The notes under the pieces: model-generated | The model's input: the letters and a program-made list of their open reading frames with translations, nothing else | Told to the model about the DNA's origin: nothing | Database searches by the model: none | Origin: Promethearchaeia archaeon | GTDB taxonomy: Archaea > Asgardarchaeota > Lokiarchaeia > Sigyniarchaeales > SOKP01 | Direction of reading: 5' to 3' | Assembly: GCA_029856105.1 (NCBI GenBank) | Contig: JAHQWH010000015.1 | Location: forward strand, 96,001-160,000 | Length of the DNA: 64,000 nt | In this document: positions 1 through 64,000 of the stretch, one piece after another | Layout of the letters: each line of letters begins with the position of its first letter | How positions within the stretch are numbered: position 1 is the stretch's first letter | Position numbers and translations under genes: made by a program

Positions 1-630
1 ACCCTAAAGCTCGTGAATGTAGAGTTAAACCACAACGAACACGAAAAAGAAAAGATAAACAAAATTTTAAAAGAGGTTGGAAAAGAATTCAAGGGTTCAA
101 TTAACGTAAAGCATTTTGTAGAGGTCTTACACGATTACGGTCCCGAGAAAATAAAAGAATTTGTTACTCACGATTTTTCAGGGTTAAAAGTTGCGTGCCA
201 CACAGGGTGCCATTATAATAGGCCTTCTGAAATTGTTCAAACGGACGACCCAATGGAACCTGTAAAATTAAGGGAATTAGTAGCTGCAACAGGAGCAACA
301 CCAATAGATTACGCCGAAGAGATGCTTTGTTGTGGTTCTGGTGTTGGTAACGCTGAAGAAGCACCATCGATGCAAATGTTAGCAAATAAATTTTCTAGCG
401 CGGTAAAGGCTGGGGCGGATGTTTTTGTCGTTATTTGCCCCGCTTGTTTCCAACAAATGGATACCAACCAAAAGAAAGCAGGAACTCAATCTAATAACGA
501 ATTTAAGATACCAATCTTATATTTAACCGAATTATACGCTTTAGCTTTCGGAATGAACCCCGACGAACTTGGATTAAAGTTTCACCGTGCTAGACTAACG
601 GAATTTCTAGAAAAAAACGGGCTTAAATAA
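1..630 (+). CDS. hdrB: CoB-CoM heterodisulfide reductase subunit B-like CCG-domain protein (5' partial)
   Basis: Frame is open from base 1; motifs VACHTGCHYNRP, CCGSG, CPACFQQMD, IPILYLTELYALAFG. Confidence 0.85.
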   Translation, partial: TLKLVNVELNHNEHEKEKINKILKEVGKEFKGSINVKHFVEVLHDYGPEKIKEFVTHDFSGLKVACHTGCHYNRPSEIVQTDDPMEPVKLRELVAATGATPIDYAEEMLCCGSGVGNAEEAPSMQMLANKFSSAVKAGADVFVVICPACFQQMDTNQKKAGTQSNNEFKIPILYLTELYALAFGMNPDELGLKFHRARLTEFLEKNGLK

Positions 631-649
631 TTTATTTTAATAATATATT

Positions 650-1963
650 TTATTTTAAAAAGCCATATGAGTTGAACCCGTCTATTTCATAAATTTTAAT
701 TTTAACAAATTTCCCAAAATCTCCTGTATAATCCTCTACAAACACATTTTTATAAGCGATATTTCTACCAAAAGCTTGATTTGGTTTAAGTCCTTCATGC
801 AATACTAAAATTTCCCCTTCCCAATTTTGCCATTTTTCGTTTATTGTAATCAAGGATTCCCTGAAAATTTTTGATAGTCTAATTGAACGTTCCTTGATTA
901 CTCTGCTATTAACTTGTTCCATATCCTTTGCTTTTGTTCCTGGTCGTGGAGTAAATTTTGAAATGTTGAGAATTTCGGGTTTTAGCCATTTAATTAAATT
1001 TATAGTTTGATTAAAATCTTCTTCGGACTCTCCCGGGAAACCACATATTATATCCGTCGAGATGGTCATGTAAGAAAATTCTTTCCTCAAAATTTTTAGC
1101 TTTTCTGCTATATCTGAAATTAGGTAAGGACGGTTCATTTTTTTGAGAACAGCATCGCTTCCAGATTGAATGGGGATATGTAAAAATTGGTACACTTTAT
1201 CAAGTTTGAAAATAGAAATTAATTGATCAAAATTATCAACAATAAACTTTGGATTTAGCATTCCAATTCTTAAGAAGAACTTGTAATCCAAATACACAAT
1301 GTCTCGAACTAAATCGACTAATCTCGTGTTATTATATATATAAGTACTACAATCCTGAGATGTTAAGTATATTTGCTTAATTCCTTGTTTTAACTGATGT
1401 TTTACATTCTCTACAATATTTATCGGATCATAACAGTTTAATCGACCCCTAGCGTTTTTAACGCAGCAATAAGTACAAGAACCTAAACATCCCTCCGAAA
1501 TTGGCACAATTCCAGTAATTTTTTCTTTAGGGTGTTCGATTAAAAATGTTGATTTGTCAATCGAACTTTTGGACTTAAAAACGAGATTATTTTTTCCAGA
1601 TTTGATATCTTGAAAAATTAAAGGAAGGTCGTTTAAATTATCTAAACCAATAATAGCAGAAAAGTTTGGGATTATTTTTTTGACCACATCAATATAATTG
1701 GGTTCTATATGTGGTAAACAACCCGCGATGATGAAATATTTATTTGATTCTTTTTTGTAAGTGTTATACAATTCTTTCAGACGAGATTTTATTTTATTTT
1801 CGGTTTGTTGCTTTACGGCACATGTATTAATTATTACGAATTCAGCGCCTTCAAGCGTTGTTTCAGTGTATCCCGATTTAAATAAAAGGTTAGAAATAAT
1901 GTTGGAATCCGCCTTATTTGACGTACATCCGTAAGTTTCTATGTAAAATAAATTCTTTTCCAT
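650..1963 (-). CDS. tRNA methylthiotransferase, radical SAM (MtaB/CDKAL1/MiaB-like)
   Basis: N-terminal UPF0004 domain (TYGCTSN, INTCAVK, AGCL), CxxxCxxC (CLGSCTYC), HIPIQSGSD, DIICGFPGE, C-terminal TRAM-like domain. Confidence 0.92.
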   Translation of the reverse strand: MEKNLFYIETYGCTSNKADSNIISNLLFKSGYTETTLEGAEFVIINTCAVKQQTENKIKSRLKELYNTYKKESNKYFIIAGCLPHIEPNYIDVVKKIIPNFSAIIGLDNLNDLPLIFQDIKSGKNNLVFKSKSSIDKSTFLIEHPKEKITGIVPISEGCLGSCTYCCVKNARGRLNCYDPINIVENVKHQLKQGIKQIYLTSQDCSTYIYNNTRLVDLVRDIVYLDYKFFLRIGMLNPKFIVDNFDQLISIFKLDKVYQFLHIPIQSGSDAVLKKMNRPYLISDIAEKLKILRKEFSYMTISTDIICGFPGESEEDFNQTINLIKWLKPEILNISKFTPRPGTKAKDMEQVNSRVIKERSIRLSKIFRESLITINEKWQNWEGEILVLHEGLKPNQAFGRNIAYKNVFVEDYTGDFGKFVKIKIYEIDGFNSYGFLK

Positions 1964-2154
1964 ATTTTTTAAAATCTGTACGAGTATATAACTATTAAAA
2001 TGATATATGCGTAAAAAGTTTTTATTAAGGAGTAAAGTAATAATTTTTCAAATCAAGAAATAACGATCTTCTTTAAATAAAGGAAATTTTTTTAATTAAA
2101 CTAATCTATTATTAGAATTAGAATTAATATATTTTAATTAATCAGTGGAAAATT

Positions 2155-2601
2155 ATGACAAAGTACATTTACTGTAAAGTTTGCGATAAAGAAATCGATC
2201 ACGCCGTAAAAAAGCCAATGGAAACTTTTCAGAAAATAATATGGGTGATGTTAACGATTGCAACAGTAGGAATCGCGGGTATCGTTTTTGCTTTTTATTA
2301 CATGAATAAGAAGAAGGTTTATTGTCCTACCTGTCGAGCTAAAGTAGATTTTTCAAAAAAACCACATAAAAAACCTGAGGAAGAAACGGAGCCGCTCACC
2401 ACAAAAGAAAAAATTCTCAAAAAAGCTGGAGAAAAAATAGAAGCTAAGAAGAGAGCAGAAAAGGAGGAAGAAGAAGCGCCATCGGAAATAACCGATGAGA
2501 AAAAAGAAGATCAAACATTTTGTCCCTACTGCGGAGAAGATATAAAACCCGACGCTGTGAAATGTCCATATTGCCATTCTTCACTAAAAACACCTTATTA
2601 A
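2155..2601 (+). CDS. Membrane-associated zinc-ribbon protein (LITAF-like N-terminus, C-terminal double CxxC ribbon)
   Basis: CKVC - hydrophobic stretch - YCPTC, charged linker, then CPYC...CPYC. Confidence 0.7.
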   Translation: MTKYIYCKVCDKEIDHAVKKPMETFQKIIWVMLTIATVGIAGIVFAFYYMNKKKVYCPTCRAKVDFSKKPHKKPEEETEPLTTKEKILKKAGEKIEAKKRAEKEEEEAPSEITDEKKEDQTFCPYCGEDIKPDAVKCPYCHSSLKTPY

Positions 2602-2735
2602 TTTTAATTTTTAGAATCTTATCAATTAAGTATTATTTAATAATTAAATAGTAAAAATTCAAATAAACTAAAAGACATATAATATAATAAAAATTTGAAA
2701 ATCTAATTAAAAATATTTGATAGAGTGAAAAAATT

Positions 2736-3506
2736 ATGCCAAGAAAACCAAGAAAAGAACCAACGAGAGCAGCTAATCCCTTAGACGAGTATTCAACTTG
2801 GGATTTACGCATTGCTAAAACGATTTACTACTCAATTATAGTTTCTTCAGCAACCACGATTTTAGGTATTTGGCTAACGATTATTGGATGGTTAATAGAA
2901 TCGGGTAGATGGGATAAGATAGCAGATTTGGGTGCAGGTGTCGTCGCTTTAATTATCGTTGGGATAATCGTGTTACATATGTTTTTACTCGTCCTATTTT
3001 ATATTTTATTTCGAGGAGGTATACTTAGATTATGCCAGAGACTCTTCAAGGATAGAGTATTAGCCAAGAAGTACGAAGACTACACAACGCTAAGACTTTT
3101 AATAGCAGTAACACTAATTAGTGTTTATTTATTTCTCATAACATTATTTGTCGTAATAGTTCCTTCATTTTTCTTAGAAATCGTTAGTGCCTTTTGGTAT
3201 TACATTATAACGCATTTCAACCCTGGAGAGTGGGTTTTGTTTGTCGGTTTAATGCTATTTATTATTGTGATGCTTGTGTATGTGGGTTTTGCTATTTGGA
3301 ACCATGGAGTCTTTATCGTGCTCAAACGCGTTAAAAGAATAGAAGAAGAAGAAGAAATCGAAGAAGAGATTAAAAGGGAAGAGTTAAAAGGGGAAGACGA
3401 CGAAAGTCTTCAAAAAGTCTACGAGAAACAAACTGGAAAAAAAGCGATGTATCGAGGAAAAGAAACTAAAGCGTACAAGTCTTGGAAACGCAAAATGTTG
3501 AGCTAA
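2736..3506 (+). CDS. Hypothetical multi-pass membrane protein
   Basis: About 4 hydrophobic helices, acidic coiled linker, basic C-terminal motif. Confidence 0.7.
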   Translation: MPRKPRKEPTRAANPLDEYSTWDLRIAKTIYYSIIVSSATTILGIWLTIIGWLIESGRWDKIADLGAGVVALIIVGIIVLHMFLLVLFYILFRGGILRLCQRLFKDRVLAKKYEDYTTLRLLIAVTLISVYLFLITLFVVIVPSFFLEIVSAFWYYIITHFNPGEWVLFVGLMLFIIVMLVYVGFAIWNHGVFIVLKRVKRIEEEEEIEEEIKREELKGEDDESLQKVYEKQTGKKAMYRGKETKAYKSWKRKMLS

Positions 3507-3658
3507 ACTCAAAAAATAAAAAAGATTCTTTCTTATTTTTTTTCTTAATTTTTTATTAATTTTTAAATAAGTATTAAATTGTTTATCTGCTTGTAAAAGT
3601 CTTTTTAAAAAAATTAGAAAAAATAAAAAAGTTTATTATAGTTTGTTAAAAGTAAAAT

Positions 3659-4570
3659 TTACCTTCTCATCATTCTGGGGTTGCGGAAAAGGTCAAGCTC
3701 AGTTTTAGGTATCTTGTAATCCGTAGTACCTGTTGATTTCATCTTTTTATACAATCTTTTAATTATTTTTTTAGCCTCGTCCATAAAGTTACAAGCCAAG
3801 CCAAAAAGTATCATGTAGCGCATAAAAGTTTTGTCTTTTGCGTAATCTTCGTCGAAGATTTCAATAACATATTCTTTTTGTATAGGATGCCCATCTACTC
3901 TCGCAATTACTTTCTTTCCGATTAAAAATTTATAGTTCCTCCCGGGACCGATAACTCCTTTTGCCAAAACCATTTGTAGCTTATCGCCTTTTTCTTCGGG
4001 AAGGAGGGGGAACGTCCAACGTGAACCCCAGAATCTCCATCCTCTTACGAATCGAATTAAACTTTTTACTCCTGGGACTTGTGCGTAAAAAACCGGTCCG
4101 GGGTGTTTAATTTCAAAACTCTGAATGAGAGAATGAGCTATGCTTAACTCTATTCCCCCTTTAAAATTACCACCTTTAGCCGTTGATTCCATGGTCTCTT
4201 CCATAATCGTAAAATAGCGGCATATGAGTCTTTTCTCCTCTAACGGGTTCTCTTCCCATTGCTCCTTATTAAAAGCAATGATATTTTTCTTTTGGCCGTC
4301 TATTTCAATTACGCCTTCGATATCGAAGTTTTTAGAGAACCAACGTGTTTTTGCGGTGTATTTGAGCTGTTGATGTATGCCCAATTCCTCGTCGTGCAAA
4401 CGAGTTCTCCAAAAATTGACTTTTATCTTTTTATAAACAGTTTTTCCTCGGGGTTTTTGAACTTCCTCACCTTTTTTTGGTGCTGGTGCTTTTTTTTTTT
4501 TAGTAGGAACAGCCCTTGCCTTCGCTCTTGCCTTTCTCGTTTTATTATCTTCTTCAGGATCATTTTCCAT
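3659..4570 (-). CDS. Hypothetical protein, possible LURP-one/Tubby-C/scramblase-like barrel
   Basis: Lys-rich disordered N-terminus; C-terminal pattern NYKFLIGKKVIARVDG...YVIEIFD...MILFGLA. Confidence 0.5.
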   Translation of the reverse strand: MENDPEEDNKTRKARAKARAVPTKKKKAPAPKKGEEVQKPRGKTVYKKIKVNFWRTRLHDEELGIHQQLKYTAKTRWFSKNFDIEGVIEIDGQKKNIIAFNKEQWEENPLEEKRLICRYFTIMEETMESTAKGGNFKGGIELSIAHSLIQSFEIKHPGPVFYAQVPGVKSLIRFVRGWRFWGSRWTFPLLPEEKGDKLQMVLAKGVIGPGRNYKFLIGKKVIARVDGHPIQKEYVIEIFDEDYAKDKTFMRYMILFGLACNFMDEAKKIIKRLYKKMKSTGTTDYKIPKTELDLFRNPRMMRR

Positions 4571-4786
4571 ACTTATTCACTCTTCCATTATTTTATTCTT
4601 GTATTAAAATTAAATTTTTTAGATAGCTTTTAATTTTTTCTTAATAAGACTTTTTTTTCTTAAGAATTTTATTAGTTATACAAATATTGTTTGAAGTTAA
4701 TAATTTTATCGTTTTAAGTTAACAATTTTTAAGCAAGATATCCGTTAAGAAAAGAGAAAAGATATTACAATTAACTAAATACTAAA

Positions 4787-7555
4787 TTAAAGTTGAATTT
4801 CACAAGACTCCGAATCACAGAACTTACTTCCTATTGCTCTGTCTTTTGTTTTATCCAAATCTAAAGGTTTAAGTTTTGAAATCATTTCCTCGAATTTTTC
4901 TTTTGTGATTTCTTCGTAAGGAGCTTGTTTATAGCCGTGTTCTTTAATCGGTAGAAAACTTACGCTTTTTAGCTTATCCTCAAAACACTCCAACACGTGT
5001 TTAATCTGATTTGCCTCGTCTTGTTTAAAAGTAATCGTTATTGACACTTGGTTGTCGGACCAATATTTTTGATAGTCTGCGGCATTTTCCGCTTGTTCCC
5101 ATATAGAAACATCGTCCTTGGAACGTTCGAATAATTGTTCGTGGACAGGGAATTCGACTACTATAGTATTAGGAGAATAAGAATCTTCCTCTATGTAATA
5201 ACCCGCATTTTTAATGGGTTCTATCAAATCAGAATTAGTTGAAATGCGAATTCTTCTAATATAGTATTCTGAATGAGGATAATGAATTCCTGGAGGTACT
5301 CCCGGAAGTAAGCTAACGGTTCCGCTCGGTTTAACCGTTGTGATTTTTATCGATTTTGGGATACACAACCAATCGGAATAATCCTCGTCCAATTCCCGTA
5401 TATATTTATAGCCTTTATCACACCAGTCTAACATAGTCCTTCTCCCATGTTTCACAAAAGCTTCAATTATTCCCGTTTGTGAAATTCCCATTCGCCTATT
5501 CTTAAGCATAACTGCGTTAGTTTCTTGCCAATGCGTATTTACGAGCGTTACAGATTTGGCGTACAAATAAGCGGACTTTAGAGTGTCTTGATACTCTTTG
5601 TATGATTCATGCCTTGAAGGGAAGGTCTCCACAAGGCAGCAAAGCTCGAATGACTCCAACGTCTGTTCTCCGCAATTCGCTGTAAAAATCATTTCTAATT
5701 TTGGTCTATTTGTTTTAGTTTTCTTCTCATTTAATACGATTCCATAATTATGGTAGTCGTCTACAGTACCATTATAAACAACATCATATCCTAATCGTTT
5801 AACTGAGGCTATTTTATGATTATAAATTAAGCCATTTTCAATTAGCAATTCAGCTATTTTTTTAGCATATTGCTTATTCTGTGTTATTTTTTTAGAGCTT
5901 ATTTTAGGGATTCCAGAAATCATAAGACTATCTCCAATTCTTAAATCTCGCGCTTCAACTTGTAACATATCCCTTAGAAAAAATTTATGATTTCCTGTGC
6001 ATTTTATTGTGCTATCATCATCTAATTTTACTTCATATATTTTCTCATTATAGCCTGTAATTCTTGGATTTCTCATCATTCTTATTGCTGTTAATCCTTT
6101 ATCATCTTTACAGTACACAGGAACATCGTTTCCTTCTTCTGCCAATAATTTTATTGCTACAGCATTCCTACCATCAGCGACAGCAATCAATGTATTACCT
6201 GTAATGCAAGGGTTTACGCCAGCAGCTTTCTTATCTTTATGATCTGGCGGGTTTCCCATTCGAGAATATGCTTTTGCGTTTTCTACCCAAAGAATTCCAG
6301 GTTCTCCATTCACAGCAATCTGATCTGCTATGAAAGAATAGTCTAATCCTTTTACTGCGAATATGCTGTTATTGCTTGCCCATCTATGCGAATATAGTTT
6401 TTCTTTGTCTTGTTTGCACTTAATGAACTCTAAATCGGTGGCTTCCCCTAAGGCTATCTCAGCGCTGCGCCTAACATTGCCTGCGACGACGCATTTTCCA
6501 ATGAGATTCATAATATCCAAAATATCAAGTGATCTTATTGGTTGACCAATTCGAGCTTCTAAGATTTTTTGAATATTCATCAACATATCCTTTAAAGGGT
6601 CTGGACCGCTGGCAATTCCTCCAAAGCCTCTAATTGGCTGACCTGCAGACCTGATTAAGCTAAAATCAAACTTTGGAATTCGCTTACCTAAAAGATACGC
6701 TTCTATAACAAGTTTAAGTGCTTCCACCCAACCTTCTCTGCTATCGGGTATTTGAAAAGTAAAATGATCTTCTATAGGTTTTTTAATTGTAATTTTACCC
6801 GCTCCTTTCGTATCAAAACCGACCCCCACACCTAACATTAGCGCATCCATCACGAATTGAAACGCTTTCGAGTATTTTAAGTTAATATCGTCGGTAGAGG
6901 CAAAACCACAGTTATTGAGCGACATAGAACCGTGCCGCGCGATAAATTCGGTCCCCATCATCCATAATCCTCGACCAGGTGGCAGAAATTTAAAATTCCA
7001 GATTTTATCGTACATTATTTGAGCAGATTTCTGAGCTTTAGCATCGGTCCAAGGTAAACTTAACTTAATACAGTGCTCCTTTTGGATTGAATAACAACCT
7101 TCGACAACTCTTCTGATCGTTTCCCAGAACTCTTCTTTTCTGTTCTCTCCTTCTACAACTCTTGCGTAGGTTCTTTTGTACGTAATATACCCTAAAGGCC
7201 CCCAATCAGGTTGTTTCCCTATAAATTTAGCAAGAAAATTGTCGTCTAATGTGAAAGATATATTTTCCAAATTAATAGCTCGCGCGAACAGATTTCGATA
7301 TTTATTTAAACCTCGTTGGGTTAGCTCGACACACACTAATTCTCTAATGTAATTAGTAGTGATCTCGTCAACTCCTAAACCAATAATTATTCGAATAACA
7401 TCTTCCGTAACTTTTTCCGCAATGTTTATATCAAGACCAGTTTCTTTGTTTAATACTTTTGCTATGTTAGAAACTTCGAATTTTTTCTTTTCGCCTTTCG
7501 AGTTTATTACATATTTTGGATACAAATCTACTAATGAAAACGAATTATCAGTCAT
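4787..7555 (-). CDS. nrdJ: Class II (adenosylcobalamin) ribonucleotide reductase, monomeric RTPR type, with N-terminal ATP cone and intein
   Basis: YKRTYAR, PPGRGLW, LNNC, VVAGNVRRSAE, NP/CGEQ split by an intein, TVKPSGTVS, QAPYE, C-terminal CDSESC. Confidence 0.95.
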   Translation of the reverse strand: MTDNSFSLVDLYPKYVINSKGEKKKFEVSNIAKVLNKETGLDINIAEKVTEDVIRIIIGLGVDEITTNYIRELVCVELTQRGLNKYRNLFARAINLENISFTLDDNFLAKFIGKQPDWGPLGYITYKRTYARVVEGENRKEEFWETIRRVVEGCYSIQKEHCIKLSLPWTDAKAQKSAQIMYDKIWNFKFLPPGRGLWMMGTEFIARHGSMSLNNCGFASTDDINLKYSKAFQFVMDALMLGVGVGFDTKGAGKITIKKPIEDHFTFQIPDSREGWVEALKLVIEAYLLGKRIPKFDFSLIRSAGQPIRGFGGIASGPDPLKDMLMNIQKILEARIGQPIRSLDILDIMNLIGKCVVAGNVRRSAEIALGEATDLEFIKCKQDKEKLYSHRWASNNSIFAVKGLDYSFIADQIAVNGEPGILWVENAKAYSRMGNPPDHKDKKAAGVNPCITGNTLIAVADGRNAVAIKLLAEEGNDVPVYCKDDKGLTAIRMMRNPRITGYNEKIYEVKLDDDSTIKCTGNHKFFLRDMLQVEARDLRIGDSLMISGIPKISSKKITQNKQYAKKIAELLIENGLIYNHKIASVKRLGYDVVYNGTVDDYHNYGIVLNEKKTKTNRPKLEMIFTANCGEQTLESFELCCLVETFPSRHESYKEYQDTLKSAYLYAKSVTLVNTHWQETNAVMLKNRRMGISQTGIIEAFVKHGRRTMLDWCDKGYKYIRELDEDYSDWLCIPKSIKITTVKPSGTVSLLPGVPPGIHYPHSEYYIRRIRISTNSDLIEPIKNAGYYIEEDSYSPNTIVVEFPVHEQLFERSKDDVSIWEQAENAADYQKYWSDNQVSITITFKQDEANQIKHVLECFEDKLKSVSFLPIKEHGYKQAPYEEITKEKFEEMISKLKPLDLDKTKDRAIGSKFCDSESCEIQL
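5675..6208 (-). mobile_element. Mini-intein (178 aa, no homing endonuclease) in nrdJ
   Basis: In-frame insert between GVNP and CGEQ; starts CITGNT, block B CTGNH, block F VYNGTVDDYHNY, ends FTAN|C. Confidence 0.92.
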
Positions 7556-8002
7556 TATTTTACTCCTTAATTGCGATAATGGTTAATACATTAATTTTAT
7601 CGGCGTTATACAAAATATCTAAATTTTGAGTGCCTTAACCTAATTTTTAATTTAAGTTATAATATAATATAAAATTATTGATTCAATCTTATTAAGCGAT
7701 TGATGAATCTGTTAAAATCTTGCGTATTTCATATAATTTTACATCTACTATTCAATTACCCAATTAGTTTAAATTTTTAACGATTAATCTATATTACATC
7801 TCCTATGGTTTTCTAATCTATTTACGTCGGTTTTTTTAACATATAGAAACCATCATTAACAATATGTTTTTATTGATTAGCACATTTAAAAAAAAATTGA
7901 AATTGATTACAATATTATTAATATTAATAATTTTAAATTCGATTTAGAAAGTGCAAATACTAAAAATAATTGATTTTAACGATAATATTGGTGTAGTAAA
8001 AA

Positions 8003-8956
8003 TTGTTAGACGAAATTGAACCGCCTGATATGAATGACTCTGATGGTGAAGTTGCTAAAGAAAAAATAAAACTCCAATTCCATTGGTATTTGAGTATATT
8101 TTTTGTTATATACTATTGTTCATATGTAATACCGGGAATTGTCTTTATGATGTATGTGATATTAGTTTTTATCCCTCTCTTTTTAAGGGTAGATAACTTG
8201 TTTGTTGTCTTTACGAACCTTGATTCTTTAATAGCTTTTTTAGCCTTACCGTTAGTTCTTATTGTGAGTTATTTAATCCACTTATTTTTAATAGGTTTGA
8301 TCTCGCGAATTTTCTGGAGATACACTGAAAAAATCTCACCAAGTAAAGACGGCGTCATTCCAAGAAACATCCCTTCTAAAACGGCTAATTTATACCATAT
8401 AAGATCCTTTATGATTAAATACGGAAAGAATGCTTTCATGAAAGGGATATTCCCGTGGCTTTCCAATTGGTTCTTCAACTTCGTAGGAACAAGCGTGATT
8501 GCAAAGGGCTCTACACTCGAGGAATCAGTAGTTACGGATAGAAACGTAAATGTCGGAAAAAACTGCTATATTGGAGTTAATTCGGCGCTCTCTAGCCATT
8601 TTGTCGAGGGAATCTTCGGAAATATAGTGTATTTCGAAATAAAGCTAGGAGAAAACGTTACTTTAGGAGGTTTTAATAACATTGCGCCAGGATGCGAGCT
8701 AAGAGATAATTCGTATTTATTGCCAATGGCAGCAGCAACTAAGCACAATTTACTGAAAGGAGATAACTACTACTTTGGTATGCCTTTACGCAGGATATTC
8801 AGGAAGAAAGTTATGAATTACTTAAAGATTAGCGAAGATAATTTAATTCAAGCTGAAGAATTAAGAGTTAAGCAGGAAAACGCAAAGTTAGAAAGGATAC
8901 AAAAAGAAGTAGAAAAAAATGAAAAAAAAAAAGTAAAAAATGAAGGCGTGAGATAA
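8003..8956 (+). CDS. Membrane-anchored hexapeptide-repeat (LbH) acyltransferase-like protein, subunit type A1
   Basis: Two TM helices, then LbH turns (VNVGKNCYIG, IKLGENVTLG), SSHFVEG, YFGMP. Confidence 0.8.
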   Translation: MLDEIEPPDMNDSDGEVAKEKIKLQFHWYLSIFFVIYYCSYVIPGIVFMMYVILVFIPLFLRVDNLFVVFTNLDSLIAFLALPLVLIVSYLIHLFLIGLISRIFWRYTEKISPSKDGVIPRNIPSKTANLYHIRSFMIKYGKNAFMKGIFPWLSNWFFNFVGTSVIAKGSTLEESVVTDRNVNVGKNCYIGVNSALSSHFVEGIFGNIVYFEIKLGENVTLGGFNNIAPGCELRDNSYLLPMAAATKHNLLKGDNYYFGMPLRRIFRKKVMNYLKISEDNLIQAEELRVKQENAKLERIQKEVEKNEKKKVKNEGVR

Positions 8957-8957
8957 A

Positions 8958-9869
8958 ATGAATGAAGATATAGAAAATGAGAATAAAAGCTCTGAAAACA
9001 TAGATGATGACTCTGACTTTAACATTGATTTTACTACGAGTTCTGCTATTAACAGAGTTAGTCTTAAGTTTTTAATAGTATATATACCAATCTTTTGGTT
9101 TTCAGGTATTATTGTAGCAACTTTTTGGTACGGCTACACTGTGGGTACAGAACCATGGATTATTAAATTGTTATTTTTACCCATTTTATTGTTAGCATTT
9201 ATGTTTCTTTTCATTATTAGTTGCTTCTTTTTTAGTAAGCTTCTGTTAATTTTAATAAATTTAATACACCTTCCCAAAGAAGGAATTTTCCGAACTGAGA
9301 AGGGCGACACGGATTTTGAATTTTGGAGATTAAGAAACGAAATAAAAAAAATTGTTTTGTGGTTGATAAGAAACTGGCCTCTACCTTGGATAGACGTATT
9401 AGCTTTTCGCTGGTTTGGGGTAAATATGGATTTTTCGAGCCACTTGAACGATGCGTGGTGCGACGCTGAATTTATTAAGTTTGGAAACAACGTAACAATC
9501 GGCCAAGGGGCCGTTTTAATGAGCTCAATGGTTGTAGGTAATTATCTAATCATTAAAAGAATAACATTCGAAGATTTCTCCCTTGTTGGAGGACAAAGCA
9601 CGATTGCTCCTGGAACTCACTTTGGAAAAGACACTGTTTTAGGTGCGGTATCAGTTACCACTCTTAATCAAAAATTAGAAGACGGGTGGATATATTCAGG
9701 TATTCCTGCTAGGAAATTAAAGCCTAATCAATACGCTGAAATGAGAAGAGATATTATACAAAAAGTAGATGTTGACGAAGAAGAAAAAACTGAAGTAGAG
9801 CACGAAGTTAATATTGACGAAGATAAAAAACATTTAATTAAAGGAAACAAGGAGGGCGTTAAAAAGTGA
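8958..9869 (+). CDS. Membrane-anchored LbH protein, subunit type B1
   Basis: Two TM helices, IKFGNNVTIGQGAVL, YSGIPA; 1-nt gap to upstream gene. Confidence 0.8.
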   Translation: MNEDIENENKSSENIDDDSDFNIDFTTSSAINRVSLKFLIVYIPIFWFSGIIVATFWYGYTVGTEPWIIKLLFLPILLLAFMFLFIISCFFFSKLLLILINLIHLPKEGIFRTEKGDTDFEFWRLRNEIKKIVLWLIRNWPLPWIDVLAFRWFGVNMDFSSHLNDAWCDAEFIKFGNNVTIGQGAVLMSSMVVGNYLIIKRITFEDFSLVGGQSTIAPGTHFGKDTVLGAVSVTTLNQKLEDGWIYSGIPARKLKPNQYAEMRRDIIQKVDVDEEEKTEVEHEVNIDEDKKHLIKGNKEGVKK

Positions 9870-10792
9870 GCGTTCCGAATTCAATGCGAGTTGGTCCTTT
9901 TTGTGCAACCGTATTGGCTAAGAAAAAATATTTGCTTTTGTACATTTTTTTAATATGGATAAGTCTACTTCCTGCGATATTGGAAATTTGGTGGTATTGG
10001 CAGATCTTGTGGTACGATTTAAGACCACTTCATTTTTATGTGTTTTTACCTCTTTATTTTATTGTGATGTATATCACAACTGTGTTTGCTGCGATTTTCT
10101 TTGCTAAAATTTTATTAATTATAGTTAATGTCTTTCACAAACCAAGAGAAGGCGTTTTTCTAAGGGATTCCGCAGACAAAGATTATAGATATTGGAGCCT
10201 TAGAAATACGATTAAAAAGTGGCCAACCTGGCTTGCGCATAAATTTCCCTTTCCATTTTTAGACAATATTTGTTTCAAGGTGTTTGGAGTAAAAACAAAA
10301 TTTTCTAACTCTCTTTTTGAAGGTTGGGTGGATACTGAATATATCGAGTTCGGTAAAAATGTAGTTGTTGGTCAGGGTGCCATAATTCAATCTTCGGCTA
10401 TTATAGGAAACTTTTTAATTATTAAAAAAACTATCATTGAAGAAAACGTTAGAATAGGCGCACATGTAATAATTATGCCAGGCACCCATATAGGAAAAAA
10501 CTGCATTTTAAACACTTGGTCGTCTACAATGGTAGGTCAAGAACTAGAAGAAGGTTGGGTGTACAATGGGGGTCCTGCGAAAAAATTCAAGAAAAATAGA
10601 TTTTTTGAAGACATTCCAATCGAAAAACTTACTAAAACCGTTGGAGACCTTGACGGACTATTAAAGAAATACGATGAGCAATATGTTAAGCGGCAAGTCA
10701 AAAAAAAGGTACCTCTCAAAGAAAGAAGAATCCATATAAGAAAAGAAAAATCCGAAGAAAAACCGGAAGAAAAAACTAAAAAAAAGGATTAA
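9866..10792 (+). CDS. Membrane-anchored LbH protein, subunit type C1
   Basis: Two TM helices, IEFGKNVVVGQGAII, IEENVRIGAHVII, YNGGPA; GTGA start/stop overlap. Confidence 0.8.
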   Translation: MSVPNSMRVGPFCATVLAKKKYLLLYIFLIWISLLPAILEIWWYWQILWYDLRPLHFYVFLPLYFIVMYITTVFAAIFFAKILLIIVNVFHKPREGVFLRDSADKDYRYWSLRNTIKKWPTWLAHKFPFPFLDNICFKVFGVKTKFSNSLFEGWVDTEYIEFGKNVVVGQGAIIQSSAIIGNFLIIKKTIIEENVRIGAHVIIMPGTHIGKNCILNTWSSTMVGQELEEGWVYNGGPAKKFKKNRFFEDIPIEKLTKTVGDLDGLLKKYDEQYVKRQVKKKVPLKERRIHIRKEKSEEKPEEKTKKKD

Positions 10793-10794
10793 TC

Positions 10795-11580
10795 ATGAAA
10801 ATTGGTTATGTTCAAACCTCTCCAACCTTTAACGAAAAAACTCAAAACTTTGAACAAGTAAAGAACTTATTAACCAATATCAAAGCAGAATTAATTGTAT
10901 TACCCGAACTTTTCGCAACCGGTTATACATTCATCTCTAAAAAAGAAGCTGAATCTTTATCGGAAGATATTAACGGGCAAACCGCTCAATTTCTAAAGAA
11001 ATTATCAAAAGATACAGGTGGAGTCGTAATTGGAGGGTTTGTTGAAAAAGATGGCGATGAAATATTCAATTCTGCGATGATAGTTTCAAGAAATGAAGTT
11101 ATCGGTACATATAGGAAAATCCATCTATACTATAAAGAAAGCTTATGGTTCTCTCCCGGAAACAAGCCTTTACGAATTTACGAAGTAAACAACATGAAAA
11201 TCGGAATAATAATTTGTTTCGATTGGATATTTCCGGAGACAATTCGTACGCTCACGCTTCTTGGAGCTGATATCATTGCGCATCCCGCTAATTTAGTACT
11301 TCCATATTGCCAAAAAGCTATGATCACTCATTGTTTGGTAAATCGCGTTTTTGCTGTAACTTCTAACAGAATTGGCAACGAAGTAAGGGGAAAAGACGAT
11401 TTTAAGTTTACGGGGGGAAGTCAAATCACGTCTTATAACGGGGACATACTCTCGTCCGCACCAATGGATAAAGTCTACATTAAATTTATAGAAATTGATG
11501 TAATCCACGCGAGAAATAAAAAGCTTAATAGTTATAACGATTTACTAAATGATAGAAGACCAGAATTCTATCTTCAATAA
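10795..11580 (+). CDS. Carbon-nitrogen hydrolase (nitrilase family amidohydrolase)
   Basis: Glu-Lys-Cys triad motifs LPELF, YRKIHL, ICFDW. Confidence 0.92.
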   Translation: MKIGYVQTSPTFNEKTQNFEQVKNLLTNIKAELIVLPELFATGYTFISKKEAESLSEDINGQTAQFLKKLSKDTGGVVIGGFVEKDGDEIFNSAMIVSRNEVIGTYRKIHLYYKESLWFSPGNKPLRIYEVNNMKIGIIICFDWIFPETIRTLTLLGADIIAHPANLVLPYCQKAMITHCLVNRVFAVTSNRIGNEVRGKDDFKFTGGSQITSYNGDILSSAPMDKVYIKFIEIDVIHARNKKLNSYNDLLNDRRPEFYLQ

Positions 11581-11621
11581 TCATAAAAATCTTGAAAATA
11601 ATCCAGATCACATAAAAACAA

Positions 11622-12020
11622 TTATCTTAATTTAGAAAAAACTACTTGGTTCTCCAAGAAACTTATTATCTTTTTGCAAGTTTTTCGAACTATATTCTTA
11701 TTTGGATAAAAAATTTCTGGTCTTGGACATTCGCTATCAAAAACACACGAGTTCTTATCTGAATCGTAAATTAAAGGGTAAAATCGGCATCCTTGAGGTC
11801 TTATCTCGTAAATTTTACATAATTTTGTTTCCCCATCGAAAAAGAAGCAATGTCCGTTAATATTTTTTAATTGATAAAAGTTATCTTCAGTTTTTTGTAC
11901 AAAATCTGTTTTTCTCAAGGTTGTTTTATGACTACTAACGATAACTTCGATGTCTTGGTCAGAGAGAATCATCTCTGTCTCGATACAGCAATTTCCACAA
12001 TCTTCACATCTATTCTTCAT
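11622..12020 (-). CDS. YkgJ-family Cys-cluster (CxxCxxCC) protein
   Basis: CEDCGNCC...CFFF...CKIYEIRPQGCRFYP. Confidence 0.88.
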   Translation of the reverse strand: MKNRCEDCGNCCIETEMILSDQDIEVIVSSHKTTLRKTDFVQKTEDNFYQLKNINGHCFFFDGETKLCKIYEIRPQGCRFYPLIYDSDKNSCVFDSECPRPEIFYPNKNIVRKTCKKIISFLENQVVFSKLR

Positions 12021-12203
12021 ATTATCTTTTCTATTAGTATATGTGATTTTAAGGTTAGTTCTTAATCGTTTTGGTAGTTTTGTTGTTAATATAACTTTAA
12101 AAAGTAAAAAACATATCTATTTTACTGATGTCTAATTTATGATTGAGTAAATAATTGAAAGAACTCACTAAGTAACTTATCAATACTTTTCGTATGATAG
12201 AAA

Positions 12204-14042
12204 ATGCTTGAAGAAATAAAACCAGAATCATTGGATGAATCAGAGGATTCTCAAGAAGCCGTTATTAAAGAAACTGTGAAAATACAATTTAAAATCTACA
12301 TATTAGTATTTGCTTTTATTTACTATTTCTCTTGGATAATCCCTGGTATAATCTTAATGGCATATTTTTTTATGATTTTTCGAGTGTACTTTTTAGATAC
12401 CAGCAATTTTGTTATGCTTTTCACAGAACTGTATCCCCTCCTCTCATTGATTCTAATGCCGCTTTTAATAATAGTTTGTTATCTTATACACCTATTATTA
12501 ATTGGATTAGCAACAAAATTGTTTTGGAGTATTACTGAAAAAATTTCCCCTTCAAAAAATGGTATAATCCCAAGAAACATACAAAGTAAGACGGCAAATT
12601 ATTATCATATGAGAAGTTTCATGATCAAATATGGAAAAAATGTATTTACCAAAGGAATGTTCCCGTGGCTTTCCAATTGGTTCTTTGACTTTGTAGGTTC
12701 AAGCAAAATTGGAAAAGGGTCCACAATTGAAGAATCTGTAGGATCAGATAAATTTATTGATGTTGGGAAAAACTGTTATATCGGTGTAAACGCTACGTTA
12801 GCGTCTCATTTAGTGCAAGGCATATTCGGGAACATATCCTATTTCGAAATAAAGCTTAAAGACAACGTTACCCTCGCTGCGATGAATCAAATTGGTCCAG
12901 GAACCGAAATTGGCAAGGATTCTATTTTATTACCCTTAGCCTCATGTACTAAACACAGCGTATTAAAAGGGGGGAAATATTATGTAGGAATCCCCCTACG
13001 TAAAATTTTCAAAAAAAAAATTTTGGATTATTTAAGTTTGACACCTGAAGACTTAGAGCGAAACGATACTCTTAATGAATTTATTACAAAAAATAAAAAA
13101 GACAAAACTAAAGAAAAAACTAAAGAAAAATCTGAAGAAGATTTTACTGTTAAGCAGGAAAAGGAAGAACCAGTTGATGTAGATTGCCTTACAAAAGAAG
13201 ATCTAGCTTTGGACTTTACAACTAGTAGCGCTATCAGTAGAATAAATGTTAAATTTTTGGCAGTATATGTTCCCATTTTCTGGTTAAGTGGATTAATGGT
13301 AGCAATATATTGGTTTGAATACACAAGATATTTTGGACTAGAAACGATTTTGTTTTTACCAGTCGCAATCTTTTCTATGTTGTACATATTCATCTTAGGA
13401 GTGTTATTTTTTAGTAAAATGCTTTTAATTCTTGTAAATTTAATACATAAACCGCGAGAAGGTATTTTTCTCGCTGAAATTGGAGATAGAGATTACGAGT
13501 TTTGGATGTTGAGAACAGAACTAAAAAAGATCAGCCTCTGGCTAATTAGAAATTCTCCATTTCCTTGGGTAGATGTAATAGCGTTTAAATGGTTTGGAAT
13601 AAATATGGATTTTTCGAGCCATTTAAACGATGCGTGGTGCGATGCCGAATTTGTAAACTTTGGTCGATATAATTTAATTGGACAAGGAGCAACAATTATG
13701 TCCTCGATGGTAGTCGGCAAATACTTAATAATTAAAAAGGTTATAATTGACGATTATGTTATGATTGGCGGTCACACAACTATCGCCCCTGGCACGATAA
13801 TGGGACATGATTCGGTTATGGGCGCTATCAGTTCAACTACATATAATCAAATTTTAGAACCAAATTGGATATATTTTGGAATTCCCGGAATTAAACTAAA
13901 AGAAAATAAATATGCCGAAGAAAGAAGAGATATTATAATAAAGCGCGATGTTGACGAGCAAGTGAAAGTTGAGATGACTTACGAAGTTAATATTGATGAG
14001 GATAAAAAGAAATTAATAAAAACGGAAAATAATAAGGGGTAG
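12204..14042 (+). CDS. Fused A+B membrane LbH protein (A2B2)
   Basis: N-half is paralogous to 8003-8956 (FPWLSNWFF, ASHLVQGIFGNI); C-half is paralogous to 8958-9869 (DFTTSSAI, FSSHLNDAWCDAEF). Confidence 0.85.
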   Translation: MLEEIKPESLDESEDSQEAVIKETVKIQFKIYILVFAFIYYFSWIIPGIILMAYFFMIFRVYFLDTSNFVMLFTELYPLLSLILMPLLIIVCYLIHLLLIGLATKLFWSITEKISPSKNGIIPRNIQSKTANYYHMRSFMIKYGKNVFTKGMFPWLSNWFFDFVGSSKIGKGSTIEESVGSDKFIDVGKNCYIGVNATLASHLVQGIFGNISYFEIKLKDNVTLAAMNQIGPGTEIGKDSILLPLASCTKHSVLKGGKYYVGIPLRKIFKKKILDYLSLTPEDLERNDTLNEFITKNKKDKTKEKTKEKSEEDFTVKQEKEEPVDVDCLTKEDLALDFTTSSAISRINVKFLAVYVPIFWLSGLMVAIYWFEYTRYFGLETILFLPVAIFSMLYIFILGVLFFSKMLLILVNLIHKPREGIFLAEIGDRDYEFWMLRTELKKISLWLIRNSPFPWVDVIAFKWFGINMDFSSHLNDAWCDAEFVNFGRYNLIGQGATIMSSMVVGKYLIIKKVIIDDYVMIGGHTTIAPGTIMGHDSVMGAISSTTYNQILEPNWIYFGIPGIKLKENKYAEERRDIIIKRDVDEQVKVEMTYEVNIDEDKKKLIKTENNKG

Positions 14043-14044
14043 AA

Positions 14045-15004
14045 ATGTCAATTCCTAATACTATGCGCATAGGTCCATTTATACCGACAGTTTTAGTAAA
14101 GAAAAAATATTTACTTTTCTATCTAATTATCGTTTGGTTCAGTTTTATTCCTGTTTTTTTAGAATTTTGGGTTTATTGGCAATTTTTGTGGAATTATAGT
14201 AGACCAATTCACTTTTATACATTCTTACCTCTTGTAATTCTACCAATGTATATTACCCTTGTATTCAGTGCAATTTTTATTGCCAAAATCTTATTTATAG
14301 CCGTTAATGTCATTCAGAAGCCACAAGTTGGCGTATTTTTAAGACATCCAAGCGATAAGGATTATCGGTATTGGTGTATTAGGAATATAATAAAAAGATG
14401 GCCATTTTGGTTAAGTCATCGATTTCCTTTTCCTTTTTTAGACAACATCTGTTTTAAAGCGTTTGGAGTAAAGACAAAATTTTCAAATTCTTTATTTGAA
14501 GGCTGGGTGGATACTGAATTTATTTCGTTCGGACAAAACGTTGTTGTTGGTCAAGGAGCAATCGTACAATCTAGTGTGATTATCGGTAATCTCCTCATAA
14601 TTAAGAGAACTGTTATTGAAGACGATGTTAGAATTGGTTCTCACGCAATAATCATGCCTGGTACTTATATAGGAAAAAGAAGCGTCTTAGCTGCTAATTC
14701 AATAACAACGGTGGATCAAAAACTCGAGGATGATTATATCTACGTAGGAATTCCAGCAAAAAAATTTAAAAGAAATTATTTCTTTGAAGATGGTTTACAA
14801 GATAAAATAGGACAAGTTGAAGATGTAGAAGCTTTAAGGGCAAAATATGAAAAAATTTATACTAAACGCTACGATGAAAAACCAAAATATAAAGAACGAA
14901 AGAAAATAAAAAGAAAGACGAAAGCGCAAGAACAATATTGGTACGGGGTTGAACTAGAAGAGGGAGAAGAAGACGATATGTATGATGATCCATTTAACAT
15001 TTAA
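14045..15004 (+). CDS. Membrane-anchored LbH protein, subunit type C2
   Basis: Paralog of 9866-10792 (MS[IV]PN, FPFPFLDNICFK, FSNSLFEGWVDTE). Confidence 0.85.
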   Translation: MSIPNTMRIGPFIPTVLVKKKYLLFYLIIVWFSFIPVFLEFWVYWQFLWNYSRPIHFYTFLPLVILPMYITLVFSAIFIAKILFIAVNVIQKPQVGVFLRHPSDKDYRYWCIRNIIKRWPFWLSHRFPFPFLDNICFKAFGVKTKFSNSLFEGWVDTEFISFGQNVVVGQGAIVQSSVIIGNLLIIKRTVIEDDVRIGSHAIIMPGTYIGKRSVLAANSITTVDQKLEDDYIYVGIPAKKFKRNYFFEDGLQDKIGQVEDVEALRAKYEKIYTKRYDEKPKYKERKKIKRKTKAQEQYWYGVELEEGEEDDMYDDPFNI

Positions 15005-15162
15005 TTATTAAATTGCCTATTGAATTATCTACTAGTTTGAAAAACATTACGCTTTTAAACATAAACAGCATAATTTATACTAAATTATTATTTTATGTAA
15101 ATCCTAAGAATAATAATTATAAAAGAGAGACAGAATTAGGAAAATTAGATGGAGTTAAGATT

Positions 15163-16284
15163 ATGCCTATTTTAGAGCAACTTAAGGAAGCAACTCAACT
15201 TACAAATCCTTGGATTAATAGCTGGAAAAATGAAGGAAAAAAAGTATTAGGATATTTTTGTTCTTATATTCCCGAAGAGATTATCTACGCTGCAGATATT
15301 TTACCGATCAGGGTTAGAGCAAGAACGTGCACGGATACACCAATGGGAGATGCTTATCTAAGTCCCACCGCATGTAGTTATACAAGATGTTGTCTTGAGC
15401 AAATCAATAGAAAGGAATTTGGATACTTTGATGGAATTGTTTCGTGTAATTGCTGCGACCAGATTAGGAGACTCTACGATAATATAAGATATAAGGCTCC
15501 GTTTTCTTATCATTATATAATGGGAGTTCCCGGTTATGTCAGTGAAATTACATTAGATTGGTTTAAATATGAACTCTCTAAATTTAAAGTAAGTATTGAG
15601 AAAAATTTCAATACTAGTATTACTAACGAAAAGTTAAGTGATACGATTAGATTATTTAACATTTCTCGTAAATTGCTTAAAGAGTTATATGAGCTCAGAA
15701 AACATGAGTCTCCACCTATTACAGGTAGTGATGTATTAAATATCATTTCAGCAGGACTCTCTATTCCGAAAAATGAGTTTAATGCTTTACTGACGCAGCA
15801 ACTTGAGGAGATTAAGAATAAAGAGGGTATTTCTGATTATAAATCGAGAATAATGATAATCGGAAGTATGCTTGACGAACCAGAATATTTACAAATTATA
15901 GAGGATCTCGGCGGATTAGTAGTCACTGATTCGGTATGTTTAGGGACTCGATATTTTTGGGATATGGTTGATGAAACTACGAGTCCTCTTGATGCTCTTG
16001 GAGAGCGTTATTTATCGAAAATCTCATGTCCTCGTATGACTGATGGTCATATGAAAAGAGCGCAATTTATGATGGATATGATTAAAGAGTTTAATGTTGA
16101 TGGAGTAATTTTTCAAAGAATGAAGTTTTGTGCGATATGGTGGGCTGAGATTTTCATGCTTAGGGACAAATTAAAAGAAGAGGGTATTCCATTTCTTGAT
16201 TTAGAAAGAGATTACATATTAAGCGGCGCTGGAGCTATGAAAACTCGTGTTCAAACCTTTATAGAAATTTTAGAAGCGAGGTGA
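15163..16284 (+). CDS. 2-hydroxyacyl-CoA dehydratase / benzoyl-CoA reductase family subunit, beta type (HgdB/FldC/BcrC-like)
   Basis: GYFCSYIPEE, CCDQIRR, SCPRM, MKFC, KTRVQTFIE; ATG start preferred at 15163. Confidence 0.88.
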   Translation: MPILEQLKEATQLTNPWINSWKNEGKKVLGYFCSYIPEEIIYAADILPIRVRARTCTDTPMGDAYLSPTACSYTRCCLEQINRKEFGYFDGIVSCNCCDQIRRLYDNIRYKAPFSYHYIMGVPGYVSEITLDWFKYELSKFKVSIEKNFNTSITNEKLSDTIRLFNISRKLLKELYELRKHESPPITGSDVLNIISAGLSIPKNEFNALLTQQLEEIKNKEGISDYKSRIMIIGSMLDEPEYLQIIEDLGGLVVTDSVCLGTRYFWDMVDETTSPLDALGERYLSKISCPRMTDGHMKRAQFMMDMIKEFNVDGVIFQRMKFCAIWWAEIFMLRDKLKEEGIPFLDLERDYILSGAGAMKTRVQTFIEILEAR

Positions 16285-17609
16285 AAAATTTGGATATAGA
16301 ATTATTTAATAAATATAAAAAACTTGGAAGAGGTAATTGGGGGAAAGATCTTACTATGTGGAAAATGATGTATTTGGGATTTCTAAATCGATATAGAGAT
16401 GAAGAATTTACCCCAGTTTTGGATTTATTACTTAATATCTTCCTTGACCTCCCTAAGGCAAGGAAAGAAGGAAAACTTGTTATAATGCATCCATTTAATT
16501 ATGGTCCTGAATTATTTCACGCAATGAACTTAGCACCTCTTATGCAGGAATTATTTAGTGTTGGATTAGCCCCGTTACATCTTAATGAACCTTATATAGA
16601 TTTTACCAATAAAATTGGATATGGAGACAATCCAACAATCTGTAATGCTCAAAGACCATTGATTGGTTCTTTTATGCAAGGTGTTTCACCAATTCCAGAT
16701 TTACTATTTTTTCTTTCAACGCCTTGTAATTCTCTTGCTATGACTTATCAAGTTTTTGAACATTTAGCTAAAATCCCTGCACATAACATAGATGTTCCCT
16801 ATTGGGCTTATGAACAACAAGATAACGAATTTTATGATGAGAATACTATTGCATATATGGTAAATCAAGTAAAGGATTTAATAATATGGTTAGAAAAAGA
16901 AAAAAAGCAGAAGTTAGATACTGAAAAGCTCCAAGAGACAATGAAAAATGTGAATCAATCAAGGGAATATATATTAGAGTTTAACGAACTTTTAAAAACG
17001 GTTCCTTGCCCAGTACCTAGCCTAGCAGGTTTTGGGAACTTTATTTCCATGGTGACTCGTGGCGGTACTGATGATGCTGTTAAAGCTACCAAATGGCTAC
17101 GTGATTCTGCATTAGAAAATGTAAAAGATGGGATAGCCGGTGTACCTGATGAGAAGATTAGAATTGCTTGGCCTTATACTCATGTCTTCTTTGATGCTGA
17201 CCTTCTCACTTGGTTAGAAGAAACATTCAATGCAGTGGTGATTATGGATATTCTTGGATACTACCAAGTCCTACCTCACGATATATCTACAACAGAAAAA
17301 TGTTATGAGAGTTTAGCTAAGGGAACTTTAGATTTCTCAATGGTGGGAACCTGTCGTGGCCCAATTGAGTATTATATCGAATTTTTATTAAACTATGTAA
17401 AAGAATATAAAATAGATTGTGTGATTATGCCAATGCAATTTGCGTGTAAACACGCATATGCGATGGCTCGAGTTGCTTCTGAAGCTGTGCGAGAACAAAC
17501 AGGAATTCCGGTTTTAATTTTTGGTTGTGATCCTTATGATTCACGAGAAGTAACTTCAGATGCTATAAGAGAGAGGATTTCAGAGTTTCTCACTCAAGTA
17601 GTTTTATAA
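16281..17609 (+). CDS. 2-hydroxyacyl-CoA dehydratase family subunit, alpha type (HgdA/FldB/BcrB-like)
   Basis: TICNAQR, STPCNS, KIDCVI, FACK, GIPVLIFGCDPYD; overlaps upstream stop. Confidence 0.85.
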   Translation: MKNLDIELFNKYKKLGRGNWGKDLTMWKMMYLGFLNRYRDEEFTPVLDLLLNIFLDLPKARKEGKLVIMHPFNYGPELFHAMNLAPLMQELFSVGLAPLHLNEPYIDFTNKIGYGDNPTICNAQRPLIGSFMQGVSPIPDLLFFLSTPCNSLAMTYQVFEHLAKIPAHNIDVPYWAYEQQDNEFYDENTIAYMVNQVKDLIIWLEKEKKQKLDTEKLQETMKNVNQSREYILEFNELLKTVPCPVPSLAGFGNFISMVTRGGTDDAVKATKWLRDSALENVKDGIAGVPDEKIRIAWPYTHVFFDADLLTWLEETFNAVVIMDILGYYQVLPHDISTTEKCYESLAKGTLDFSMVGTCRGPIEYYIEFLLNYVKEYKIDCVIMPMQFACKHAYAMARVASEAVREQTGIPVLIFGCDPYDSREVTSDAIRERISEFLTQVVL

Positions 17610-17627
17610 AGGAGGTTTATTATAGAA

Positions 17628-18401
17628 TTGTTAGTAGCTGGATGTGATGTTGGTTCATTAACAGGAAAAGTTGTAATATTACAGGATGGTGAAATTTTAT
17701 CTTATAGTATTGTTCCTACAACACCTAAACCTGAAAAGACTGCTCAAAATGCGATGGATGCGGCACTTCAAAAAAATAACTTATCTTTGAATGATATCGA
17801 ATTCATTGTAGGGACGGGATATGGTAGGATTAAAATTCCCTTTGCCAATTCTCAAATATCAGAATTGTCATGTCATGGTAAAGGTGCCCACTCGGTTCTC
17901 CCATCAGTTAGAACGATAATTGATGTGGGAGGTCAGGATTGTAAGGTAATTAAAGTGGATAAGAACGGAAAGATTCTGGATTTTGCTATGAATGATAAGT
18001 GTGCCGCAGGAACTGGAAGATTTTTGGAAGTAATGGCTAGAACTCTGGAGCTCAAGCTTGAAGAGCTCGGTCCTATATCTTTAGAATCAAAGAATCAGGC
18101 TAAAATAACTGCTCAATGTAGTGTCTTTGCTGAAACAGAGGTAGTTAGTCTTATGGCTGATGGTATAGAAGTAGCAGATATAGTAGCAGGGATCCACGAT
18201 GCTGTAGCCTCTAGAATTATGTCTCTTGTGTATAGAGTTGGCCTTGAAGAAGATTTGACAATAACTGGAGGAGTAGCAAAGAATATAGGAGTTGTAACCT
18301 ATTTAGAGAAAAGGTTGGGTGTCACATCAAAAAAATTATCGGTTGATCCTCAAATAATAGGAGCTTTAGGAGCTGCTTTAACAGCAAAAGAGCAAAAATA
18401 A
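17628..18401 (+). CDS. CoA-substrate-specific enzyme activase (HgdC/BcrAD-type ASKHA ATPase)
   Basis: GCDVGSLTGK, GTGYGR, IDVGGQDCK, MNDKCAAGTGRFL, CSVFAETE, TGGVAKN. Confidence 0.95.
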   Translation: MLVAGCDVGSLTGKVVILQDGEILSYSIVPTTPKPEKTAQNAMDAALQKNNLSLNDIEFIVGTGYGRIKIPFANSQISELSCHGKGAHSVLPSVRTIIDVGGQDCKVIKVDKNGKILDFAMNDKCAAGTGRFLEVMARTLELKLEELGPISLESKNQAKITAQCSVFAETEVVSLMADGIEVADIVAGIHDAVASRIMSLVYRVGLEEDLTITGGVAKNIGVVTYLEKRLGVTSKKLSVDPQIIGALGAALTAKEQK

Positions 18402-18439
18402 TAAAATATATTTTAAGAAAAGGTCTATTTAATTCTATT

Positions 18440-19681
18440 TCATTTGATTGTTTTCTCAATTAGCTGAGAAATATCGTATGCCTTGATTTCGTCATTTTTA
18501 ATATTAGTTTTGAATTGATTTAGGCAAAATGGGCAAGATGAGACTATTGCTGATGCATCGGTATCTTTAGCTTCTTCAATACGTTCACGAGCAGCGAATT
18601 CTGACAGATCTTTGAACGCAGCTCTCACTCCACCGCCAGAGCCACAACACCACGCATTATGTTTATTTCGATCCATCTCAACGAGTTCAATCCCAGGAAT
18701 TTCTTCTAAAACAGCTCTAGGTTCTTTATACATTCCCATATGACGACCTATATGGCAAGGATCATGGTAGGTTATTTTCATATTAACATTTTGTTTAAAT
18801 TTTATTGTCCCATTTTTTAAGTTTCTTAGTATAAACTCAGGTAAATGTAAGATTTCAATTCCATGCTTAATTCCAAACTTTTTAGGATAAATGTCTTTTA
18901 ACGCTCTATAACATCCAGCACAGGAGGTTATTATCTTTTCTACCCCCGAATTCTTAAACATCTCAACATTATCTTCTGCTATTTTTCTTGCATAATCCAC
19001 TTGACCCGTCATATACACAGGAGAACCACAACAACTTTCGTTTTCAAGAATCTTAAAATCAATACCAAGTGTATTCAATATTCTAACGGTAGAAATAGCA
19101 ATTTCTTTTTCTCGATAACTAGATGTACAGCCAACAAAGTATGCTAATTTTGCGTTTGGAGATTGGAAAGCATCTGAAGGAAACCAATCTTGTCGACTTT
19201 CATTTTTTTCTCCATAGGGGTTATGAAGCTCTTCTACATATTTTGTATACTGTTTTTGTTCGGGCATTGGACCATATCCCGCTCGAACGGCTTCTTCTCT
19301 CATCGCCATTAACCACTCACCAGCATAAGTGTGAAGCTCTGGAATTTGACATTGCTGAGTACACGCTAAACATAAAGAACATTCGTAAAAAATCCGAGCT
19401 AGGTTATCGGTCCATTTAAGTTTATTTTGTTGAATACCCCAAGTAAGTAAATTTTTTCCACCCAAATAGTACGCTTCAAACTGCCCAAATTCACCTGAGG
19501 GACAAACCCGAGCCCAATTGACATCTTGAAAAACAGTTCTACAGGTTCCACATTTCCCACATTGGTATACTATATCCTTATAATGTTCAATCCCTTTATA
19601 CTTATCTAACTTATGATCTTCTTGTTTTAAATCTATTTTTTCTATACCCGTACCTCTTATATATCTAATCTTTTTTGCCAT
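18440..19681 (-). CDS. Fe-S oxidoreductase with 2x[4Fe-4S] and CCG domains (GlcF/HdrD-like)
   Basis: CGKCGTC, CSLCLACTQQC, CCGSP, YHDPCHIGR, CCGSGGG, SCPFC. Confidence 0.9.
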   Translation of the reverse strand: MAKKIRYIRGTGIEKIDLKQEDHKLDKYKGIEHYKDIVYQCGKCGTCRTVFQDVNWARVCPSGEFGQFEAYYLGGKNLLTWGIQQNKLKWTDNLARIFYECSLCLACTQQCQIPELHTYAGEWLMAMREEAVRAGYGPMPEQKQYTKYVEELHNPYGEKNESRQDWFPSDAFQSPNAKLAYFVGCTSSYREKEIAISTVRILNTLGIDFKILENESCCGSPVYMTGQVDYARKIAEDNVEMFKNSGVEKIITSCAGCYRALKDIYPKKFGIKHGIEILHLPEFILRNLKNGTIKFKQNVNMKITYHDPCHIGRHMGMYKEPRAVLEEIPGIELVEMDRNKHNAWCCGSGGGVRAAFKDLSEFAARERIEEAKDTDASAIVSSCPFCLNQFKTNIKNDEIKAYDISQLIEKTIK

Positions 19682-19682
19682 A

Positions 19683-21104
19683 CTAACTACCCCAACCATG
19701 TCCTGGATTCATTATCATATTTGGATCCAAAAGCTTTTTTATTTTTTTGATCAATTCGTTAGTAGCGGGTAATGTCTTTTCCTCATATACCTCATGAGCC
19801 CAAAGTGGAGCCTTATACATTACAACCCCATCAATTGATTGAACTTCTTCATGGATTTCCTTTAATACTTGTCGAGCAGACTCAATTTCCTTAGGATCGT
19901 CTTTATTAAAATTTATGTTAGTTCGAGCAACACAATAATGACCACCAAATAAAATTCGGGAATAAAATTGCGGAGTACGCCCGTATTTTAAGGCTTTTTC
20001 TCTTGCTAAAGCGTAAAATTTCGCGATATCTCGAGTTGAACAATAACTCCCAATCCATTGACCCCCACCGCCCCTAGAGAAATTCCAACACCCCCATAAT
20101 TGAATTGGTATCGTACTGAGAAGATCTGTATCAATTCCTTGGGGTTCGATAAGCCTACCTTCTTTTAAAATGGTTTCAATTGCTTCGCATTGAGCTTCAT
20201 GTTGTTTTTGGGTATATGCCTGTGTGGTAATAATTCCTGTGAAATCGGGTAATTTTTTTTCTAAGGGATCTATAGGAATATTTTTTTCATTTGCAGCTAA
20301 TGTCGATTGAAGCCACCCATAGTTTTGAATTACAAGATCACATATACCTAACCCCACCTTCGAAAGTTTAAGCATAACTGGGACTCCAACATCCATAGTC
20401 CTCCCAACCACAATATAATTCCTTCGATATGGTAGTTTTGGCCATAGTTTTATGGCTGCTTTAGTCACGATTCCTGTAGAGCCTTCCCAACCAATGAACA
20501 AACCTGCTAAATCGGGTAATGGTTGTCTTCCGTACCAGTAATCAGAAAGACAACAAGAGCCTACTTTCACTAATTCACCTGAACCTAAGACAGCTTCTAA
20601 ACCATTGATGAATTCTGCTCCAGTTCCACCAAGCATTCCCAAGTCAAACATACCATAGCATAAGCAAGAAGCTACTACTCCCGTTCCGGGTGGTGACCAC
20701 GTTACGCCCGCTCTTAAATCTGGATTGTTTTTTTGAAGGAAACCTTGTAAATCGGCCCATGTTGTTCCGCCTTCGACTAAAGCATACATATCATCTTCAT
20801 TCACTTCAATTATTCGATTCAGCCTTCTCAGGTCAACAACGATCCCTCCCTTTACTGGTGTAGCAGTAGAACCAAAGTTGATCCCCGAAACCCAAGGTAT
20901 TATTGGAATTTTGTGATTATTTGCAATTTTAACGATTTCTTGGACTTCTTCCGCTGAATTTGGCATTATTACAATATCACATATTCCTTCTGGTTCAGCC
21001 GTGATAAAATCATAGTGGTAGAGAAATGTTATTTCAGGTTGATCTGAGACATATTTTTCTCCAACAACTTTTCCTAATTCATTAACTATTTCGCTATTAA
21101 TCAT
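19683..21104 (-). CDS. FAD-binding oxidoreductase (GlcD/VAO-PCMH family)
   Basis: FAD-binding PCMH domain (PNSAEEVQEIVK, DLRRLNRI, GWEGSTGIVTK, LDPNMIMNPG); start placed after GGGTGA. Confidence 0.88.
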   Translation of the reverse strand: MINSEIVNELGKVVGEKYVSDQPEITFLYHYDFITAEPEGICDIVIMPNSAEEVQEIVKIANNHKIPIIPWVSGINFGSTATPVKGGIVVDLRRLNRIIEVNEDDMYALVEGGTTWADLQGFLQKNNPDLRAGVTWSPPGTGVVASCLCYGMFDLGMLGGTGAEFINGLEAVLGSGELVKVGSCCLSDYWYGRQPLPDLAGLFIGWEGSTGIVTKAAIKLWPKLPYRRNYIVVGRTMDVGVPVMLKLSKVGLGICDLVIQNYGWLQSTLAANEKNIPIDPLEKKLPDFTGIITTQAYTQKQHEAQCEAIETILKEGRLIEPQGIDTDLLSTIPIQLWGCWNFSRGGGGQWIGSYCSTRDIAKFYALAREKALKYGRTPQFYSRILFGGHYCVARTNINFNKDDPKEIESARQVLKEIHEEVQSIDGVVMYKAPLWAHEVYEEKTLPATNELIKKIKKLLDPNMIMNPGHGWGS

Positions 21105-21215
21105 AATTAATTCACCCATTAAATATTATTAATTCAATCCCATTATTTATACAATTTTTATTTAACCAAATTATTATTTAAATATATAGAAACATGAATA
21201 GAAATCTCGTCAGTA

Positions 21216-22316
21216 ATGAGAAAAAAAATTAAAGTATTTGGAGCGTCAGTTGATGCGAGTGACTTCCCTCTTAGTATTCAGATGAAACTTTCCTACTTAA
21301 ATCAATTAACTCAAAATATTGGTAATAAATCAAATTTCATTGATCCCTATGAAGCTTTTCTTATGCATTCTAATATTTTAAAAGAGCAAAAATTCCTCAA
21401 GATTGGTAAATTCCCTATTGACTCTTGGCTAACACCTAAACCCAAACTGGAGGACTTCCACCTAATAAATCAATTTAATTTCTCAAAATTTACAAATGAT
21501 GGCTTATTAAAACCAATTTCTGATAAACTTAAGAGATATATAAACGTTAATGTATTACCGGACATTCCCTTAATGATTGGAGTCGACCACTCGTTAACGG
21601 GAGGTGTTTTAACTGCTCTTTCCAAAGAATATGGATCTGAAAATCTATTAGTCTTAATTTTTGACGCTCATTTTGATGGGTTACCAGCAAATATATCACT
21701 CGATATCTCAAAATACACAAGCGATCATCCCAATGAAGTAAATCCTTTAATACCTGAATATAATTATTCACAAATGGAAGGTATTGAGATTAATAATACT
21801 TACACTTGTGCTTCTTTTCTAAATAATTTGATAAATGATAAAATCATAAGACCTGAAAATTTGATAATTTTTGGATGTCAAGATTATCCAGATGAAAAAT
21901 ATCGAGCTTTAAATGATCCAAGAATTGTAGAATTTGTTGAGTTTTATGATACAATGGAAAGAAACGGTGTTAAATTCATACCCAAAGCAGAAACTTCACA
22001 AATGCTTGATAGACTAAAGCAAATCCTAAAGGATACAGTGAGATCAAATTTTTATCTGTCCTTTGACGTAGATGTTGGTGCCTTAAAAGAAATTATTGCT
22101 TGCCGATTTAGAAATGCTCTAGGACTTGATCAATCAACAATCATTAGTGCTGCTAAAATTATTAACAACATAATAAAAACATCAGATAATAAGCTAGTCG
22201 GTCTTGATGTGATGGAAATTGAAACTCATTTATTAAATAGGGTTTTTCCTAAGTCAGGTAGGGAAGATCAAACAATTGAAGTGGTGGATAATTTTCTTAG
22301 AATCTTATTTTACTAA
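21216..22316 (+). CDS. Arginase/ureohydrolase family protein
   Basis: GVDHS, FDAHFD, SFDVDV, GLDVME metal-binding motifs. Confidence 0.85.
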   Translation: MRKKIKVFGASVDASDFPLSIQMKLSYLNQLTQNIGNKSNFIDPYEAFLMHSNILKEQKFLKIGKFPIDSWLTPKPKLEDFHLINQFNFSKFTNDGLLKPISDKLKRYINVNVLPDIPLMIGVDHSLTGGVLTALSKEYGSENLLVLIFDAHFDGLPANISLDISKYTSDHPNEVNPLIPEYNYSQMEGIEINNTYTCASFLNNLINDKIIRPENLIIFGCQDYPDEKYRALNDPRIVEFVEFYDTMERNGVKFIPKAETSQMLDRLKQILKDTVRSNFYLSFDVDVGALKEIIACRFRNALGLDQSTIISAAKIINNIIKTSDNKLVGLDVMEIETHLLNRVFPKSGREDQTIEVVDNFLRILFY

Positions 22317-22359
22317 ATCTTAAAAATAAATGTAAAAAAAATAGGAATTATTTTAATAA

Positions 22360-22758
22360 TTATTTCTTTTCTTCTCTTAGATAGAAATAAGTATTGAAGA
22401 CTATTAATACTATCATTACTATGGTGTCTAACCAATGAAAGATGAGATTAGTTGCTGAGCGAGTTACGTAAATAATCGATGTAACATTGACAAGGACAAA
22501 TATAATAAGGCCAATAATTGCATACTGGAAAAACAATTTGATATAATCCCAATCTCCCTTAATTATTCCAAGCAAAACTGTAATTCCCATAGCTAATAAA
22601 GCTCCACCAAAAAGTCGCCAAAAGTGAGGGTCAAAATACGGTGCATCATTAAGAGAATAAACAGTTTCTGGAAGAAACACATACATTATACCATAGACAA
22701 ATGCGACGATCATGTTAATAATTAACACAATTTTCATTTCTTTTGAGAATTCTGCCAT
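22360..22758 (-). CDS. Small 4-TM membrane protein (paralog of 32225-32596)
   Basis: Hydrophobic; MAEFSKEMKIVL...WRLFGG matches MAEISKEAKIVL...WRQLGG. Confidence 0.75.
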   Translation of the reverse strand: MAEFSKEMKIVLIINMIVAFVYGIMYVFLPETVYSLNDAPYFDPHFWRLFGGALLAMGITVLLGIIKGDWDYIKLFFQYAIIGLIIFVLVNVTSIIYVTRSATNLIFHWLDTIVMIVLIVFNTYFYLREEKK

Positions 22759-22907
22759 GATTTATATACCTTGAATTTCGTTTTATTAAAAAATTATAAA
22801 TAAATAATATGCTATATGAATATAAAAGTTTTTACTAAAAAGTAAATTAAAGTGCAATACTGAAATAATTTAATAATTTAATAGCTTGATATTTTATACA
22901 AAATTAT

Positions 22908-22921
22908 AAAAAGAAATAAAA
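22908..22921 (-). terminator. U-rich terminator after long hairpin
   Basis: Minus strand TTTTATTTCTTTTT directly follows the 22923-22990 stem. Confidence 0.4.
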
Positions 22922-23060
22922 GGTATATAGAATAGGAGGAGGATTGGTCTGAGAAGAATCAAACCAAACTCAATCCTCTGTTCTATATGCAGATTAAAGA
23001 TTTCAACCCTCGATGAGACTTTCTCTCCTTAAGTGCTATCTCTTACCTATGGATACTCAA
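22920..23060 (-). ncRNA. Candidate structured small non-coding RNA
   Basis: GC-richer non-coding island with long imperfect hairpin 22923-22990, upstream BRE/TATA and downstream U-tract; no credible ORF. Confidence 0.4.
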
Positions 23061-23081
23061 TAAGAAATGAGTATTTAATTC

Positions 23082-23095
23082 TATTTATAGTTTTT
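23082..23095 (-). promoter_or_regulatory. Archaeal BRE/TATA promoter
   Basis: Minus strand AAAAAC-TATAAATA. Confidence 0.45.
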
Positions 23096-23238
23096 ATTGT
23101 GGAATATTCATGGAAGTTCTGAATCGTAATGGAATTATGACTATTAAAATGAATAGAAAATAAGATTTTATAAATTCTCATGGGGATTCTGAGAAGAATA
23201 AAGCAGTCTAGTAAATACAATAAAGGTAAAATTTTGAA

Positions 23239-23946
23239 TTATTTGAGTATGAAATATAATCTCCTGTTGTTCTTTCCTTTATTTGCAGTTTTAAGGATTT
23301 CAATCTTACCTATTTCGTTCAAATTTTTAACGTGCGTTCCACCATCTACTTGTTCGTCTATATCTCCAATTTTAATAATACGAAATTCCTTAATGTTTTT
23401 CGGTAATCCTATTGCTAATCTGGCCAGTTCTGGTTTTTGTAGAACTTCTTCTCGAGACATATAACCTATTGTAACAGGTAGATCTTTTTGGATGATTTCG
23501 TTTGCTTCATTAACATAAGCCCGTAGCTTTTCAGGTGAATAATCCTCCATTGAGAAATCCATTCTTGCTTTATCTAATTCAATCTGGTTGCCTGTGATTT
23601 TAGCGTTCGCTCTTCGGAATAGAAGATTTGAGACGAGGTGACAAGCAGTATGGTAACGCATATAAGTATATCGCCTTTCCCAATCAATTTCGCATGTAAC
23701 CAAGTCTCCTTTTTTCAATCCCAGTTTTTCTACTTCGTGGCTAATTTCCCCAGAAAATTTGCCTACATAAACAACCTTGAATTTTTCACCGTCTTTAATT
23801 ATATAACCCTCGTCCCATGGTTGACCGCCTCCTTTAGGATAGAAAGCTGTTTTATCAAGGATAATATATTTATCATCTTTCACAGAAACAACTTTAGCGT
23901 TCCAATTCTTTAAATAGGAATCTTTCATGTATAATGCTTCTGTCAT
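23239..23946 (-). CDS. alaX: Alanyl-tRNA editing protein AlaX (AlaX-M)
   Basis: LYMKDSY, TAFYPKGGGQP, HTACH, QVDGGTH; start at MTEAL. Confidence 0.92.
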   Translation of the reverse strand: MTEALYMKDSYLKNWNAKVVSVKDDKYIILDKTAFYPKGGGQPWDEGYIIKDGEKFKVVYVGKFSGEISHEVEKLGLKKGDLVTCEIDWERRYTYMRYHTACHLVSNLLFRRANAKITGNQIELDKARMDFSMEDYSPEKLRAYVNEANEIIQKDLPVTIGYMSREEVLQKPELARLAIGLPKNIKEFRIIKIGDIDEQVDGGTHVKNLNEIGKIEILKTANKGKNNRRLYFILK

Positions 23947-24201
23947 AGAGAATAAGAAAGTAGTTACACTTATAACTTTATTCTTAAGATTTTCTGGCAA
24001 TTATCCAAAATCTCTAAAATCAACCAGTTGGTAATTGAAGAGATAAGCAATATGGACGAAAATATTGAATCTTATTTTCACATGGAAATTTGAAGCGTTA
24101 CCCTAAAACCCTAGCGGGGGTTGTCAACACACATCTAATATTTATATGTATATCTCATTCAAAAAAGGGTATATTATATATATTTAAGCGGAATCTATTT
24201 A

Positions 24202-24312
24202 TCATTTGAATCTTAGCGTAAAAAAGCGCGTAATCTTTTTGCATACTTTGCAATAGTAGTAACCTTCTTCTGTACCAATTGTTTTAGTTTTACAGTTCGG
24301 ACAAAATATCAT
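24202..24312 (-). CDS. 36-aa zinc-ribbon microprotein (below ORF-track cutoff)
   Basis: MIFCPNCKTKTIGTEEGYYYCKVCKKITRFFTLRFK*; two CxxC pairs; TATA-like CTTTAAAA upstream. Confidence 0.7.
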   Translation of the reverse strand: MIFCPNCKTKTIGTEEGYYYCKVCKKITRFFTLRFK

Positions 24313-24502
24313 TCTAAATCAATTGATAAAGGTTGCGATTTATTTTAAAGTTTGAAATTATAGGAAAAAAGTACGCTTTAATTTTGATTAATATTTAAAA
24401 AAGTTAGTGTTTAAAGAAAAACTATAAATTTTAAATAATTTAATATAAATCTCAGAGATATCAATTTGAAAAATAACCGAATTTTTTATTCAAGTGAAGC
24501 GC

Positions 24503-25534
24503 ATGAAATTTGTTGAATATAAGAACGAAAAATTTGAAATCAAGGATGGTTTTCTAGATCTTGGTTTATTAGAAATTAAAGATATCTCTGAAATTGAAGG
24601 TTTAGACAAAGTTGATATAATTCATTTAGAACTCAGTTCAAATGAGATTACGGAAATTAAAGGACTGGAAACGCTTCAGAGCCTAGAAATGTTAAATTGC
24701 GGAAGCAATAATCTTACCGAAATTTCGGGATTAGACGAATTAGTAAACCTAAAAATCTTGCATTTAGCATCAAATCAAATTACAGAAATAAATGGGCTAG
24801 ATAGTCTTACCGAGTTAAAGGAATTATATTTAAGAGGGAATCAAATTAATAAATTGAGCGGGTTCAATTCCTTAACTTCGCTTCAAAAATTAGATTTGTC
24901 TTGGAACGTAATTAGTAATGTAGAAGGGCTTGAATTACCAAATTTAGAAGTGTTATGGCTTGCTGGAAATCAGCTAGCAAAAATCGGGGGACTTAAAGAT
25001 CTAAAAAATTTGAAAGTTTTGAATGCGGCAGGTAATCTAATAACTGACATTAAGGGGCTTAAAAACCTGAAAAATTTAAAGGAATTATATCTAAATGATA
25101 ACCAAATACAAGAATTAAAAGGTTTAGAATCTCTTACTCAGTTAGAAACGTTGTGGATTACGGCAAACCAAATTGAACTGATTAAAGGTCTAGATAACAG
25201 TAAAAATTTGCAAGTTTTAAATTTAAAGGATAATAAAATTCGCGAGATTAACGGATTATACTCGTTAACGAAATTAAATAAGTTATTTCTTTCGGGGAAC
25301 GAGATAACTTTCATAAAGGGACTTGAGACCCTTCAAAATTTAGAGACATTAGATTTAGGAAATAATCAAATCAAAAATATAAGTGGTTTAGAATCTTTAA
25401 CTATTTTAAAGGACTTATGGCTTCATGGGAATCAAATTGAAGAAAATTTACTCGCGCAATTAGGAGGAATTGATTCTAGCGGATGCGCTTTAGAACCGTT
25501 AAAGTTTGTAGAATATTGTTTAATTAATCTATAA
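24503..25534 (+). CDS. Leucine-rich repeat protein (SDS22/internalin-like 22-aa repeats)
   Basis: About 13 repeats of LxxLxLxxNQIxxIxGLxxL. Confidence 0.92.
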   Translation: MKFVEYKNEKFEIKDGFLDLGLLEIKDISEIEGLDKVDIIHLELSSNEITEIKGLETLQSLEMLNCGSNNLTEISGLDELVNLKILHLASNQITEINGLDSLTELKELYLRGNQINKLSGFNSLTSLQKLDLSWNVISNVEGLELPNLEVLWLAGNQLAKIGGLKDLKNLKVLNAAGNLITDIKGLKNLKNLKELYLNDNQIQELKGLESLTQLETLWITANQIELIKGLDNSKNLQVLNLKDNKIREINGLYSLTKLNKLFLSGNEITFIKGLETLQNLETLDLGNNQIKNISGLESLTILKDLWLHGNQIEENLLAQLGGIDSSGCALEPLKFVEYCLINL

Positions 25535-25558
25535 AAGTTCGTTTTAAGAGATAAAAAA

Positions 25559-26335
25559 TCAGATTTCCAATATATCAATTAAACTTTTTTTTATCTCCTG
25601 AAAGCATTTTGATTCTTCGGGAATTTCAATTATAGATTTACCTTCTAAATCATATTTAGTAATGACATCATCTTCAGGAATTGATGCGATTAATGGTAAA
25701 TCGAATTCTCTAAGCGTATCCAGAATATTACTAATATCACCTTTAACTCTATTTATTATAATGCCTATTTTTTTATAATTTGTAAATTTATTAGCGCTTT
25801 TTCTAATTGACTTTGCAGTGTCTATACTCCTTAGAGATATATCTGAGATAATTAAGATAATATCAACAGATTTAATTACCATACGGTTAATTTGTTCAAG
25901 TCCCGCTTCACAGTCGATCAAGACGACGTCAAAGTCGCTAGAGATTGATTCTATAACTTTTCGAAGCAAAGCGTTCGAAGGACAGAAACACCCTGGACCT
26001 TCGGGCTGACCAATTGAAAACAGGCTATAGTCTTTACTCTCCTTAATAGCACTATAGACCTCAAAATCTATGTTCTCTGCTAACGTTTTGATATCTCTTT
26101 TTTTATTTATTGTTTTATCAATTAATTCGGCTCTGACCATCTCGAGACTTTTCTCTGGAAGTAAATTAACCATTTTACTAAGATGTGGATGAGTAGGGTC
26201 TGCATCAATTAGTAATAATTTATAATTATAAGAGATTGAAATTGCTTTAGCAATAAGAGTTGTTACAATCGTTTTACCAACGCCTCCTTTTCCGACAATA
26301 GCAACTATAAGCGGTTTTTTTATCTGGTTATTCAT
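25559..26335 (-). CDS. CooC/AcsF-type nickel-insertion ATPase
   Basis: GKGGVGKT, IDADP, GPGCFC, IDCEAGLE. Confidence 0.88.
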   Translation of the reverse strand: MNNQIKKPLIVAIVGKGGVGKTIVTTLIAKAISISYNYKLLLIDADPTHPHLSKMVNLLPEKSLEMVRAELIDKTINKKRDIKTLAENIDFEVYSAIKESKDYSLFSIGQPEGPGCFCPSNALLRKVIESISSDFDVVLIDCEAGLEQINRMVIKSVDIILIISDISLRSIDTAKSIRKSANKFTNYKKIGIIINRVKGDISNILDTLREFDLPLIASIPEDDVITKYDLEGKSIIEIPEESKCFQEIKKSLIDILEI

Positions 26336-26358
26336 TTAATATACCTTAATTTATTCGT

Positions 26359-27126
26359 TTATTTCTCAATCTCCTCTCTTGAGACTAATACTTGCTTAAT
26401 ATCTAAACATTCTTTTTGATAAGGACATATTTCACATCCCCAATCGTAATCACAGTCAATCCTTTTTTTCCATTCTTCTATTTTCTTTCTCCATTTCTCT
26501 TTAAATTTATCTGTAATTTCTGACGATAACCTAATGAATTCTTCAATAGAATCAGGATATGAACTGATTAATATAACTTCTATAGTTTTAATTAAACCTT
26601 TAAATTTTTGTTTGTATAGTGAAATAATAGCATTTCCTAAAAATTCGAACGAAAATCCTTTCTGTAGGGCTGATGTACTTAATCTGCACCAAAACCTGCG
26701 AGGAATAGTTCGAATGGAAAACCCTTCTATGCCATTTGAGATAAAACTCAATTGCCTTAACTCATTTATATCCTTCTCTGTGCTGTTCTCGACTCCAATT
26801 AGAATCATCATCCCAAAATCCATATTATTATCCAAATTTTCATCAATTTCTGGACCTAATAAACTGATCTTTCCAGTTTCGATTAGTTGAGCCTCTTCAA
26901 TTGGAAATACTATTGAGAAGGATTTCTTTTTCATCCCACCAAGTTCTATACCCGTCTCTTCTTCAAGGATGATTTCTTTAAATTTATTTAATTCAACTTT
27001 GAGCCCAAAATTATTTAAAAAAGCAGTGTGATTCGAGTCTGAACGATAAAAGATCAAGGGCTTTCCGCGCTTTCGTTCCTTTTCCAAGAAATCTCTTATC
27101 TTTTCTATAATAATTTTGTTTTGCAT
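26359..27126 (-). CDS. Stand-alone acetyl-CoA synthase beta (CdhC) N-terminal-domain protein with C-terminal 4-Cys cluster
   Basis: ELGG, GKISLLGPEI, WCRLS...KGFSFEFLG resemble CdhC; ends CDYDWGCEICPYQKEC. Confidence 0.7.
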   Translation of the reverse strand: MQNKIIIEKIRDFLEKERKRGKPLIFYRSDSNHTAFLNNFGLKVELNKFKEIILEEETGIELGGMKKKSFSIVFPIEEAQLIETGKISLLGPEIDENLDNNMDFGMMILIGVENSTEKDINELRQLSFISNGIEGFSIRTIPRRFWCRLSTSALQKGFSFEFLGNAIISLYKQKFKGLIKTIEVILISSYPDSIEEFIRLSSEITDKFKEKWRKKIEEWKKRIDCDYDWGCEICPYQKECLDIKQVLVSREEIEK

Positions 27127-27271
27127 TAATTATAATAAACCTTCTTTACTTTTTAAAGAGGATCTTAATATTTTCATAAAAAAAGATTTTAAATTCCCAA
27201 ACGATTAACTATTTAAATTCTAAAGTCAATTTTACTTTTATATATACTAAAATACTAGTAGGAATATAAAA

Positions 27272-27694
27272 ATGATTTCGATTCAAAAAGGAGAAGATTT
27301 GATTACAATTACATTGCAAAATATTTTAAGTTATAGGAAAGACGATGAGGATTTCATAAATCTAGTCTTAAACTGGAATAAAACAGTTTTAATTGAGATT
27401 GATGGTTTTTACCCAGTCGAAGTTATATTTGACCGCAACGAAATAAAATTTAAAACAAAAGATTTTGATAAAAAGATAAATCTGAAAGTAAAAATGGGCA
27501 TATACACATTTTTAGATTTGGCATTTGGTAGATTAAATCCTATAAAAGCATTTCTTAAACGTAAGTTTAAAATAAAAGGATTGTTTAAAATTGGAACTGT
27601 GTTAAAATTCATGAAAATCTTTTTAGTAACGATGAAAATGGTTGCTTCAGACCCTAACAATAATTATTTTGAATTAAATAAGGAAACAAGATAA
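27272..27694 (+). CDS. SCP2 sterol/lipid-binding domain protein
   Basis: TFLDLAFGRLNPIKAFLKRKFKIKG, the SCP2 C-terminal signature. Confidence 0.8.
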   Translation: MISIQKGEDLITITLQNILSYRKDDEDFINLVLNWNKTVLIEIDGFYPVEVIFDRNEIKFKTKDFDKKINLKVKMGIYTFLDLAFGRLNPIKAFLKRKFKIKGLFKIGTVLKFMKIFLVTMKMVASDPNNNYFELNKETR

Positions 27695-27712
27695 TGAGGT
27701 GAAAAAAAATAC

Positions 27713-29194
27713 ATGACCGAAACAAAAGAAAGAAACATGTATGAGAAGATAAGCAAAGAGGATGTGTTTAAAAAGTTAGTTGAAATATTTGGAGAAAAAT
27801 ATGTAACCAATAAATCAGGAGATTTATACCCATATTCGTACGATATGACCGAATGTAAGCCTCACATGCCTGATTTCATAGTTATTCCTGAAAAGACCTC
27901 GCAATTAATCGAATTAGTTAAGTTTTGTAATTCCAATTTAATTCCAATTGTTCCTTACATATCTGGAAATAATGTAGGGGGTTTAACGATTCCGGAAAAC
28001 GGTGGAATTCTCGTTGATTTTGGTAAAAAGATGAACAAAATTTTGCATATTGATAACATTATGATGTACGCTCTATTAGAACCTGGAGTTACCTTTGGTC
28101 AATTGAAAAAACACTTAGACGAAAATTACCCTCACCTAAGATATAGTTATCCTTATGCCCCTCCATACGCAGGGGTTGTTGGAAATGTGATATTGAGTGG
28201 TATGAATAATCTCTCGTGTAAAATTGGATCGATGGGCGATTCAATTAACGGTTTAGAAGTAATTACTGCTGGCGGCGAAATCGTTAGGATAGGTTCGTGC
28301 TTTTATGGAAAGAACGAGGCATCACCCGATAGTTGGTGGAGTAGATATCCTATGCCAGATTTAATGGGCCTCTTTATAAATTGGCAAGGTATGACAGGTT
28401 TAGTAACCAAATGCGCCGTTCAACTATGGCCTAATCTACCCATCAAACAAACCTATATCGCAGTAGTTTTTAGACTCACAGATGTAGCTTCAGTAATGAG
28501 AGAAGTTGGTAGAACTGATGTTATAGACGATATTTCAGCAGTTAGCATCGAAGTAGTAAAGATGGCTGTAGAAATTCCTGAACCTAAAAAATTTCCGGGT
28601 GAACCCTATTTCGCAGTAATGTTTTCAATCTCGGCAAAAACAAAAAATCAATTCAATGCTAGAATGGAAATTTTATCCAGCGAAATCGAGATTTTAAATA
28701 AACAAGGAAAAAAAGTTATTTTGATTAATGCTGACGAGTACGTCAAATTATTTAATTTAAGACTTAGGTGTTACCTCGATTTACCGTCCGTAGTACTTCC
28801 ACTAGTAGAGTATTCAGGCTTAACTTGGTTTGGTTCGTACGCTCCAAGTCACAAACTCGAGGAACTAATCGAAAAGGTGTATAAGTTATTTAATAAACAC
28901 GATATAACTCCATTTATTTACATGAAAATGATGAAATCAAGTCATTACGCGATCTTTCGTCCTATTATGCGTTATAACAAGTTTAAAGAAGGCGAAGAAG
29001 AAAGATACCACAAGTTGTTAGAAGAAATAACTGATGTAAGCGTCGATTTGGGATGTATACCATACAAAACTCCTGCTTGGATGACAGAAAAGATGCGCAA
29101 GAAGATTAACCCAGGATGGATTAACCTATTTGAAAAAATAAAGAAATGCATGGACCCACACAGCATATTTAACCCCGGAAGGTGGAATACATAA
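27713..29194 (+). CDS. FAD-binding oxidoreductase (GlcD/VAO-PCMH family)
   Basis: YSYD, PDFIVIP, EPGVTFGQL, PDLMGLF, GLVTK, MDPHSIFNPG. Confidence 0.88.
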   Translation: MTETKERNMYEKISKEDVFKKLVEIFGEKYVTNKSGDLYPYSYDMTECKPHMPDFIVIPEKTSQLIELVKFCNSNLIPIVPYISGNNVGGLTIPENGGILVDFGKKMNKILHIDNIMMYALLEPGVTFGQLKKHLDENYPHLRYSYPYAPPYAGVVGNVILSGMNNLSCKIGSMGDSINGLEVITAGGEIVRIGSCFYGKNEASPDSWWSRYPMPDLMGLFINWQGMTGLVTKCAVQLWPNLPIKQTYIAVVFRLTDVASVMREVGRTDVIDDISAVSIEVVKMAVEIPEPKKFPGEPYFAVMFSISAKTKNQFNARMEILSSEIEILNKQGKKVILINADEYVKLFNLRLRCYLDLPSVVLPLVEYSGLTWFGSYAPSHKLEELIEKVYKLFNKHDITPFIYMKMMKSSHYAIFRPIMRYNKFKEGEEERYHKLLEEITDVSVDLGCIPYKTPAWMTEKMRKKINPGWINLFEKIKKCMDPHSIFNPGRWNT

Positions 29195-30376
29195 ATGGTA
29201 GAAATTGATAAAAGTCTCATGGGAAAAGATGTTTTGCAATTAGCATTTGATAACTGTATCCGTTGTTCTACGTGTAAATATTCTTATAAGGGTTTCGAGC
29301 CTTCGTGTCCTTCGGGAGAGAAGTTTTTATTCGAATCGTATTGGGCATCTGGGAAAATAAGAATAATAAGAGGAGTCGTAACCGGCGAATTGGAATGGTC
29401 TGAGGATTTAAAAGACGCTATTTTTGCTTGTCCAACTTGTGGGGCTTGTATGGACGCTTGTCAAGCGCCTCACGCCGATTACATCGTAGATATGATAGAA
29501 GCTTTAAGAGAATTAGCTGTAAAACATATTGGGCCAGCTAAAAACCAAGAACTTCTGGTTTCTCGTTGCGAAGAGAATTATAATCCTTATGGAGAGCCTA
29601 ACTCTGATAATGAAGAATTGAAAAAACAATATGACTTACCAGATAAAGCAGATTGGGTTTATTATATTGGATGTACTTCTAATTACCGCCAACAAAGTTT
29701 AAGGGACTCAACCTTAAGATTCCTAAAAAAAAGCGGTATAAATTTCACTTTAATAGACGAACATTGTTGTACGAGCCCTATGATTCGAACTGGGCAACTT
29801 AGCTTTGTTAAAGATTACATGAGCTATAATATCGCTCAAATTAAAAATACCGGCGCTACTAAAGTTATTACTTCATGTGCGGGTTGTTATAGAACATTTA
29901 AGAAAGATTTCGAAAAGTTTGGCGAAGAATACGATTTTGAAGTATTCCACTCTTTAGAATTAGTAAAACAACTATTAGACGATAACAGATTAAAATTTAA
30001 ATCGGAGTATAATAAAACAGTGACTTATCACGACCCTTGTCATCTTGGAAGGCATATGGGTGTTTACGAACTTCCTAGAGCGATTTACAAGCAAATCCCA
30101 GGGTTAAAGTTAGTAGAAATGAGAAGGAATAGGAATTTTGCTTGGTGTTGCGGCGCTGGAGGTGGCGTAAAAATTGGGTACCCTGAATGGTCTGTAGAAA
30201 TATCAAAAGAACGCCTTGAAGAAGCGAAGGAGACCGAAGCAACGGTAATATCGTCAGTATGTCCCTTTTGTAGGACGAATTTAAGCGATGCAAACGAACA
30301 TTATAACTTCGATTTTGAAGTATTAGATTTAATGGAAATTTTAGATCAGATTGAAATCAATGTTTTAAACAGATAA
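29195..30376 (+). CDS. Fe-S oxidoreductase with CCG domains (GlcF/HdrD-like)
   Basis: CIRCSTC, CPTCGACMDAC, YHDPCHLGR, CCGAGGG, CPFC. Confidence 0.9.
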   Translation: MVEIDKSLMGKDVLQLAFDNCIRCSTCKYSYKGFEPSCPSGEKFLFESYWASGKIRIIRGVVTGELEWSEDLKDAIFACPTCGACMDACQAPHADYIVDMIEALRELAVKHIGPAKNQELLVSRCEENYNPYGEPNSDNEELKKQYDLPDKADWVYYIGCTSNYRQQSLRDSTLRFLKKSGINFTLIDEHCCTSPMIRTGQLSFVKDYMSYNIAQIKNTGATKVITSCAGCYRTFKKDFEKFGEEYDFEVFHSLELVKQLLDDNRLKFKSEYNKTVTYHDPCHLGRHMGVYELPRAIYKQIPGLKLVEMRRNRNFAWCCGAGGGVKIGYPEWSVEISKERLEEAKETEATVISSVCPFCRTNLSDANEHYNFDFEVLDLMEILDQIEINVLNR

Positions 30377-30406
30377 TAATAATAATAAAAAAGTTATTTT
30401 AATTTT

Positions 30407-30685
30407 TTATAAATCCTTAGGAATGATTCCTAGTGTAAATAAAGAAAACGAAGAGAAGAGAACATACAACGTTGGCAAGAGAATATAAAGAAAACCGAGA
30501 AATCCTATCATACCCATAAACATCAATCTATGTCCTCTTTTTTTAGGATTTTGGGGATTATAAGGGATAAACACTAAGAATATCAAGAGAAATAATAAAA
30601 ATAGGTAATATAATGGATAGTAGATAGAACCTATGAACCCAAGCCATCCTAAATGAGTTAACCAGCCAAGTGGATTTAGTTTCAC
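30407..30685 (-). CDS. Small hydrophobic membrane protein (DUF3796-like Gly/Leu/Phe repeat)
   Basis: Internal repeat LGWLGFIG / MIGFLGFL; GTG start after AGGTG. Confidence 0.55.
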   Translation of the reverse strand: MKLNPLGWLTHLGWLGFIGSIYYPLYYLFLLFLLIFLVFIPYNPQNPKKRGHRLMFMGMIGFLGFLYILLPTLYVLFSSFSLFTLGIIPKDL

Positions 30686-30805
30686 GCAATACACCTTTTA
30701 TTTGTAACTAATTGAATTTGTTTTAAATTTATTACTATTTAATATTTTCTGTTTAAGAAAGTTTACCATATTAATTCCTCTTTTATTGATTATTTATTTT
30801 AAATT

Positions 30806-30850
30806 ATGATGGAAATCATAGATCAATTAGATATTGAAATTGAGAAGTAA
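30806..30850 (+). pseudogene. Orphan 3' end of a GlcF-like homolog
   Basis: MMEIIDQLDIEIEK* versus LMEILDQIEINVLNR* at the end of 29195-30376. Confidence 0.55.
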
Positions 30851-30982
30851 AAATAAAGGGAATTATCAATTTTCCTTAATTTTATCTAAAATTACTTTTT
30901 AGTAAAAACTTTATAAACTAATTTAGCAAATCTAATAGTAATAATTGATTTTGAAGAGAGAGATCGTATAAGGGTGTATAAT

Positions 30983-32032
30983 ATGGAATTAGAAGATGAA
31001 AGATTTTCGGAAGACGAAAACCTATGGGAAGAACATAAGATTCCATTAACTTATGATCAAGAGAGTATGACAGAATGGTTTAATGAAAAAAGAGGGGGAA
31101 TTAAAGGAAGAGCAGATGTCTTCTATCTTATGTTTGGTATAACGTACAATTGTCAACTTAAATGTCCACATTGTTGCGTGGGTAATTATAAAAATGAGCC
31201 ACGTCGAGAACTTTCGACGGATGAAATTAAAGACATATTAGATCAATCTGCTAAAGCTTTTGTGGTCAACTTCTTTGGGGGTGAACCAACCATGAGAGCA
31301 GATATAATGGAATTAATAAAGTACGCTTCAGAAAGAGCTGTGTACGTATTTTGTGATACAAATGGATTAAAAATCACGAAGGATTTTGCAAGACAATTAA
31401 AGGATAGCGGTTTAGAAATGCTTTATGTTAGCATCGATAGTCCAATTCCAGAAAAACACGACCAATTGCGCGGAATGAAAGGAGTATATAATAAAGCCGT
31501 TCAAGGTATAAAAAATGCGCTTGAAGTAAGACTAAAATGTACTCTTTCTACTTATGTAACCAAAGAAACTCTAGCTAACGGTGAATTTGAAGATGTAATC
31601 AAATTAGCAAGAGAGTTAGGTGCAAATGGAGTAAGATATTTATTACCTACCCCAGCTGGTAGATGGTTATACAATCCTGAGGTAAAATTGACGCCTCAAG
31701 AAGAGAGAAAAGTTAGAAAAATTGCGAAATTTCCATTTGTATGTAGAGATTTTTATTTTCAAACTCAAAGTTCAAGTCAATGCAGGGGAATAGCAGATAA
31801 AGTGTATTTTTATATTTCGCCCTATGGAGATGTCCAACCTTGCTGCTTCATGCCACTTACTTTCGGAAATACTAGGGAAGAACCTCTAAAAACAATTTTA
31901 GAAAGAATGTGGGGGCATCCAATGATGTGCGAATCTTGGACAAAAAAAGAATGCCCGATGTTAAACGAAGAATTCAGGAGCAAATATATAGAGACTATTC
32001 CTCCTAAAGCTAAGCTACCGTTTAAAATGTAA
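30983..32032 (+). CDS. Radical SAM protein with SPASM/twitch domain
   Basis: CQLKCPHC, GGEP, TNG, VSIDSP, C...YISPYGDVQPCC. Confidence 0.88.
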   Translation: MELEDERFSEDENLWEEHKIPLTYDQESMTEWFNEKRGGIKGRADVFYLMFGITYNCQLKCPHCCVGNYKNEPRRELSTDEIKDILDQSAKAFVVNFFGGEPTMRADIMELIKYASERAVYVFCDTNGLKITKDFARQLKDSGLEMLYVSIDSPIPEKHDQLRGMKGVYNKAVQGIKNALEVRLKCTLSTYVTKETLANGEFEDVIKLARELGANGVRYLLPTPAGRWLYNPEVKLTPQEERKVRKIAKFPFVCRDFYFQTQSSSQCRGIADKVYFYISPYGDVQPCCFMPLTFGNTREEPLKTILERMWGHPMMCESWTKKECPMLNEEFRSKYIETIPPKAKLPFKM

Positions 32033-32224
32033 AGAAAATTTTTATCCTTATTTTTTAATCTTCAAGTTCTTTTAGATTCTTCTTATTTACTTCAAAATTA
32101 TAAAATTCATTTATTGAAATTTAACAGTTTTGTCACATGTCTTATATAATAAGATTTCTTAATCGATCTTACTAACAATTTTAAATGAAATCTAATAAAA
32201 ATTTTAATAAAAAGGTATATAAAA

Positions 32225-32596
32225 ATGGCTGAAATTTCAAAAGAAGCGAAAATTGTATTATTGATAAATATTATTTCTTCTTTTATCTTTGCTTTCTTTT
32301 TTTTAATAATTCCAGAAATTTATGCGGATTGGACTAACGAGGCCTATTTTTCTCCTATTTGTTGGCGACAACTAGGAGGAACACTTCTATTATTTGGTAT
32401 ATTTGGCATAATCGCTTTAATGCGAAAAGAATGGGAGCAAGTAAGAATATTCTGGGAATTAGGAATTGCGTTCCTAATAGTCTTAGTTAGTATAGACATA
32501 TGGGTCATGGCTTATGGCTTATTTGATTATACGGTAATTGTTGAAATTGTGTTAGTTGCAATTAATATCTTTTTCTACATAAGAGAAAGGCGATAG
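32225..32596 (+). CDS. Small 4-TM membrane protein (paralog of 22360-22758)
   Basis: Hydrophobic, clear similarity to 22360-22758. Confidence 0.75.
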   Translation: MAEISKEAKIVLLINIISSFIFAFFFLIIPEIYADWTNEAYFSPICWRQLGGTLLLFGIFGIIALMRKEWEQVRIFWELGIAFLIVLVSIDIWVMAYGLFDYTVIVEIVLVAINIFFYIRERR

Positions 32597-32714
32597 AAAA
32601 TCAAATTTCTAAAAACTCTAATTTTTTATTTTTTTTATTTTTTTAAAAACATATTAAATAGTTATATGTAAAATGTGTAGCGTCTATATAAAAAAAAAAG
32701 AGTTTTATAACTTG

Positions 32715-34664
32715 CTATTCGTTAATCATGGCTAGGAACTCGTCTTCGGTAATGATCTTCGACCCTTGCCCTTGAGCTTTTACGTATTTGCTTGTTGGCT
32801 CGGTGCTATTGGTGACCAGATACGATAGGTCTTTTACGATTCCACTTTTTGGAGTACCGCCGTTTTCCGACACCAGCTGGTTCGCTTCGTTTCGGGTCAT
32901 GGTTTCGAGCTTTCCCGTAAAGCAGAAGGTAAGTCCATCCAATTTGTTGCTTCCCATTTTTATACTCCTTGTTTTAATTTTATTGGTTTTTAAAGTTTTA
33001 AGCATGTCAAAATATAAAGCGTGAAACTCGTTGCGAAACTGATTGGCAGTAATGTCGCCAAACAATTCTACTCTTGCCAAATCTTGTACCGTTGTTTTGT
33101 GAATCTTCTCTAACGTGTTGTATCCCGTCTTTACGACCTTTTCCACGAGAGTTTCTCCTACATTTTCGAGGTTGAATCCTCCGATAAACTTTGACAAAGA
33201 CACTTCTTTTACCGCAAACAAGTTATCTAGAGCTTTCTGAGCCGATTTCTCGCCCACTCGATCTAGTTTCGTAAGATCAGAAACCTTCAATTCGTACAAA
33301 TCTGAGATTTTTTGAACTCTTCCCGAATCGAACAATTGTTTTAGGATCAGTTCTCCGAAGTTTTTTACTCCGAGCCTTTTGATCCACATCGTTAACCTGT
33401 GATAAGCTCTTTTCGAGCAATCTTTATTAGGACAATATAATCGAGTTCCTTCGTTAATTAAAGGTGTCTTACAAGCGTTGCATGCGGTAGGAAATTCGAT
33501 CTTTCTAGCATTGGAAGGATTTTGAATAACTCTCTCGATCTTAGGTATGATATCGCCTCGTTTCGAGACTATGACCTTCGAACCGATCTTTAAGCCCAGT
33601 TCTTCAATTAAATTTGGATTGGCAAGGCTCGCTCTTTGAACAGTAGTGCCGGCTATTGATGTGGGTTCGATTATGGCTATTGGCGTGTAATTTGATCCGC
33701 TCTCGCTCCACTCCACTTCGATTACCGTAGATTCCACTTCTTCGGGGTCGAACTTGAACGCAATTTGTTTGGTCGGTCTCGCTCTTTTCATGTCTTCCAA
33801 GTCGATTTCTTTTCCCTTGATTACCAAACCGTCAATGTCGAAATTAAGCTGGTCTCGAATCGACGCCATTACTTCGTCCCGATAGTTGACGACTTCTTTC
33901 GTGGTTTTAAACATATGAGTGTCGACAACCTCGAATTGATAGTTCCTTAACCATTTTAGTTTCTCTAACTCGTTTTTAAATCTATCATCTGGGTTCTTAC
34001 TAATCGCGTCGTATACAATTATTGTTAGGTCTTCGCTACCTTTACCGTCTTTCCTTTTAGTTATACCGCTCGCCATATTTCTACAGTTTTTTGCATCGGG
34101 ATATTTTTTCTGGAAGATATCCATTTTTAAAATTATCTCCCCTCTGACCGCTCCCGTAAATTCTGGGTTAACTTCTGGCACGAAAGCAATCATTTTTCTT
34201 ACATTGTGAGAAATATCGTCTCCTATTAGACCGTCTCCGCGAGTCACTCCGTATTGGAACTTCCCTCTAAGATATTGAAGTTCTACGCTTATACCATCTA
34301 GCTTGAATTGAGTAATAAATTGAGAATACCCTATCTTTCGCGCCCATTTAGAAAACTCTGCGGGAGAGGTTACCTTTGCTTGAGAGTTCATAGGAATTAA
34401 GTGACGAATTTTATTGAGGTTCGCATCGAAGTCTGTCCCTACTTTAAAAAAAACTTCGTTGCTAGGATCGAGTTTCTTTAATTCATCCCAGAGCTTATCG
34501 AACTCCGCATCGCTAATCTCTGATTGCGAGTTGTAATAGAGGTGCTGGTGATATTCTACCTGTGCTTGAAGTTCTTTTACGCGATCAGATTTTGGCATTA
34601 ATGGGGATTTAGAACTTTTTTCTCCTGAAGAGGCGGACTCGAACAATTTTAACTGTTTAGCCAA
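32715..34664 (-). CDS. ligA: NAD-dependent DNA ligase
   Basis: YY...ISDAEFD, KLDG adenylation motif, TRGDG, DGLVIK, IAFKF, GDIIP, C4 zinc finger, HhH motifs, BRCT (FCFTGKL). Confidence 0.95.
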   Translation of the reverse strand: MAKQLKLFESASSGEKSSKSPLMPKSDRVKELQAQVEYHQHLYYNSQSEISDAEFDKLWDELKKLDPSNEVFFKVGTDFDANLNKIRHLIPMNSQAKVTSPAEFSKWARKIGYSQFITQFKLDGISVELQYLRGKFQYGVTRGDGLIGDDISHNVRKMIAFVPEVNPEFTGAVRGEIILKMDIFQKKYPDAKNCRNMASGITKRKDGKGSEDLTIIVYDAISKNPDDRFKNELEKLKWLRNYQFEVVDTHMFKTTKEVVNYRDEVMASIRDQLNFDIDGLVIKGKEIDLEDMKRARPTKQIAFKFDPEEVESTVIEVEWSESGSNYTPIAIIEPTSIAGTTVQRASLANPNLIEELGLKIGSKVIVSKRGDIIPKIERVIQNPSNARKIEFPTACNACKTPLINEGTRLYCPNKDCSKRAYHRLTMWIKRLGVKNFGELILKQLFDSGRVQKISDLYELKVSDLTKLDRVGEKSAQKALDNLFAVKEVSLSKFIGGFNLENVGETLVEKVVKTGYNTLEKIHKTTVQDLARVELFGDITANQFRNEFHALYFDMLKTLKTNKIKTRSIKMGSNKLDGLTFCFTGKLETMTRNEANQLVSENGGTPKSGIVKDLSYLVTNSTEPTSKYVKAQGQGSKIITEDEFLAMINE

Positions 34665-34887
34665 TTGATTTTCATCTCTTATATTTTGAATTTGGTTTTT
34701 TTCTTGGATTTTGGTTAATGTATATTACTCTTATCTCGATAATAAAACTTACTACTTTTATAGTTTAATGATTTTTTGCTAATTGTGATAGTCGTCTTAG
34801 TATATCTTCTCTAGAATGAGATTATTAATTATGGTAATATTAGAAAAAAATAATTAAAAAAAATATAATTTTTAAGCTGATTTTTTA

Positions 34888-35994
34888 TTACTGAACACTT
34901 TGGCCATCAACATCGACGCTACCGGTGGATGTTGTTAATGCGAATGTATATTTATATGTCGCTATTCCATAATTAATTGAAGAATAAATACTTCCTAATC
35001 CTCCTGTTATCTCCATAGTAGCATGAGGGATGTAATTGATAGATCCTACGCCGGTCGAGCTTGTAAATTTAACGCCTGTATTAGCTAAACTATCTCTGTA
35101 TAGCACTTCTATACTTCCTGTTGATGATTTCATGGAACCAGTGACATTAGCGCCCATATTTGTATATTGATAAATCTCCGCATCGATACTACCCGTTGAA
35201 GTTTCAAGTTTTAAATCGATATCTTTGGCATAATACATACTATAACTTTTGAATGTCACGCTCCCAGTTGAGACAATTCCAGTTAAATCATCTCCCATGA
35301 AACAATCTGTGAAGTTTAATAGAAGTGACCCCGTTGATGTAAATGTTTCAAACCCGTGACTAAAATTGGTATTTTTGGCAAGAAGATCAACGCTCCCCGT
35401 ACTAGTCTGAAGTCCAACTTTCCCTTGGAACTCGTTGGCACCTAATGTGATTAATTTAACAGAACCTGTACTCGAAGTAAGGGAAGTGCCATTTAAGATT
35501 ACCTCATCTGGAACTGACATTTCTATCGCACCAGTAGCCATTGTGGCTTCAATATCAAATATTACATCGGTTCTCAGTGTGACTGTTATTGTAATTTCAT
35601 ATGATTTAAACCAGTACGATGGATCAAACCAAATGTCTGGTAAAACCTTAAGATCGAATATGCCAGAAGATTCAGCCCACCATTCAGTACTTGGATTAAA
35701 GAAATCCAAGTAAGTTTTATCAGACATGAATAAACCCGCAATCTTTAAATTGACATCGATTTCTGCGAAATAAGGAGTCGCTGTAGTATTATATTTAACG
35801 ATAATTTTTCCGATATCTGCATTAAGACTCAAATCTTCAATAGGATCGGGAGAGCTTGGTTCGTATTGAAAGTTAAATGAAACATCGATACTCCCGGCTG
35901 TTGTAACGCCGGTAACTATAAAACCAATACCTCCACCAACAATAAGAGCAGATATAACAATTAGAGCAATTTTATAATTTCTCAATTTTTTCAC
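34888..35994 (-). CDS. Membrane-anchored DUF4097/adhesin-like beta-repeat protein
   Basis: N-terminal TM helix; many [TS]STGS[VI] repeats. Confidence 0.7.
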   Translation of the reverse strand: MKKLRNYKIALIVISALIVGGGIGFIVTGVTTAGSIDVSFNFQYEPSSPDPIEDLSLNADIGKIIVKYNTTATPYFAEIDVNLKIAGLFMSDKTYLDFFNPSTEWWAESSGIFDLKVLPDIWFDPSYWFKSYEITITVTLRTDVIFDIEATMATGAIEMSVPDEVILNGTSLTSSTGSVKLITLGANEFQGKVGLQTSTGSVDLLAKNTNFSHGFETFTSTGSLLLNFTDCFMGDDLTGIVSTGSVTFKSYSMYYAKDIDLKLETSTGSIDAEIYQYTNMGANVTGSMKSSTGSIEVLYRDSLANTGVKFTSSTGVGSINYIPHATMEITGGLGSIYSSINYGIATYKYTFALTTSTGSVDVDGQSVQ

Positions 35995-36148
35995 AATTGT
36001 ATTTTTATTTTTATTAGGTTAAGATTAGATTTGTTAGGTAATATTTAAATAAAATTTAGACCGATTTTTATGAGTATTTACAGTGTTAAAAACTTTAATG
36101 CAAAATTTGCACTGTTTTATGACGAGATTTCTTAAATAAATAAAAAAA

Positions 36149-36667
36149 TTAGAGATTTTTCACTAAAGAAACAGCAAAATTCTTAGCGTTTTCGAGATCC
36201 ATTTCATTGGGGCGTCCTTTAATTTTCTCCATATCTTTTTTTGCTTTCTCTCTTTGTTCTTCTGGCAATCTTTCTAACATACTTAACTGTGTATCTAAAG
36301 GTATTCCTAAATTCTCGCCCACACAATCAAATTCACCAATAATTTTACAATTATGCTCTTTAATGATATTAGTTATCCGTTTAAATGGTTCTTGAAATAA
36401 TTTTAAACTGGCATGTGTACAAAAATAAGCGAATTTCGTAGGGAGATCAGGAACAGCTTTTTTTATCATAGTTAAGATTGATTTATCAATTCTACTAGCA
36501 TAAACTCCTGAACCTAAAAACACAATATCATATGAATTCAATGTTGTAGGGTCTACATCTTTAGCACGAATTAAGTCTACATCGTAATCTATTAAGCCAT
36601 CCTTCATACTTTTAGCTATTTTTTCTGTGTTTCCCGTGTTGGAAAAATAAGTAATTAGAATCTTCAT
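36149..36667 (-). CDS. Flavodoxin family protein
   Basis: YFSNTGNTEKIA, YDIVFLGSGVY, FCTH. Confidence 0.88.
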   Translation of the reverse strand: MKILITYFSNTGNTEKIAKSMKDGLIDYDVDLIRAKDVDPTTLNSYDIVFLGSGVYASRIDKSILTMIKKAVPDLPTKFAYFCTHASLKLFQEPFKRITNIIKEHNCKIIGEFDCVGENLGIPLDTQLSMLERLPEEQREKAKKDMEKIKGRPNEMDLENAKNFAVSLVKNL

Positions 36668-36773
36668 ATTATTCACCTTAATATCTTATTAAATTAATTA
36701 TCGAATAAAAATAGTAAAGTCATAATTTAAAGCAGATTTTTTAGGATAAAGAGACAAACTTCCAAATATGTTA

Positions 36774-37679
36774 TCAATCAACAACTAAGTCGAAAAATTT
36801 AATTGCATTTTCTACTGTTCTTTCACTAACGGTATTTTGTGGTACATTATGAGAAAATGCAAGAGCCGCAATTGAATATTTAACATTTAACGGTACATTC
36901 ACAGGTCCTCGTAGATATGGATGTTGGTAATAACTATCAGTTTCCGTAAGTATAGAATTTAATGGAGTATTTTTTGTAACTCTCCGCCATTTATTAATAC
37001 TATATGCCGAACTAGGAACGGAAAGCATATAACCTTGCTTGGGTAAAGAAATTCCATACTCCTGTGGCCCAGAAAAGCAATGCCACATAACTTTTTTTGG
37101 ATTAACATTAAACTCCTTAATAATATTAAGAATCTCTTTTGTAGCTCCATCTCTTTTATTAAAGCGGTGTTTAGGGTTATTTCTATCAAATTCGTGCTCA
37201 GCAGCGTTTCTAACGTGAAGAACATAAGGTTTATTATAACTAACAGTCAGTTCAAAAATTTTCTTTAGTTCGATAACCTGTTTATTTCTCTTTTCAAGAG
37301 TCTTAGCATGGTGAAAATCTAAACCAATTTCTCCAATTGCTAAATATTTCTCTTGGTTACATTCAATATAATCGACCCATTTTTTCCATTCTCTTTCGTA
37401 TTGGAATTTAGGAGTATAAGTAACAGTTTGAGGTGCCCAGCCACATGTAAAACCCATTCTTTCTTTTCCTTCAATAAAATTTAAAATTAAATCAAGAGTG
37501 CTGTTATCGATCGAGCTTGTTATTATGTAAGCACCACCGTTTTTAAAAAAATCTTGATATTGTTGCTCATCGGATGGCAACCTATCGTTTCTTTTAGGAC
37601 GAGGAAATGGTAAGTGACAATGAACATCAATGAATTTAAGGATTTCTTCTGGTTCTGGGATATCGATTTTCTTAGGCAT
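36774..37679 (-). CDS. tatD: TatD family hydrolase/DNase
   Basis: IDVHCHL, IGEIGLDF, LHVR, WHCFSG, LTETDS. Confidence 0.9.
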   Translation of the reverse strand: MPKKIDIPEPEEILKFIDVHCHLPFPRPKRNDRLPSDEQQYQDFFKNGGAYIITSSIDNSTLDLILNFIEGKERMGFTCGWAPQTVTYTPKFQYEREWKKWVDYIECNQEKYLAIGEIGLDFHHAKTLEKRNKQVIELKKIFELTVSYNKPYVLHVRNAAEHEFDRNNPKHRFNKRDGATKEILNIIKEFNVNPKKVMWHCFSGPQEYGISLPKQGYMLSVPSSAYSINKWRRVTKNTPLNSILTETDSYYQHPYLRGPVNVPLNVKYSIAALAFSHNVPQNTVSERTVENAIKFFDLVVD

Positions 37680-37764
37680 GTTTAATCAATACTATATAAT
37701 ATTATAGAACATCTTTTGTGAGAAAATAATTTTAACAATTTAATCTTTGTTTTAACACCAATAA

Positions 37765-37786
37765 AGATGCTTTAATTAAATTTTTA
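37765..37786 (+). repeat. 22-bp direct repeat, copy 1
   Basis: AGATGCTTTAATTAAATTTTTA, identical to 39159-39180. Confidence 0.85.
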
Positions 37787-37800
37787 TTAAAAATTCATAA

Positions 37801-37971
37801 TCATGTATAATAATTTTAGACATTGGAATGGATATTCATTTTGTAGAAGAAAAAGAATTAATGGATCGATTTGGAGATTCTTACAGAGAATACAGAAATG
37901 AAACCCCTGCTTTTTTCGTACCCCCTAAAAATTGGGGTTTATTCTCTAAATATCTTATTGGAATGGCGTAG
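37801..37971 (+). pseudogene. C-terminal fragment of an ICMT/PEMT-family methyltransferase
   Basis: EEKELMDRFGDSYREYRNETPAFF; in-frame stop just upstream and N-terminal part missing. Confidence 0.7.
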
Positions 37972-38082
37972 ATAGTCGATATTAAATTAATTTCAAGCTT
38001 GTCAAGAGGTTACAATAAAGTAAAATATTTTCAATAATCTTTATAGTTGAATAATATTCATTGTTAATAGAGGTGTAATAAT

Positions 38083-38697
38083 TTGGTTCTAGTCTCGATC
38101 ATAAATTTTATTTCATTACTATGCGCCTTTTTTGTTATGGGCTATTTTTACACCCTCAGTATCCAACCCATGAAGCGTTCAGAAAAATATGGTGACAAAG
38201 CTTGGAAAGATTGTAAAAAATTCCGCTCAATTGGAGGATTTGCTGAATTTATATCTATTGCAAATTTAATCCTTTGGATTTGGTTTCCTCTTCCCATTGT
38301 AAATGAGTGGATCATCAGTTCAAATATCTGGATTGGGATAATCATAGGGATCTGTATATTGATACCAGGTATATATCTTCTGATAAGGGGGATGAAGGAT
38401 GCTGGGGCTGAAACTCTAACTCCTTCTAAAGAAACAAAAATGTATAGTGGAATTTATAACTATATTAGACATCCTCAAACTCTTGGAGAGTTTCCTATGT
38501 TCATTGCTATGAGTTTTATGTTTAATTCATGGTTTTTAGTAATACTTTCCTCATTGTTCATCATAATTTATACACCCATAATGATTCACTATGAAGAAAT
38601 AGATCTTGTTAAACGATTCGGTGAAAAATATACGGAATATCAGAAAAGAACGGGAGCATTATTTCCGAAATTAATAAAGGCATCAAAATTAAAATAA
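38083..38697 (+). CDS. Isoprenylcysteine carboxyl methyltransferase / PEMT family membrane protein
   Basis: GIYNYIRHPQ, EEIDLVKRFGEKYTEYQKRTGALFP. Confidence 0.88.
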   Translation: MVLVSIINFISLLCAFFVMGYFYTLSIQPMKRSEKYGDKAWKDCKKFRSIGGFAEFISIANLILWIWFPLPIVNEWIISSNIWIGIIIGICILIPGIYLLIRGMKDAGAETLTPSKETKMYSGIYNYIRHPQTLGEFPMFIAMSFMFNSWFLVILSSLFIIIYTPIMIHYEEIDLVKRFGEKYTEYQKRTGALFPKLIKASKLK

Positions 38698-38725
38698 ATA
38701 ATAATAAAATAATGTGAATATATCT

Positions 38726-39148
38726 ATGGAACAGTCCAAAAAAGTCTATAAAATTAAAGAAAATAAGTGTTTATATGTAGCATCAATTTTAATGCTACTC
38801 TACTCCTTACTAGAAATTGCAGATAGCATTGCGATTATCCTAATTGCATTTAATATCATCCCAAATCTTTATTTAGAATGGGGTATCCCTATAATAAAAC
38901 AACTTATGGAAACCCAACCTTTATCTCTCGCACCCATTTTCTGGGCTTTTACGATAATGAGAACCGTTTCAGCAATTGGGCTCATAAGAAATTTATTATG
39001 GGGATTTTGGATTGGAGTAAGTAGTTTACTCATTACCATGATCCTTACCATTTTATTTCTACCTATTGGTGCTTTTGAACTTCTTGGGTGTGCTATAATC
39101 TTCATTTTATTAGTTATGGGGTATTGTAAAGATAAACCAATAATATAA
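38726..39148 (+). CDS. Hypothetical membrane protein
   Basis: About 4 hydrophobic helices. Confidence 0.65.
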   Translation: MEQSKKVYKIKENKCLYVASILMLLYSLLEIADSIAIILIAFNIIPNLYLEWGIPIIKQLMETQPLSLAPIFWAFTIMRTVSAIGLIRNLLWGFWIGVSSLLITMILTILFLPIGAFELLGCAIIFILLVMGYCKDKPII

Positions 39149-39158
39149 AACAAAATAG

Positions 39159-39180
39159 AGATGCTTTAATTAAATTTTTA
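39159..39180 (+). repeat. 22-bp direct repeat, copy 2
   Basis: Identical to 37765-37786; overlaps likely TATA region of the 39208 gene. Confidence 0.85.
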
Positions 39181-39207
39181 AACAACCTTTTTTATTTAAA
39201 TGATATA

Positions 39208-39621
39208 ATGATCGAAGAATTAAAATCTAAACTTAAAGAATTAGAACTTAAAAAGAGCGAACTTCAACCAAAAATCGACGAGATAGAAGCAAAAAGGGCT
39301 GAAGAGCTTCAAGAAGTTAACAAAAAATTCGACCACATGGTTTCAGATGTCAATATAGAAGTTCAAGACTTTAAAAATAAAATTATGAACGAAATAATCG
39401 ATTTATTTTCAAAGGTTGTGATGGACGAGTTTGACGCGAAAAGAAGTACAAGTGATTACATGGTTACAGATAAGTTGAAAGATTTTCGAGAAAGCGTTTT
39501 AGAACTCGAGCTGTTTCCTAAGGAACTAATGGAGAGATTGGACAAAGTGATTGATGGAGATCCAATTGAAAATGTTGCGTATGACCTTGAAAAAATCGAA
39601 GCTAAATATAAAAATAATTAA
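39208..39621 (+). CDS. Hypothetical coiled-coil protein
   Basis: Charged heptad N-terminus, normal codon usage. Confidence 0.7.
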   Translation: MIEELKSKLKELELKKSELQPKIDEIEAKRAEELQEVNKKFDHMVSDVNIEVQDFKNKIMNEIIDLFSKVVMDEFDAKRSTSDYMVTDKLKDFRESVLELELFPKELMERLDKVIDGDPIENVAYDLEKIEAKYKNN

Positions 39622-39762
39622 ATAACTGAAATTAAAATTCCAACTTGCGATGAGTTAGCAGATCAAGCTGAGGAATAATATCTATATAATAGATCATTAA
39701 ATATGATAATAAATCTGTATCTGCAGATAGCATTATTAAAACAAATATTTAGGTTCTATTAG

Positions 39763-39906
39763 ATGGAAATATTTGAAGAGGAACTAGAGCTTTATAACGC
39801 AAAAATGAGATTACTAAGCTGGTTATACGACGAGATAAAAATCCAATCAGAGATATCTAAAGATTTACTTAATGGGGAAGGTCAAAAACTCCCTCTAAAT
39901 CTTTAA
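39763..39906 (+). CDS. Possible 47-aa small protein
   Basis: MEIFEEELELYNAKMRLLSWLYDEIKIQSEISKDLLNGEGQKLPLNL*; protein-like composition only. Confidence 0.35.
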   Translation: MEIFEEELELYNAKMRLLSWLYDEIKIQSEISKDLLNGEGQKLPLNL

Positions 39907-39967
39907 TTTTAAAGCTATTTTTAGTATGGATAAAATATAAAAAATAAAAGATAATAAAAAAGCAAAT

Positions 39968-40387
39968 TTATTCGCTACTTTGGTTCTTTAATTGTTCGAT
40001 TTCTAGCTTTTCAACCTTTTTTCTCAATGTTTTTATCTCTGCTTCAAACGCTTTTATTTTGCTCTTTTTGGTTTTGAGAATATCGTCTAGCTTCTTATTT
40101 AACGCTTTTGCTTTTCCTTTAACCAAATTTTCGAGTTTTTTCTTCAATGACGCTACTTCAACGGTTAATTTATTCATTTTCTTTGTCCATTCTTTGGATT
40201 TTTCCGTAGCTTCTTTTAAATCTACCTCTCCTACCTCGAGCTTTGATTTGGTATCGTTTATTTTATCGTCAAAATCGGCTTCAATTTCTTTTTCTGCAGA
40301 GGCTTCCTTTTTTGAAGCTTCTTCTTCGACGCGAGTAATCTCATCTTCTTTATCCGCTATTTGGCTCCTTAATTCTTGTTCTGACAT
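39968..40387 (-). CDS. Hypothetical coiled-coil protein
   Basis: Almost entirely K/E heptad helix. Confidence 0.7.
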   Translation of the reverse strand: MSEQELRSQIADKEDEITRVEEEASKKEASAEKEIEADFDDKINDTKSKLEVGEVDLKEATEKSKEWTKKMNKLTVEVASLKKKLENLVKGKAKALNKKLDDILKTKKSKIKAFEAEIKTLRKKVEKLEIEQLKNQSSE

Positions 40388-40546
40388 ATTAACATTTCCT
40401 AATTTTATTTTGTTTATTCAATATATTTTGATATATTTGCTAACTTAAAAATTATTAATATTGATTTACAGATCGTTCTCACAGTAAAAAATAAAAAGAA
40501 ATAGAAGGATTTTTAAAAGTTTGTTGCTTTAAAATCCAGAATAAAA

Positions 40547-41581
40547 CTATTCTATCGATTCTCCAAGAGCTAATCTGCATAAATCACTTAGAATATAATT
40601 TTCTAATCCCTTCCGTGCTGCTTTAGCACCCATAGATTCCATACACAAAGAACAATTATAAACACACCCTGTAGCTCCATGTTCTAACATGTCGTTTATA
40701 TTATCGTTTTGAGCTTGCCGCACTATTGATTTTTTACCAAGTGTTGCGAAAATACCAGCACAGCACATAGCATTCTCTCGATCGTACTTTCTTGCGACCC
40801 TTTCAACACCTATCAGCTCACAGATTTTATCTACCCACTTATCCGAGTCTGGAATAAATCTATTTGAACAGGATCTTTGATAAGCAATTTTCATGTTAAG
40901 TTTTTTAACATCAGATTCGTGCTCTTTTAAATAATTATAGAGATATTCGTAAACGTGAATAGGCTTAAAACCAGGTGGAAGTTCTATATTATTCCGAGGA
41001 CAATAAGAAGCGTAGAATCCGTAGCATTCATCGTGATAGCAAATCATTTCTTTAATACCTTGAAGTTTAATGTTTTCTAATATTATTGGAGCTCTCTCCT
41101 TAATTATAGAGTCTCTTGCGTAATGATGATACATTAAATTACAAAAAAAATCAAGACCGCTAACATATTGTAAATTTTCAAACAATTGCCCTTCCATATT
41201 TTTTGCGTTTATTTTAGCTAATCCACATTTATTTAACACGGGTTTATCCGGATTAATTTCTTTTAATCTCACTTGATCGTGTGGAGCAAATCTATTTATC
41301 GTATTTTCTAGTATACTTGGATTAATATTTAACGAATTATACTTCTCCTGTAATTCTGTTATTAAATCGAAAGGATGAACCCCGTAAGGGCAATATTCGT
41401 CGCAAGCAAAGCAAGTTACACACTCTGTTAATACGCGAGATTCCTCTCCTTTAATCATCTTAGTTTTTTCTGCTCGTGCTTCTTCAACATCTTCAAATTC
41501 AATCCATTGACAGCGAGTTAAACAATCAACTTTCTCACAATCGGCACAATGTGAACTATCAAACATTTCTTTTACACTCAT
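40547..41581 (-). CDS. Fe-S / CCG-domain oxidoreductase subunit (tandem paralog 1)
   Basis: CADC...CLTRC, CVTCFACDEYCP, YQRSCSNR, MCCAG, CSLC. Confidence 0.82.
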   Translation of the reverse strand: MSVKEMFDSSHCADCEKVDCLTRCQWIEFEDVEEARAEKTKMIKGEESRVLTECVTCFACDEYCPYGVHPFDLITELQEKYNSLNINPSILENTINRFAPHDQVRLKEINPDKPVLNKCGLAKINAKNMEGQLFENLQYVSGLDFFCNLMYHHYARDSIIKERAPIILENIKLQGIKEMICYHDECYGFYASYCPRNNIELPPGFKPIHVYEYLYNYLKEHESDVKKLNMKIAYQRSCSNRFIPDSDKWVDKICELIGVERVARKYDRENAMCCAGIFATLGKKSIVRQAQNDNINDMLEHGATGCVYNCSLCMESMGAKAARKGLENYILSDLCRLALGESIE

Positions 41582-41659
41582 TTACGATATGAATTTTATA
41601 TGAATTAATAATATAAAAAGATTTTAAAGAAAAAAATTTTTTAGCAATTCCGTATAAAC

Positions 41660-42679
41660 CTATTCTAACGATTCCCCAAGTGCCAGCCGGCATAAATCAC
41701 TAAGGATATAATTTGTTAATCCTTTCCGTCCCACTTTAGAGCCTAGGCTTTCCATACACATAGGACAAGTATAAACACAAGCTTCAGCACCATGTTCTAA
41801 CATGTCGTTTACATTATCGTTTTGAGCTTTGCGCATTAAAGTTTTTTTACCGAGACTTGCGAACAAACCAGCACAACACATAGCATTTTCTCGATCGTAC
41901 TTTCTCTCAACTCTTTCAACATCTATTAACTTACAGATTTTGTCTACATATTCATCAATTTCAGGAATAAACCTATTTGAGCAAGACCTTTGATAAGCAA
42001 TTTTCATATTTAGCTTTTTAATATCAGACTCGTGTTCTTTTAAATAGTTATAGAGATATTCGTAGATATGAATCGGTTTAAAATCTGGTGGAAGTTCTAT
42101 GTTGTTTCGAGGGCAATAAGAAGCGTAGAAACCGTAGCATTCGTCGTGATAGCAAATCATTTCTTTAATACCTTGCTTTTTTATATTTTCAATAATTATT
42201 GGTGCTCTTTCTTTAATTATAGAATCCCTTGCATAATGATGATACATTAAATTGCAAAAAAAATCAAGACCACTTACATATTGTAGATTTTCAAACAATT
42301 GTCCCTGCATACGTTTAATATCTGTTTTTCCAAATGCACATTTATTTAGTACGGGCTTATTTGGATCGATTTCCTTTAATCTTAATTCCGTATGAGGTGC
42401 GTATCTTTTTATTGTATTTTCAAGTATGCTAGCGTTTATACTTAAAGAATTATACTTCTCCTGTAATTCTGTTATTAAATCGAAAGGATGAGCCCCGTAA
42501 GGGCAATATTCGTCGCAAGCAAAGCAAGTTACACACTCTGTTAATACTCGAGATTCCTCTCTATTAATCATCTTACTTTTTTCTGCTCGTGCTTCCTCGA
42601 TATCTTTGAATTCAATCCATTGACAGCGAGTTAAACAATCAACTTTCTCACAATCTGCACAATGTGAACTATCAAACAT
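41660..42679 (-). CDS. Fe-S / CCG-domain oxidoreductase subunit (tandem paralog 2)
   Basis: Highly similar to 40547-41581; ancestral start codon out of frame by a 2-nt deletion. Confidence 0.8.
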   Translation of the reverse strand: MFDSSHCADCEKVDCLTRCQWIEFKDIEEARAEKSKMINREESRVLTECVTCFACDEYCPYGAHPFDLITELQEKYNSLSINASILENTIKRYAPHTELRLKEIDPNKPVLNKCAFGKTDIKRMQGQLFENLQYVSGLDFFCNLMYHHYARDSIIKERAPIIIENIKKQGIKEMICYHDECYGFYASYCPRNNIELPPDFKPIHIYEYLYNYLKEHESDIKKLNMKIAYQRSCSNRFIPEIDEYVDKICKLIDVERVERKYDRENAMCCAGLFASLGKKTLMRKAQNDNVNDMLEHGAEACVYTCPMCMESLGSKVGRKGLTNYILSDLCRLALGESLE

Positions 42680-42779
42680 TTTTTACACTCATTTAATATA
42701 TGAATTTTTTATAAATTAATATTTAAAATGAAATTTAAGTAATATAAATAAGTTTTCTTAAAATTTGTTATGTTAAATT

Positions 42780-43295
42780 TTAAATTTTAAGAGTAAATTC
42801 CCACGCGCAATAGTAATTATCCGGGTGACTATCGGGAGGACAGCATATACATTTTGTTTCAATTCTAGGGTCAATAGTTTTTGCAAAATCGCCGTATTCA
42901 ATAACGCCTACTGGTTTGCAAGGAAAATCGGGAAGTCCTCTACTATTTCTGGCGAATTGAACTCGGCAATTGTTCATACGGAACACGCAACGATTTTCAG
43001 AAACTTCTACAATTTCTTGTACGTTAATGTTTGCATACACTCTGAACTTCAAGGCTTTAACTAACGCGGGAATACCTCCATTTTTGGGAATATTAAAACT
43101 TTTCATGATGCGTTTTGCTTCTATTACAGTAAATCTTTTCCATTGTTCCACATCAAGCTCTATGGCCCTTTCCAGTCCATACTCTCTCTCCGCAACCTGA
43201 AACCAAGTTCCATCGATTGCTAACCAGTTTTTGCTTAAATCTTCAATATAATTAATTAATTCTTCTTTAGTAAGTTTTTCTAAATCTTCTCTCAT
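42780..43295 (-). CDS. DUF6125-like protein (V4R/ATC-hydrolase-like Cys motif)
   Basis: WLAIDGTWF, CRVQ..R, PC, CICCPPD, YCAWEF. Confidence 0.7.
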   Translation of the reverse strand: MREDLEKLTKEELINYIEDLSKNWLAIDGTWFQVAEREYGLERAIELDVEQWKRFTVIEAKRIMKSFNIPKNGGIPALVKALKFRVYANINVQEIVEVSENRCVFRMNNCRVQFARNSRGLPDFPCKPVGVIEYGDFAKTIDPRIETKCICCPPDSHPDNYYCAWEFTLKI

Positions 43296-43329
43296 TTTCT
43301 AATCATACCAATTTAAGTTTGTTTTTGTA

Positions 43330-45150
43330 TTACTTTTCTAACTCCCTATCTTCTCTACGGGATTGTTTAAATATTTCTCGAGATTCTTCAATGGTTTGGG
43401 CTCGATTTCTTAAAGAATTAATATCCTCTATAGGAAAATCTTCCTTTTTATTCCATACTCTGCGCAATAAATGTGCTGCCATTTTAGGCCTTCTATCTCG
43501 AGTAAAAACGCCTTTATAATTTATCGAACCCATTCGAGTTATTCCTTGAGAAGTTTTAAAGTCGCACATATTCCATACATGCTCACCTATCACGTAAGGT
43601 TTACTCCGACAGACTTTAATATATTTTTTTATGAATTCAGTTTGGTATTCTTCGCTAAACATTTCAGGCGGTTGAGAATGCCATCCAGGAATTGTGTCTG
43701 CTCCAAATTCACTAAGTATAATTGGTTTACGATGCTTTTCGTATAGTTTGTCCATTTCTTTTGAAAGGATTTCGCAAGCCTCATTTATATTTCCTGGTTG
43801 CGTATACCATCCATAATATCGATTGATACATAATACATCGCAAAACTCAAAAGCTTTTTCTTTTACACCCATCATATTTACTACAGTTACGGGTCGAGTA
43901 CTATCTAATTCTTTTGTTCTGTCGTATAAAGTTCTGAAAAATTCCCCAGATTTCAAGCTGTTGTGCGGTTCGTTTGCCAAGCTCCACATTATAACGCTTG
44001 GATGGTTTTTATCTCTCTTTATCAATTCTTCAATGTATTGATTGCATAATACTTGTTGTTTATCAATTACATCTTTTTTAAACGTAAGACCTACGGCAGG
44101 AATTTCGTTAATGACCAAAAAACCAAGACGATCTGCTAAATCCATCATTTGTTCTGAATACGGATAATGCGAAGTTCGAAAAGAGTTAGCTCCGATCCAA
44201 TTCATCAATGAATAGTCTTTGATTATTACTGCTGGAACATAACCACTCCCCGTAATTGGAAAATCCTCATGGCGCCCAAATCCTGTTAGATAAATTGGTT
44301 TATCATTTAATAGCAACTTATCTCCTTTCACTTCTATAGTCCGAATCCCTACTTTAAGCGAATAAGAATCGATTATAGAATCCTCTTTTACGATGTCAAC
44401 TGTTAGATCGTATAAATTAGGCGTTTCTGTATTCCAAAACTTTGCTTTTTTTACTTCAAAAGTTGTATTTTGAATATTTTGCTCAATTTTCGAGGTACTA
44501 GTTAATTCTGATCCAAATCCTTTTAGAGAAAGATTCGCGTAGGCATCATTTAAGTTGACAGTTTCTATTGTAACATCTAATAATCCAATAGTATCTTTTA
44601 TAGATGTTCTGACAGAGATATCTTTTAATCCTTCTTTAGGAATAGCATATAGTAATACTGGTCTATGAATTCCGCAGAATGGATAAAAATCAAAGTTAGT
44701 TTGAGGATAGTTCATTGGACGGCCACTGGGTGGTACGTGATTATCTGACAATCTCCCATCTACTCTAACTACAAGAAGATTGTCTTCCGGTTCGATCTTG
44801 TTAGATATATCGTATTCAAAGGGTAGATGTCCCCCTTCGTGATGACCTATCACCTCTCCATTTAACCACACATCAGATAGATAATTAACCGAACCAAATC
44901 TAATTATGATTTTTTTATTATCCCAATCCCAAGGTTTCATAAAACTACATTGATACCACGCAGGTCCTAAATTATCGCGATTCTCCGCAAATTGATCGTT
45001 CCAGCTCGCAGGTACGGCTATTGGGCGGCTATTATTAAAACCATTCTTCCAATTCTCATCCAAACCTTTATTGTTTGTATCAAAACGAAATTCCCAAAAA
45101 CCAGATAATTCGATAAACTGACGAAATAAATTTCTTTGTGGATAGAGCAA
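43330..45150 (-). CDS. uidA: Beta-glucuronidase (GH2)
   Basis: VPASWN, GFGRHED, FRTSHYPY, WSLANE, NRYYGWY, SEFGAD, NYKGVFTRDRRPK (NxK motif). Confidence 0.92.
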   Translation of the reverse strand: MLYPQRNLFRQFIELSGFWEFRFDTNNKGLDENWKNGFNNSRPIAVPASWNDQFAENRDNLGPAWYQCSFMKPWDWDNKKIIIRFGSVNYLSDVWLNGEVIGHHEGGHLPFEYDISNKIEPEDNLLVVRVDGRLSDNHVPPSGRPMNYPQTNFDFYPFCGIHRPVLLYAIPKEGLKDISVRTSIKDTIGLLDVTIETVNLNDAYANLSLKGFGSELTSTSKIEQNIQNTTFEVKKAKFWNTETPNLYDLTVDIVKEDSIIDSYSLKVGIRTIEVKGDKLLLNDKPIYLTGFGRHEDFPITGSGYVPAVIIKDYSLMNWIGANSFRTSHYPYSEQMMDLADRLGFLVINEIPAVGLTFKKDVIDKQQVLCNQYIEELIKRDKNHPSVIMWSLANEPHNSLKSGEFFRTLYDRTKELDSTRPVTVVNMMGVKEKAFEFCDVLCINRYYGWYTQPGNINEACEILSKEMDKLYEKHRKPIILSEFGADTIPGWHSQPPEMFSEEYQTEFIKKYIKVCRSKPYVIGEHVWNMCDFKTSQGITRMGSINYKGVFTRDRRPKMAAHLLRRVWNKKEDFPIEDINSLRNRAQTIEESREIFKQSRREDRELEK

Positions 45151-45332
45151 TATAATTCCTCTGATGAGACTTAATCTTTGTATTTTTATTGCAAAAAATT
45201 ATTAATATTATTTAAAATATATCATATTGACTATTTCTTTAATACCTATGTTTTAACCTATTAAAACGTAATAGATGTGAAAAAATTATGTTTAAAAATG
45301 CTGCTGATTTTTTAAATCTAAAGGTAATTTAA

Positions 45333-46364
45333 ATGATTGAAACAGATATAACAAAAATGTTTGGCATTAAATATCCGATATTTAGTGCCCCAATGGGTCC
45401 ATTCTTTACGAGAGACTTGGCTCTTGCAGTTAGTGAGGCCGGAGGTTTGGGTGTTTTATCAAATGTAAATATTATTGGAACAGATCCTGTAGAGGAACAT
45501 AAAAAAAGCATAGAATACATGATAGAACATACAGATAAACCATTTGGTATTAACTTCCTTACTTCTCGAAATAATCCAGGCGTTAAATCAATGATAAGAA
45601 CCATTCCAAAAATTGTCATGAACAATGTGAGAATGCGAGATCAATGTAAGTATTGGTTAACTTCTGCAGGCTCTTCAAAACTATTACCTGCATCTAAATA
45701 TTTTCAAGAATTAAGAGCAAATTCGGAAGTTAAACATTTTCACGTAGCACCAGCAGTTTGGCTAGCGCAAAAATGCATAGATGCTAATGTGGACGGTATT
45801 GTCGTTACTGGTACCGAGGGGGGAGGACATCAATCATATGAAAGAGTGTCAACCCTTGTTTTATTACAGCAGATAAACAAGCACTTCCCTGATTTACCTA
45901 AAATAGCTTGTGGAGGATTTGCTACAGGAGAGTCTTTAGTAGCAGCTCTTTCGTTAGGAGCAGGAGCAGTAGCCATGGGATCGCGCTTTATAGCATCAAA
46001 AGAAAGCGAATTTCATGATGATTATAAAGCATTGATTCCACCAGGGATCCCACAAGATACAGGACTATACACCGGGGCATTTGGCCCTATCCGCTTGTAT
46101 AAAAATAAATATGCCCTATCACATCCCGCACCTAGCAGTAAAGAAGAAATGATAGCTTATGAGGAATCAATAACTCCCGAACAGCGAGCGAAAGATTTAG
46201 GAGCCTACGATAGGGTTTATTCAGGAGATATGGAAACAGGCGCTATACTGCTCGGTCAATCAATAGGAATTATAGATCGTATAGATGGAGTAAATGAAAT
46301 CATTGAGAGAATAATGAAGGATGCAGAAAATACGATAAGGAAAAACACGTCCATGCTAAATTAA
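45333..46364 (+). CDS. Nitronate monooxygenase / FabK-like FMN oxidoreductase
   Basis: IKYPIFSAPMG, AVSEAGGLG, GTEGGGH, IACGG, GAVAMGSRF. Confidence 0.88.
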   Translation: MIETDITKMFGIKYPIFSAPMGPFFTRDLALAVSEAGGLGVLSNVNIIGTDPVEEHKKSIEYMIEHTDKPFGINFLTSRNNPGVKSMIRTIPKIVMNNVRMRDQCKYWLTSAGSSKLLPASKYFQELRANSEVKHFHVAPAVWLAQKCIDANVDGIVVTGTEGGGHQSYERVSTLVLLQQINKHFPDLPKIACGGFATGESLVAALSLGAGAVAMGSRFIASKESEFHDDYKALIPPGIPQDTGLYTGAFGPIRLYKNKYALSHPAPSSKEEMIAYEESITPEQRAKDLGAYDRVYSGDMETGAILLGQSIGIIDRIDGVNEIIERIMKDAENTIRKNTSMLN

Positions 46365-46423
46365 TCCCATTTTCTTTTTTCTATCAACTTTCATTAATAC
46401 TTTTTAATATCTTTATTTTTGTT

Positions 46424-47713
46424 TTATAGAAGTGTCTGAGCAAACATGTTAATTTTATCTTTAATGATTTTTTCAGACGTCATTCGCTTATCACCGACAT
46501 CTAAATCTATTATAAGCATAGGAATGCCCACTTCGTCCCTTAATGCCTCCCTTAATATCTGCGGAACGCTTCCAAATTGTTTACAACCTAAGTGTGAAGT
46601 AAAAATGAAACAATCTGTGGTAAATTCTTTGGCTAATCTCACGCAATCGTCAATAAAGGGATAAAAGAATTCTGTAGATTGCTTAATCATTGGAAGACTC
46701 ATCCCTTTTTTAGCCATTCCGTAAAATAATGTATCCAAATCAGATTTTGTATTGATGGGATCATAAAAGTTGTAATTAAAAATATCGAATAAAATGCTCA
46801 TCCCCAATTCTCGATCTAAATATTCACATAACCCCAAATCGAAAAAAATGATCATGTACGGCCATATACTTCGTATTTTTTCTTCAGCACCATGATGCTC
46901 TTTATTTTTGTAGCGGATCTTAGCAATTTCAAGCATATCGCGATAAAAATCTAATTTTTCTTCGCGCCCTGACATAAAAGTTGCGGCAGCTGCGGACAAT
47001 GCGTTATACATGTTTTCTAAGGGACAGGGAGTCGCTTTTTTTAATTCAAATATTTCAAGTTGGGTTTTGTTCGTTTCATTTTCTAGTTCAATATGTTTTC
47101 TCATTTTTTGATAGTCGGGTACTTGACCAATTACTTTACCTAATTCATCTAAACTTAGCCTTAGTTGTTCTCCATAATAAGTATAGCTTTTTTCTTCCCA
47201 AAGAAACGGTAAATCGGGTGTTATTAAGGGAATATTTTTATGATACCTAAAAAAGGGATAAGACGCGTAAGTGTTGTCGCACGGCGCGGTTGGTGTGATA
47301 ATTGCGTCAAACTTGAATAAATCGTCAAGAGTCATCCCCATTGTCCCTTTTTGGGAAGTGCACGTGTGGAATGGATGACCCCAGCTAGTTATTAAGTCAT
47401 AATAGGGTTCAGAACCATCAGGTAATAATGCTGATATGAAATACGAGACCGCTTCAACACAAACGGGCACGCAATCAAAACAATAAAGATAATCTGAGGG
47501 GAAAGCAAAATGGTATCCAATTATAGGTTTCCCTTCTCCCGCTTTTTTGATGAAATCAGCCATTACTAAGTCGATGTATTTTAATCCTAACCTCAATGCC
47601 GGCATTCCATCTTCGGGAAGTATTTTCTCAACCAACTCGTATGTAGTGGACACGGCTTGTTTTAACATCTTATAGGGAATTATTCTATTTTCTAATTTTG
47701 ATTTATCAACCAT
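46424..47713 (-). CDS. 2-hydroxyacyl-CoA dehydratase family subunit, alpha type
   Basis: HTCTSQKG, TAPCD, GCKQ, GIPMLIIDLDVGDKR. Confidence 0.82.
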   Translation of the reverse strand: MVDKSKLENRIIPYKMLKQAVSTTYELVEKILPEDGMPALRLGLKYIDLVMADFIKKAGEGKPIIGYHFAFPSDYLYCFDCVPVCVEAVSYFISALLPDGSEPYYDLITSWGHPFHTCTSQKGTMGMTLDDLFKFDAIITPTAPCDNTYASYPFFRYHKNIPLITPDLPFLWEEKSYTYYGEQLRLSLDELGKVIGQVPDYQKMRKHIELENETNKTQLEIFELKKATPCPLENMYNALSAAAATFMSGREEKLDFYRDMLEIAKIRYKNKEHHGAEEKIRSIWPYMIIFFDLGLCEYLDRELGMSILFDIFNYNFYDPINTKSDLDTLFYGMAKKGMSLPMIKQSTEFFYPFIDDCVRLAKEFTTDCFIFTSHLGCKQFGSVPQILREALRDEVGIPMLIIDLDVGDKRMTSEKIIKDKINMFAQTLL

Positions 47714-47752
47714 AGATAGTTATACCATTTTTCATTTAATTATAATAATATG

Positions 47753-49042
47753 TTACATGAGCGTTTGAACAAACATAGTTATTTTATCTTTAAAAGCTTT
47801 TAAAGAAGTCATTCGAGCATCTCCTACGTCGAAATCAATTATTAACATAGGGATCCCAACTTCATCTTGAAGAGCTTCTCTTAAAAGTTGTGGGACGGCG
47901 CCAAATTGCTTACACGCAATACTTTGAGTGTAAATAAAACAGTCTGCACTAAAATCTTTAGCCATTCTAATACAATCGTCTAAGAAAGGATAATAGAATT
48001 CCGAAGATTGCTTCACCATCGGCCAACCCATAGCTTTCTTTGCCATTCCATAAAACAATGAATCTGAATCAGATTTTGTATCAATTAAATCTGATAGATT
48101 ATAGTTAAAAATATCTAATAAAATGCTCATACCTAATTCGCGATCTAACCATTCACATAAAGAAATGTCGAAGAATGTGAGCATATAAGGCCAGATGGAT
48201 CTAACTCGTTCTTCACCTCCATAATGCTCCTTGTTTTTATACCTATTTTTTGCGAGTTCCAACATTCTTTGGTAAAAAGAAAGGTTTTCAGATGTTCCTG
48301 AAATAAATATAGTTGTTGCAGCTGAAACTGGATTAAACATGTTCTCGATTGGGCTCGGAACAGCCTTAATTAAATCGAATAATTCCATTTTTAATTTTGT
48401 TACATCGTTCTCTAATTCCAAAGCATTTCTCATTTTTTCAAAATCAGGTTCTTGACCAATTACTTTACCTAATTCCTCTAAACTTAGCTTTAATTGTTCT
48501 CCGTAATACTTGTAGCTTTTATCCTCGTGAAGAAAGGGCATGTCAGCAATGATTAAAGGAAACTTTTTTTCTAGTTTAAAAAAAGGGTAAGACGCGCAAG
48601 TGGAGTCACAGGGCGCTGTTGGAGTGATAATCGCGTCGAATTTAAATAAATCTTCTAAGCTCATTCCCATTACCCCCTTTTGGGCAGAACATGTATGAAA
48701 AGGGTGCCCCCAATTACCAATTAAATCATAGTAGGACTCGACACCACTTAAAAGTAAAGCCCCAAGAAAAAATGAAACCCCTTCAATACAAATTGGGACG
48801 CAATCAAAACATTTTAAGTATTCTGGCTGAAATGCAAAGTGATATCCCACTATTGGCAATCCTTCTCTTGCCTTTTCGATATCTTTACGAACTACAGACA
48901 ATATTTCTTCCAATGCAATTCTTAACGAAGGAAGTCCGCCATCAGGTAATATCTTATCGATTAATTCATGAGTTGTTGACATAGAATTTAATAACATCTG
49001 ATAAGGAATAATCCTGTTTCCCATCTCTGTTTTGTTATGCAT
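47753..49042 (-). CDS. 2-hydroxyacyl-CoA dehydratase family subunit, alpha type (tandem paralog)
   Basis: HTCSAQKG, TAPCD, ACKQ; close paralog of 46424-47713. Confidence 0.82.
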   Translation of the reverse strand: MHNKTEMGNRIIPYQMLLNSMSTTHELIDKILPDGGLPSLRIALEEILSVVRKDIEKAREGLPIVGYHFAFQPEYLKCFDCVPICIEGVSFFLGALLLSGVESYYDLIGNWGHPFHTCSAQKGVMGMSLEDLFKFDAIITPTAPCDSTCASYPFFKLEKKFPLIIADMPFLHEDKSYKYYGEQLKLSLEELGKVIGQEPDFEKMRNALELENDVTKLKMELFDLIKAVPSPIENMFNPVSAATTIFISGTSENLSFYQRMLELAKNRYKNKEHYGGEERVRSIWPYMLTFFDISLCEWLDRELGMSILLDIFNYNLSDLIDTKSDSDSLFYGMAKKAMGWPMVKQSSEFYYPFLDDCIRMAKDFSADCFIYTQSIACKQFGAVPQLLREALQDEVGIPMLIIDFDVGDARMTSLKAFKDKITMFVQTLM

Positions 49043-49088
49043 ATTTTTAATCCAAATTAATTCAGTAAGCTTTTTCCAAATTTTAATA

Positions 49089-50240
49089 TTATTTTATCAT
49101 TTCTAAAAATGCTTCAATACGCGTTTGAAGTCTTGTTGTGTCTGCTTGGTAGAATTCGCGATCGAGTTCCAAAACAGGAATCTCCAAATCCTTTAGCCTA
49201 TGTAAATGGAGCATGTTATCACATCCTGCTAGATCACAGTTGTTTATTCTCTGTAAGATAACTCCATCAATATTTGCTCTGTCAATTTCATTTCTTAGAA
49301 AATTAAATCGCCTTTCATAATCATCCATCATTCTAGGGCAAGAAAGTCTGAAATACAAGCGCTTTGATATATTTTTTAATGGGTTATTTCCATTACCTAT
49401 GTGTACATCATCTAAAAAGTTGCGAGTTCCAAAGCATAAAGAATCAGACACTATTAAGGCTCCAGAATCTTCAATTAATCTGGTAAAATCAGTACTATCT
49501 ACTTCACTTCCAACGACCATTATTCTTTTACCATTCGATTTATTTCCTTCAGACTCTTTTAGGAATTTGAGAATTCTTTCTAATTCTTGGTTGGCAAATT
49601 CTTTAGGGATTGAGCTATTTGACATCGAAATTTGTAAGGCTTCGCTTCCCGTAATTTTTGGCGTATCAATAATTCTTAGTTCATGGATTTTTCGCAAAAG
49701 ATCGCGATTCTTATTGTATATTTTTATCGAATTATGTAAATCTTGATCAGTTATAATTTGATGAGTATAGGTTTCTTCTATTTCTTCTTTAAATTCTTCT
49801 ATTTCTTTATGGTACCATTCAAAACCTTCATCTGTTATAATATGAGGCATAGCAATATAAAACCGCGGAACCTTTTTTTCAAAACCTTTTCTTTTAAATA
49901 CTACTAAATCGAAGAGCTCGTACATTCGTCGAGTATGATCGCACGAATTACTTATAAAAAGACCATCTAAGAAATCATAGCCTCCTCTTAAAGCTAAATC
50001 TAGAGTTGCTCTGACAAATGAACATGTAAACCGTACCATATATATATCAGCTAAATCCGTGTCTTTATTTCCAGTTGCTCTAATTCTAAAAGGTAATAAA
50101 TTTGCAGCGTGCAGTAATTCTTCAGGAATGTAAGTACAATAATGACCAACCACCTTTTTATTCTTTTCTTGCCATTCCTTAACGTAAGAGTTCATAATTG
50201 AATTCGATATGTTAAGAAAAGGATCGTTATTTAAACTCAT
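49089..50240 (-). CDS. 2-hydroxyacyl-CoA dehydratase family subunit, beta type
   Basis: GHYCTYIPEE, SCDHTRR, SCPRM, QTRIEAFLE. Confidence 0.85.
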   Translation of the reverse strand: MSLNNDPFLNISNSIMNSYVKEWQEKNKKVVGHYCTYIPEELLHAANLLPFRIRATGNKDTDLADIYMVRFTCSFVRATLDLALRGGYDFLDGLFISNSCDHTRRMYELFDLVVFKRKGFEKKVPRFYIAMPHIITDEGFEWYHKEIEEFKEEIEETYTHQIITDQDLHNSIKIYNKNRDLLRKIHELRIIDTPKITGSEALQISMSNSSIPKEFANQELERILKFLKESEGNKSNGKRIMVVGSEVDSTDFTRLIEDSGALIVSDSLCFGTRNFLDDVHIGNGNNPLKNISKRLYFRLSCPRMMDDYERRFNFLRNEIDRANIDGVILQRINNCDLAGCDNMLHLHRLKDLEIPVLELDREFYQADTTRLQTRIEAFLEMIK

Positions 50241-50740
50241 GGTAATAAATCTCCCTTGCTGTTTTTATAAACTTCATTCTTACCTATCATCAAACACCTT
50301 ACCAGTTTTATGGCAGCTACAAACGACCCTTTTATTTTTATTTTTCTGGGAATTAAATACTTTAGAAGTTTTATTAGTCCAAAGATATTACTTTTAGAGC
50401 GAATAATACTGCTTAGCACGCTAAGTATTTTTTCTTCTTTTACATTTACTATAATTCGTGCAACAGGATTATTAGCTTTCTCCACGCGACAATTAAAATT
50501 CTTTCTATCAGATGTAAGCATAAAAGTAATATATCCGTCTAATTCGACTAAATACATTTCTATTTCTTCACCATCCCATTTCCCTATTTTTTTAAAAGGC
50601 TCGTTGAGGCCAAATAAATCCACCAACATCTTTGCTAATCGAGCGATATTAAGTACTTTTGTTTCTCTAACTAAATTCTCTGCTTTAATATCCCTACTTG
50701 TTTTCTTAAGATTATCAATTTGAGAAATAGTAGCCACCAA
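50237..50740 (-). CDS. SCP2-like protein
   Basis: C-terminal KYLIPRKIKIKGSFVAAIKL; overlaps dehydratase start (ATGA). Confidence 0.55.
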   Translation of the reverse strand: MVATISQIDNLKKTSRDIKAENLVRETKVLNIARLAKMLVDLFGLNEPFKKIGKWDGEEIEMYLVELDGYITFMLTSDRKNFNCRVEKANNPVARIIVNVKEEKILSVLSSIIRSKSNIFGLIKLLKYLIPRKIKIKGSFVAAIKLVRCLMIGKNEVYKNSKGDLLP

Positions 50741-51040
50741 ATTTTAATTATTTGAAGCAATTATATAAAGATCATATTAGTTAGATTAGTTAATAAAGTT
50801 AAAGCTTTTATTAATTAATTGGAGAGTTTTATGCTAATATTCTTATTATACAAGTGTATTTAGAACTTAGACTTTAAAGGGATTAAAGTGGGCAAATTGC
50901 TCTCCTTCTTATAGGAAAAGTTTAATAACATTTTAATTTTCAATATCTTGTATCTATTTTGTTCATAAATAGATTAAATTAAAGCATTCAATGAAATAAT
51001 AAATTAAATAATAAAAAAATTTCAATAATGGTTGAAAGTT

Positions 51041-52963
51041 ATGGGAAAAACTATAACTGAAAAAATCTTAGAACAACACTTGGTTGATGGAAAATCAGAA
51101 CGAGGGTCGGATATTAGTATAAAAATAGATCAGACATTAACACAAGATGCTACTGGTACAATGGCATATTTACAATTTGAAGCGATTGGTATTCCACGCA
51201 TTCAAACAGAACTATCGGTTAGTTATGTAGATCACAATACTTTACAAACTGACTATAAAAATCCTGACGATCATAGATATCTACAAAGTATCGCTGCGAA
51301 ATACGGACTTTATTTTTCTAGACCTGGTAATGGCATATGCCACCAACTTCATTTAGAAAGGTTTGCCCAACCTGGAAAAACTTTACTTGGTTCGGATAGT
51401 CACACTCCAACTGGTGGTGGTGTAGGAATGATAGCGATTGGAGCAGGAGGTCTTGACGTTGCAGCGGCAATGGCAGGTGAGGCTTTTCACTTAAAAATGC
51501 CTAATGTTGTTAACGTACATCTTACCGGGAAACTTCCTGATTTTGTATCTGCTAAAGATGTTATATTGGAAGTCTTAAGACGGATTGGCGTTAAAGGAGC
51601 AGTTAATAAAGTATTAGAATATACCGGATCAGGCATTAAGACTCTAAGTGTACCTGAGCGAGGTACAATAACTAATATGGGAACTGAAACGGGAGCTACA
51701 ACATCAATATTTCCCTCTGATGAAATCACAAAAAAATTCTTGATTGCTCAAGAAAGAGGGAATCAATGGATTCATTTAGAACCAGATGAAGATGCTGTAT
51801 ACGATGAAACTATTGAAATTAATCTAAGTGAGCTTGTTCCTCTTGTGGCTTTACCACATAGCCCAGGAAATGTAAAAACCGTCAAGGAAGTTGAAGGTTT
51901 AAAAGTAGATCAAGTTTGCATAGGGAGTTGTACGAACTCATCTTTAAGAGATCTTAAAATTTCTGCTAACATATTAAAAGGAAAAACTGTCAATGAACAT
52001 TCCGTTTTAACAGTCTCACCTGGGTCTCGTCAAGTTGTTGATCATATGATTAAATCTGGCGAGATGGCATATTTAATTGAAGCGGGAGCAAGAATACTCG
52101 AAAACGCATGTGGTCCTTGTATTGGTATGGGGTTGGCGCCAAAAACCGATGCTGTAACCTTAAGAACTTTTAATAGAAACTTTCTTGGAAGATCTGGCAC
52201 AAAAAGCGCTCAAGCTTACCTCGTAAGCCCCGAAACTGCTGCTGTATCTGCAATTACCGGAAAAATCACAGACCCAAGAACATTTGGAGCATTACCAAAA
52301 ATAGATATGCCTAAAAAGTTTATGGTCAACGACAACATGATTATTCCACCAATGGAAGGCAAAGAATCCATTGAAATAGTTAGAGGGCCGAATATCAAAC
52401 CTCTACCAGAATTCAATCCTCTACCAGACAAATTAGAAGGAGAAGTTCTTCTTAAAGTCGAAGATGATATTACTACCGACCATATAATGCCAGCAGGCGC
52501 TAGAATCTTACCTTTGCGGTCAAACATTCCGGAGATAAGCAAGTTTGTGTTTAACCTTGTTGATCCAACATTTCCAGATAGGTCCTTAGAAAAGCAAGGA
52601 GGCTTTATAGTTGGAGGAGATAACTACGGTCAAGGTTCCAGTAGGGAACACGCTGCCATCGCGCCTAAATATCTTGGACTCAAAGCTGTTATAGTGAAAT
52701 CATTTGCCCGAATCCATCTAGCTAACCTCGTTAATTTCGGGATCGTGCCTTTAACATTTGAAAACAAAGAAGATTACGCTAAAGTTGAACAAGGAGATAA
52801 GTTTGAAATCGATCTAACCACAATAGAATCGGGAAAAGTAGCGTTAAAAAACCTTACTAAAGGTATTGAGATACACTTGACTCATTCTTTAAGCGAAACT
52901 GAGCTTAAAGTTTTAAAAGCGGGAGGAAAACTTCCTTTTATTAAGCAAAAACACATTAATTAG
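51041..52963 (+). CDS. Aconitate hydratase (single-chain aconitase/IPMI superfamily)
   Basis: QDATG, DHN, GICHQ, GSDSHT, IGSCTN, CGPCIG, NRNF, TTDHI, NYGQGSSREHA. Confidence 0.9.
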   Translation: MGKTITEKILEQHLVDGKSERGSDISIKIDQTLTQDATGTMAYLQFEAIGIPRIQTELSVSYVDHNTLQTDYKNPDDHRYLQSIAAKYGLYFSRPGNGICHQLHLERFAQPGKTLLGSDSHTPTGGGVGMIAIGAGGLDVAAAMAGEAFHLKMPNVVNVHLTGKLPDFVSAKDVILEVLRRIGVKGAVNKVLEYTGSGIKTLSVPERGTITNMGTETGATTSIFPSDEITKKFLIAQERGNQWIHLEPDEDAVYDETIEINLSELVPLVALPHSPGNVKTVKEVEGLKVDQVCIGSCTNSSLRDLKISANILKGKTVNEHSVLTVSPGSRQVVDHMIKSGEMAYLIEAGARILENACGPCIGMGLAPKTDAVTLRTFNRNFLGRSGTKSAQAYLVSPETAAVSAITGKITDPRTFGALPKIDMPKKFMVNDNMIIPPMEGKESIEIVRGPNIKPLPEFNPLPDKLEGEVLLKVEDDITTDHIMPAGARILPLRSNIPEISKFVFNLVDPTFPDRSLEKQGGFIVGGDNYGQGSSREHAAIAPKYLGLKAVIVKSFARIHLANLVNFGIVPLTFENKEDYAKVEQGDKFEIDLTTIESGKVALKNLTKGIEIHLTHSLSETELKVLKAGGKLPFIKQKHIN

Positions 52964-53007
52964 ATTAATTTATTTTTTTTAATTATTAATTTTTTTTAGG
53001 TATTATT

Positions 53008-53670
53008 ATGAATAACATTGAAGACGAATATCATAAAATAATTGAATTTTATCCTAATGCAATTATTGAGAAAGAGTGTATTTCTCAAGTAAAAATTCCA
53101 TTAAAAAATAAATTCTTTTTGAAAATCAACTTTAAAAATTACCCAAAAAAACCAAGTATTAATTTAATTAGTGAAGATGACCGCATTTATCGAAAAGTTG
53201 ACAAAATTATCCCCTTATTAAATAGATGGGAAAAAAAAAATCCTCCTTCTATCGTTGATCTCATTAATGAAATTTTAGCTTTCATTAATAGTTTGGAATC
53301 TAAAGAAATAAAAATTAGAAAAGAATTACTAAATGGAATTATCGCGTTATGTAAAAATCAACATCCGAGAGAAATATTAGGACTTCTAAGAATCATTAAT
53401 GGAATCGCGATAGAATATATTTTACCTCCAGGAGCAATTACATCTAAGAGTTCTGGGCTTTTTGTTCCTAGTAGATTGGGTTTTGATTCAACTCTCAATG
53501 GATCTATTCATTCACATCCTTCTGGAAATCCTAACCCTTCAATTGTTGATATTAATAATGTTTTTAAGACAAAAAAATTCAATTTTATTGTCGCTTATCC
53601 GTATAATTTGAGCAGTATAAAATGCTTTAATAATCAAGGACGAGAGATTGAGTTCAGAATACTAAATTAA
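53008..53670 (+). CDS. UBC/UEV-like domain fused to JAB1/MPN+ (JAMM) metalloprotease
   Basis: C-half REILG...HSHPSGNPNPSIVD (complete JAMM motif); N-half INFKNYPKKP...LNRW...SIVDLINEI. Confidence 0.75.
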   Translation: MNNIEDEYHKIIEFYPNAIIEKECISQVKIPLKNKFFLKINFKNYPKKPSINLISEDDRIYRKVDKIIPLLNRWEKKNPPSIVDLINEILAFINSLESKEIKIRKELLNGIIALCKNQHPREILGLLRIINGIAIEYILPPGAITSKSSGLFVPSRLGFDSTLNGSIHSHPSGNPNPSIVDINNVFKTKKFNFIVAYPYNLSSIKCFNNQGREIEFRILN

Positions 53671-53825
53671 AAAAATATTCATTTATGTAAATAATTGGTA
53701 AATTAGAATAATTTTTAATCGCAAAATTGCTTCTATAAAATAATAACTTGTAATTGTTAATTAACAATTATAGAAGTTAAAATATGATTGTAGTTGTTTT
53801 TAATACATAAAGTTTGGTGAATTGT

Positions 53826-55667
53826 ATGGAAGAGAAACAGAATAGTTTAAACATTAATCCTTTTCGCTTTAAAGATGTTCCTCTAAGAGATTCTAAATAT
53901 CTGGAATATGAAAAAAGTTCTCAATATCTTACTATGAGAGATGGTGTGAAGATCGCCATCGAATTAGTTTTACCGAAAAATTTATCTCCAGAAGATAAGA
54001 TTTCCATTATTTTATTGCAAACACGATATTGGAGAAATTATACGTTTAGAATACCGTTTAGATGGTTCATGAAAGAAGTTGCTGATACAAAAAGAATGCA
54101 TCAAATGGGAACAAGTCGCGGTTATGGATTTGTGTACGTTGATGTGCGGGGTACAGGAGCTTCGTTTGGTTCTAGACCTTACCCCTGGTTCGACGAAGAA
54201 GTGAAGGACGGTCGAGAAATTATTGATTGGATCGTTAGTCAGCAGTGGTCCAATGGAAATATTGTTACAATGGGGGGATCGTATTTGGGCGGAACAGCGG
54301 AGTATGTAGCGACCTTAAATCATCCTGCTGTGAAAGGAATATCTCCTTTTAGTAATCAATGGGATAATTACACAGAAGTAGCATACCCAGGTGGGGCGTA
54401 TAACCATTTTTTTATTAGAATGTGGGGATTATTGGGTAGAGCATTAGACATGAATAATAGTAGAAAATTCCTCAGCATTTTACCATTAATGTTTTTTCTT
54501 GTTAAAGGCGTTAAACCTGTCGATTCAGATAAAGAAAAGCTCCTTTTAAAGGAAGCTATAAAACAACATTCTTCGAATTTATATGTATTTGAAAATGAGG
54601 ATGTTGTCGTCTATCGAGACGATCATTTAATTAAGCAAAAGGAGGATACAGTTGACACAGTTAGCGTTTGCATGAAAAAAGATCAAATAGAAGAATCGAA
54701 TGTCCCATTTTTTTGTTTGGCAGGATGGTTTGACGGCGCAGCTTCAGATAATATAATTAACCGATTTATGACCTATAAGAACCCAATGAGAGCAGTTATT
54801 GGTGATTGGGATCACGGAGCTAATCGAAGGGCAAACCCTTATTTTCATAAAGACTATAAAGTTATTCCAGAAAAAGAATCGCAACAGAATGCGTGGCTCG
54901 ATTTTTTTGACTTATGCATTTACGGAAAACAGCCATTCTCAGAAAAAGCTCTTTATTATTATACTATGGGAGAGGAAAAATGGAAGACGACAGAAATTTG
55001 GCCTCCACTTGGCCAATCCATGCAAAGATGGTATTTTTCAGATAATAATTCAATGTCTCTGTCTAAACCTCAAAATGAAGAAGGAGAAGATAAATATAGC
55101 GTTGATTTTGAGATGACTTCAGGAAAGGGAAATCGTTGGCATACTCATTATGCACAAAAAATGTTTTACGATAAAAGAGAGAAAGTTGACCAAAAATTAT
55201 TGATATATGATAGTCCACCTATAGAAAAAGATACGGAGATCACGGGATATCCAATTATCACCCTTTATTTAGCATCTACTCACGAAGATGGGGTGATCTT
55301 TGTTTATTTAGAGGATTTGGACGAAAATGGAAAAGTGATGTTTGTTACTGACGGTGAACTGCGCTTTATTCATCGTAAAGTTTCTTCAGAGGAGCCTCCG
55401 TATAAAATCATGGTGCCATATCATTCCTTCAAGCGCAAAGATTCGCTCCCTCTTATACCTAGTGAAGTTGCGGAAATAACTTTTGGACTCTTACCAACTT
55501 CTGTATTAATCCGCAAAGGTCACAAACTCAGGATTGTTATTGCAGGTGCAGATAAAGATACATTTAGGCGTTACCCTGACGAAGGCACGCCTACTATAAC
55601 AATTAAAAGAGAGAACGCTCACGCATCATTTATTGACATTCCCGTTATTGCAAATGAAAACAAATAA
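53826..55667 (+). CDS. CocE/NonD family hydrolase (Xaa-Pro dipeptidyl-peptidase-like)
   Basis: MRDGVKIA, DVRGTGASFG, GGSYLG nucleophile, GWFD, GDWDH. Confidence 0.92.
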   Translation: MEEKQNSLNINPFRFKDVPLRDSKYLEYEKSSQYLTMRDGVKIAIELVLPKNLSPEDKISIILLQTRYWRNYTFRIPFRWFMKEVADTKRMHQMGTSRGYGFVYVDVRGTGASFGSRPYPWFDEEVKDGREIIDWIVSQQWSNGNIVTMGGSYLGGTAEYVATLNHPAVKGISPFSNQWDNYTEVAYPGGAYNHFFIRMWGLLGRALDMNNSRKFLSILPLMFFLVKGVKPVDSDKEKLLLKEAIKQHSSNLYVFENEDVVVYRDDHLIKQKEDTVDTVSVCMKKDQIEESNVPFFCLAGWFDGAASDNIINRFMTYKNPMRAVIGDWDHGANRRANPYFHKDYKVIPEKESQQNAWLDFFDLCIYGKQPFSEKALYYYTMGEEKWKTTEIWPPLGQSMQRWYFSDNNSMSLSKPQNEEGEDKYSVDFEMTSGKGNRWHTHYAQKMFYDKREKVDQKLLIYDSPPIEKDTEITGYPIITLYLASTHEDGVIFVYLEDLDENGKVMFVTDGELRFIHRKVSSEEPPYKIMVPYHSFKRKDSLPLIPSEVAEITFGLLPTSVLIRKGHKLRIVIAGADKDTFRRYPDEGTPTITIKRENAHASFIDIPVIANENK

Positions 55668-55845
55668 AATTAAATCCTATTATTTTACCACTTACGCCTT
55701 AAAATATAGCTAAACAAAAATTTATCGTTGATGAAAAAACAAGTCAAATCGATATTATTTCCATAAAATAATTAGACAAACTAATAAGAAGAAAGCAATT
55801 TAATTATGCAATTGTTAATATAATTTAATTAGAAGAGGTTAAAAT

Positions 55846-56430
55846 ATGAAAGTAGTTGTGTTTAATGGAAGTCCTAGGCGCGAAGGTGTTACAACTAAGT
55901 GCTTAAATATTGTAATGGACGAATTAAAAGCCACTGGAATTGAAGTTGAATATGTTTGGATTGGTATAGATAAAATCCAAGGTTGTCTCTCGTGTTATAA
56001 ATGCGCCAAGAACAAAGATAAAAGATGTAGCGTCAAAACTGATAAATTAAACGAATACTTAGAAAAGATGCTTAATGCGGATGGTATAATATTAGGGTCA
56101 CCGACATATTTTGCAGATACTGCGACTCGAATGAAAGCGCTTATCGAAAGAGCTGGGCTTGTAAGTAAAGTGAACGGAGATTTATTAAAACATAAAGTAG
56201 GCGCGGCTGTGGTGTCAGTAAGGCGAGCAGGAGCCGCTCATGTTTTTTCTAGTATAAATTATTTTTTTCTAATTAACCAAATGTTTGTAGTTGGTTCAAG
56301 CTATTGGAATTTAGGCGTTAATCCAAATACTACAGATCCAGAAATGATTAAGGAAGACGAAGAAGGTATAGCTACTTTTCAAAATTTAGGTAAAAACATG
56401 GCTTATCTACTCCAAAAACTTAACACCTAA
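55846..56430 (+). CDS. Iron-sulfur flavoprotein / NADPH-dependent FMN reductase family
   Basis: NGSPR, CLSCYKC...C, GSPTYF. Confidence 0.88.
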   Translation: MKVVVFNGSPRREGVTTKCLNIVMDELKATGIEVEYVWIGIDKIQGCLSCYKCAKNKDKRCSVKTDKLNEYLEKMLNADGIILGSPTYFADTATRMKALIERAGLVSKVNGDLLKHKVGAAVVSVRRAGAAHVFSSINYFFLINQMFVVGSSYWNLGVNPNTTDPEMIKEDEEGIATFQNLGKNMAYLLQKLNT

Positions 56431-56577
56431 TCTATTTTTTTTTTTAGAGCGATCTTTTGTTTAATAAAAAAATACTTTTTAAACCAATATTTATTGTATT
56501 TATATTAGTGTTTTTAAATTATTTATTTTAAAAAGCATCGATATTAGTAAAGCATAAAGCGCTTGAAGGAATCTAAA

Positions 56578-58938
56578 ATGAATGAGCGAATAAAAAAACT
56601 ACGAACACAAAGTCGTAGAGCAATTCCGTATCTTTCATTGGAGCGTGCTTTATTAATAACAGAATTTTATAAGAATGGAGCAGCTCATAAATATTCTGCT
56701 CCAGTTGCTAGAGCTAAAGCATTTGAATATATCCTAAAAAATAAGGAAATTTGTTTTAATGACAATGAGCTTATTGTTGGAGAACGCGGTCCGGAGCCAA
56801 AAGCGACTCCTTCTTACCCAGAAGTTTGCTGTCATACGCTAAATGATTTAGAGATATTAGATTCTCGTGAAAAAATATCTTTTAAAGTGCAAGACGAAGT
56901 GTGGCGAAAATCTAAAGATATCGTCATTCCATTTTGGAAAGGAAAAACAATCAGAGAGAAGATCTTTTCTCAAGTCGACCAAGAGTGGATAGATGCCTAT
57001 TCAGCGGGGATTTACACAGAGTTCATGGAACAGAGAGCTCCTGGACATACTGTAGCTGGAAAGAATATTTGGAACATGGGCTTTATGGATTTTAAAAAAC
57101 GAATTCAAATTTCAATCGAGAACTTAGATTTTTACAACGATCCTGATGCGTTTGCTAAAAGAGAGCAATTAAAGGCCATGGATATAGCAGCTAATAGTAT
57201 AATAGCCTATGCTAAGAGACATACTAAAAAGGCTTTAAAATTAGCCGAAAACGAATCTGATCCAATTAAAAAAAAAGAATTAGAAAAAATCGCTGAGATT
57301 TGTTCTCGCGTTCCAGCTCAAGCTCCAAAAACTTTCTGGGAAGCTTTGCAGCATTACTGGTTCATTCATTTAGGCGTTATTACAGAATATAATACCTGGG
57401 ATGCCTTTAATCCCGGACGGCTTGATCAACATTTATACTCTTTTTACAAGAAAGATATATCTGATGGCATTTTGACAAAAGAAGGAGCCGTCGAACTACT
57501 CCAAGCTTTTTGGATTAAATTTAACAACCAACCAGCACCTCCAAAAGTGGGAGTAACTGCCGAAGAAAGCGGTACTTATACAGATTTTTGCAATATTAAT
57601 CTAGGAGGGTTAAAAGAAGATGGTTCTAACGGAGTAAATGAACTTTCTTACGTACTTTTAGATGTAATTGAAGATCTGAGAATACTACAGCCTAGTAGTA
57701 ATGTTCAAATAAGTGAAAAAACTCCAGACGATTTTATTAGAAGAGCCCTTAAGATTATTAAAACAGGTTTTGGTCAACCCTCGGTTTTTAATGCAGACGC
57801 CATTATCCAAGAACTTACGCACCAAGGAAAATCGTTAGTAGATGCTCGAAACGGTGGTGCGAGTGGATGCGTTGAAACGGGAGCTTTTGGAAAAGAAGCA
57901 TACATATTAACAGGATACTTTAATCTTGTGAAAATTCTTGAAGTTACTTTACATAATGGAAATGATCCTTTAACGAGTAAACAAGTTGGATTAAAGACGG
58001 GAGACGCTACCTCTTTTAGAACTTTTGATGAGTTATTAGAAGCGTATACAAAACAAATTAAGCATTTTGTTGACATTAAAATAAAAGGTAATCTAATAAT
58101 AGAGCGGATTTGGGCGCAAAATCCTTCCCCATTTTTATCAATTATTATTGACGATTGCATCATAAATGGAAAAGATTATAACGATGGCGGAGCAAAATAC
58201 AATACATCCTATATTCAAATTGTTGGCATGGGAAGTATAACTGACTGCTTAACCTCTCTAAAATATAATATCTATGACAATAATATTTATACTATGGAGC
58301 AGATGCTCGAAGTGCTTAAAAAAAACTTCGAAGGTTTTGAGGAAATAAGACAAAAACTGATTTATAGAACGCCTAAATATGGGAATGATAAAGATTACGC
58401 CGATCTTATCACCCAACAAATTTTCGAGATTGTTTATAATGCCATTGATGGTCGTCCAAATACTAGAGGAGGAGTCCATAGAATAAATCTACTTCCTACG
58501 ACTGTCCACATCTATTTTGGAATGGTAACTGGTGCCACGCCAGATGGTAGAAAGGCGTTTACACCTTTATCTGAAGGAATTTCCCCAGTCCAAGGGATGG
58601 ATATTAATGGTCCAACCTCAGTAATAAAGTCCGCTGGCAAAATTGACCATCTTCGAACTGGAGGGTCTTTATTAAATCAAAAATTTTCTCCCAAATTCTT
58701 TTCAAGTGAATCAGGAATTAATAATATAGCCCATCTGATACGCTCTTATTTTAAAATGGGGGGTCATCATATTCAGTTTAACGTAGTCTCGGCAAATACC
58801 TTGCGTGCTGCTCAAGAAGATCCAATAAAATATCGTAATCTAATTGTACGCGTTGCTGGTTATAGCGATTATTATATAAACTTAGGAAAAGATTTACAGG
58901 AAGAGATTATTAGAAGAACAGAACATTTTTCTATTTAG
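56578..58938 (+). CDS. hypD: Glycyl radical enzyme, trans-4-hydroxy-L-proline dehydratase
   Basis: TEFMEQRAPGHT, WDAFNPGRLDQHL, KFNNQPAPPKVG, TYTDF, SGCVE, RVAGY. Confidence 0.88.
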   Translation: MNERIKKLRTQSRRAIPYLSLERALLITEFYKNGAAHKYSAPVARAKAFEYILKNKEICFNDNELIVGERGPEPKATPSYPEVCCHTLNDLEILDSREKISFKVQDEVWRKSKDIVIPFWKGKTIREKIFSQVDQEWIDAYSAGIYTEFMEQRAPGHTVAGKNIWNMGFMDFKKRIQISIENLDFYNDPDAFAKREQLKAMDIAANSIIAYAKRHTKKALKLAENESDPIKKKELEKIAEICSRVPAQAPKTFWEALQHYWFIHLGVITEYNTWDAFNPGRLDQHLYSFYKKDISDGILTKEGAVELLQAFWIKFNNQPAPPKVGVTAEESGTYTDFCNINLGGLKEDGSNGVNELSYVLLDVIEDLRILQPSSNVQISEKTPDDFIRRALKIIKTGFGQPSVFNADAIIQELTHQGKSLVDARNGGASGCVETGAFGKEAYILTGYFNLVKILEVTLHNGNDPLTSKQVGLKTGDATSFRTFDELLEAYTKQIKHFVDIKIKGNLIIERIWAQNPSPFLSIIIDDCIINGKDYNDGGAKYNTSYIQIVGMGSITDCLTSLKYNIYDNNIYTMEQMLEVLKKNFEGFEEIRQKLIYRTPKYGNDKDYADLITQQIFEIVYNAIDGRPNTRGGVHRINLLPTTVHIYFGMVTGATPDGRKAFTPLSEGISPVQGMDINGPTSVIKSAGKIDHLRTGGSLLNQKFSPKFFSSESGINNIAHLIRSYFKMGGHHIQFNVVSANTLRAAQEDPIKYRNLIVRVAGYSDYYINLGKDLQEEIIRRTEHFSI

Positions 58939-58968
58939 ACCTAAAACTAAATATGATTTAATGGTTTA

Positions 58969-58994
58969 TTTGTTTGTTTGTTTGTTTGTTTGTT
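58969..58994 (+). repeat. (TTTG)6 microsatellite
   Basis: Six perfect TTTG units downstream of hypD. Confidence 0.85.
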
Positions 58995-59022
58995 AGTTTT
59001 AAATTTGAAATCATAAAACTAG

Positions 59023-59082
59023 AAGGATGGGAAAGTTAGAATTAAATATGATACAGAAATCTACTATGGTCAATTAACCTAG
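59023..59082 (+). pseudogene. Orphan gene 3' end, resembling a class I SAM-methyltransferase C-terminus
   Basis: KDGKVRIKYDTEIYYGQLT* preceded by in-frame stops. Confidence 0.4.
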
Positions 59083-59131
59083 GAATTGCAGAAAAAAAAA
59101 AGAACCAAAAAAAATTAAATTAAAGAACTCT

Positions 59132-60268
59132 TTAGCCCACAACTTTCTTAAAAAGTCTTAAGAAGTTTTCACCAGCAAGTTTCTTTATTTCTTGATTGCT
59201 ATAGCCTCTCGAAATTAATCCCTTAATTAGATTAGGAAATTTCTTATATTGGTCGAAACCATCTATTTTTGTTAAAAAACTTGCTTTATCTTCGGGTCGA
59301 AAACCTAACGCGTCCATAAACTCTCCAATCTTAATTGCCAAATTATCAGGTACTGAAAAACCGTAAAAATCGGAGCCAACCCCAACATAATCAATTCCTA
59401 CAAGATTCACTATATAATCGAGGTGATCAAGCCAATCATCTATAGTGGTTGTTGTATTGCTCGTTAAAAATCCCGGAACGGCATACACGCCTATATATCC
59501 ACCTTTTTCTGCAAGAGCTTTAAGAAAATCGTCGTCTTTTCCTCTTGCATGTTCGTATAAATTTTTTGCCGATGTGTGAGAAGCTATAATCGGGTCTTTA
59601 GAATTCTCTAAAGCATCTAATGACGTTTGAGGACCGCAATGAGAGATATCAACAATTGCTCCAAGCTCATTAATCTTGTTAACAACCTCGATACCAAATT
59701 CTGTTAAACCTCTATCTCTTACTGCTATACATCCAGTTCCAACCGCAATTTTTTTGTTATAGGTAAGTTGCATTATTCTGAACCCTTGCATATAATTGAG
59801 CTCAACCATGTTAATATCTTTACCGATATGTTGCATGCTTTGAACATTTAAAATTATACCTTTTTTCCCCTCTTTATGCGCTCTTTCAATATCTGCTCCC
59901 TTTAATACTTTAATAAACAAATCTGGTCGATTATCCAACATATATGTCATATAAGAGAAGTTATGAAAAACACCATCAAAGGAATAAGGTTTTGAATGCA
60001 TAGGTCCAAGCGTCCAACTTACGCAAGTCACTCCAGATTCTTTCCATGCTTCGACATATTTAGAATCGTATTCCTCGTCATTAACCACATTTCTCGCAAA
60101 TTGCAATATTAAAATAGGGATTATATCCCAGGGATTCATCCCTTGAGCTAACATCTTATCATTAGCCTTAATAATGTCATCTGACCATAATAAAGGCCCA
60201 TGACTAAGTGTATCAATAATGATACTTGACTCTAAGATTTCATTTAACCTATTATTTATTTCGTTCAT
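59132..60268 (-). CDS. Membrane dipeptidase (peptidase M19) family
   Basis: MQLTYN, VDISH, ASHT, GVGSDF, GENFLR. Confidence 0.88.
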   Translation of the reverse strand: MNEINNRLNEILESSIIIDTLSHGPLLWSDDIIKANDKMLAQGMNPWDIIPILILQFARNVVNDEEYDSKYVEAWKESGVTCVSWTLGPMHSKPYSFDGVFHNFSYMTYMLDNRPDLFIKVLKGADIERAHKEGKKGIILNVQSMQHIGKDINMVELNYMQGFRIMQLTYNKKIAVGTGCIAVRDRGLTEFGIEVVNKINELGAIVDISHCGPQTSLDALENSKDPIIASHTSAKNLYEHARGKDDDFLKALAEKGGYIGVYAVPGFLTSNTTTTIDDWLDHLDYIVNLVGIDYVGVGSDFYGFSVPDNLAIKIGEFMDALGFRPEDKASFLTKIDGFDQYKKFPNLIKGLISRGYSNQEIKKLAGENFLRLFKKVVG

Positions 60269-60416
60269 AATATACCACCTTTGTTTTGCATATTATTTAA
60301 AATTATTATGTAAATATCAAAAAAAATTAATCGGACCTTGATTTTTTGAACCTTTAAAGTTATGAATGTTTTTTAATCCAATTATCTAAGCTTTCAAATT
60401 AAAAAAAATGAAAGAC

Positions 60417-61322
60417 TTAAGAAGTTAAAGCGTTTACAATATCTTCAAAATACTTGAAAATCGTGGAGTAGTGCCCATCGTTTGGATAAAATTTTCCTTC
60501 ACAATTTGGAATTGCTTTACACACACCACGCCCCATAGCAATAGGCACAGCTTCATCCACTTGTCCATGCCATAAATACACTTTAAGTTTTGGAGTTATA
60601 TCTTCAAGGCTAAAACCCCAAGGTTTTGCGTATAATTTCCCTTCGTAAATTACTCCTTTATTTCCTTGACGGAATGCTTCTGCGCTTTCTTTTATAAAAA
60701 GAGGAAGTAATTTAGGATCGTCCATAACTTCCCTATCTGGTTCTGGAAACTTTTTAATAGTTTTCCTCATTTTCTTTTCTGCTTTTTCTAAATCTTTCAA
60801 CCCTCGAGATTGAAAAAATATCATCAATTTAAAAAGCCATGGTATTCTTCGAATAACAAAAGATAATCTGCGAATACTTTTTATTTCTTCTTCTACTTCA
60901 AGATCCATTGGTCCTAAACCGCTAATAATACCACAAGTCGTTAAGCGATCAGGAATTTTATATGCACAGGCTGTAGCATATGGACCTCCCCCCGATATTC
61001 CTTCAATAGCAAATCTTTCTATTCCTAAGGCGTCAGCTAGCTCAACTACATCATCTGACCAATCTAAAATAGTACGGTCTTTTTTGAAATCGGAAAGCCC
61101 CATGCCTGGTCTATCGATTCCAATAAGTCTAATATTATTTTGAATAACTCTATCCGCAAAAATAGCAACTTCTAAACGAGAACCTGGAATACCATGGAAG
61201 TGAAACAATGGTTTTGCTTCTGGATTACCTAAATCCGCGTAACCAAGGTTCCTTCCGTCTTTTAACTTAATAGTTTGATTAACCGCTACCTTTTGTTTTT
61301 TATCGAATTTCTTATATGTCAT
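60417..61322 (-). CDS. Alpha/beta hydrolase
   Basis: HGIPGSR, DRPGMGLS, GISGGG, WHGQVD, GH. Confidence 0.9.
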   Translation of the reverse strand: MTYKKFDKKQKVAVNQTIKLKDGRNLGYADLGNPEAKPLFHFHGIPGSRLEVAIFADRVIQNNIRLIGIDRPGMGLSDFKKDRTILDWSDDVVELADALGIERFAIEGISGGGPYATACAYKIPDRLTTCGIISGLGPMDLEVEEEIKSIRRLSFVIRRIPWLFKLMIFFQSRGLKDLEKAEKKMRKTIKKFPEPDREVMDDPKLLPLFIKESAEAFRQGNKGVIYEGKLYAKPWGFSLEDITPKLKVYLWHGQVDEAVPIAMGRGVCKAIPNCEGKFYPNDGHYSTIFKYFEDIVNALTS

Positions 61323-61463
61323 AACCCTTCAAATTCTTCCTTATAAATTTTATATTGTTTTCATCATTAAGATTTGTAAAACTTAATACTTAACTGAATT
61401 TAGTATTTTCCTTAGAACTGTAAAATTAGATATATTTTTAACTTAAGAAAAGATTTAAGAATT

Positions 61464-62153
61464 ATGGCACCTGATCCTCAAGTTATGATGGAGATGACAT
61501 TCAGCGTTATCTATTTAATCTATATCTGTGTTATTGTAATTCTAATGTCAAAAAACATGAAAAATGTAAATCCAAAAGAAATCGTTACAGCAAAAAGAAT
61601 ACGATTAGCATTTTTCGCGCTATTAATAGGTGATTTAGGGCATGTAGGTGCTCGATTAATCGATTTTTTCTCTGTAGAAGTAGAAATAAATTACATTATT
61701 TTAGGAATCGGATCTCTCTTTGAAATGGTTGGTTTAATCTTTCTTTTTATACTTTTCACAGATGCTTGGCGGGTACAATTTAATCATCCGAAGAATTTAC
61801 TGTTTAAAGTATTAGTTGGTATCGGAATAGTTGGATTAATTATATTTGTATTTCCTCAAAATCAATGGACAGCTCAATCAAGTCCTTACGAATGGTTAGT
61901 AATCCGAAACATTCCATGGTTGATACAAGGAGTTGTGTTATCAATATTAATATATCGAGACGCAAAAGCGGTTGATGATAAACAATTAGTTAGAATTGGA
62001 ATTTACATCTTTATTTCGTATTTTTTCTATATGCCAGTGGTCTTCTTCGGAGAATTAGCCCCAATGCTTGGAATGCTCATGATAATAGGAACAGTTGTTT
62101 TTATGTTGTGGCAATATACATCCTATAGTCGCTTTTTCAAGAAGAGAGAATAA
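61464..62153 (+). CDS. Hypothetical multi-pass (about 7 TM) membrane protein
   Basis: Hydrophobic helices; GDLGHV and RNIP motifs. Confidence 0.7.
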   Translation: MAPDPQVMMEMTFSVIYLIYICVIVILMSKNMKNVNPKEIVTAKRIRLAFFALLIGDLGHVGARLIDFFSVEVEINYIILGIGSLFEMVGLIFLFILFTDAWRVQFNHPKNLLFKVLVGIGIVGLIIFVFPQNQWTAQSSPYEWLVIRNIPWLIQGVVLSILIYRDAKAVDDKQLVRIGIYIFISYFFYMPVVFFGELAPMLGMLMIIGTVVFMLWQYTSYSRFFKKRE

Positions 62154-62208
62154 TAATTTAAAAATTTACATCGGTTTGTCTCTGATTTTACTAAAATAAT
62201 AAAATAGA

Positions 62209-63111
62209 TTAATTAATGAGTCGATCAACTAGAAGATTTTTAAAAGCTTGGACATCTTTCCAAGAAGTTGCACAACGTATCAAATTTCCTCTTTCGCTAA
62301 TTTGAGTTGAGCCGCGATCAGTGATCTCAATTTTTAATTCTTCAATGTTAAGCAATTCTTCAGAGAAACCGAGGTATATAGCCACTGTGTCAAATAGGAC
62401 CGAAGTCTCATTTTTTTTTGTCAATATTAATTTGGGTATGATTTTTTTTTTCCATATCTCAAAATTTTCTTTGATTGATCTAACTATTAAATTGTCGCAC
62501 TTCATGACTCTCTCTAAAAGGGCCCCCGTGAGCACAATATTTCCACAAGTATCCAAAGGTGTAATTGTCTTCTCCCAAGGTGCTTGAAAGACTTCTTTAG
62601 AAGCCTTAATGTTCTTTTTTATATTGAATTCCCGGAGAGGTGAATTTGAGCCCCTGTATCCAATGCGAATACTCCCATGCATCCCTACAAAACGAGAATT
62701 CTCTGTAATATTTGGATTCATTTTAAGTGCTCCTGCCACAGTTCCTAAGGGTCCAATGGCGATGAGTGTTAAAGGCTCAGGAGAATCCATTATCGTGGAA
62801 CAAAGAACCTCCATACCATTTCCATAAACCGTACCGGGATATCTTGATATGTCATATTTCTTAATCCAAGGATATAACCAACCTTTTTTACGATTTTCCA
62901 GAGGTCCAATTCCTATAGGGATGTCTGTTCGACCCACAATTTCGAGAAATTTAGCAACAAGCTTGGTTTTTAGCGGAGTATTGCCAGTTGATGTTGTAAT
63001 TAATTTAACATCCAATTCAGGGCACTTTAATAATAAACCTAGAGCCCAAGTGTCATCAATATCCAACCCTATATCTGTGTCTAGAATTACTGGAATTTTT
63101 TTGTCATGCAT
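62209..63111 (-). CDS. Nucleoside hydrolase (IUNH family)
   Basis: DTDIGLDIDD, AIGPL, EFNI, PLD, LFD. Confidence 0.88.
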   Translation of the reverse strand: MHDKKIPVILDTDIGLDIDDTWALGLLLKCPELDVKLITTSTGNTPLKTKLVAKFLEIVGRTDIPIGIGPLENRKKGWLYPWIKKYDISRYPGTVYGNGMEVLCSTIMDSPEPLTLIAIGPLGTVAGALKMNPNITENSRFVGMHGSIRIGYRGSNSPLREFNIKKNIKASKEVFQAPWEKTITPLDTCGNIVLTGALLERVMKCDNLIVRSIKENFEIWKKKIIPKLILTKKNETSVLFDTVAIYLGFSEELLNIEELKIEITDRGSTQISERGNLIRCATSWKDVQAFKNLLVDRLIN

Positions 63112-63132
63112 TTTTGCTATCCTAATTTTCTT

Positions 63133-63999
63133 TTATACCATTTTTTTAGGGTCTAAAAGTTCGTCCAAATTATCGATCTTTAAACCCATTTCTTTAATTA
63201 CTACTTTACAGGTTTTACCTTCCTTATGCGCTCTTTGGGCAATTTCAGAACATTTATCGTACCCTATTATTGGAGATAAATTAGTAACAATCATTAGCAT
63301 TTGGTCTAAATTCATATTGATTTGTTTAGTGTTCGCTTTTAAGCCGATTAAGCAATTACTAATAAAAGAATTAATACCCCCTATTAAAATTTCAATAGAT
63401 TCAAGAACATTTACAATCATTACGGGTTTACTCATGTTCAAATCTAAAATGCTTCCATACATTTCTCCACTTGTAACAACATAGTCGTTTCCAATCACTT
63501 GAAGACATACTTGAATTAAAGCTTCAGATTGAGTAGGATTAATTTTCCCAGGCATAATAGACGACCCTGGTTCGTTTTGGGGTAAAATCAATTCTGATAG
63601 ACCTGCTCTTGGACCACTGCCCATCCAGCGAATGTCATTTGCCATTTTTAAAAGCGATAACGCTAAAAGTCTTAAGTTACTACTGGCATTAGCTATAGTA
63701 TTATGCGAAGATATTCCCTCCGCTTTTATAGGATTAATTTTAAGAGATAAGGAAGTTATTTTTGAAAGATGGTTTACGGTCAATTTATCAAAATCTTTAT
63801 GAGCATTTAAACCTGTACCTAAAGCTGTGCCACCTATTGGGATGAATAATAATTCATCCATTACATGTCTTAATCGTTCAATATTAGTTTCGATTTGTTT
63901 TTTGTATACTTTAAATTCTAACGATAGTGGTATTGGGACGGCATCTTGTAAGTGCGTTCTTCCTACTTTAACGATTTCTTCAAATTCTTCGATTTTAAT
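63133..63999 (-). CDS. fumC: Class II fumarate hydratase (5' partial)
   Basis: Frame is open to the window end: GRTHLQDAVP, GGTALGTGLN, SGPRAGL, GSSIMPGKINP. Confidence 0.9.
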   Translation of the reverse strand: MKIEEFEEIVKVGRTHLQDAVPIPLSLEFKVYKKQIETNIERLRHVMDELLFIPIGGTALGTGLNAHKDFDKLTVNHLSKITSLSLKINPIKAEGISSHNTIANASSNLRLLALSLLKMANDIRWMGSGPRAGLSELILPQNEPGSSIMPGKINPTQSEALIQVCLQVIGNDYVVTSGEMYGSILDLNMSKPVMIVNVLESIEILIGGINSFISNCLIGLKANTKQINMNLDQMLMIVTNLSPIIGYDKCSEIAQRAHKEGKTCKVVIKEMGLKIDNLDELLDPKKMV

Positions 64000-64000
64000 G

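Follow-up and report, generated by a model that had tools for sequence, protein, structure and literature searches.

Positions 8003–15004 of the 64,000-nucleotide stretch of DNA analyzed here (the window), from an Asgard archaeon of the Lokiarchaeia type, encode a duplicated series of small membrane proteins carrying hexapeptide beta-helix (LbH) domains, which raises the question of what kind of enzyme they form. An earlier note on this DNA had read them as an obligate hetero-trimer equivalent to the terminal triad of epsilon-poly-L-lysine synthetase (Pls) and PosA. Our analysis favors, with a probability of roughly 0.6, two sets of a hetero-trimeric membrane-anchored LbH acyltransferase that has a Pls/PosA-like architecture and a single active site at subunit A. 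The A-B-C order, repeated with A2 and B2 fused and then C2, was recovered, with open reading frames exactly where the earlier note had placed them. Two genes within the region, a C-N hydrolase and a CxxCxxCC protein, are not LbH units. The features are as follows.

8003..8956, + strand: A1, putative catalytic-type subunit with two transmembrane (TM) helices, linker, and LbH (317 aa, TTG start)
8597..8599, + strand: codon of A1 His199, candidate general base (motif S-S-H-F-V-E-G)
8958..9869, + strand: B1, His-less subunit (303 aa; start 1 nt past the A1 stop)
9866..10792, + strand: C1, His-less subunit (308 aa; GTG start, 4-nt overlap with the B1 stop)
10795..11580, + strand: C-N hydrolase of the Pyrococcus nitrilase/PH0642 type (261 aa; 2 nt downstream of C1)
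11622..12020, - strand: CxxCxxCC protein (PF03692), divergent from A2B2
12204..14042, + strand: A2B2, natural A-B fusion (612 aa; A ~1–290, B ~335–612, with a K/E-rich linker between)
12807..12809, + strand: codon of A2 His202 (motif A-S-H-L-V-Q-G)
14045..15004, + strand: C2, second-set subunit without the His (319 aa; 2-nt gap from A2B2; in a clade made up of C genes located behind AB fusions)

Hydrophobicity, Pfam, and alignment agree that each unit consists of two TM helices, a helical linker, and a hexapeptide beta-helix ending in Y.G.P, as had been noted from the translations. The hydrophobic block spans ~75 residues per unit, comprising two helices and a short loop, and is followed by a K/R-rich segment. 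The Y-x-G-x-P terminus does not vary among the six units (Y257, G259, and P261 in A1). Hexapep models (PF00132/PF14602) scored above the gathering score in A1 (27.5), C1 (40.4), A2B2 (39.1), and C2 (43.1), while B1, which is 60% identical to B2, scored 19.2, under the gathering score. By their repeats and predicted fold, all units belong to the hexapeptide LbH acyltransferase superfamily.

Pairwise BLASTP identity between the two sets was 57% for A1/A2, 60% for B1/B2, and 63% for C1/C2. Identity across types was 37%–40% for B versus C and 22%–26% for A versus B or C, a range of 22%–40% that bears out the mutual divergence of the three types described earlier. Since the BLASTP E-values all fell between 1e-7 and 1e-138, the kinship of the units is far beyond chance. 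Judged by these identities, A1+B1+C1 and A2B2+C2 are two anciently duplicated paralogous sets.

The units differ at one conserved position. All A-clade units sampled share a histidine (H199 in A1, H202 in A2), followed at the third position by Glu or Gln, and an equivalent His occurs in 22 of 22 stand-alone Asgard units and in repeat 3 of all six Pls proteins compared. At the same column the His is replaced in B and C, by Ser or other residues, and this loss implies one active site per trimer. No residue of the Pls terminal domain is known to us as catalytic, and the literature searched names none; the catalytic role of the A histidine is therefore one that we infer, with the residue a candidate general base on the strength of its conservation.

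We then asked how far the resemblance to Pls and PosA extends, and found that the likeness holds but that the proposed equivalence does not. The TIGR02353 model was the top NCBIfam match for B1, C1, and C2 and the top or second match for the units overall. However, single units scored 36–42 bits and triple fusions 54–67 bits, against a cut-off of 423 over ~695 positions, and none of 301 Asgard genomes contained a score over this cut-off. Searches against TIGR02353 and LbH profiles thus confirmed the expected family resemblance, including Hexapep, with the TIGR02353 scores far under the cut-off for that family. Among 14 control genomes, 13 also contain generic LbH proteins that the TIGR02353 model matches, and its alignment with a triple fusion paired residues 612–802 with model positions 272–456.

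Profile comparisons gave a similar picture. With hhalign, units A, B, and C matched real Pls/PosA repeats across up to 201 columns at a probability of 93%–98%, and Asgard single units across up to 224 columns at 98%. The Asgard singles scored 90–137 bits against Pls, and in tblastn searches they also matched annotated Pls/PosA genes. HMMs of A, B, and C matched seven real Pls/PosA proteins weakly, in the LbH part only, with whole-protein scores of 2–46 bits. The TM+linker segment by itself aligned with that of Pls or of Asgard singles no better than reversed controls, leaving the Asgard and Pls/PosA segments without detectable sequence similarity, and it is thus the LbH part that carries the sequence homology to Pls. 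An A-clade profile searched against 1.84 billion representatives gave 854 matches at E<=1e-3. Since none of the best 150 of these exceeded 800 aa, Pls itself was not recovered by this profile; ten sampled matches were named "hypothetical" or Helarchaeota.

A tree of 73 units separated the 18 Pls repeats from the 55 Asgard units (SH-aLRT 97), and in it B and C are sister groups that arose within the Asgard clade. The two triplications are therefore independent, and one-to-one orthology of A, B, and C with Pls C1, C2, and C3 is ruled out by the tree. With neither adenylation nor thiolation domains, scores below the cut-off, and a position outside the Pls clade, the Asgard module is, on sequence grounds, not a member of the Pls/PosA family.

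Structure prediction places the resemblance at the level of architecture. An AF2 model of a natural C-A-B fusion (P0126) reached a pLDDT of 80.7 and a pTM of 0.85, with the C part of its alignment represented by only five sequences because MAFFT misplaced many single C units, aligning them with the triple fusion's B part, and those alignments were left out. The model of A2B2 reached a pLDDT of 81.1 and a pTM of 0.75, and in both models strand ladders follow the linker. Foldseek gave a probability of 1.0 against maltose (MAT), galactoside (GAT), and serine (CysE) acetyltransferases and against AntD. The sole multi-unit structural neighbors of the P0126 model in the Atlas were Pls/PosA terminal domains (clusters of PP-binding plus Hexapep proteins), with TM scores of 0.48–0.52 (0.61 by target) over 454–497 residues and more than two units aligned. 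The order of elements in P0126, TM hairpin, strand, two helices, and LbH, matches that described for a model of the PosA terminal domain (PMC10522769). PDB sequence and Foldseek searches returned no solved membrane LbH or Pls terminal-domain structure, and we found nothing relevant on a Pls cryo-EM structure or TIGR02353 in the literature searched. The pTM of P0126 and its Atlas matches suggest a trimer packing in which three different units of two TM helices, linker, and LbH would form one pseudo-trimeric membrane domain, as in Pls.

What the module may use as a substrate can be approached through its missing partners. The five triad genes lack any adenylation or carrier domain by Pfam and NCBIfam, as previously noted for the window. 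The accompanying suggestion of a trans-encoded carrier is unlikely, as the 92%-complete genome contains neither a PP-binding domain nor an ACPS-type PPTase. A search of the genome for stand-alone partners yielded 18 AMP-binding (acyl-CoA-synthetase-like) genes and no PP-binding protein, and no AMP-binding gene was linked to the triads in 20 sampled loci. Because the genome has no carrier system, acyl-CoA is the likely acyl donor.

These results bear on a second reading, in which the sets form a true Pls-like isopeptide polymerase that iteratively joins an activated amino acid supplied in trans (as aminoacyl-CoA, aminoacyl-AMP, or aminoacyl-tRNA). Release of the polymer would take place at the membrane or through it, and the C-N hydrolase would trim the product, as PldII trims epsilon-polylysine. 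We consider this unlikely, even though no multi-unit neighbor, by structure or HMM, is closer than the Pls/PosA terminal domain, and Pls repeat 3 shows the same single-His asymmetry. The genome has the AMP-binding genes and an amidase-type gene is co-transcribed, but no carrier or PPTase accompanies them and none of the AMP-binding genes is linked to a triad in the sampled loci. In bacteria the A domain is already split from a T+triad protein, at a Pseudonocardia locus (L085). Against the polymerase reading stand also the scores below the TIGR02353 cut-off and the position outside the Pls clade. Additionally, we know of no LbH enzyme that uses aminoacyl-tRNA, and poly-amino-acid synthesis, raised in the earlier note, was indicated by nothing that we found.

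Evidence that the three units work together comes from natural fusions and gene distribution. We found A-B fusions (in the window), C-A fusions (P0127, P0129, and contig C45 of the same genome), and C-A-B fusions (P0126 and P0128), all sharing one cyclic order. Synteny across Asgard genomes, proposed earlier as a check, showed that A and B co-occur: A orthologues were present in 67 of 68 and B orthologues in 59 of 61 genomes of the window's family, with one genome (G077) having neither. Triad genes were adjacent in all 20 sampled loci. Fusions, the missing His of subunits B and C, adjacency, and co-occurrence together argue for the obligate hetero-trimer that had been proposed.

If A, B, and C were instead three separate homotrimeric membrane acyltransferases, acting on different substrates in one pathway and forming no complex, they would resemble most characterized LbH acyltransferases, which are homotrimers. 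Stand-alone units are indeed common in other Asgard families, and some genomes have extra A paralogues (A-A'-A'', as many as three A genes in tandem) or AB fusions that stand alone with no accompanying C. This arrangement nevertheless seems improbable to us, as B and C lack the His kept by every stand-alone unit, the A-B, C-A, and C-A-B fusions force units into one particle, and the single-chain triple fusion was modeled with high pTM. The two-gene A+X modules of a sister family also fit an A:X:X trimer that later became A:B:C.

A non-catalytic or non-acyltransferase assembly, either a gamma-carbonic-anhydrase-like hetero-trimer or a structural or transport accessory, is very improbable: PDB sequence matches include gamma-CA and CAL subunits of complex I (E 2e-4 to 3e-3), and the CA/CAL subunits of plant complex I are membrane-complex-attached hetero-trimers with inactive paralogues, but acyltransferase families outscore gamma-CA for every unit, a His kept throughout the A clade and by every single unit speaks for catalysis, and no respiratory-complex genes are linked.

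Several neighboring genes recur beside the units, and some of them hint at a lipid. Of 19 split triads sampled, 13 have the C-N hydrolase gene immediately after C, making it a recurrent operon partner, and the CxxCxxCC gene recurrently adjoins the AB fusion plus C set in related loci. A DUF1295 (steroid/polyprenol-reductase-like) gene adjoins A in at least 13 related loci, and a geranylgeranyl-reductase-like gene adjoins stand-alone units in another Asgard family. These lipid-context genes (DUF1295, Zn-ADH) do not occur in the 64-kb window, and a search of this genome gave no close homologue. For several units, heptaprenylglyceryl-phosphate O-acetyltransferase (YvoF) was the first or second NCBIfam match.

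Two other neighbors were considered and set aside. The 2-hydroxyacyl-CoA dehydratase genes start 8 nt past C2, but in a same-genus genome the CxxCxxCC gene is followed directly by HgdA/B without an AB-C set, and in other genera AB-C is followed by AlaX, so the dehydratase link is not conserved. The AlaX-like gene was likewise rejected as a hint of an aminoacyl-tRNA donor and is taken as locus-boundary synteny only.

In the acyltransferase that we favor, each unit would bring a membrane hairpin of two helices, then a short strand, a linker of two helices, and an LbH. The LbH domains of all three units would surround a pseudo-threefold axis on the cytoplasmic side of the membrane, on top of a bundle of six membrane helices, an arrangement also modeled for the C-terminal polymerization domain of Pls/PosA synthetases. 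A single active site per trimer would lie at an interface of A, and B and C would serve as scaffold or bind substrate. A CoA thioester would donate the acyl group to an amine or hydroxyl acceptor associated with the membrane, which might be an isoprenoid lipid, and the co-transcribed C-N hydrolase may hydrolyze or recycle an amide product.

We tentatively suggest, as a possibility with the odds against it, that one Asgard order independently evolved a split Pls-like enzyme with a single active site, in which interchangeable catalytic A subunits (from tandem A genes, extra AB fusions, and several sets per genome) sit on a His-less B-C scaffold and which makes or modifies an unrecognized archaeal envelope molecule. 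If so, this molecule would be an acylated isoprenoid lipid or an isopeptide-type polymer. Asgard archaea are the closest prokaryotic relatives of eukaryotes, and in one of their orders the system occurs almost universally and in multiple copies. This near-universality, together with the lipid-reductase-like neighbors in relatives, means that the product could be an unrecognized component of the Asgard membrane or envelope. We found no description of an Asgard split triad or of Asgard membrane hexapeptide proteins in the literature searched. The system would be a second independent case of a homotrimeric LbH enzyme becoming an asymmetric particle with one active site. Additionally, a split version free of adenylation and thiolation domains, with separable subunits, would be a simpler system for the study of membrane LbH pseudo-trimers.

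Compared with known systems, the Asgard units share the hexapeptide fold of soluble LbH acyltransferases (maltose/galactoside O-acetyltransferase, CysE, WcaF, and YvoF), whose families they match in NCBIfam at 24–63 bits and in which the general base is a His in a loop of the helix. Unlike the Asgard triad, these soluble enzymes lack both the membrane hairpin and the linker, and each homotrimer has three active sites. Stand-alone Asgard proteins of ~250 aa with two TM helices and an LbH (for example, L056:1519-2277) have the same unit architecture as A, B, and C and form one clade with them, apart from the Pls repeats. However, they occur as single or paired genes rather than A-B-C triads and are closer to Pls. 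All of them keep the His, and they are therefore presumably homo-oligomers. The C-terminal polymerization domain of Pls/PosA (C1-C2-C3, six TM helices; TIGR02353), where PosA is delta-poly-L-ornithine synthetase, is to our knowledge the only described enzyme with such an architecture and is alike in its repeated unit and in having three different units per particle. Pls/PosA carries adenylation and thiolation domains on the same protein, whereas the Asgard units are separate or partly fused genes with neither. In both systems a single unit retains the His, as His-x-x-Glu in repeat 3 of Pls/PosA and in subunit A of the Asgard module.

Five genes at 8003–15004 of the window most likely encode a split, hetero-trimeric, Pls-like membrane acyltransferase of the LbH (hexapeptide beta-helix) type with one catalytic subunit. 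The earlier note had proposed a heterotrimer equivalent to the terminal triad of Pls/PosA, the NRPS-like poly-amino-acid synthetases; that reading is partly supported. Seven genes lie within this span, on contig C19 of a 3.66-Mb assembly that is 92% complete, from an organism whose homologue names point to Lokiarchaeia/Promethearchaeota:

8003–8956, A1
8958–9869, B1
9866–10792, C1
10795–11580, C-N hydrolase
11622–12020, minus strand, CxxCxxCC protein
12204–14042, A2B2 fusion, 612 aa
14045–15004, C2

Junctions are tight: B1 starts after a 1-nt gap, C1 overlaps B1 by 4 nt, and the hydrolase and C2 each follow at 2 nt. Starts are preceded by purine-rich stretches, so A1-B1-C1-hydrolase and A2B2-C2 each look like one transcription unit.

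Every unit carries a hydrophobic segment some 75 residues long, composed of two helices; the K/R-rich stretch after it is consistent with an N-in/C-in hairpin whose LbH is cytoplasmic. Pfam hexapeptide repeats were found in all units (the B1 match lies below the gathering score), and a Y-x-G-x-P end is invariant across them. Identity between the sets was 57% for A1/A2, 60% for B1/B2 and 63% for C1/C2; between unit types it was 37%–40% for B versus C and 22%–26% for A versus B or C. These features bear out the proposal that a three-subunit LbH module is duplicated in the window. In the C gene tree, genes 3' of an AB fusion form one clade, including C2, and C1 falls in another, so the two sets are old paralogues rather than a recent duplication. 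Further units lie elsewhere in the same genome:

contig C45, 6349–8749, minus strand, third, more diverged triad (locus L017): C-A fusion (508 aa) and B (297 aa)
contig C136, 2547–4166, minus strand, two adjacent units (292 and 245 aa) of the clade of X, the second gene of a sister family's modules (L018)
contig C161, 110650–111453, lone A-clade unit, 267 aa (L019)

An acyl-CoA dehydrogenase gene (C45, 9027–10556) is divergent from the third triad, and the X-clade pair adjoins genes for a metallophosphoesterase, MFS_2 transporters and a polysaccharide deacetylase.

Fusions, adjacency and co-occurrence across genomes support a hetero-trimer. The only fusion types found were A-B, C-A and C-A-B, which represent one cyclic order. 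The genes were adjacent in all 20 loci sampled, and within the window's family A orthologues occurred in 67 of 68 genomes and B orthologues in 59 of 61, both being absent from one genome. A orthologues were also present in 7/7 genomes of the sister family and in one of 225 genomes of other Asgard families (G241, family f24), the sole genome outside the window's order to carry A-type genes. These genes (contig C82, 3160–7944; 77% identity to A1) may reflect mis-binning or recent transfer. Against 1.84 billion representatives, the A-clade profile gave 854 matches at E ≤ 1e-3 and 208 at E ≤ 1e-10. The best 150 of the 854 were all shorter than 800 aa, and among the few sampled, the named ones were "hypothetical protein", one from Helarchaeota archaeon. 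No description of this A/B/C system was found in the literature searched.

Four same-genus loci (L062–L065, in G162, G258, G231 and G264) hold five-gene A-A'-A''-B-C arrays followed by the C-N hydrolase. Their three tandem A paralogues are 62%–79% identical to A1, and the arrangement suggests that they are alternatives for the catalytic subunit of a single B-C pair. A search of genomes gave 950- to 980-aa open frames over AB fusion plus C (G121:C76, G222:C11, G204:C17 and others); ORF calls for the same frames place a stop between AB and C.

One alignment column holds a His in every sampled A-clade unit, in 22/22 stand-alone 2TM+LbH Asgard proteins (Asgard singles) and in 6/6 sequences of Pls repeat 3. 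Its codons in the window are:

8597–8599, A1 H199
12807–12809, A2 H202

By analogy with soluble LbH enzymes, this His would be catalytic, giving each trimer a single active site. Ser or another residue occupies the column in B, C and X, and Pls repeats 1 and 2 have no His there; in three repeat-2 sequences a His stands in the next column, perhaps through misalignment. The presence of His in A but not B or C, and in Pls repeat 3 but not 1 or 2, indicates that single-His asymmetry evolved twice. The 292-aa first unit of the L018 pair keeps the His.

Sequence comparison with Pls/PosA gave signals of differing strength. TIGR02353, the NCBIfam model of the terminal triad, was the best match for B1, C1 and C2 and the third for A2B2, at 36–42 bits versus a cut-off of 423 and with coverage mostly of the LbH; this is weak by itself because the model also matches in 13 of 14 control genomes. 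A natural triple fusion scored 67 bits, with a 190-residue stretch on model positions 272–456. Profile-profile comparison of A, B and C alignments with the repeats of seven annotated Pls/PosA genes, A. baumannii PosA among them, gave 93%–98% probability over up to 201 columns; the TM and linker alone had no significant profile similarity to these repeats and did no better than reversed controls. Asgard singles (~250 aa, from other families) matched the whole Pls repeat at 80–93 bits and real Pls proteins at 90–137 bits, tblastn also found Pls from them, and they matched A, B and C units at 98% profile-profile probability over 181–224 columns. These singles bridge A/B/C units and Pls.

Natural fusions are C-A-B (P0126, 805 aa; P0128, 797 aa) or C-A (P0127, P0129). 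AF2, run on a correctly registered alignment, modelled P0126 with pLDDT 80.7 and pTM 0.85. Each unit was predicted to run from two long helices through a short strand and a second helix pair to the LbH, the same elements in the same order as in the published model of the PosA terminal domain (PMC10522769). The A2B2 model reached pLDDT 81.1 and pTM 0.75. In the ESM Atlas, the sole multi-unit neighbours were PP-binding+Hexapep clusters auto-named "Pls/PosA family" or "amino acid adenylation" (TM 0.48–0.52 over 454–497 residues; 0.61 by target for one 639-aa cluster), and PDB searches matched soluble LbH acetyltransferases only.

The triad is not a Pls member. The A/B/C genes contain no A or T domain, as the earlier note had observed, and the TIGR02353 cut-off was reached by 0/301 Asgard genomes. 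The window's genome has 18 AMP-binding genes, but no PP-binding domain or ACPS-type PPTase was found in this 92%-complete assembly. A tree of 73 units split 18 Pls repeats from 55 Asgard units (SH-aLRT 97). On the Asgard side, the A clade (98) is sister to the X clade (96). Within the latter, B groups with C, and the two originated once their lineage had separated from the single X gene of the sister family, whose modules are two-gene A+X. The three-unit state therefore arose independently of Pls triplication. The likely route is homotrimer to A:X:X to A:B:C.

The triads lie in a super-locus whose order across genera is RNR (minus strand), sometimes DUF1295, A (or A-A'-A'')-B-C-C-N hydrolase, a Zn-dependent alcohol dehydrogenase-family gene (Zn-ADH), CxxCxxCC (minus), sometimes a lone AB fusion, AB fusion plus C and AlaX (minus). 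In 13 of the 19 split triads sampled, the hydrolase comes directly after C; it is closely related to the Pyrococcus nitrilase/PH0642 proteins (E = 1e-70). DUF1295 and Zn-ADH are absent from the window, and no close copy was found in its genome. Lone AB fusions that lack a C gene of their own (L066, L068–L070, L072, L073, L076–L081) are located after the split triad and before the AB+C set. Several genera have a heliorhodopsin gene inside the super-locus (L066:8560–9396, equivalents in L070 and L072), adjoining a conserved 546-aa protein without a Pfam match. Neighbours in the window are:

2155–2601, LITAF-like zinc-ribbon membrane protein, syntenic in relatives
4787–7555, minus strand, class II (B12) ribonucleotide reductase (RNR) with ATP-cone and intein
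15013–18401, two HGD-D proteins (2-hydroxyacyl-CoA dehydratase alpha/beta-like) and a BcrAD/BadFG-type activator
23239–24000, minus strand, AlaX-type trans-editing protein, syntenic in relatives

In relatives the RNR carries a single intein or two, and a LAGLIDADG domain is present in one of them (L022). The Hgd genes begin 8 nt after C2; a link to the triad was rejected as local synteny that is not conserved in relatives.

Acyl-CoA dependence is most likely for the donor. An isoprenoid lipid acceptor is weakly hinted at by DUF1295 neighbours, YvoF-type NCBIfam matches and a geranylgeranyl-reductase-like gene, which adjoins singles in four related loci of another Asgard family. A bacterial Pls/PosA system on a Pseudonocardia plasmid (NZ_CP012185.1, L085) is split in two: the AMP-binding protein stands alone, and a second protein of 796 aa has the terminal triad but lacks an A domain.

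Follow-up and report, generated by a model that had tools for sequence, protein, structure and literature searches.

One open reading frame with an ATG start encodes a 220-amino-acid (aa) protein, P0001, on the plus strand of the window, by which we mean the whole 64,000-nucleotide stretch of DNA that was analyzed. No overlapping open reading frame of 50 aa or more was found on either strand over the interval that it occupies (Table 1). An aconitase gene ends 44 bp upstream and the gene of an S15/CocE-type peptidase begins 143 bp downstream, both on the same strand. The latter, an X-Pro dipeptidyl peptidase gene by Pfam (window positions 53814 to 55667), and a 791-aa open reading frame farther downstream (56563 to 58938) are not conserved beside homologs of P0001.

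P0001 is a real two-domain gene. Its full-length homologs, at E values from 1e-132 to 1e-33, place the fusion far beyond chance. In an AF2 model of the full-length protein (pLDDT 84, pTM 0.60), the linker is short and a helix of the N-terminal domain (N-domain) leads into the first strand of the JAMM domain. The mutual orientation of the two modeled domains is uncertain because the pTM is 0.60 for the full length and 0.80 for the N-domain alone.

Table 1. Features of the P0001 gene, with positions in the window
Feature	Position	Strand	Basis
Whole gene, predicted UBC fold (UEV/RWD-like) plus JAMM/MPN+	53008..53670	+	Open reading frame list, translation, 220-aa full-length homologs, AF2 model
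N-terminal domain, aa 1-100, predicted Cys-less UBC-superfamily fold	53008..53307	+	AF2, VIA-align, ESM-Atlas, N-domain profile
YPKKP, aa 45-49, turn between strands 3 and 4	53140..53154	+	Conservation in 31 homologs
W74, invariant Trp ahead of the long crossover-like helix	53227..53229	+	Both homolog alignments (A1, A2)
C-terminal JAMM/MPN+ domain, aa 100-220, minimal AfJAMM type	53305..53667	+	phmmer, Foldseek, Pfam Prok-JAB
E122, JAMM catalytic glutamate	53371..53373	+	Aligned to AfJAMM E22; kept in all MPN+ members, replaced in MPN- paralogs
H168-S-H170-PSGNPNP-S178-IV-D181, JAMM zinc-binding core	53509..53550	+	Direct reading; aligned to AfJAMM HSHPS...PSeeD

The C-terminal JAMM domain

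In its C-terminal half, P0001 carries an intact MPN+ domain, which is of the minimal archaeal type and is not an ortholog of Rpn11 or AMSH. The complete E...HxH-x7-S-x2-D motif that the original prediction had read there is present as written. When all PDB chains were searched with phmmer, the sole match was AfJAMM (AF2198; PDB 1oi0 and 1r5x; E 4e-15 over residues 100 to 219), with E122, H168, H170, S178, and D181 of P0001 in register with E22, H67, H69, S77, and D80. These five residues are kept in all fused MPN+ and stand-alone relatives. Membership of the JAMM/MPN+ (Prok-JAB/AfJAMM) family is borne out by motif, model, and fold: Pfam Prok-JAB (PF14464) scores 26.5 bits on residues 95 to 220 (cut-off, 25) and 24.5 bits on the whole protein, and Foldseek with the full-length model ranks AfJAMM first (1oi0/1r5x; E 1e-9; TM by target, 0.86 to 0.89), with Rpn11, CSN5, BRCC36, PfJAMM1, and a Caldiarchaeum Rpn11 homolog at least 4 orders of magnitude weaker. 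The NCBIfam desampylase model reaches P0001 at an E value of only 0.049, and P0001 is therefore not an ortholog of the haloarchaeal desampylase.

The N-terminal domain

Pfam and NCBIfam returned only noise on residues 1 to 100, and a profile search of PDB sequences with the N-domain found nothing significant. Across 31 family members scanned, no match to Pfam UEV (PF05743), RWD (PF05773), or UQ_con (PF00179) appeared at E values up to 1; the best Pfam match was a weak one to BRE (E 0.012, in 2 members). Because sequence methods failed, residues 1 to 100 were folded separately. With a 31-sequence alignment, AF2 gave a model (pLDDT 88.5, pTM 0.80) whose topology is a helix, a beta-meander, a short helix, and a long helix, the modeled elements being helices at residues 4 to 14 and 82 to 99 and strands at 24 to 31, 36 to 41, 50 to 55, and 60 to 63.

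The pattern read in the sequence consists of YPKKP, W74, and the helix PPSIVDLINEILAFI. The original prediction had described an N-terminal stretch of ~95 aa with YPxKP, a Trp, and an SIVDLINEI helix and with neither an HPN motif nor a catalytic Cys, and this description holds. Among 31 homologs, which diverge to 29% identity in the N-domain, Y45, P46, K47, and W74 are invariant and P49 is at least 90% conserved; YPKKP corresponds to the YPxxPP turn of E2s and the YPxxxP turn of RWD domains. HPN is absent from all 31 N-domain homologs aligned, and Cys occurs in one alignment column only, within strand 1, in 5 of the 31, and is not conserved. The N-domain is therefore not a thioester-forming E2 but belongs rather to the UEV/RWD class, and it likewise gives no match to UQ_con, the model for catalytic E2s.

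With VIA-align, an exhaustive search over 48,161 PDB representatives, every one of the best 50 matches has the UBC fold (Z 6.4 to 9.7; root mean square deviation, 2.6 to 4.8 Å; 83 to 98 residues), as the original prediction of a UBC/UEV/RWD fold would have it. They are led by the UEV-like domain of VPS37A (Z 9.7), a Plasmodium E2 (Z 9.2), and the UEVs of Vps23 and TSG101 (Z 8.7) and include the BRE UEV in BRISC (6h3c_C; Z 7.6), the RWD domains of GCN2, RWDD1, and RNF25 (Z 7.0 to 7.5), FANCL (Z 6.9), and bacterial Bil, Bub, and CBASS E2s (Z 6.5 to 6.7; 8tyz_C, 9eav_D, and 8hsb_B among the bacterial structures). The tool warns that a Z of 7 to 8 is possible by chance, and our call of a UBC fold rests on the uniformity of the match list and on alignments that span 83 to 98 of the 100 residues.

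Two further, independent lines point to the same fold. A shape search of the ESM-Atlas returned, in order, the protein's own family, a 540-aa Promethearchaeota cluster (Pfam UQ_con plus RWD; TM 0.77), and fungal RWD/Yih1. An N-domain hidden Markov model run against 1.8 billion representatives found 75 proteins, many with two to four tandem copies, which adjoin regions called UQ_con, RWD, UBC_like, BRE, FANCL_d1, and RING by Pfam. Foldseek, which the original prediction had named as a check, was weak: the top match to the N-domain model was a bacterial E2 (8tz0_C) at an E value of 0.13, and nothing was found at E ≤0.001. An hhalign comparison of the N-domain profile with 17 Asgard E2s put helix 1 through YP in register and YPKKP on YPFAPP at a probability of 5% and was set aside as evidence of homology.

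Both the fold topology of the UBC superfamily and its YPxxP turn with a Trp ahead of the crossover helix are found in the N-domain, and the modeling supports a Cys-less UBC-superfamily fold of UEV/RWD type rather than an E2. UEV, E2, and RWD matches rank within 1 to 2 Z units of one another, and the fold and sequence data are too coarse to tell a UEV from an RWD domain.

Distribution and origin of the fusion

A word-indexed search yielded 71 clusters, nearly all of 218 to 225 aa and aligning end to end, down to 34% identity; an exhaustive search added divergent fused forms of 213 to 245 aa with intact motifs (for example, P0084, P0094, P0100, P0109, P0112, and P0119). Where homologs are named by their sources, all are Asgard (Lokiarchaeota, Hermodarchaeota, or Promethearchaeota). 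At the level of sequence, these alignments demonstrate a fusion conserved under deep divergence. The fused form is present in at least 12 genomes. Among 151 genomes of the phylum, the full-length fusion was found only in the window's family (genera g1, g3, and g6), plus a single genome from a sister family of the same order, and four other Asgard families have a stand-alone JAMM only, of about 125 to 165 aa, matching positions 96 to 220. In a maximum-likelihood tree of the JAMM domain, the fused proteins all group in one clade, apart from the stand-alone Asgard JAMMs (SH-aLRT 100). The simplest history is that a UBC-fold domain was joined once to an AfJAMM-like gene, within Lokiarchaeia-type Asgards.

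Related domains also occur in larger proteins. In one distant metagenomic relative (P0135, 481 aa), a zf-AN1 finger and TPR repeats precede the UEV-like domain, and the JAMM that follows is intact (HSH...S..D at residue 397). In eukaryotes, zf-AN1 is a finger associated with ubiquitin and the proteasome, and its presence here may, by association, be a weak hint of such a link. Separately, Asgard proteins of about 350 to 690 aa (P0079 to P0083, P0087 to P0092, and P0128; loci L052 and L053; genomes G129 and G147) contain, in tandem, two to four Cys-less domains of UBC/RWD-like type that are relatives of the P0001 N-domain, often together with a UQ_con-like domain at the N terminus and a Pfam RWD domain at the C terminus. 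Two of them, P0079 and P0083, show weak zf-RING_2 matches below threshold (E 0.0045 and 0.0089; 17.7 and 16.7 bits, where the cut-off is 27.3). We found no description of these tandem proteins, which recall FANCL, BRE, or RNF25.

A catalytically dead paralog

A paralog of the same two-domain layout lies on the same contig about 65 kb upstream of the start of the window (L002:1501-2169, corresponding to G000:C19:31272-31937). The 222-aa protein keeps YPKK and the Trp and has lost all five JAMM residues: K stands in place of E, ISR in place of HSH, and neither the S nor the D remains. Pfam no longer recognizes a JAB domain in it. This dead MPN- protein of like layout is a new observation here; neither it nor the narrow lineage distribution had been noted in the original prediction. 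In the maximum-likelihood JAMM tree, the MPN- forms fall together on one long stem (SH-aLRT 100) within the clade of fused proteins, and the form arose once, inside that clade.

An active and a paralogous inactive MPN member thus occur in one genome, and the pairing recurs in G071, G083, and G113. In the genome sample, MPN- forms were found in four genomes of the window's genus, all four of which encode an MPN+ protein from the window's subclade as well, and none of the 151 sampled genomes has an MPN- form by itself. The co-occurrence is suggestive only, because the four genomes are close kin. Eukaryotic JAMM enzymes typically act as MPN+/MPN- heterodimers (Rpn11-Rpn8, CSN5-CSN6, and BRCC36-Abraxas), and it is therefore plausible that P0001 and its dead paralog pair; by this analogy, the two probably work as an MPN+/MPN- pair in the window's genus. 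The paralog gene is flanked by hypE and hypD, and a hypF-like acylphosphatase gene begins downstream. Adjacency to hypD recurs in close relatives (L022 to L024) and not around the more distant P0070.

Gene context and the ubiquitin system of the genome

In eleven loci (L015 to L024 and L088 to L091) from nine homologs, no neighbor recurs across lineages, and the contexts read contain no ubiquitin, E1, E2, or ESCRT gene beside P0001 or its homologs. An aconitase gene adjoins P0001; elsewhere the neighbors are TatD, MTHFR, Arf-family GTPases and thiolase, PHO4, or a metallophosphatase. Since gene neighbors are not conserved, the functional reading rests on the domains.

The statement that Asgard archaea encode ubiquitin components is borne out in the same genome, where a ubiquitin-E1-E2-JAB operon lies on contig C18. 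A second, divergent E2-E1-JAB cluster (C85:5614-7469; loci L007 and L011), whose E2 matches the UQ_con core only, at 38 bits, may be a bacterial-type ubiquitin-like protein (Ubl) conjugation operon in an Asgard genome. There are also a third E2, further E1-like genes, and four ThiS/MoaD-like matches. Seven Prok-JAB matches were counted, of which six are other than P0001; two of the six lie inside conjugation operons and are more obvious deubiquitinases than P0001. Two open reading frames matching Pfam ubiquitin, on contigs C12 and C18, end in ...AGG-S and ...STAG-YF (L003, about 1450 to 1704, plus strand; L004, 1474 to 1803, minus strand), that is, past the Gly, so both appear to need C-terminal trimming. 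The C18 frame, within the operon, has a 40-aa N-terminal extension. Pfam UEV had no match in this genome, a null that is uninformative because control genomes gave none either.

Proposed function and alternatives

Read from its domains, P0001 is probably a ubiquitin/Ubl isopeptidase with a built-in ubiquitin- or partner-binding module. The C-terminal half, a minimal AfJAMM-type zinc metalloprotease predicted to be competent, would remove ubiquitin-like proteins from conjugates or trim C-terminal extensions. The N-domain would be a noncatalytic targeting module that either binds ubiquitin or a Ubl noncovalently or docks the protease onto a partner in the conjugation machinery, supplying the substrate recognition that minimal JAMM domains are missing. 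In the more specific form that we lean toward by a little, the JAMM domain would hydrolyze isopeptide or precursor bonds of ubiquitin or a Ubl, and recognition would come from the N-domain, which would bind ubiquitin or the Ubl itself. This form matches the reader-eraser fusion of the original prediction, whose structural part is supported and whose functional part is plausible. It is favored by the ubiquitin, SAMP-like proteins, E1s, and E2s that the genome also encodes. Against it count the minimal AfJAMM type of the protease, the gene neighborhoods, the other Prok-JAB genes, and the fit of the modeled N-domain to RWD and E2 folds about as well as to UEVs; we also know of no activity of AfJAMM itself.

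The same isopeptidase could instead carry an RWD-type adaptor or dimerization module that does not read ubiquitin, with an E2 or E3, the proteasome or Cdc48, the ribosome, or the MPN- paralog as candidate partners, a possibility to which we give a minority share of our confidence. RWD domains usually bind proteins other than ubiquitin, and the top structural matches include GCN2, RWDD1, RNF25, Yih1, FANCL, and BRE (Z 6.8 to 7.6); named RWD proteins are the ESM-Atlas neighbors, and the nearest sequence relatives of the N-domain are repeats in multi-UBC/RWD proteins, some of them RING bearing. The MPN- paralog keeps the N-domain, whose role would therefore be independent of catalysis in cis, and by analogy, BRISC is scaffolded by the UEVs of BRE, and GCN2 or FANCL is docked through RWD domains. 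However, the three UEVs that score highest (Z 8.7 to 9.7) are ubiquitin-binding or ESCRT-I domains, although their margin over E2s and RWDs is 1 to 2 Z, and the gene context points to no partner. A role outside protein conjugation altogether, in which the N-domain is a structural appendage and the JAMM domain processes some other peptide or a beta-grasp adduct of sulfur-carrier or biosynthetic type, strikes us as improbable. Prokaryotic minimal JAMMs do include adduct-processing enzymes such as Mec+/CysO and QbsD (Iyer, Burroughs and Aravind 2006, PMC1779556), ThiS/MoaD-like genes are present in the genome, metabolic genes (aconitase, MTHFR, and thiolase) neighbor the fusion in the window and in relatives, and the MPN- paralog lies among hyp genes. 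Yet the neighbors differ in every lineage, so that none is a conserved partner; UBC-fold domains are otherwise tied to ubiquitin/Ubl systems, and the fusion is restricted to a lineage rich in eukaryote-like ubiquitin components.

That the fusion is an annotation or assembly artifact, or the N-terminal similarity a product of chance, has a negligible probability and is excluded: the frame of ~220 aa is uninterrupted in at least 12 genomes and in about 70 clusters that come from independent metagenomes and metagenome-assembled genomes, a short linker joins the N-domain helix to the first JAMM strand, and all of the best 50 structural matches share one fold. A defense-system reading (CBASS or Bil) was also rejected: P0001 has no E1 and no Cys, and PADLOC gave only weak partial matches to generic JAB models.

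An extension of the isopeptidase reading, which we regard as unlikely, is that this Asgard lineage independently built a BRISC-like MPN+/MPN- heterodimer with a UEV-like, ubiquitin-binding domain on each subunit. If so, two ubiquitin-binding sites would flank one active site and could confer selectivity for chain type or chain length, and the protein would be a prokaryotic, self-contained reader plus eraser of a kind otherwise known only from multisubunit eukaryotic complexes.

Comparison with known systems

The C-terminal 120 aa of P0001 are the same minimal MPN+ domain as in AfJAMM (about 30% identical), HvJAMM1, and PfJAMM1 (5ld9 and 5lda). Those enzymes are stand-alone proteins of about 125 to 135 aa, whereas P0001 adds the predicted N-terminal UBC-fold domain. 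HvJAMM1 and PfJAMM1 cleave SAMP conjugates. The Rpn11-like JAMM of Asgard and Caldiarchaeum ubiquitin operons (6fju and 6fnn) is likewise an MPN+ protein in an archaeon with eukaryote-like ubiquitin, but its Foldseek E value to P0001 is 2.5e-4, compared with 1e-9 for AfJAMM, and P0001 lies outside the ubiquitin operon, whose own JAB is on C18.

For residues 1 to 100, the best structural matches are ESCRT-I UEVs (Vps23/TSG101 and the VPS37A UEVL), aligned over 91 to 95 residues, and UEVs, Mms2/Uev1 included, share with the N-domain a UBC fold that lacks the catalytic Cys and HPN. Unlike UEVs, the N-domain is short (about 100 aa) and without the extra N-terminal helix and the C-terminal helices; unlike Vps23, it has no attached Vps23 core or steadiness box and no significant Pfam UEV match.

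The nearest eukaryotic precedent is BRISC/BRCA1-A, which holds the same three ingredients as separate subunits: an active JAMM (BRCC36), an MPN- protein (Abraxas/KIAA0157), and Cys-less UBC-fold modules (the tandem UEVs of BRE). In BRISC, however, the UEVs are on a separate subunit and the MPN domains have coiled coils, whereas in the P0001 family, each MPN domain has a predicted UBC-fold domain of its own fused to it. The JAMM domain of P0001 groups with AfJAMM and not with BRCC36, so the likeness to BRISC is one of convergent architecture rather than orthology.

The nearest architectural precedent is bacterial, namely, the E2-E1-JAB triple-module proteins, described together with E1/E2/JAB operons, and the RWD-like Cys-less E2-fold proteins that occur in JAB/E1 operons (Iyer, Burroughs and Aravind 2006, PMC1779556). 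Like P0001, bacterial E2-E1-JAB, CBASS Cap2/Cap3, and Bil/Bub systems combine a UBC fold and a JAB in one polypeptide or operon. P0001 differs in having no E1 (ThiF) domain, no adjacent E1 or Ubl gene, and no Cys, with the UBC-fold domain followed directly by the JAB and the nearest ThiF matches on other contigs; it is also archaeal, with no sign of a mobile defense island.

Novelty and significance

Our literature searches, in which subscription journals are thinly covered so that absence is not proof, found no published direct fusion of a UEV, UBC, or RWD domain to a JAMM in Asgard archaea, and recent studies of the evolution of Asgard ESCRT and ubiquitin systems do not mention one. To our knowledge, a UEV-JAMM architecture is not known from eukaryotes either; the original prediction had called it unfamiliar from that domain of life, in agreement with general knowledge and with these searches. 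As far as we could find, a JAMM with a built-in UBC-fold module and a derived MPN- partner is previously undescribed.

In eukaryotic JAMM deubiquitinases, specificity is conferred by partner subunits, Rpn8, Abraxas/BRE, and STAM among them, and minimal archaeal JAMMs have no obvious means of substrate choice; in P0001, a predicted recognition fold of the ubiquitin system is fused directly to the protease. Because P0001 is small (220 aa) and soluble looking, it should be tractable for studying the origin of specificity modules and of MPN+/MPN- pairing. The work also points to a broader expansion of Cys-less UBC/RWD-like domains among Asgards, in tandem or with RING, zinc ribbons, or zf-AN1. P0001 bears on archaea that are related to eukaryotes and extends the list of domain combinations in the Asgard ubiquitin system.
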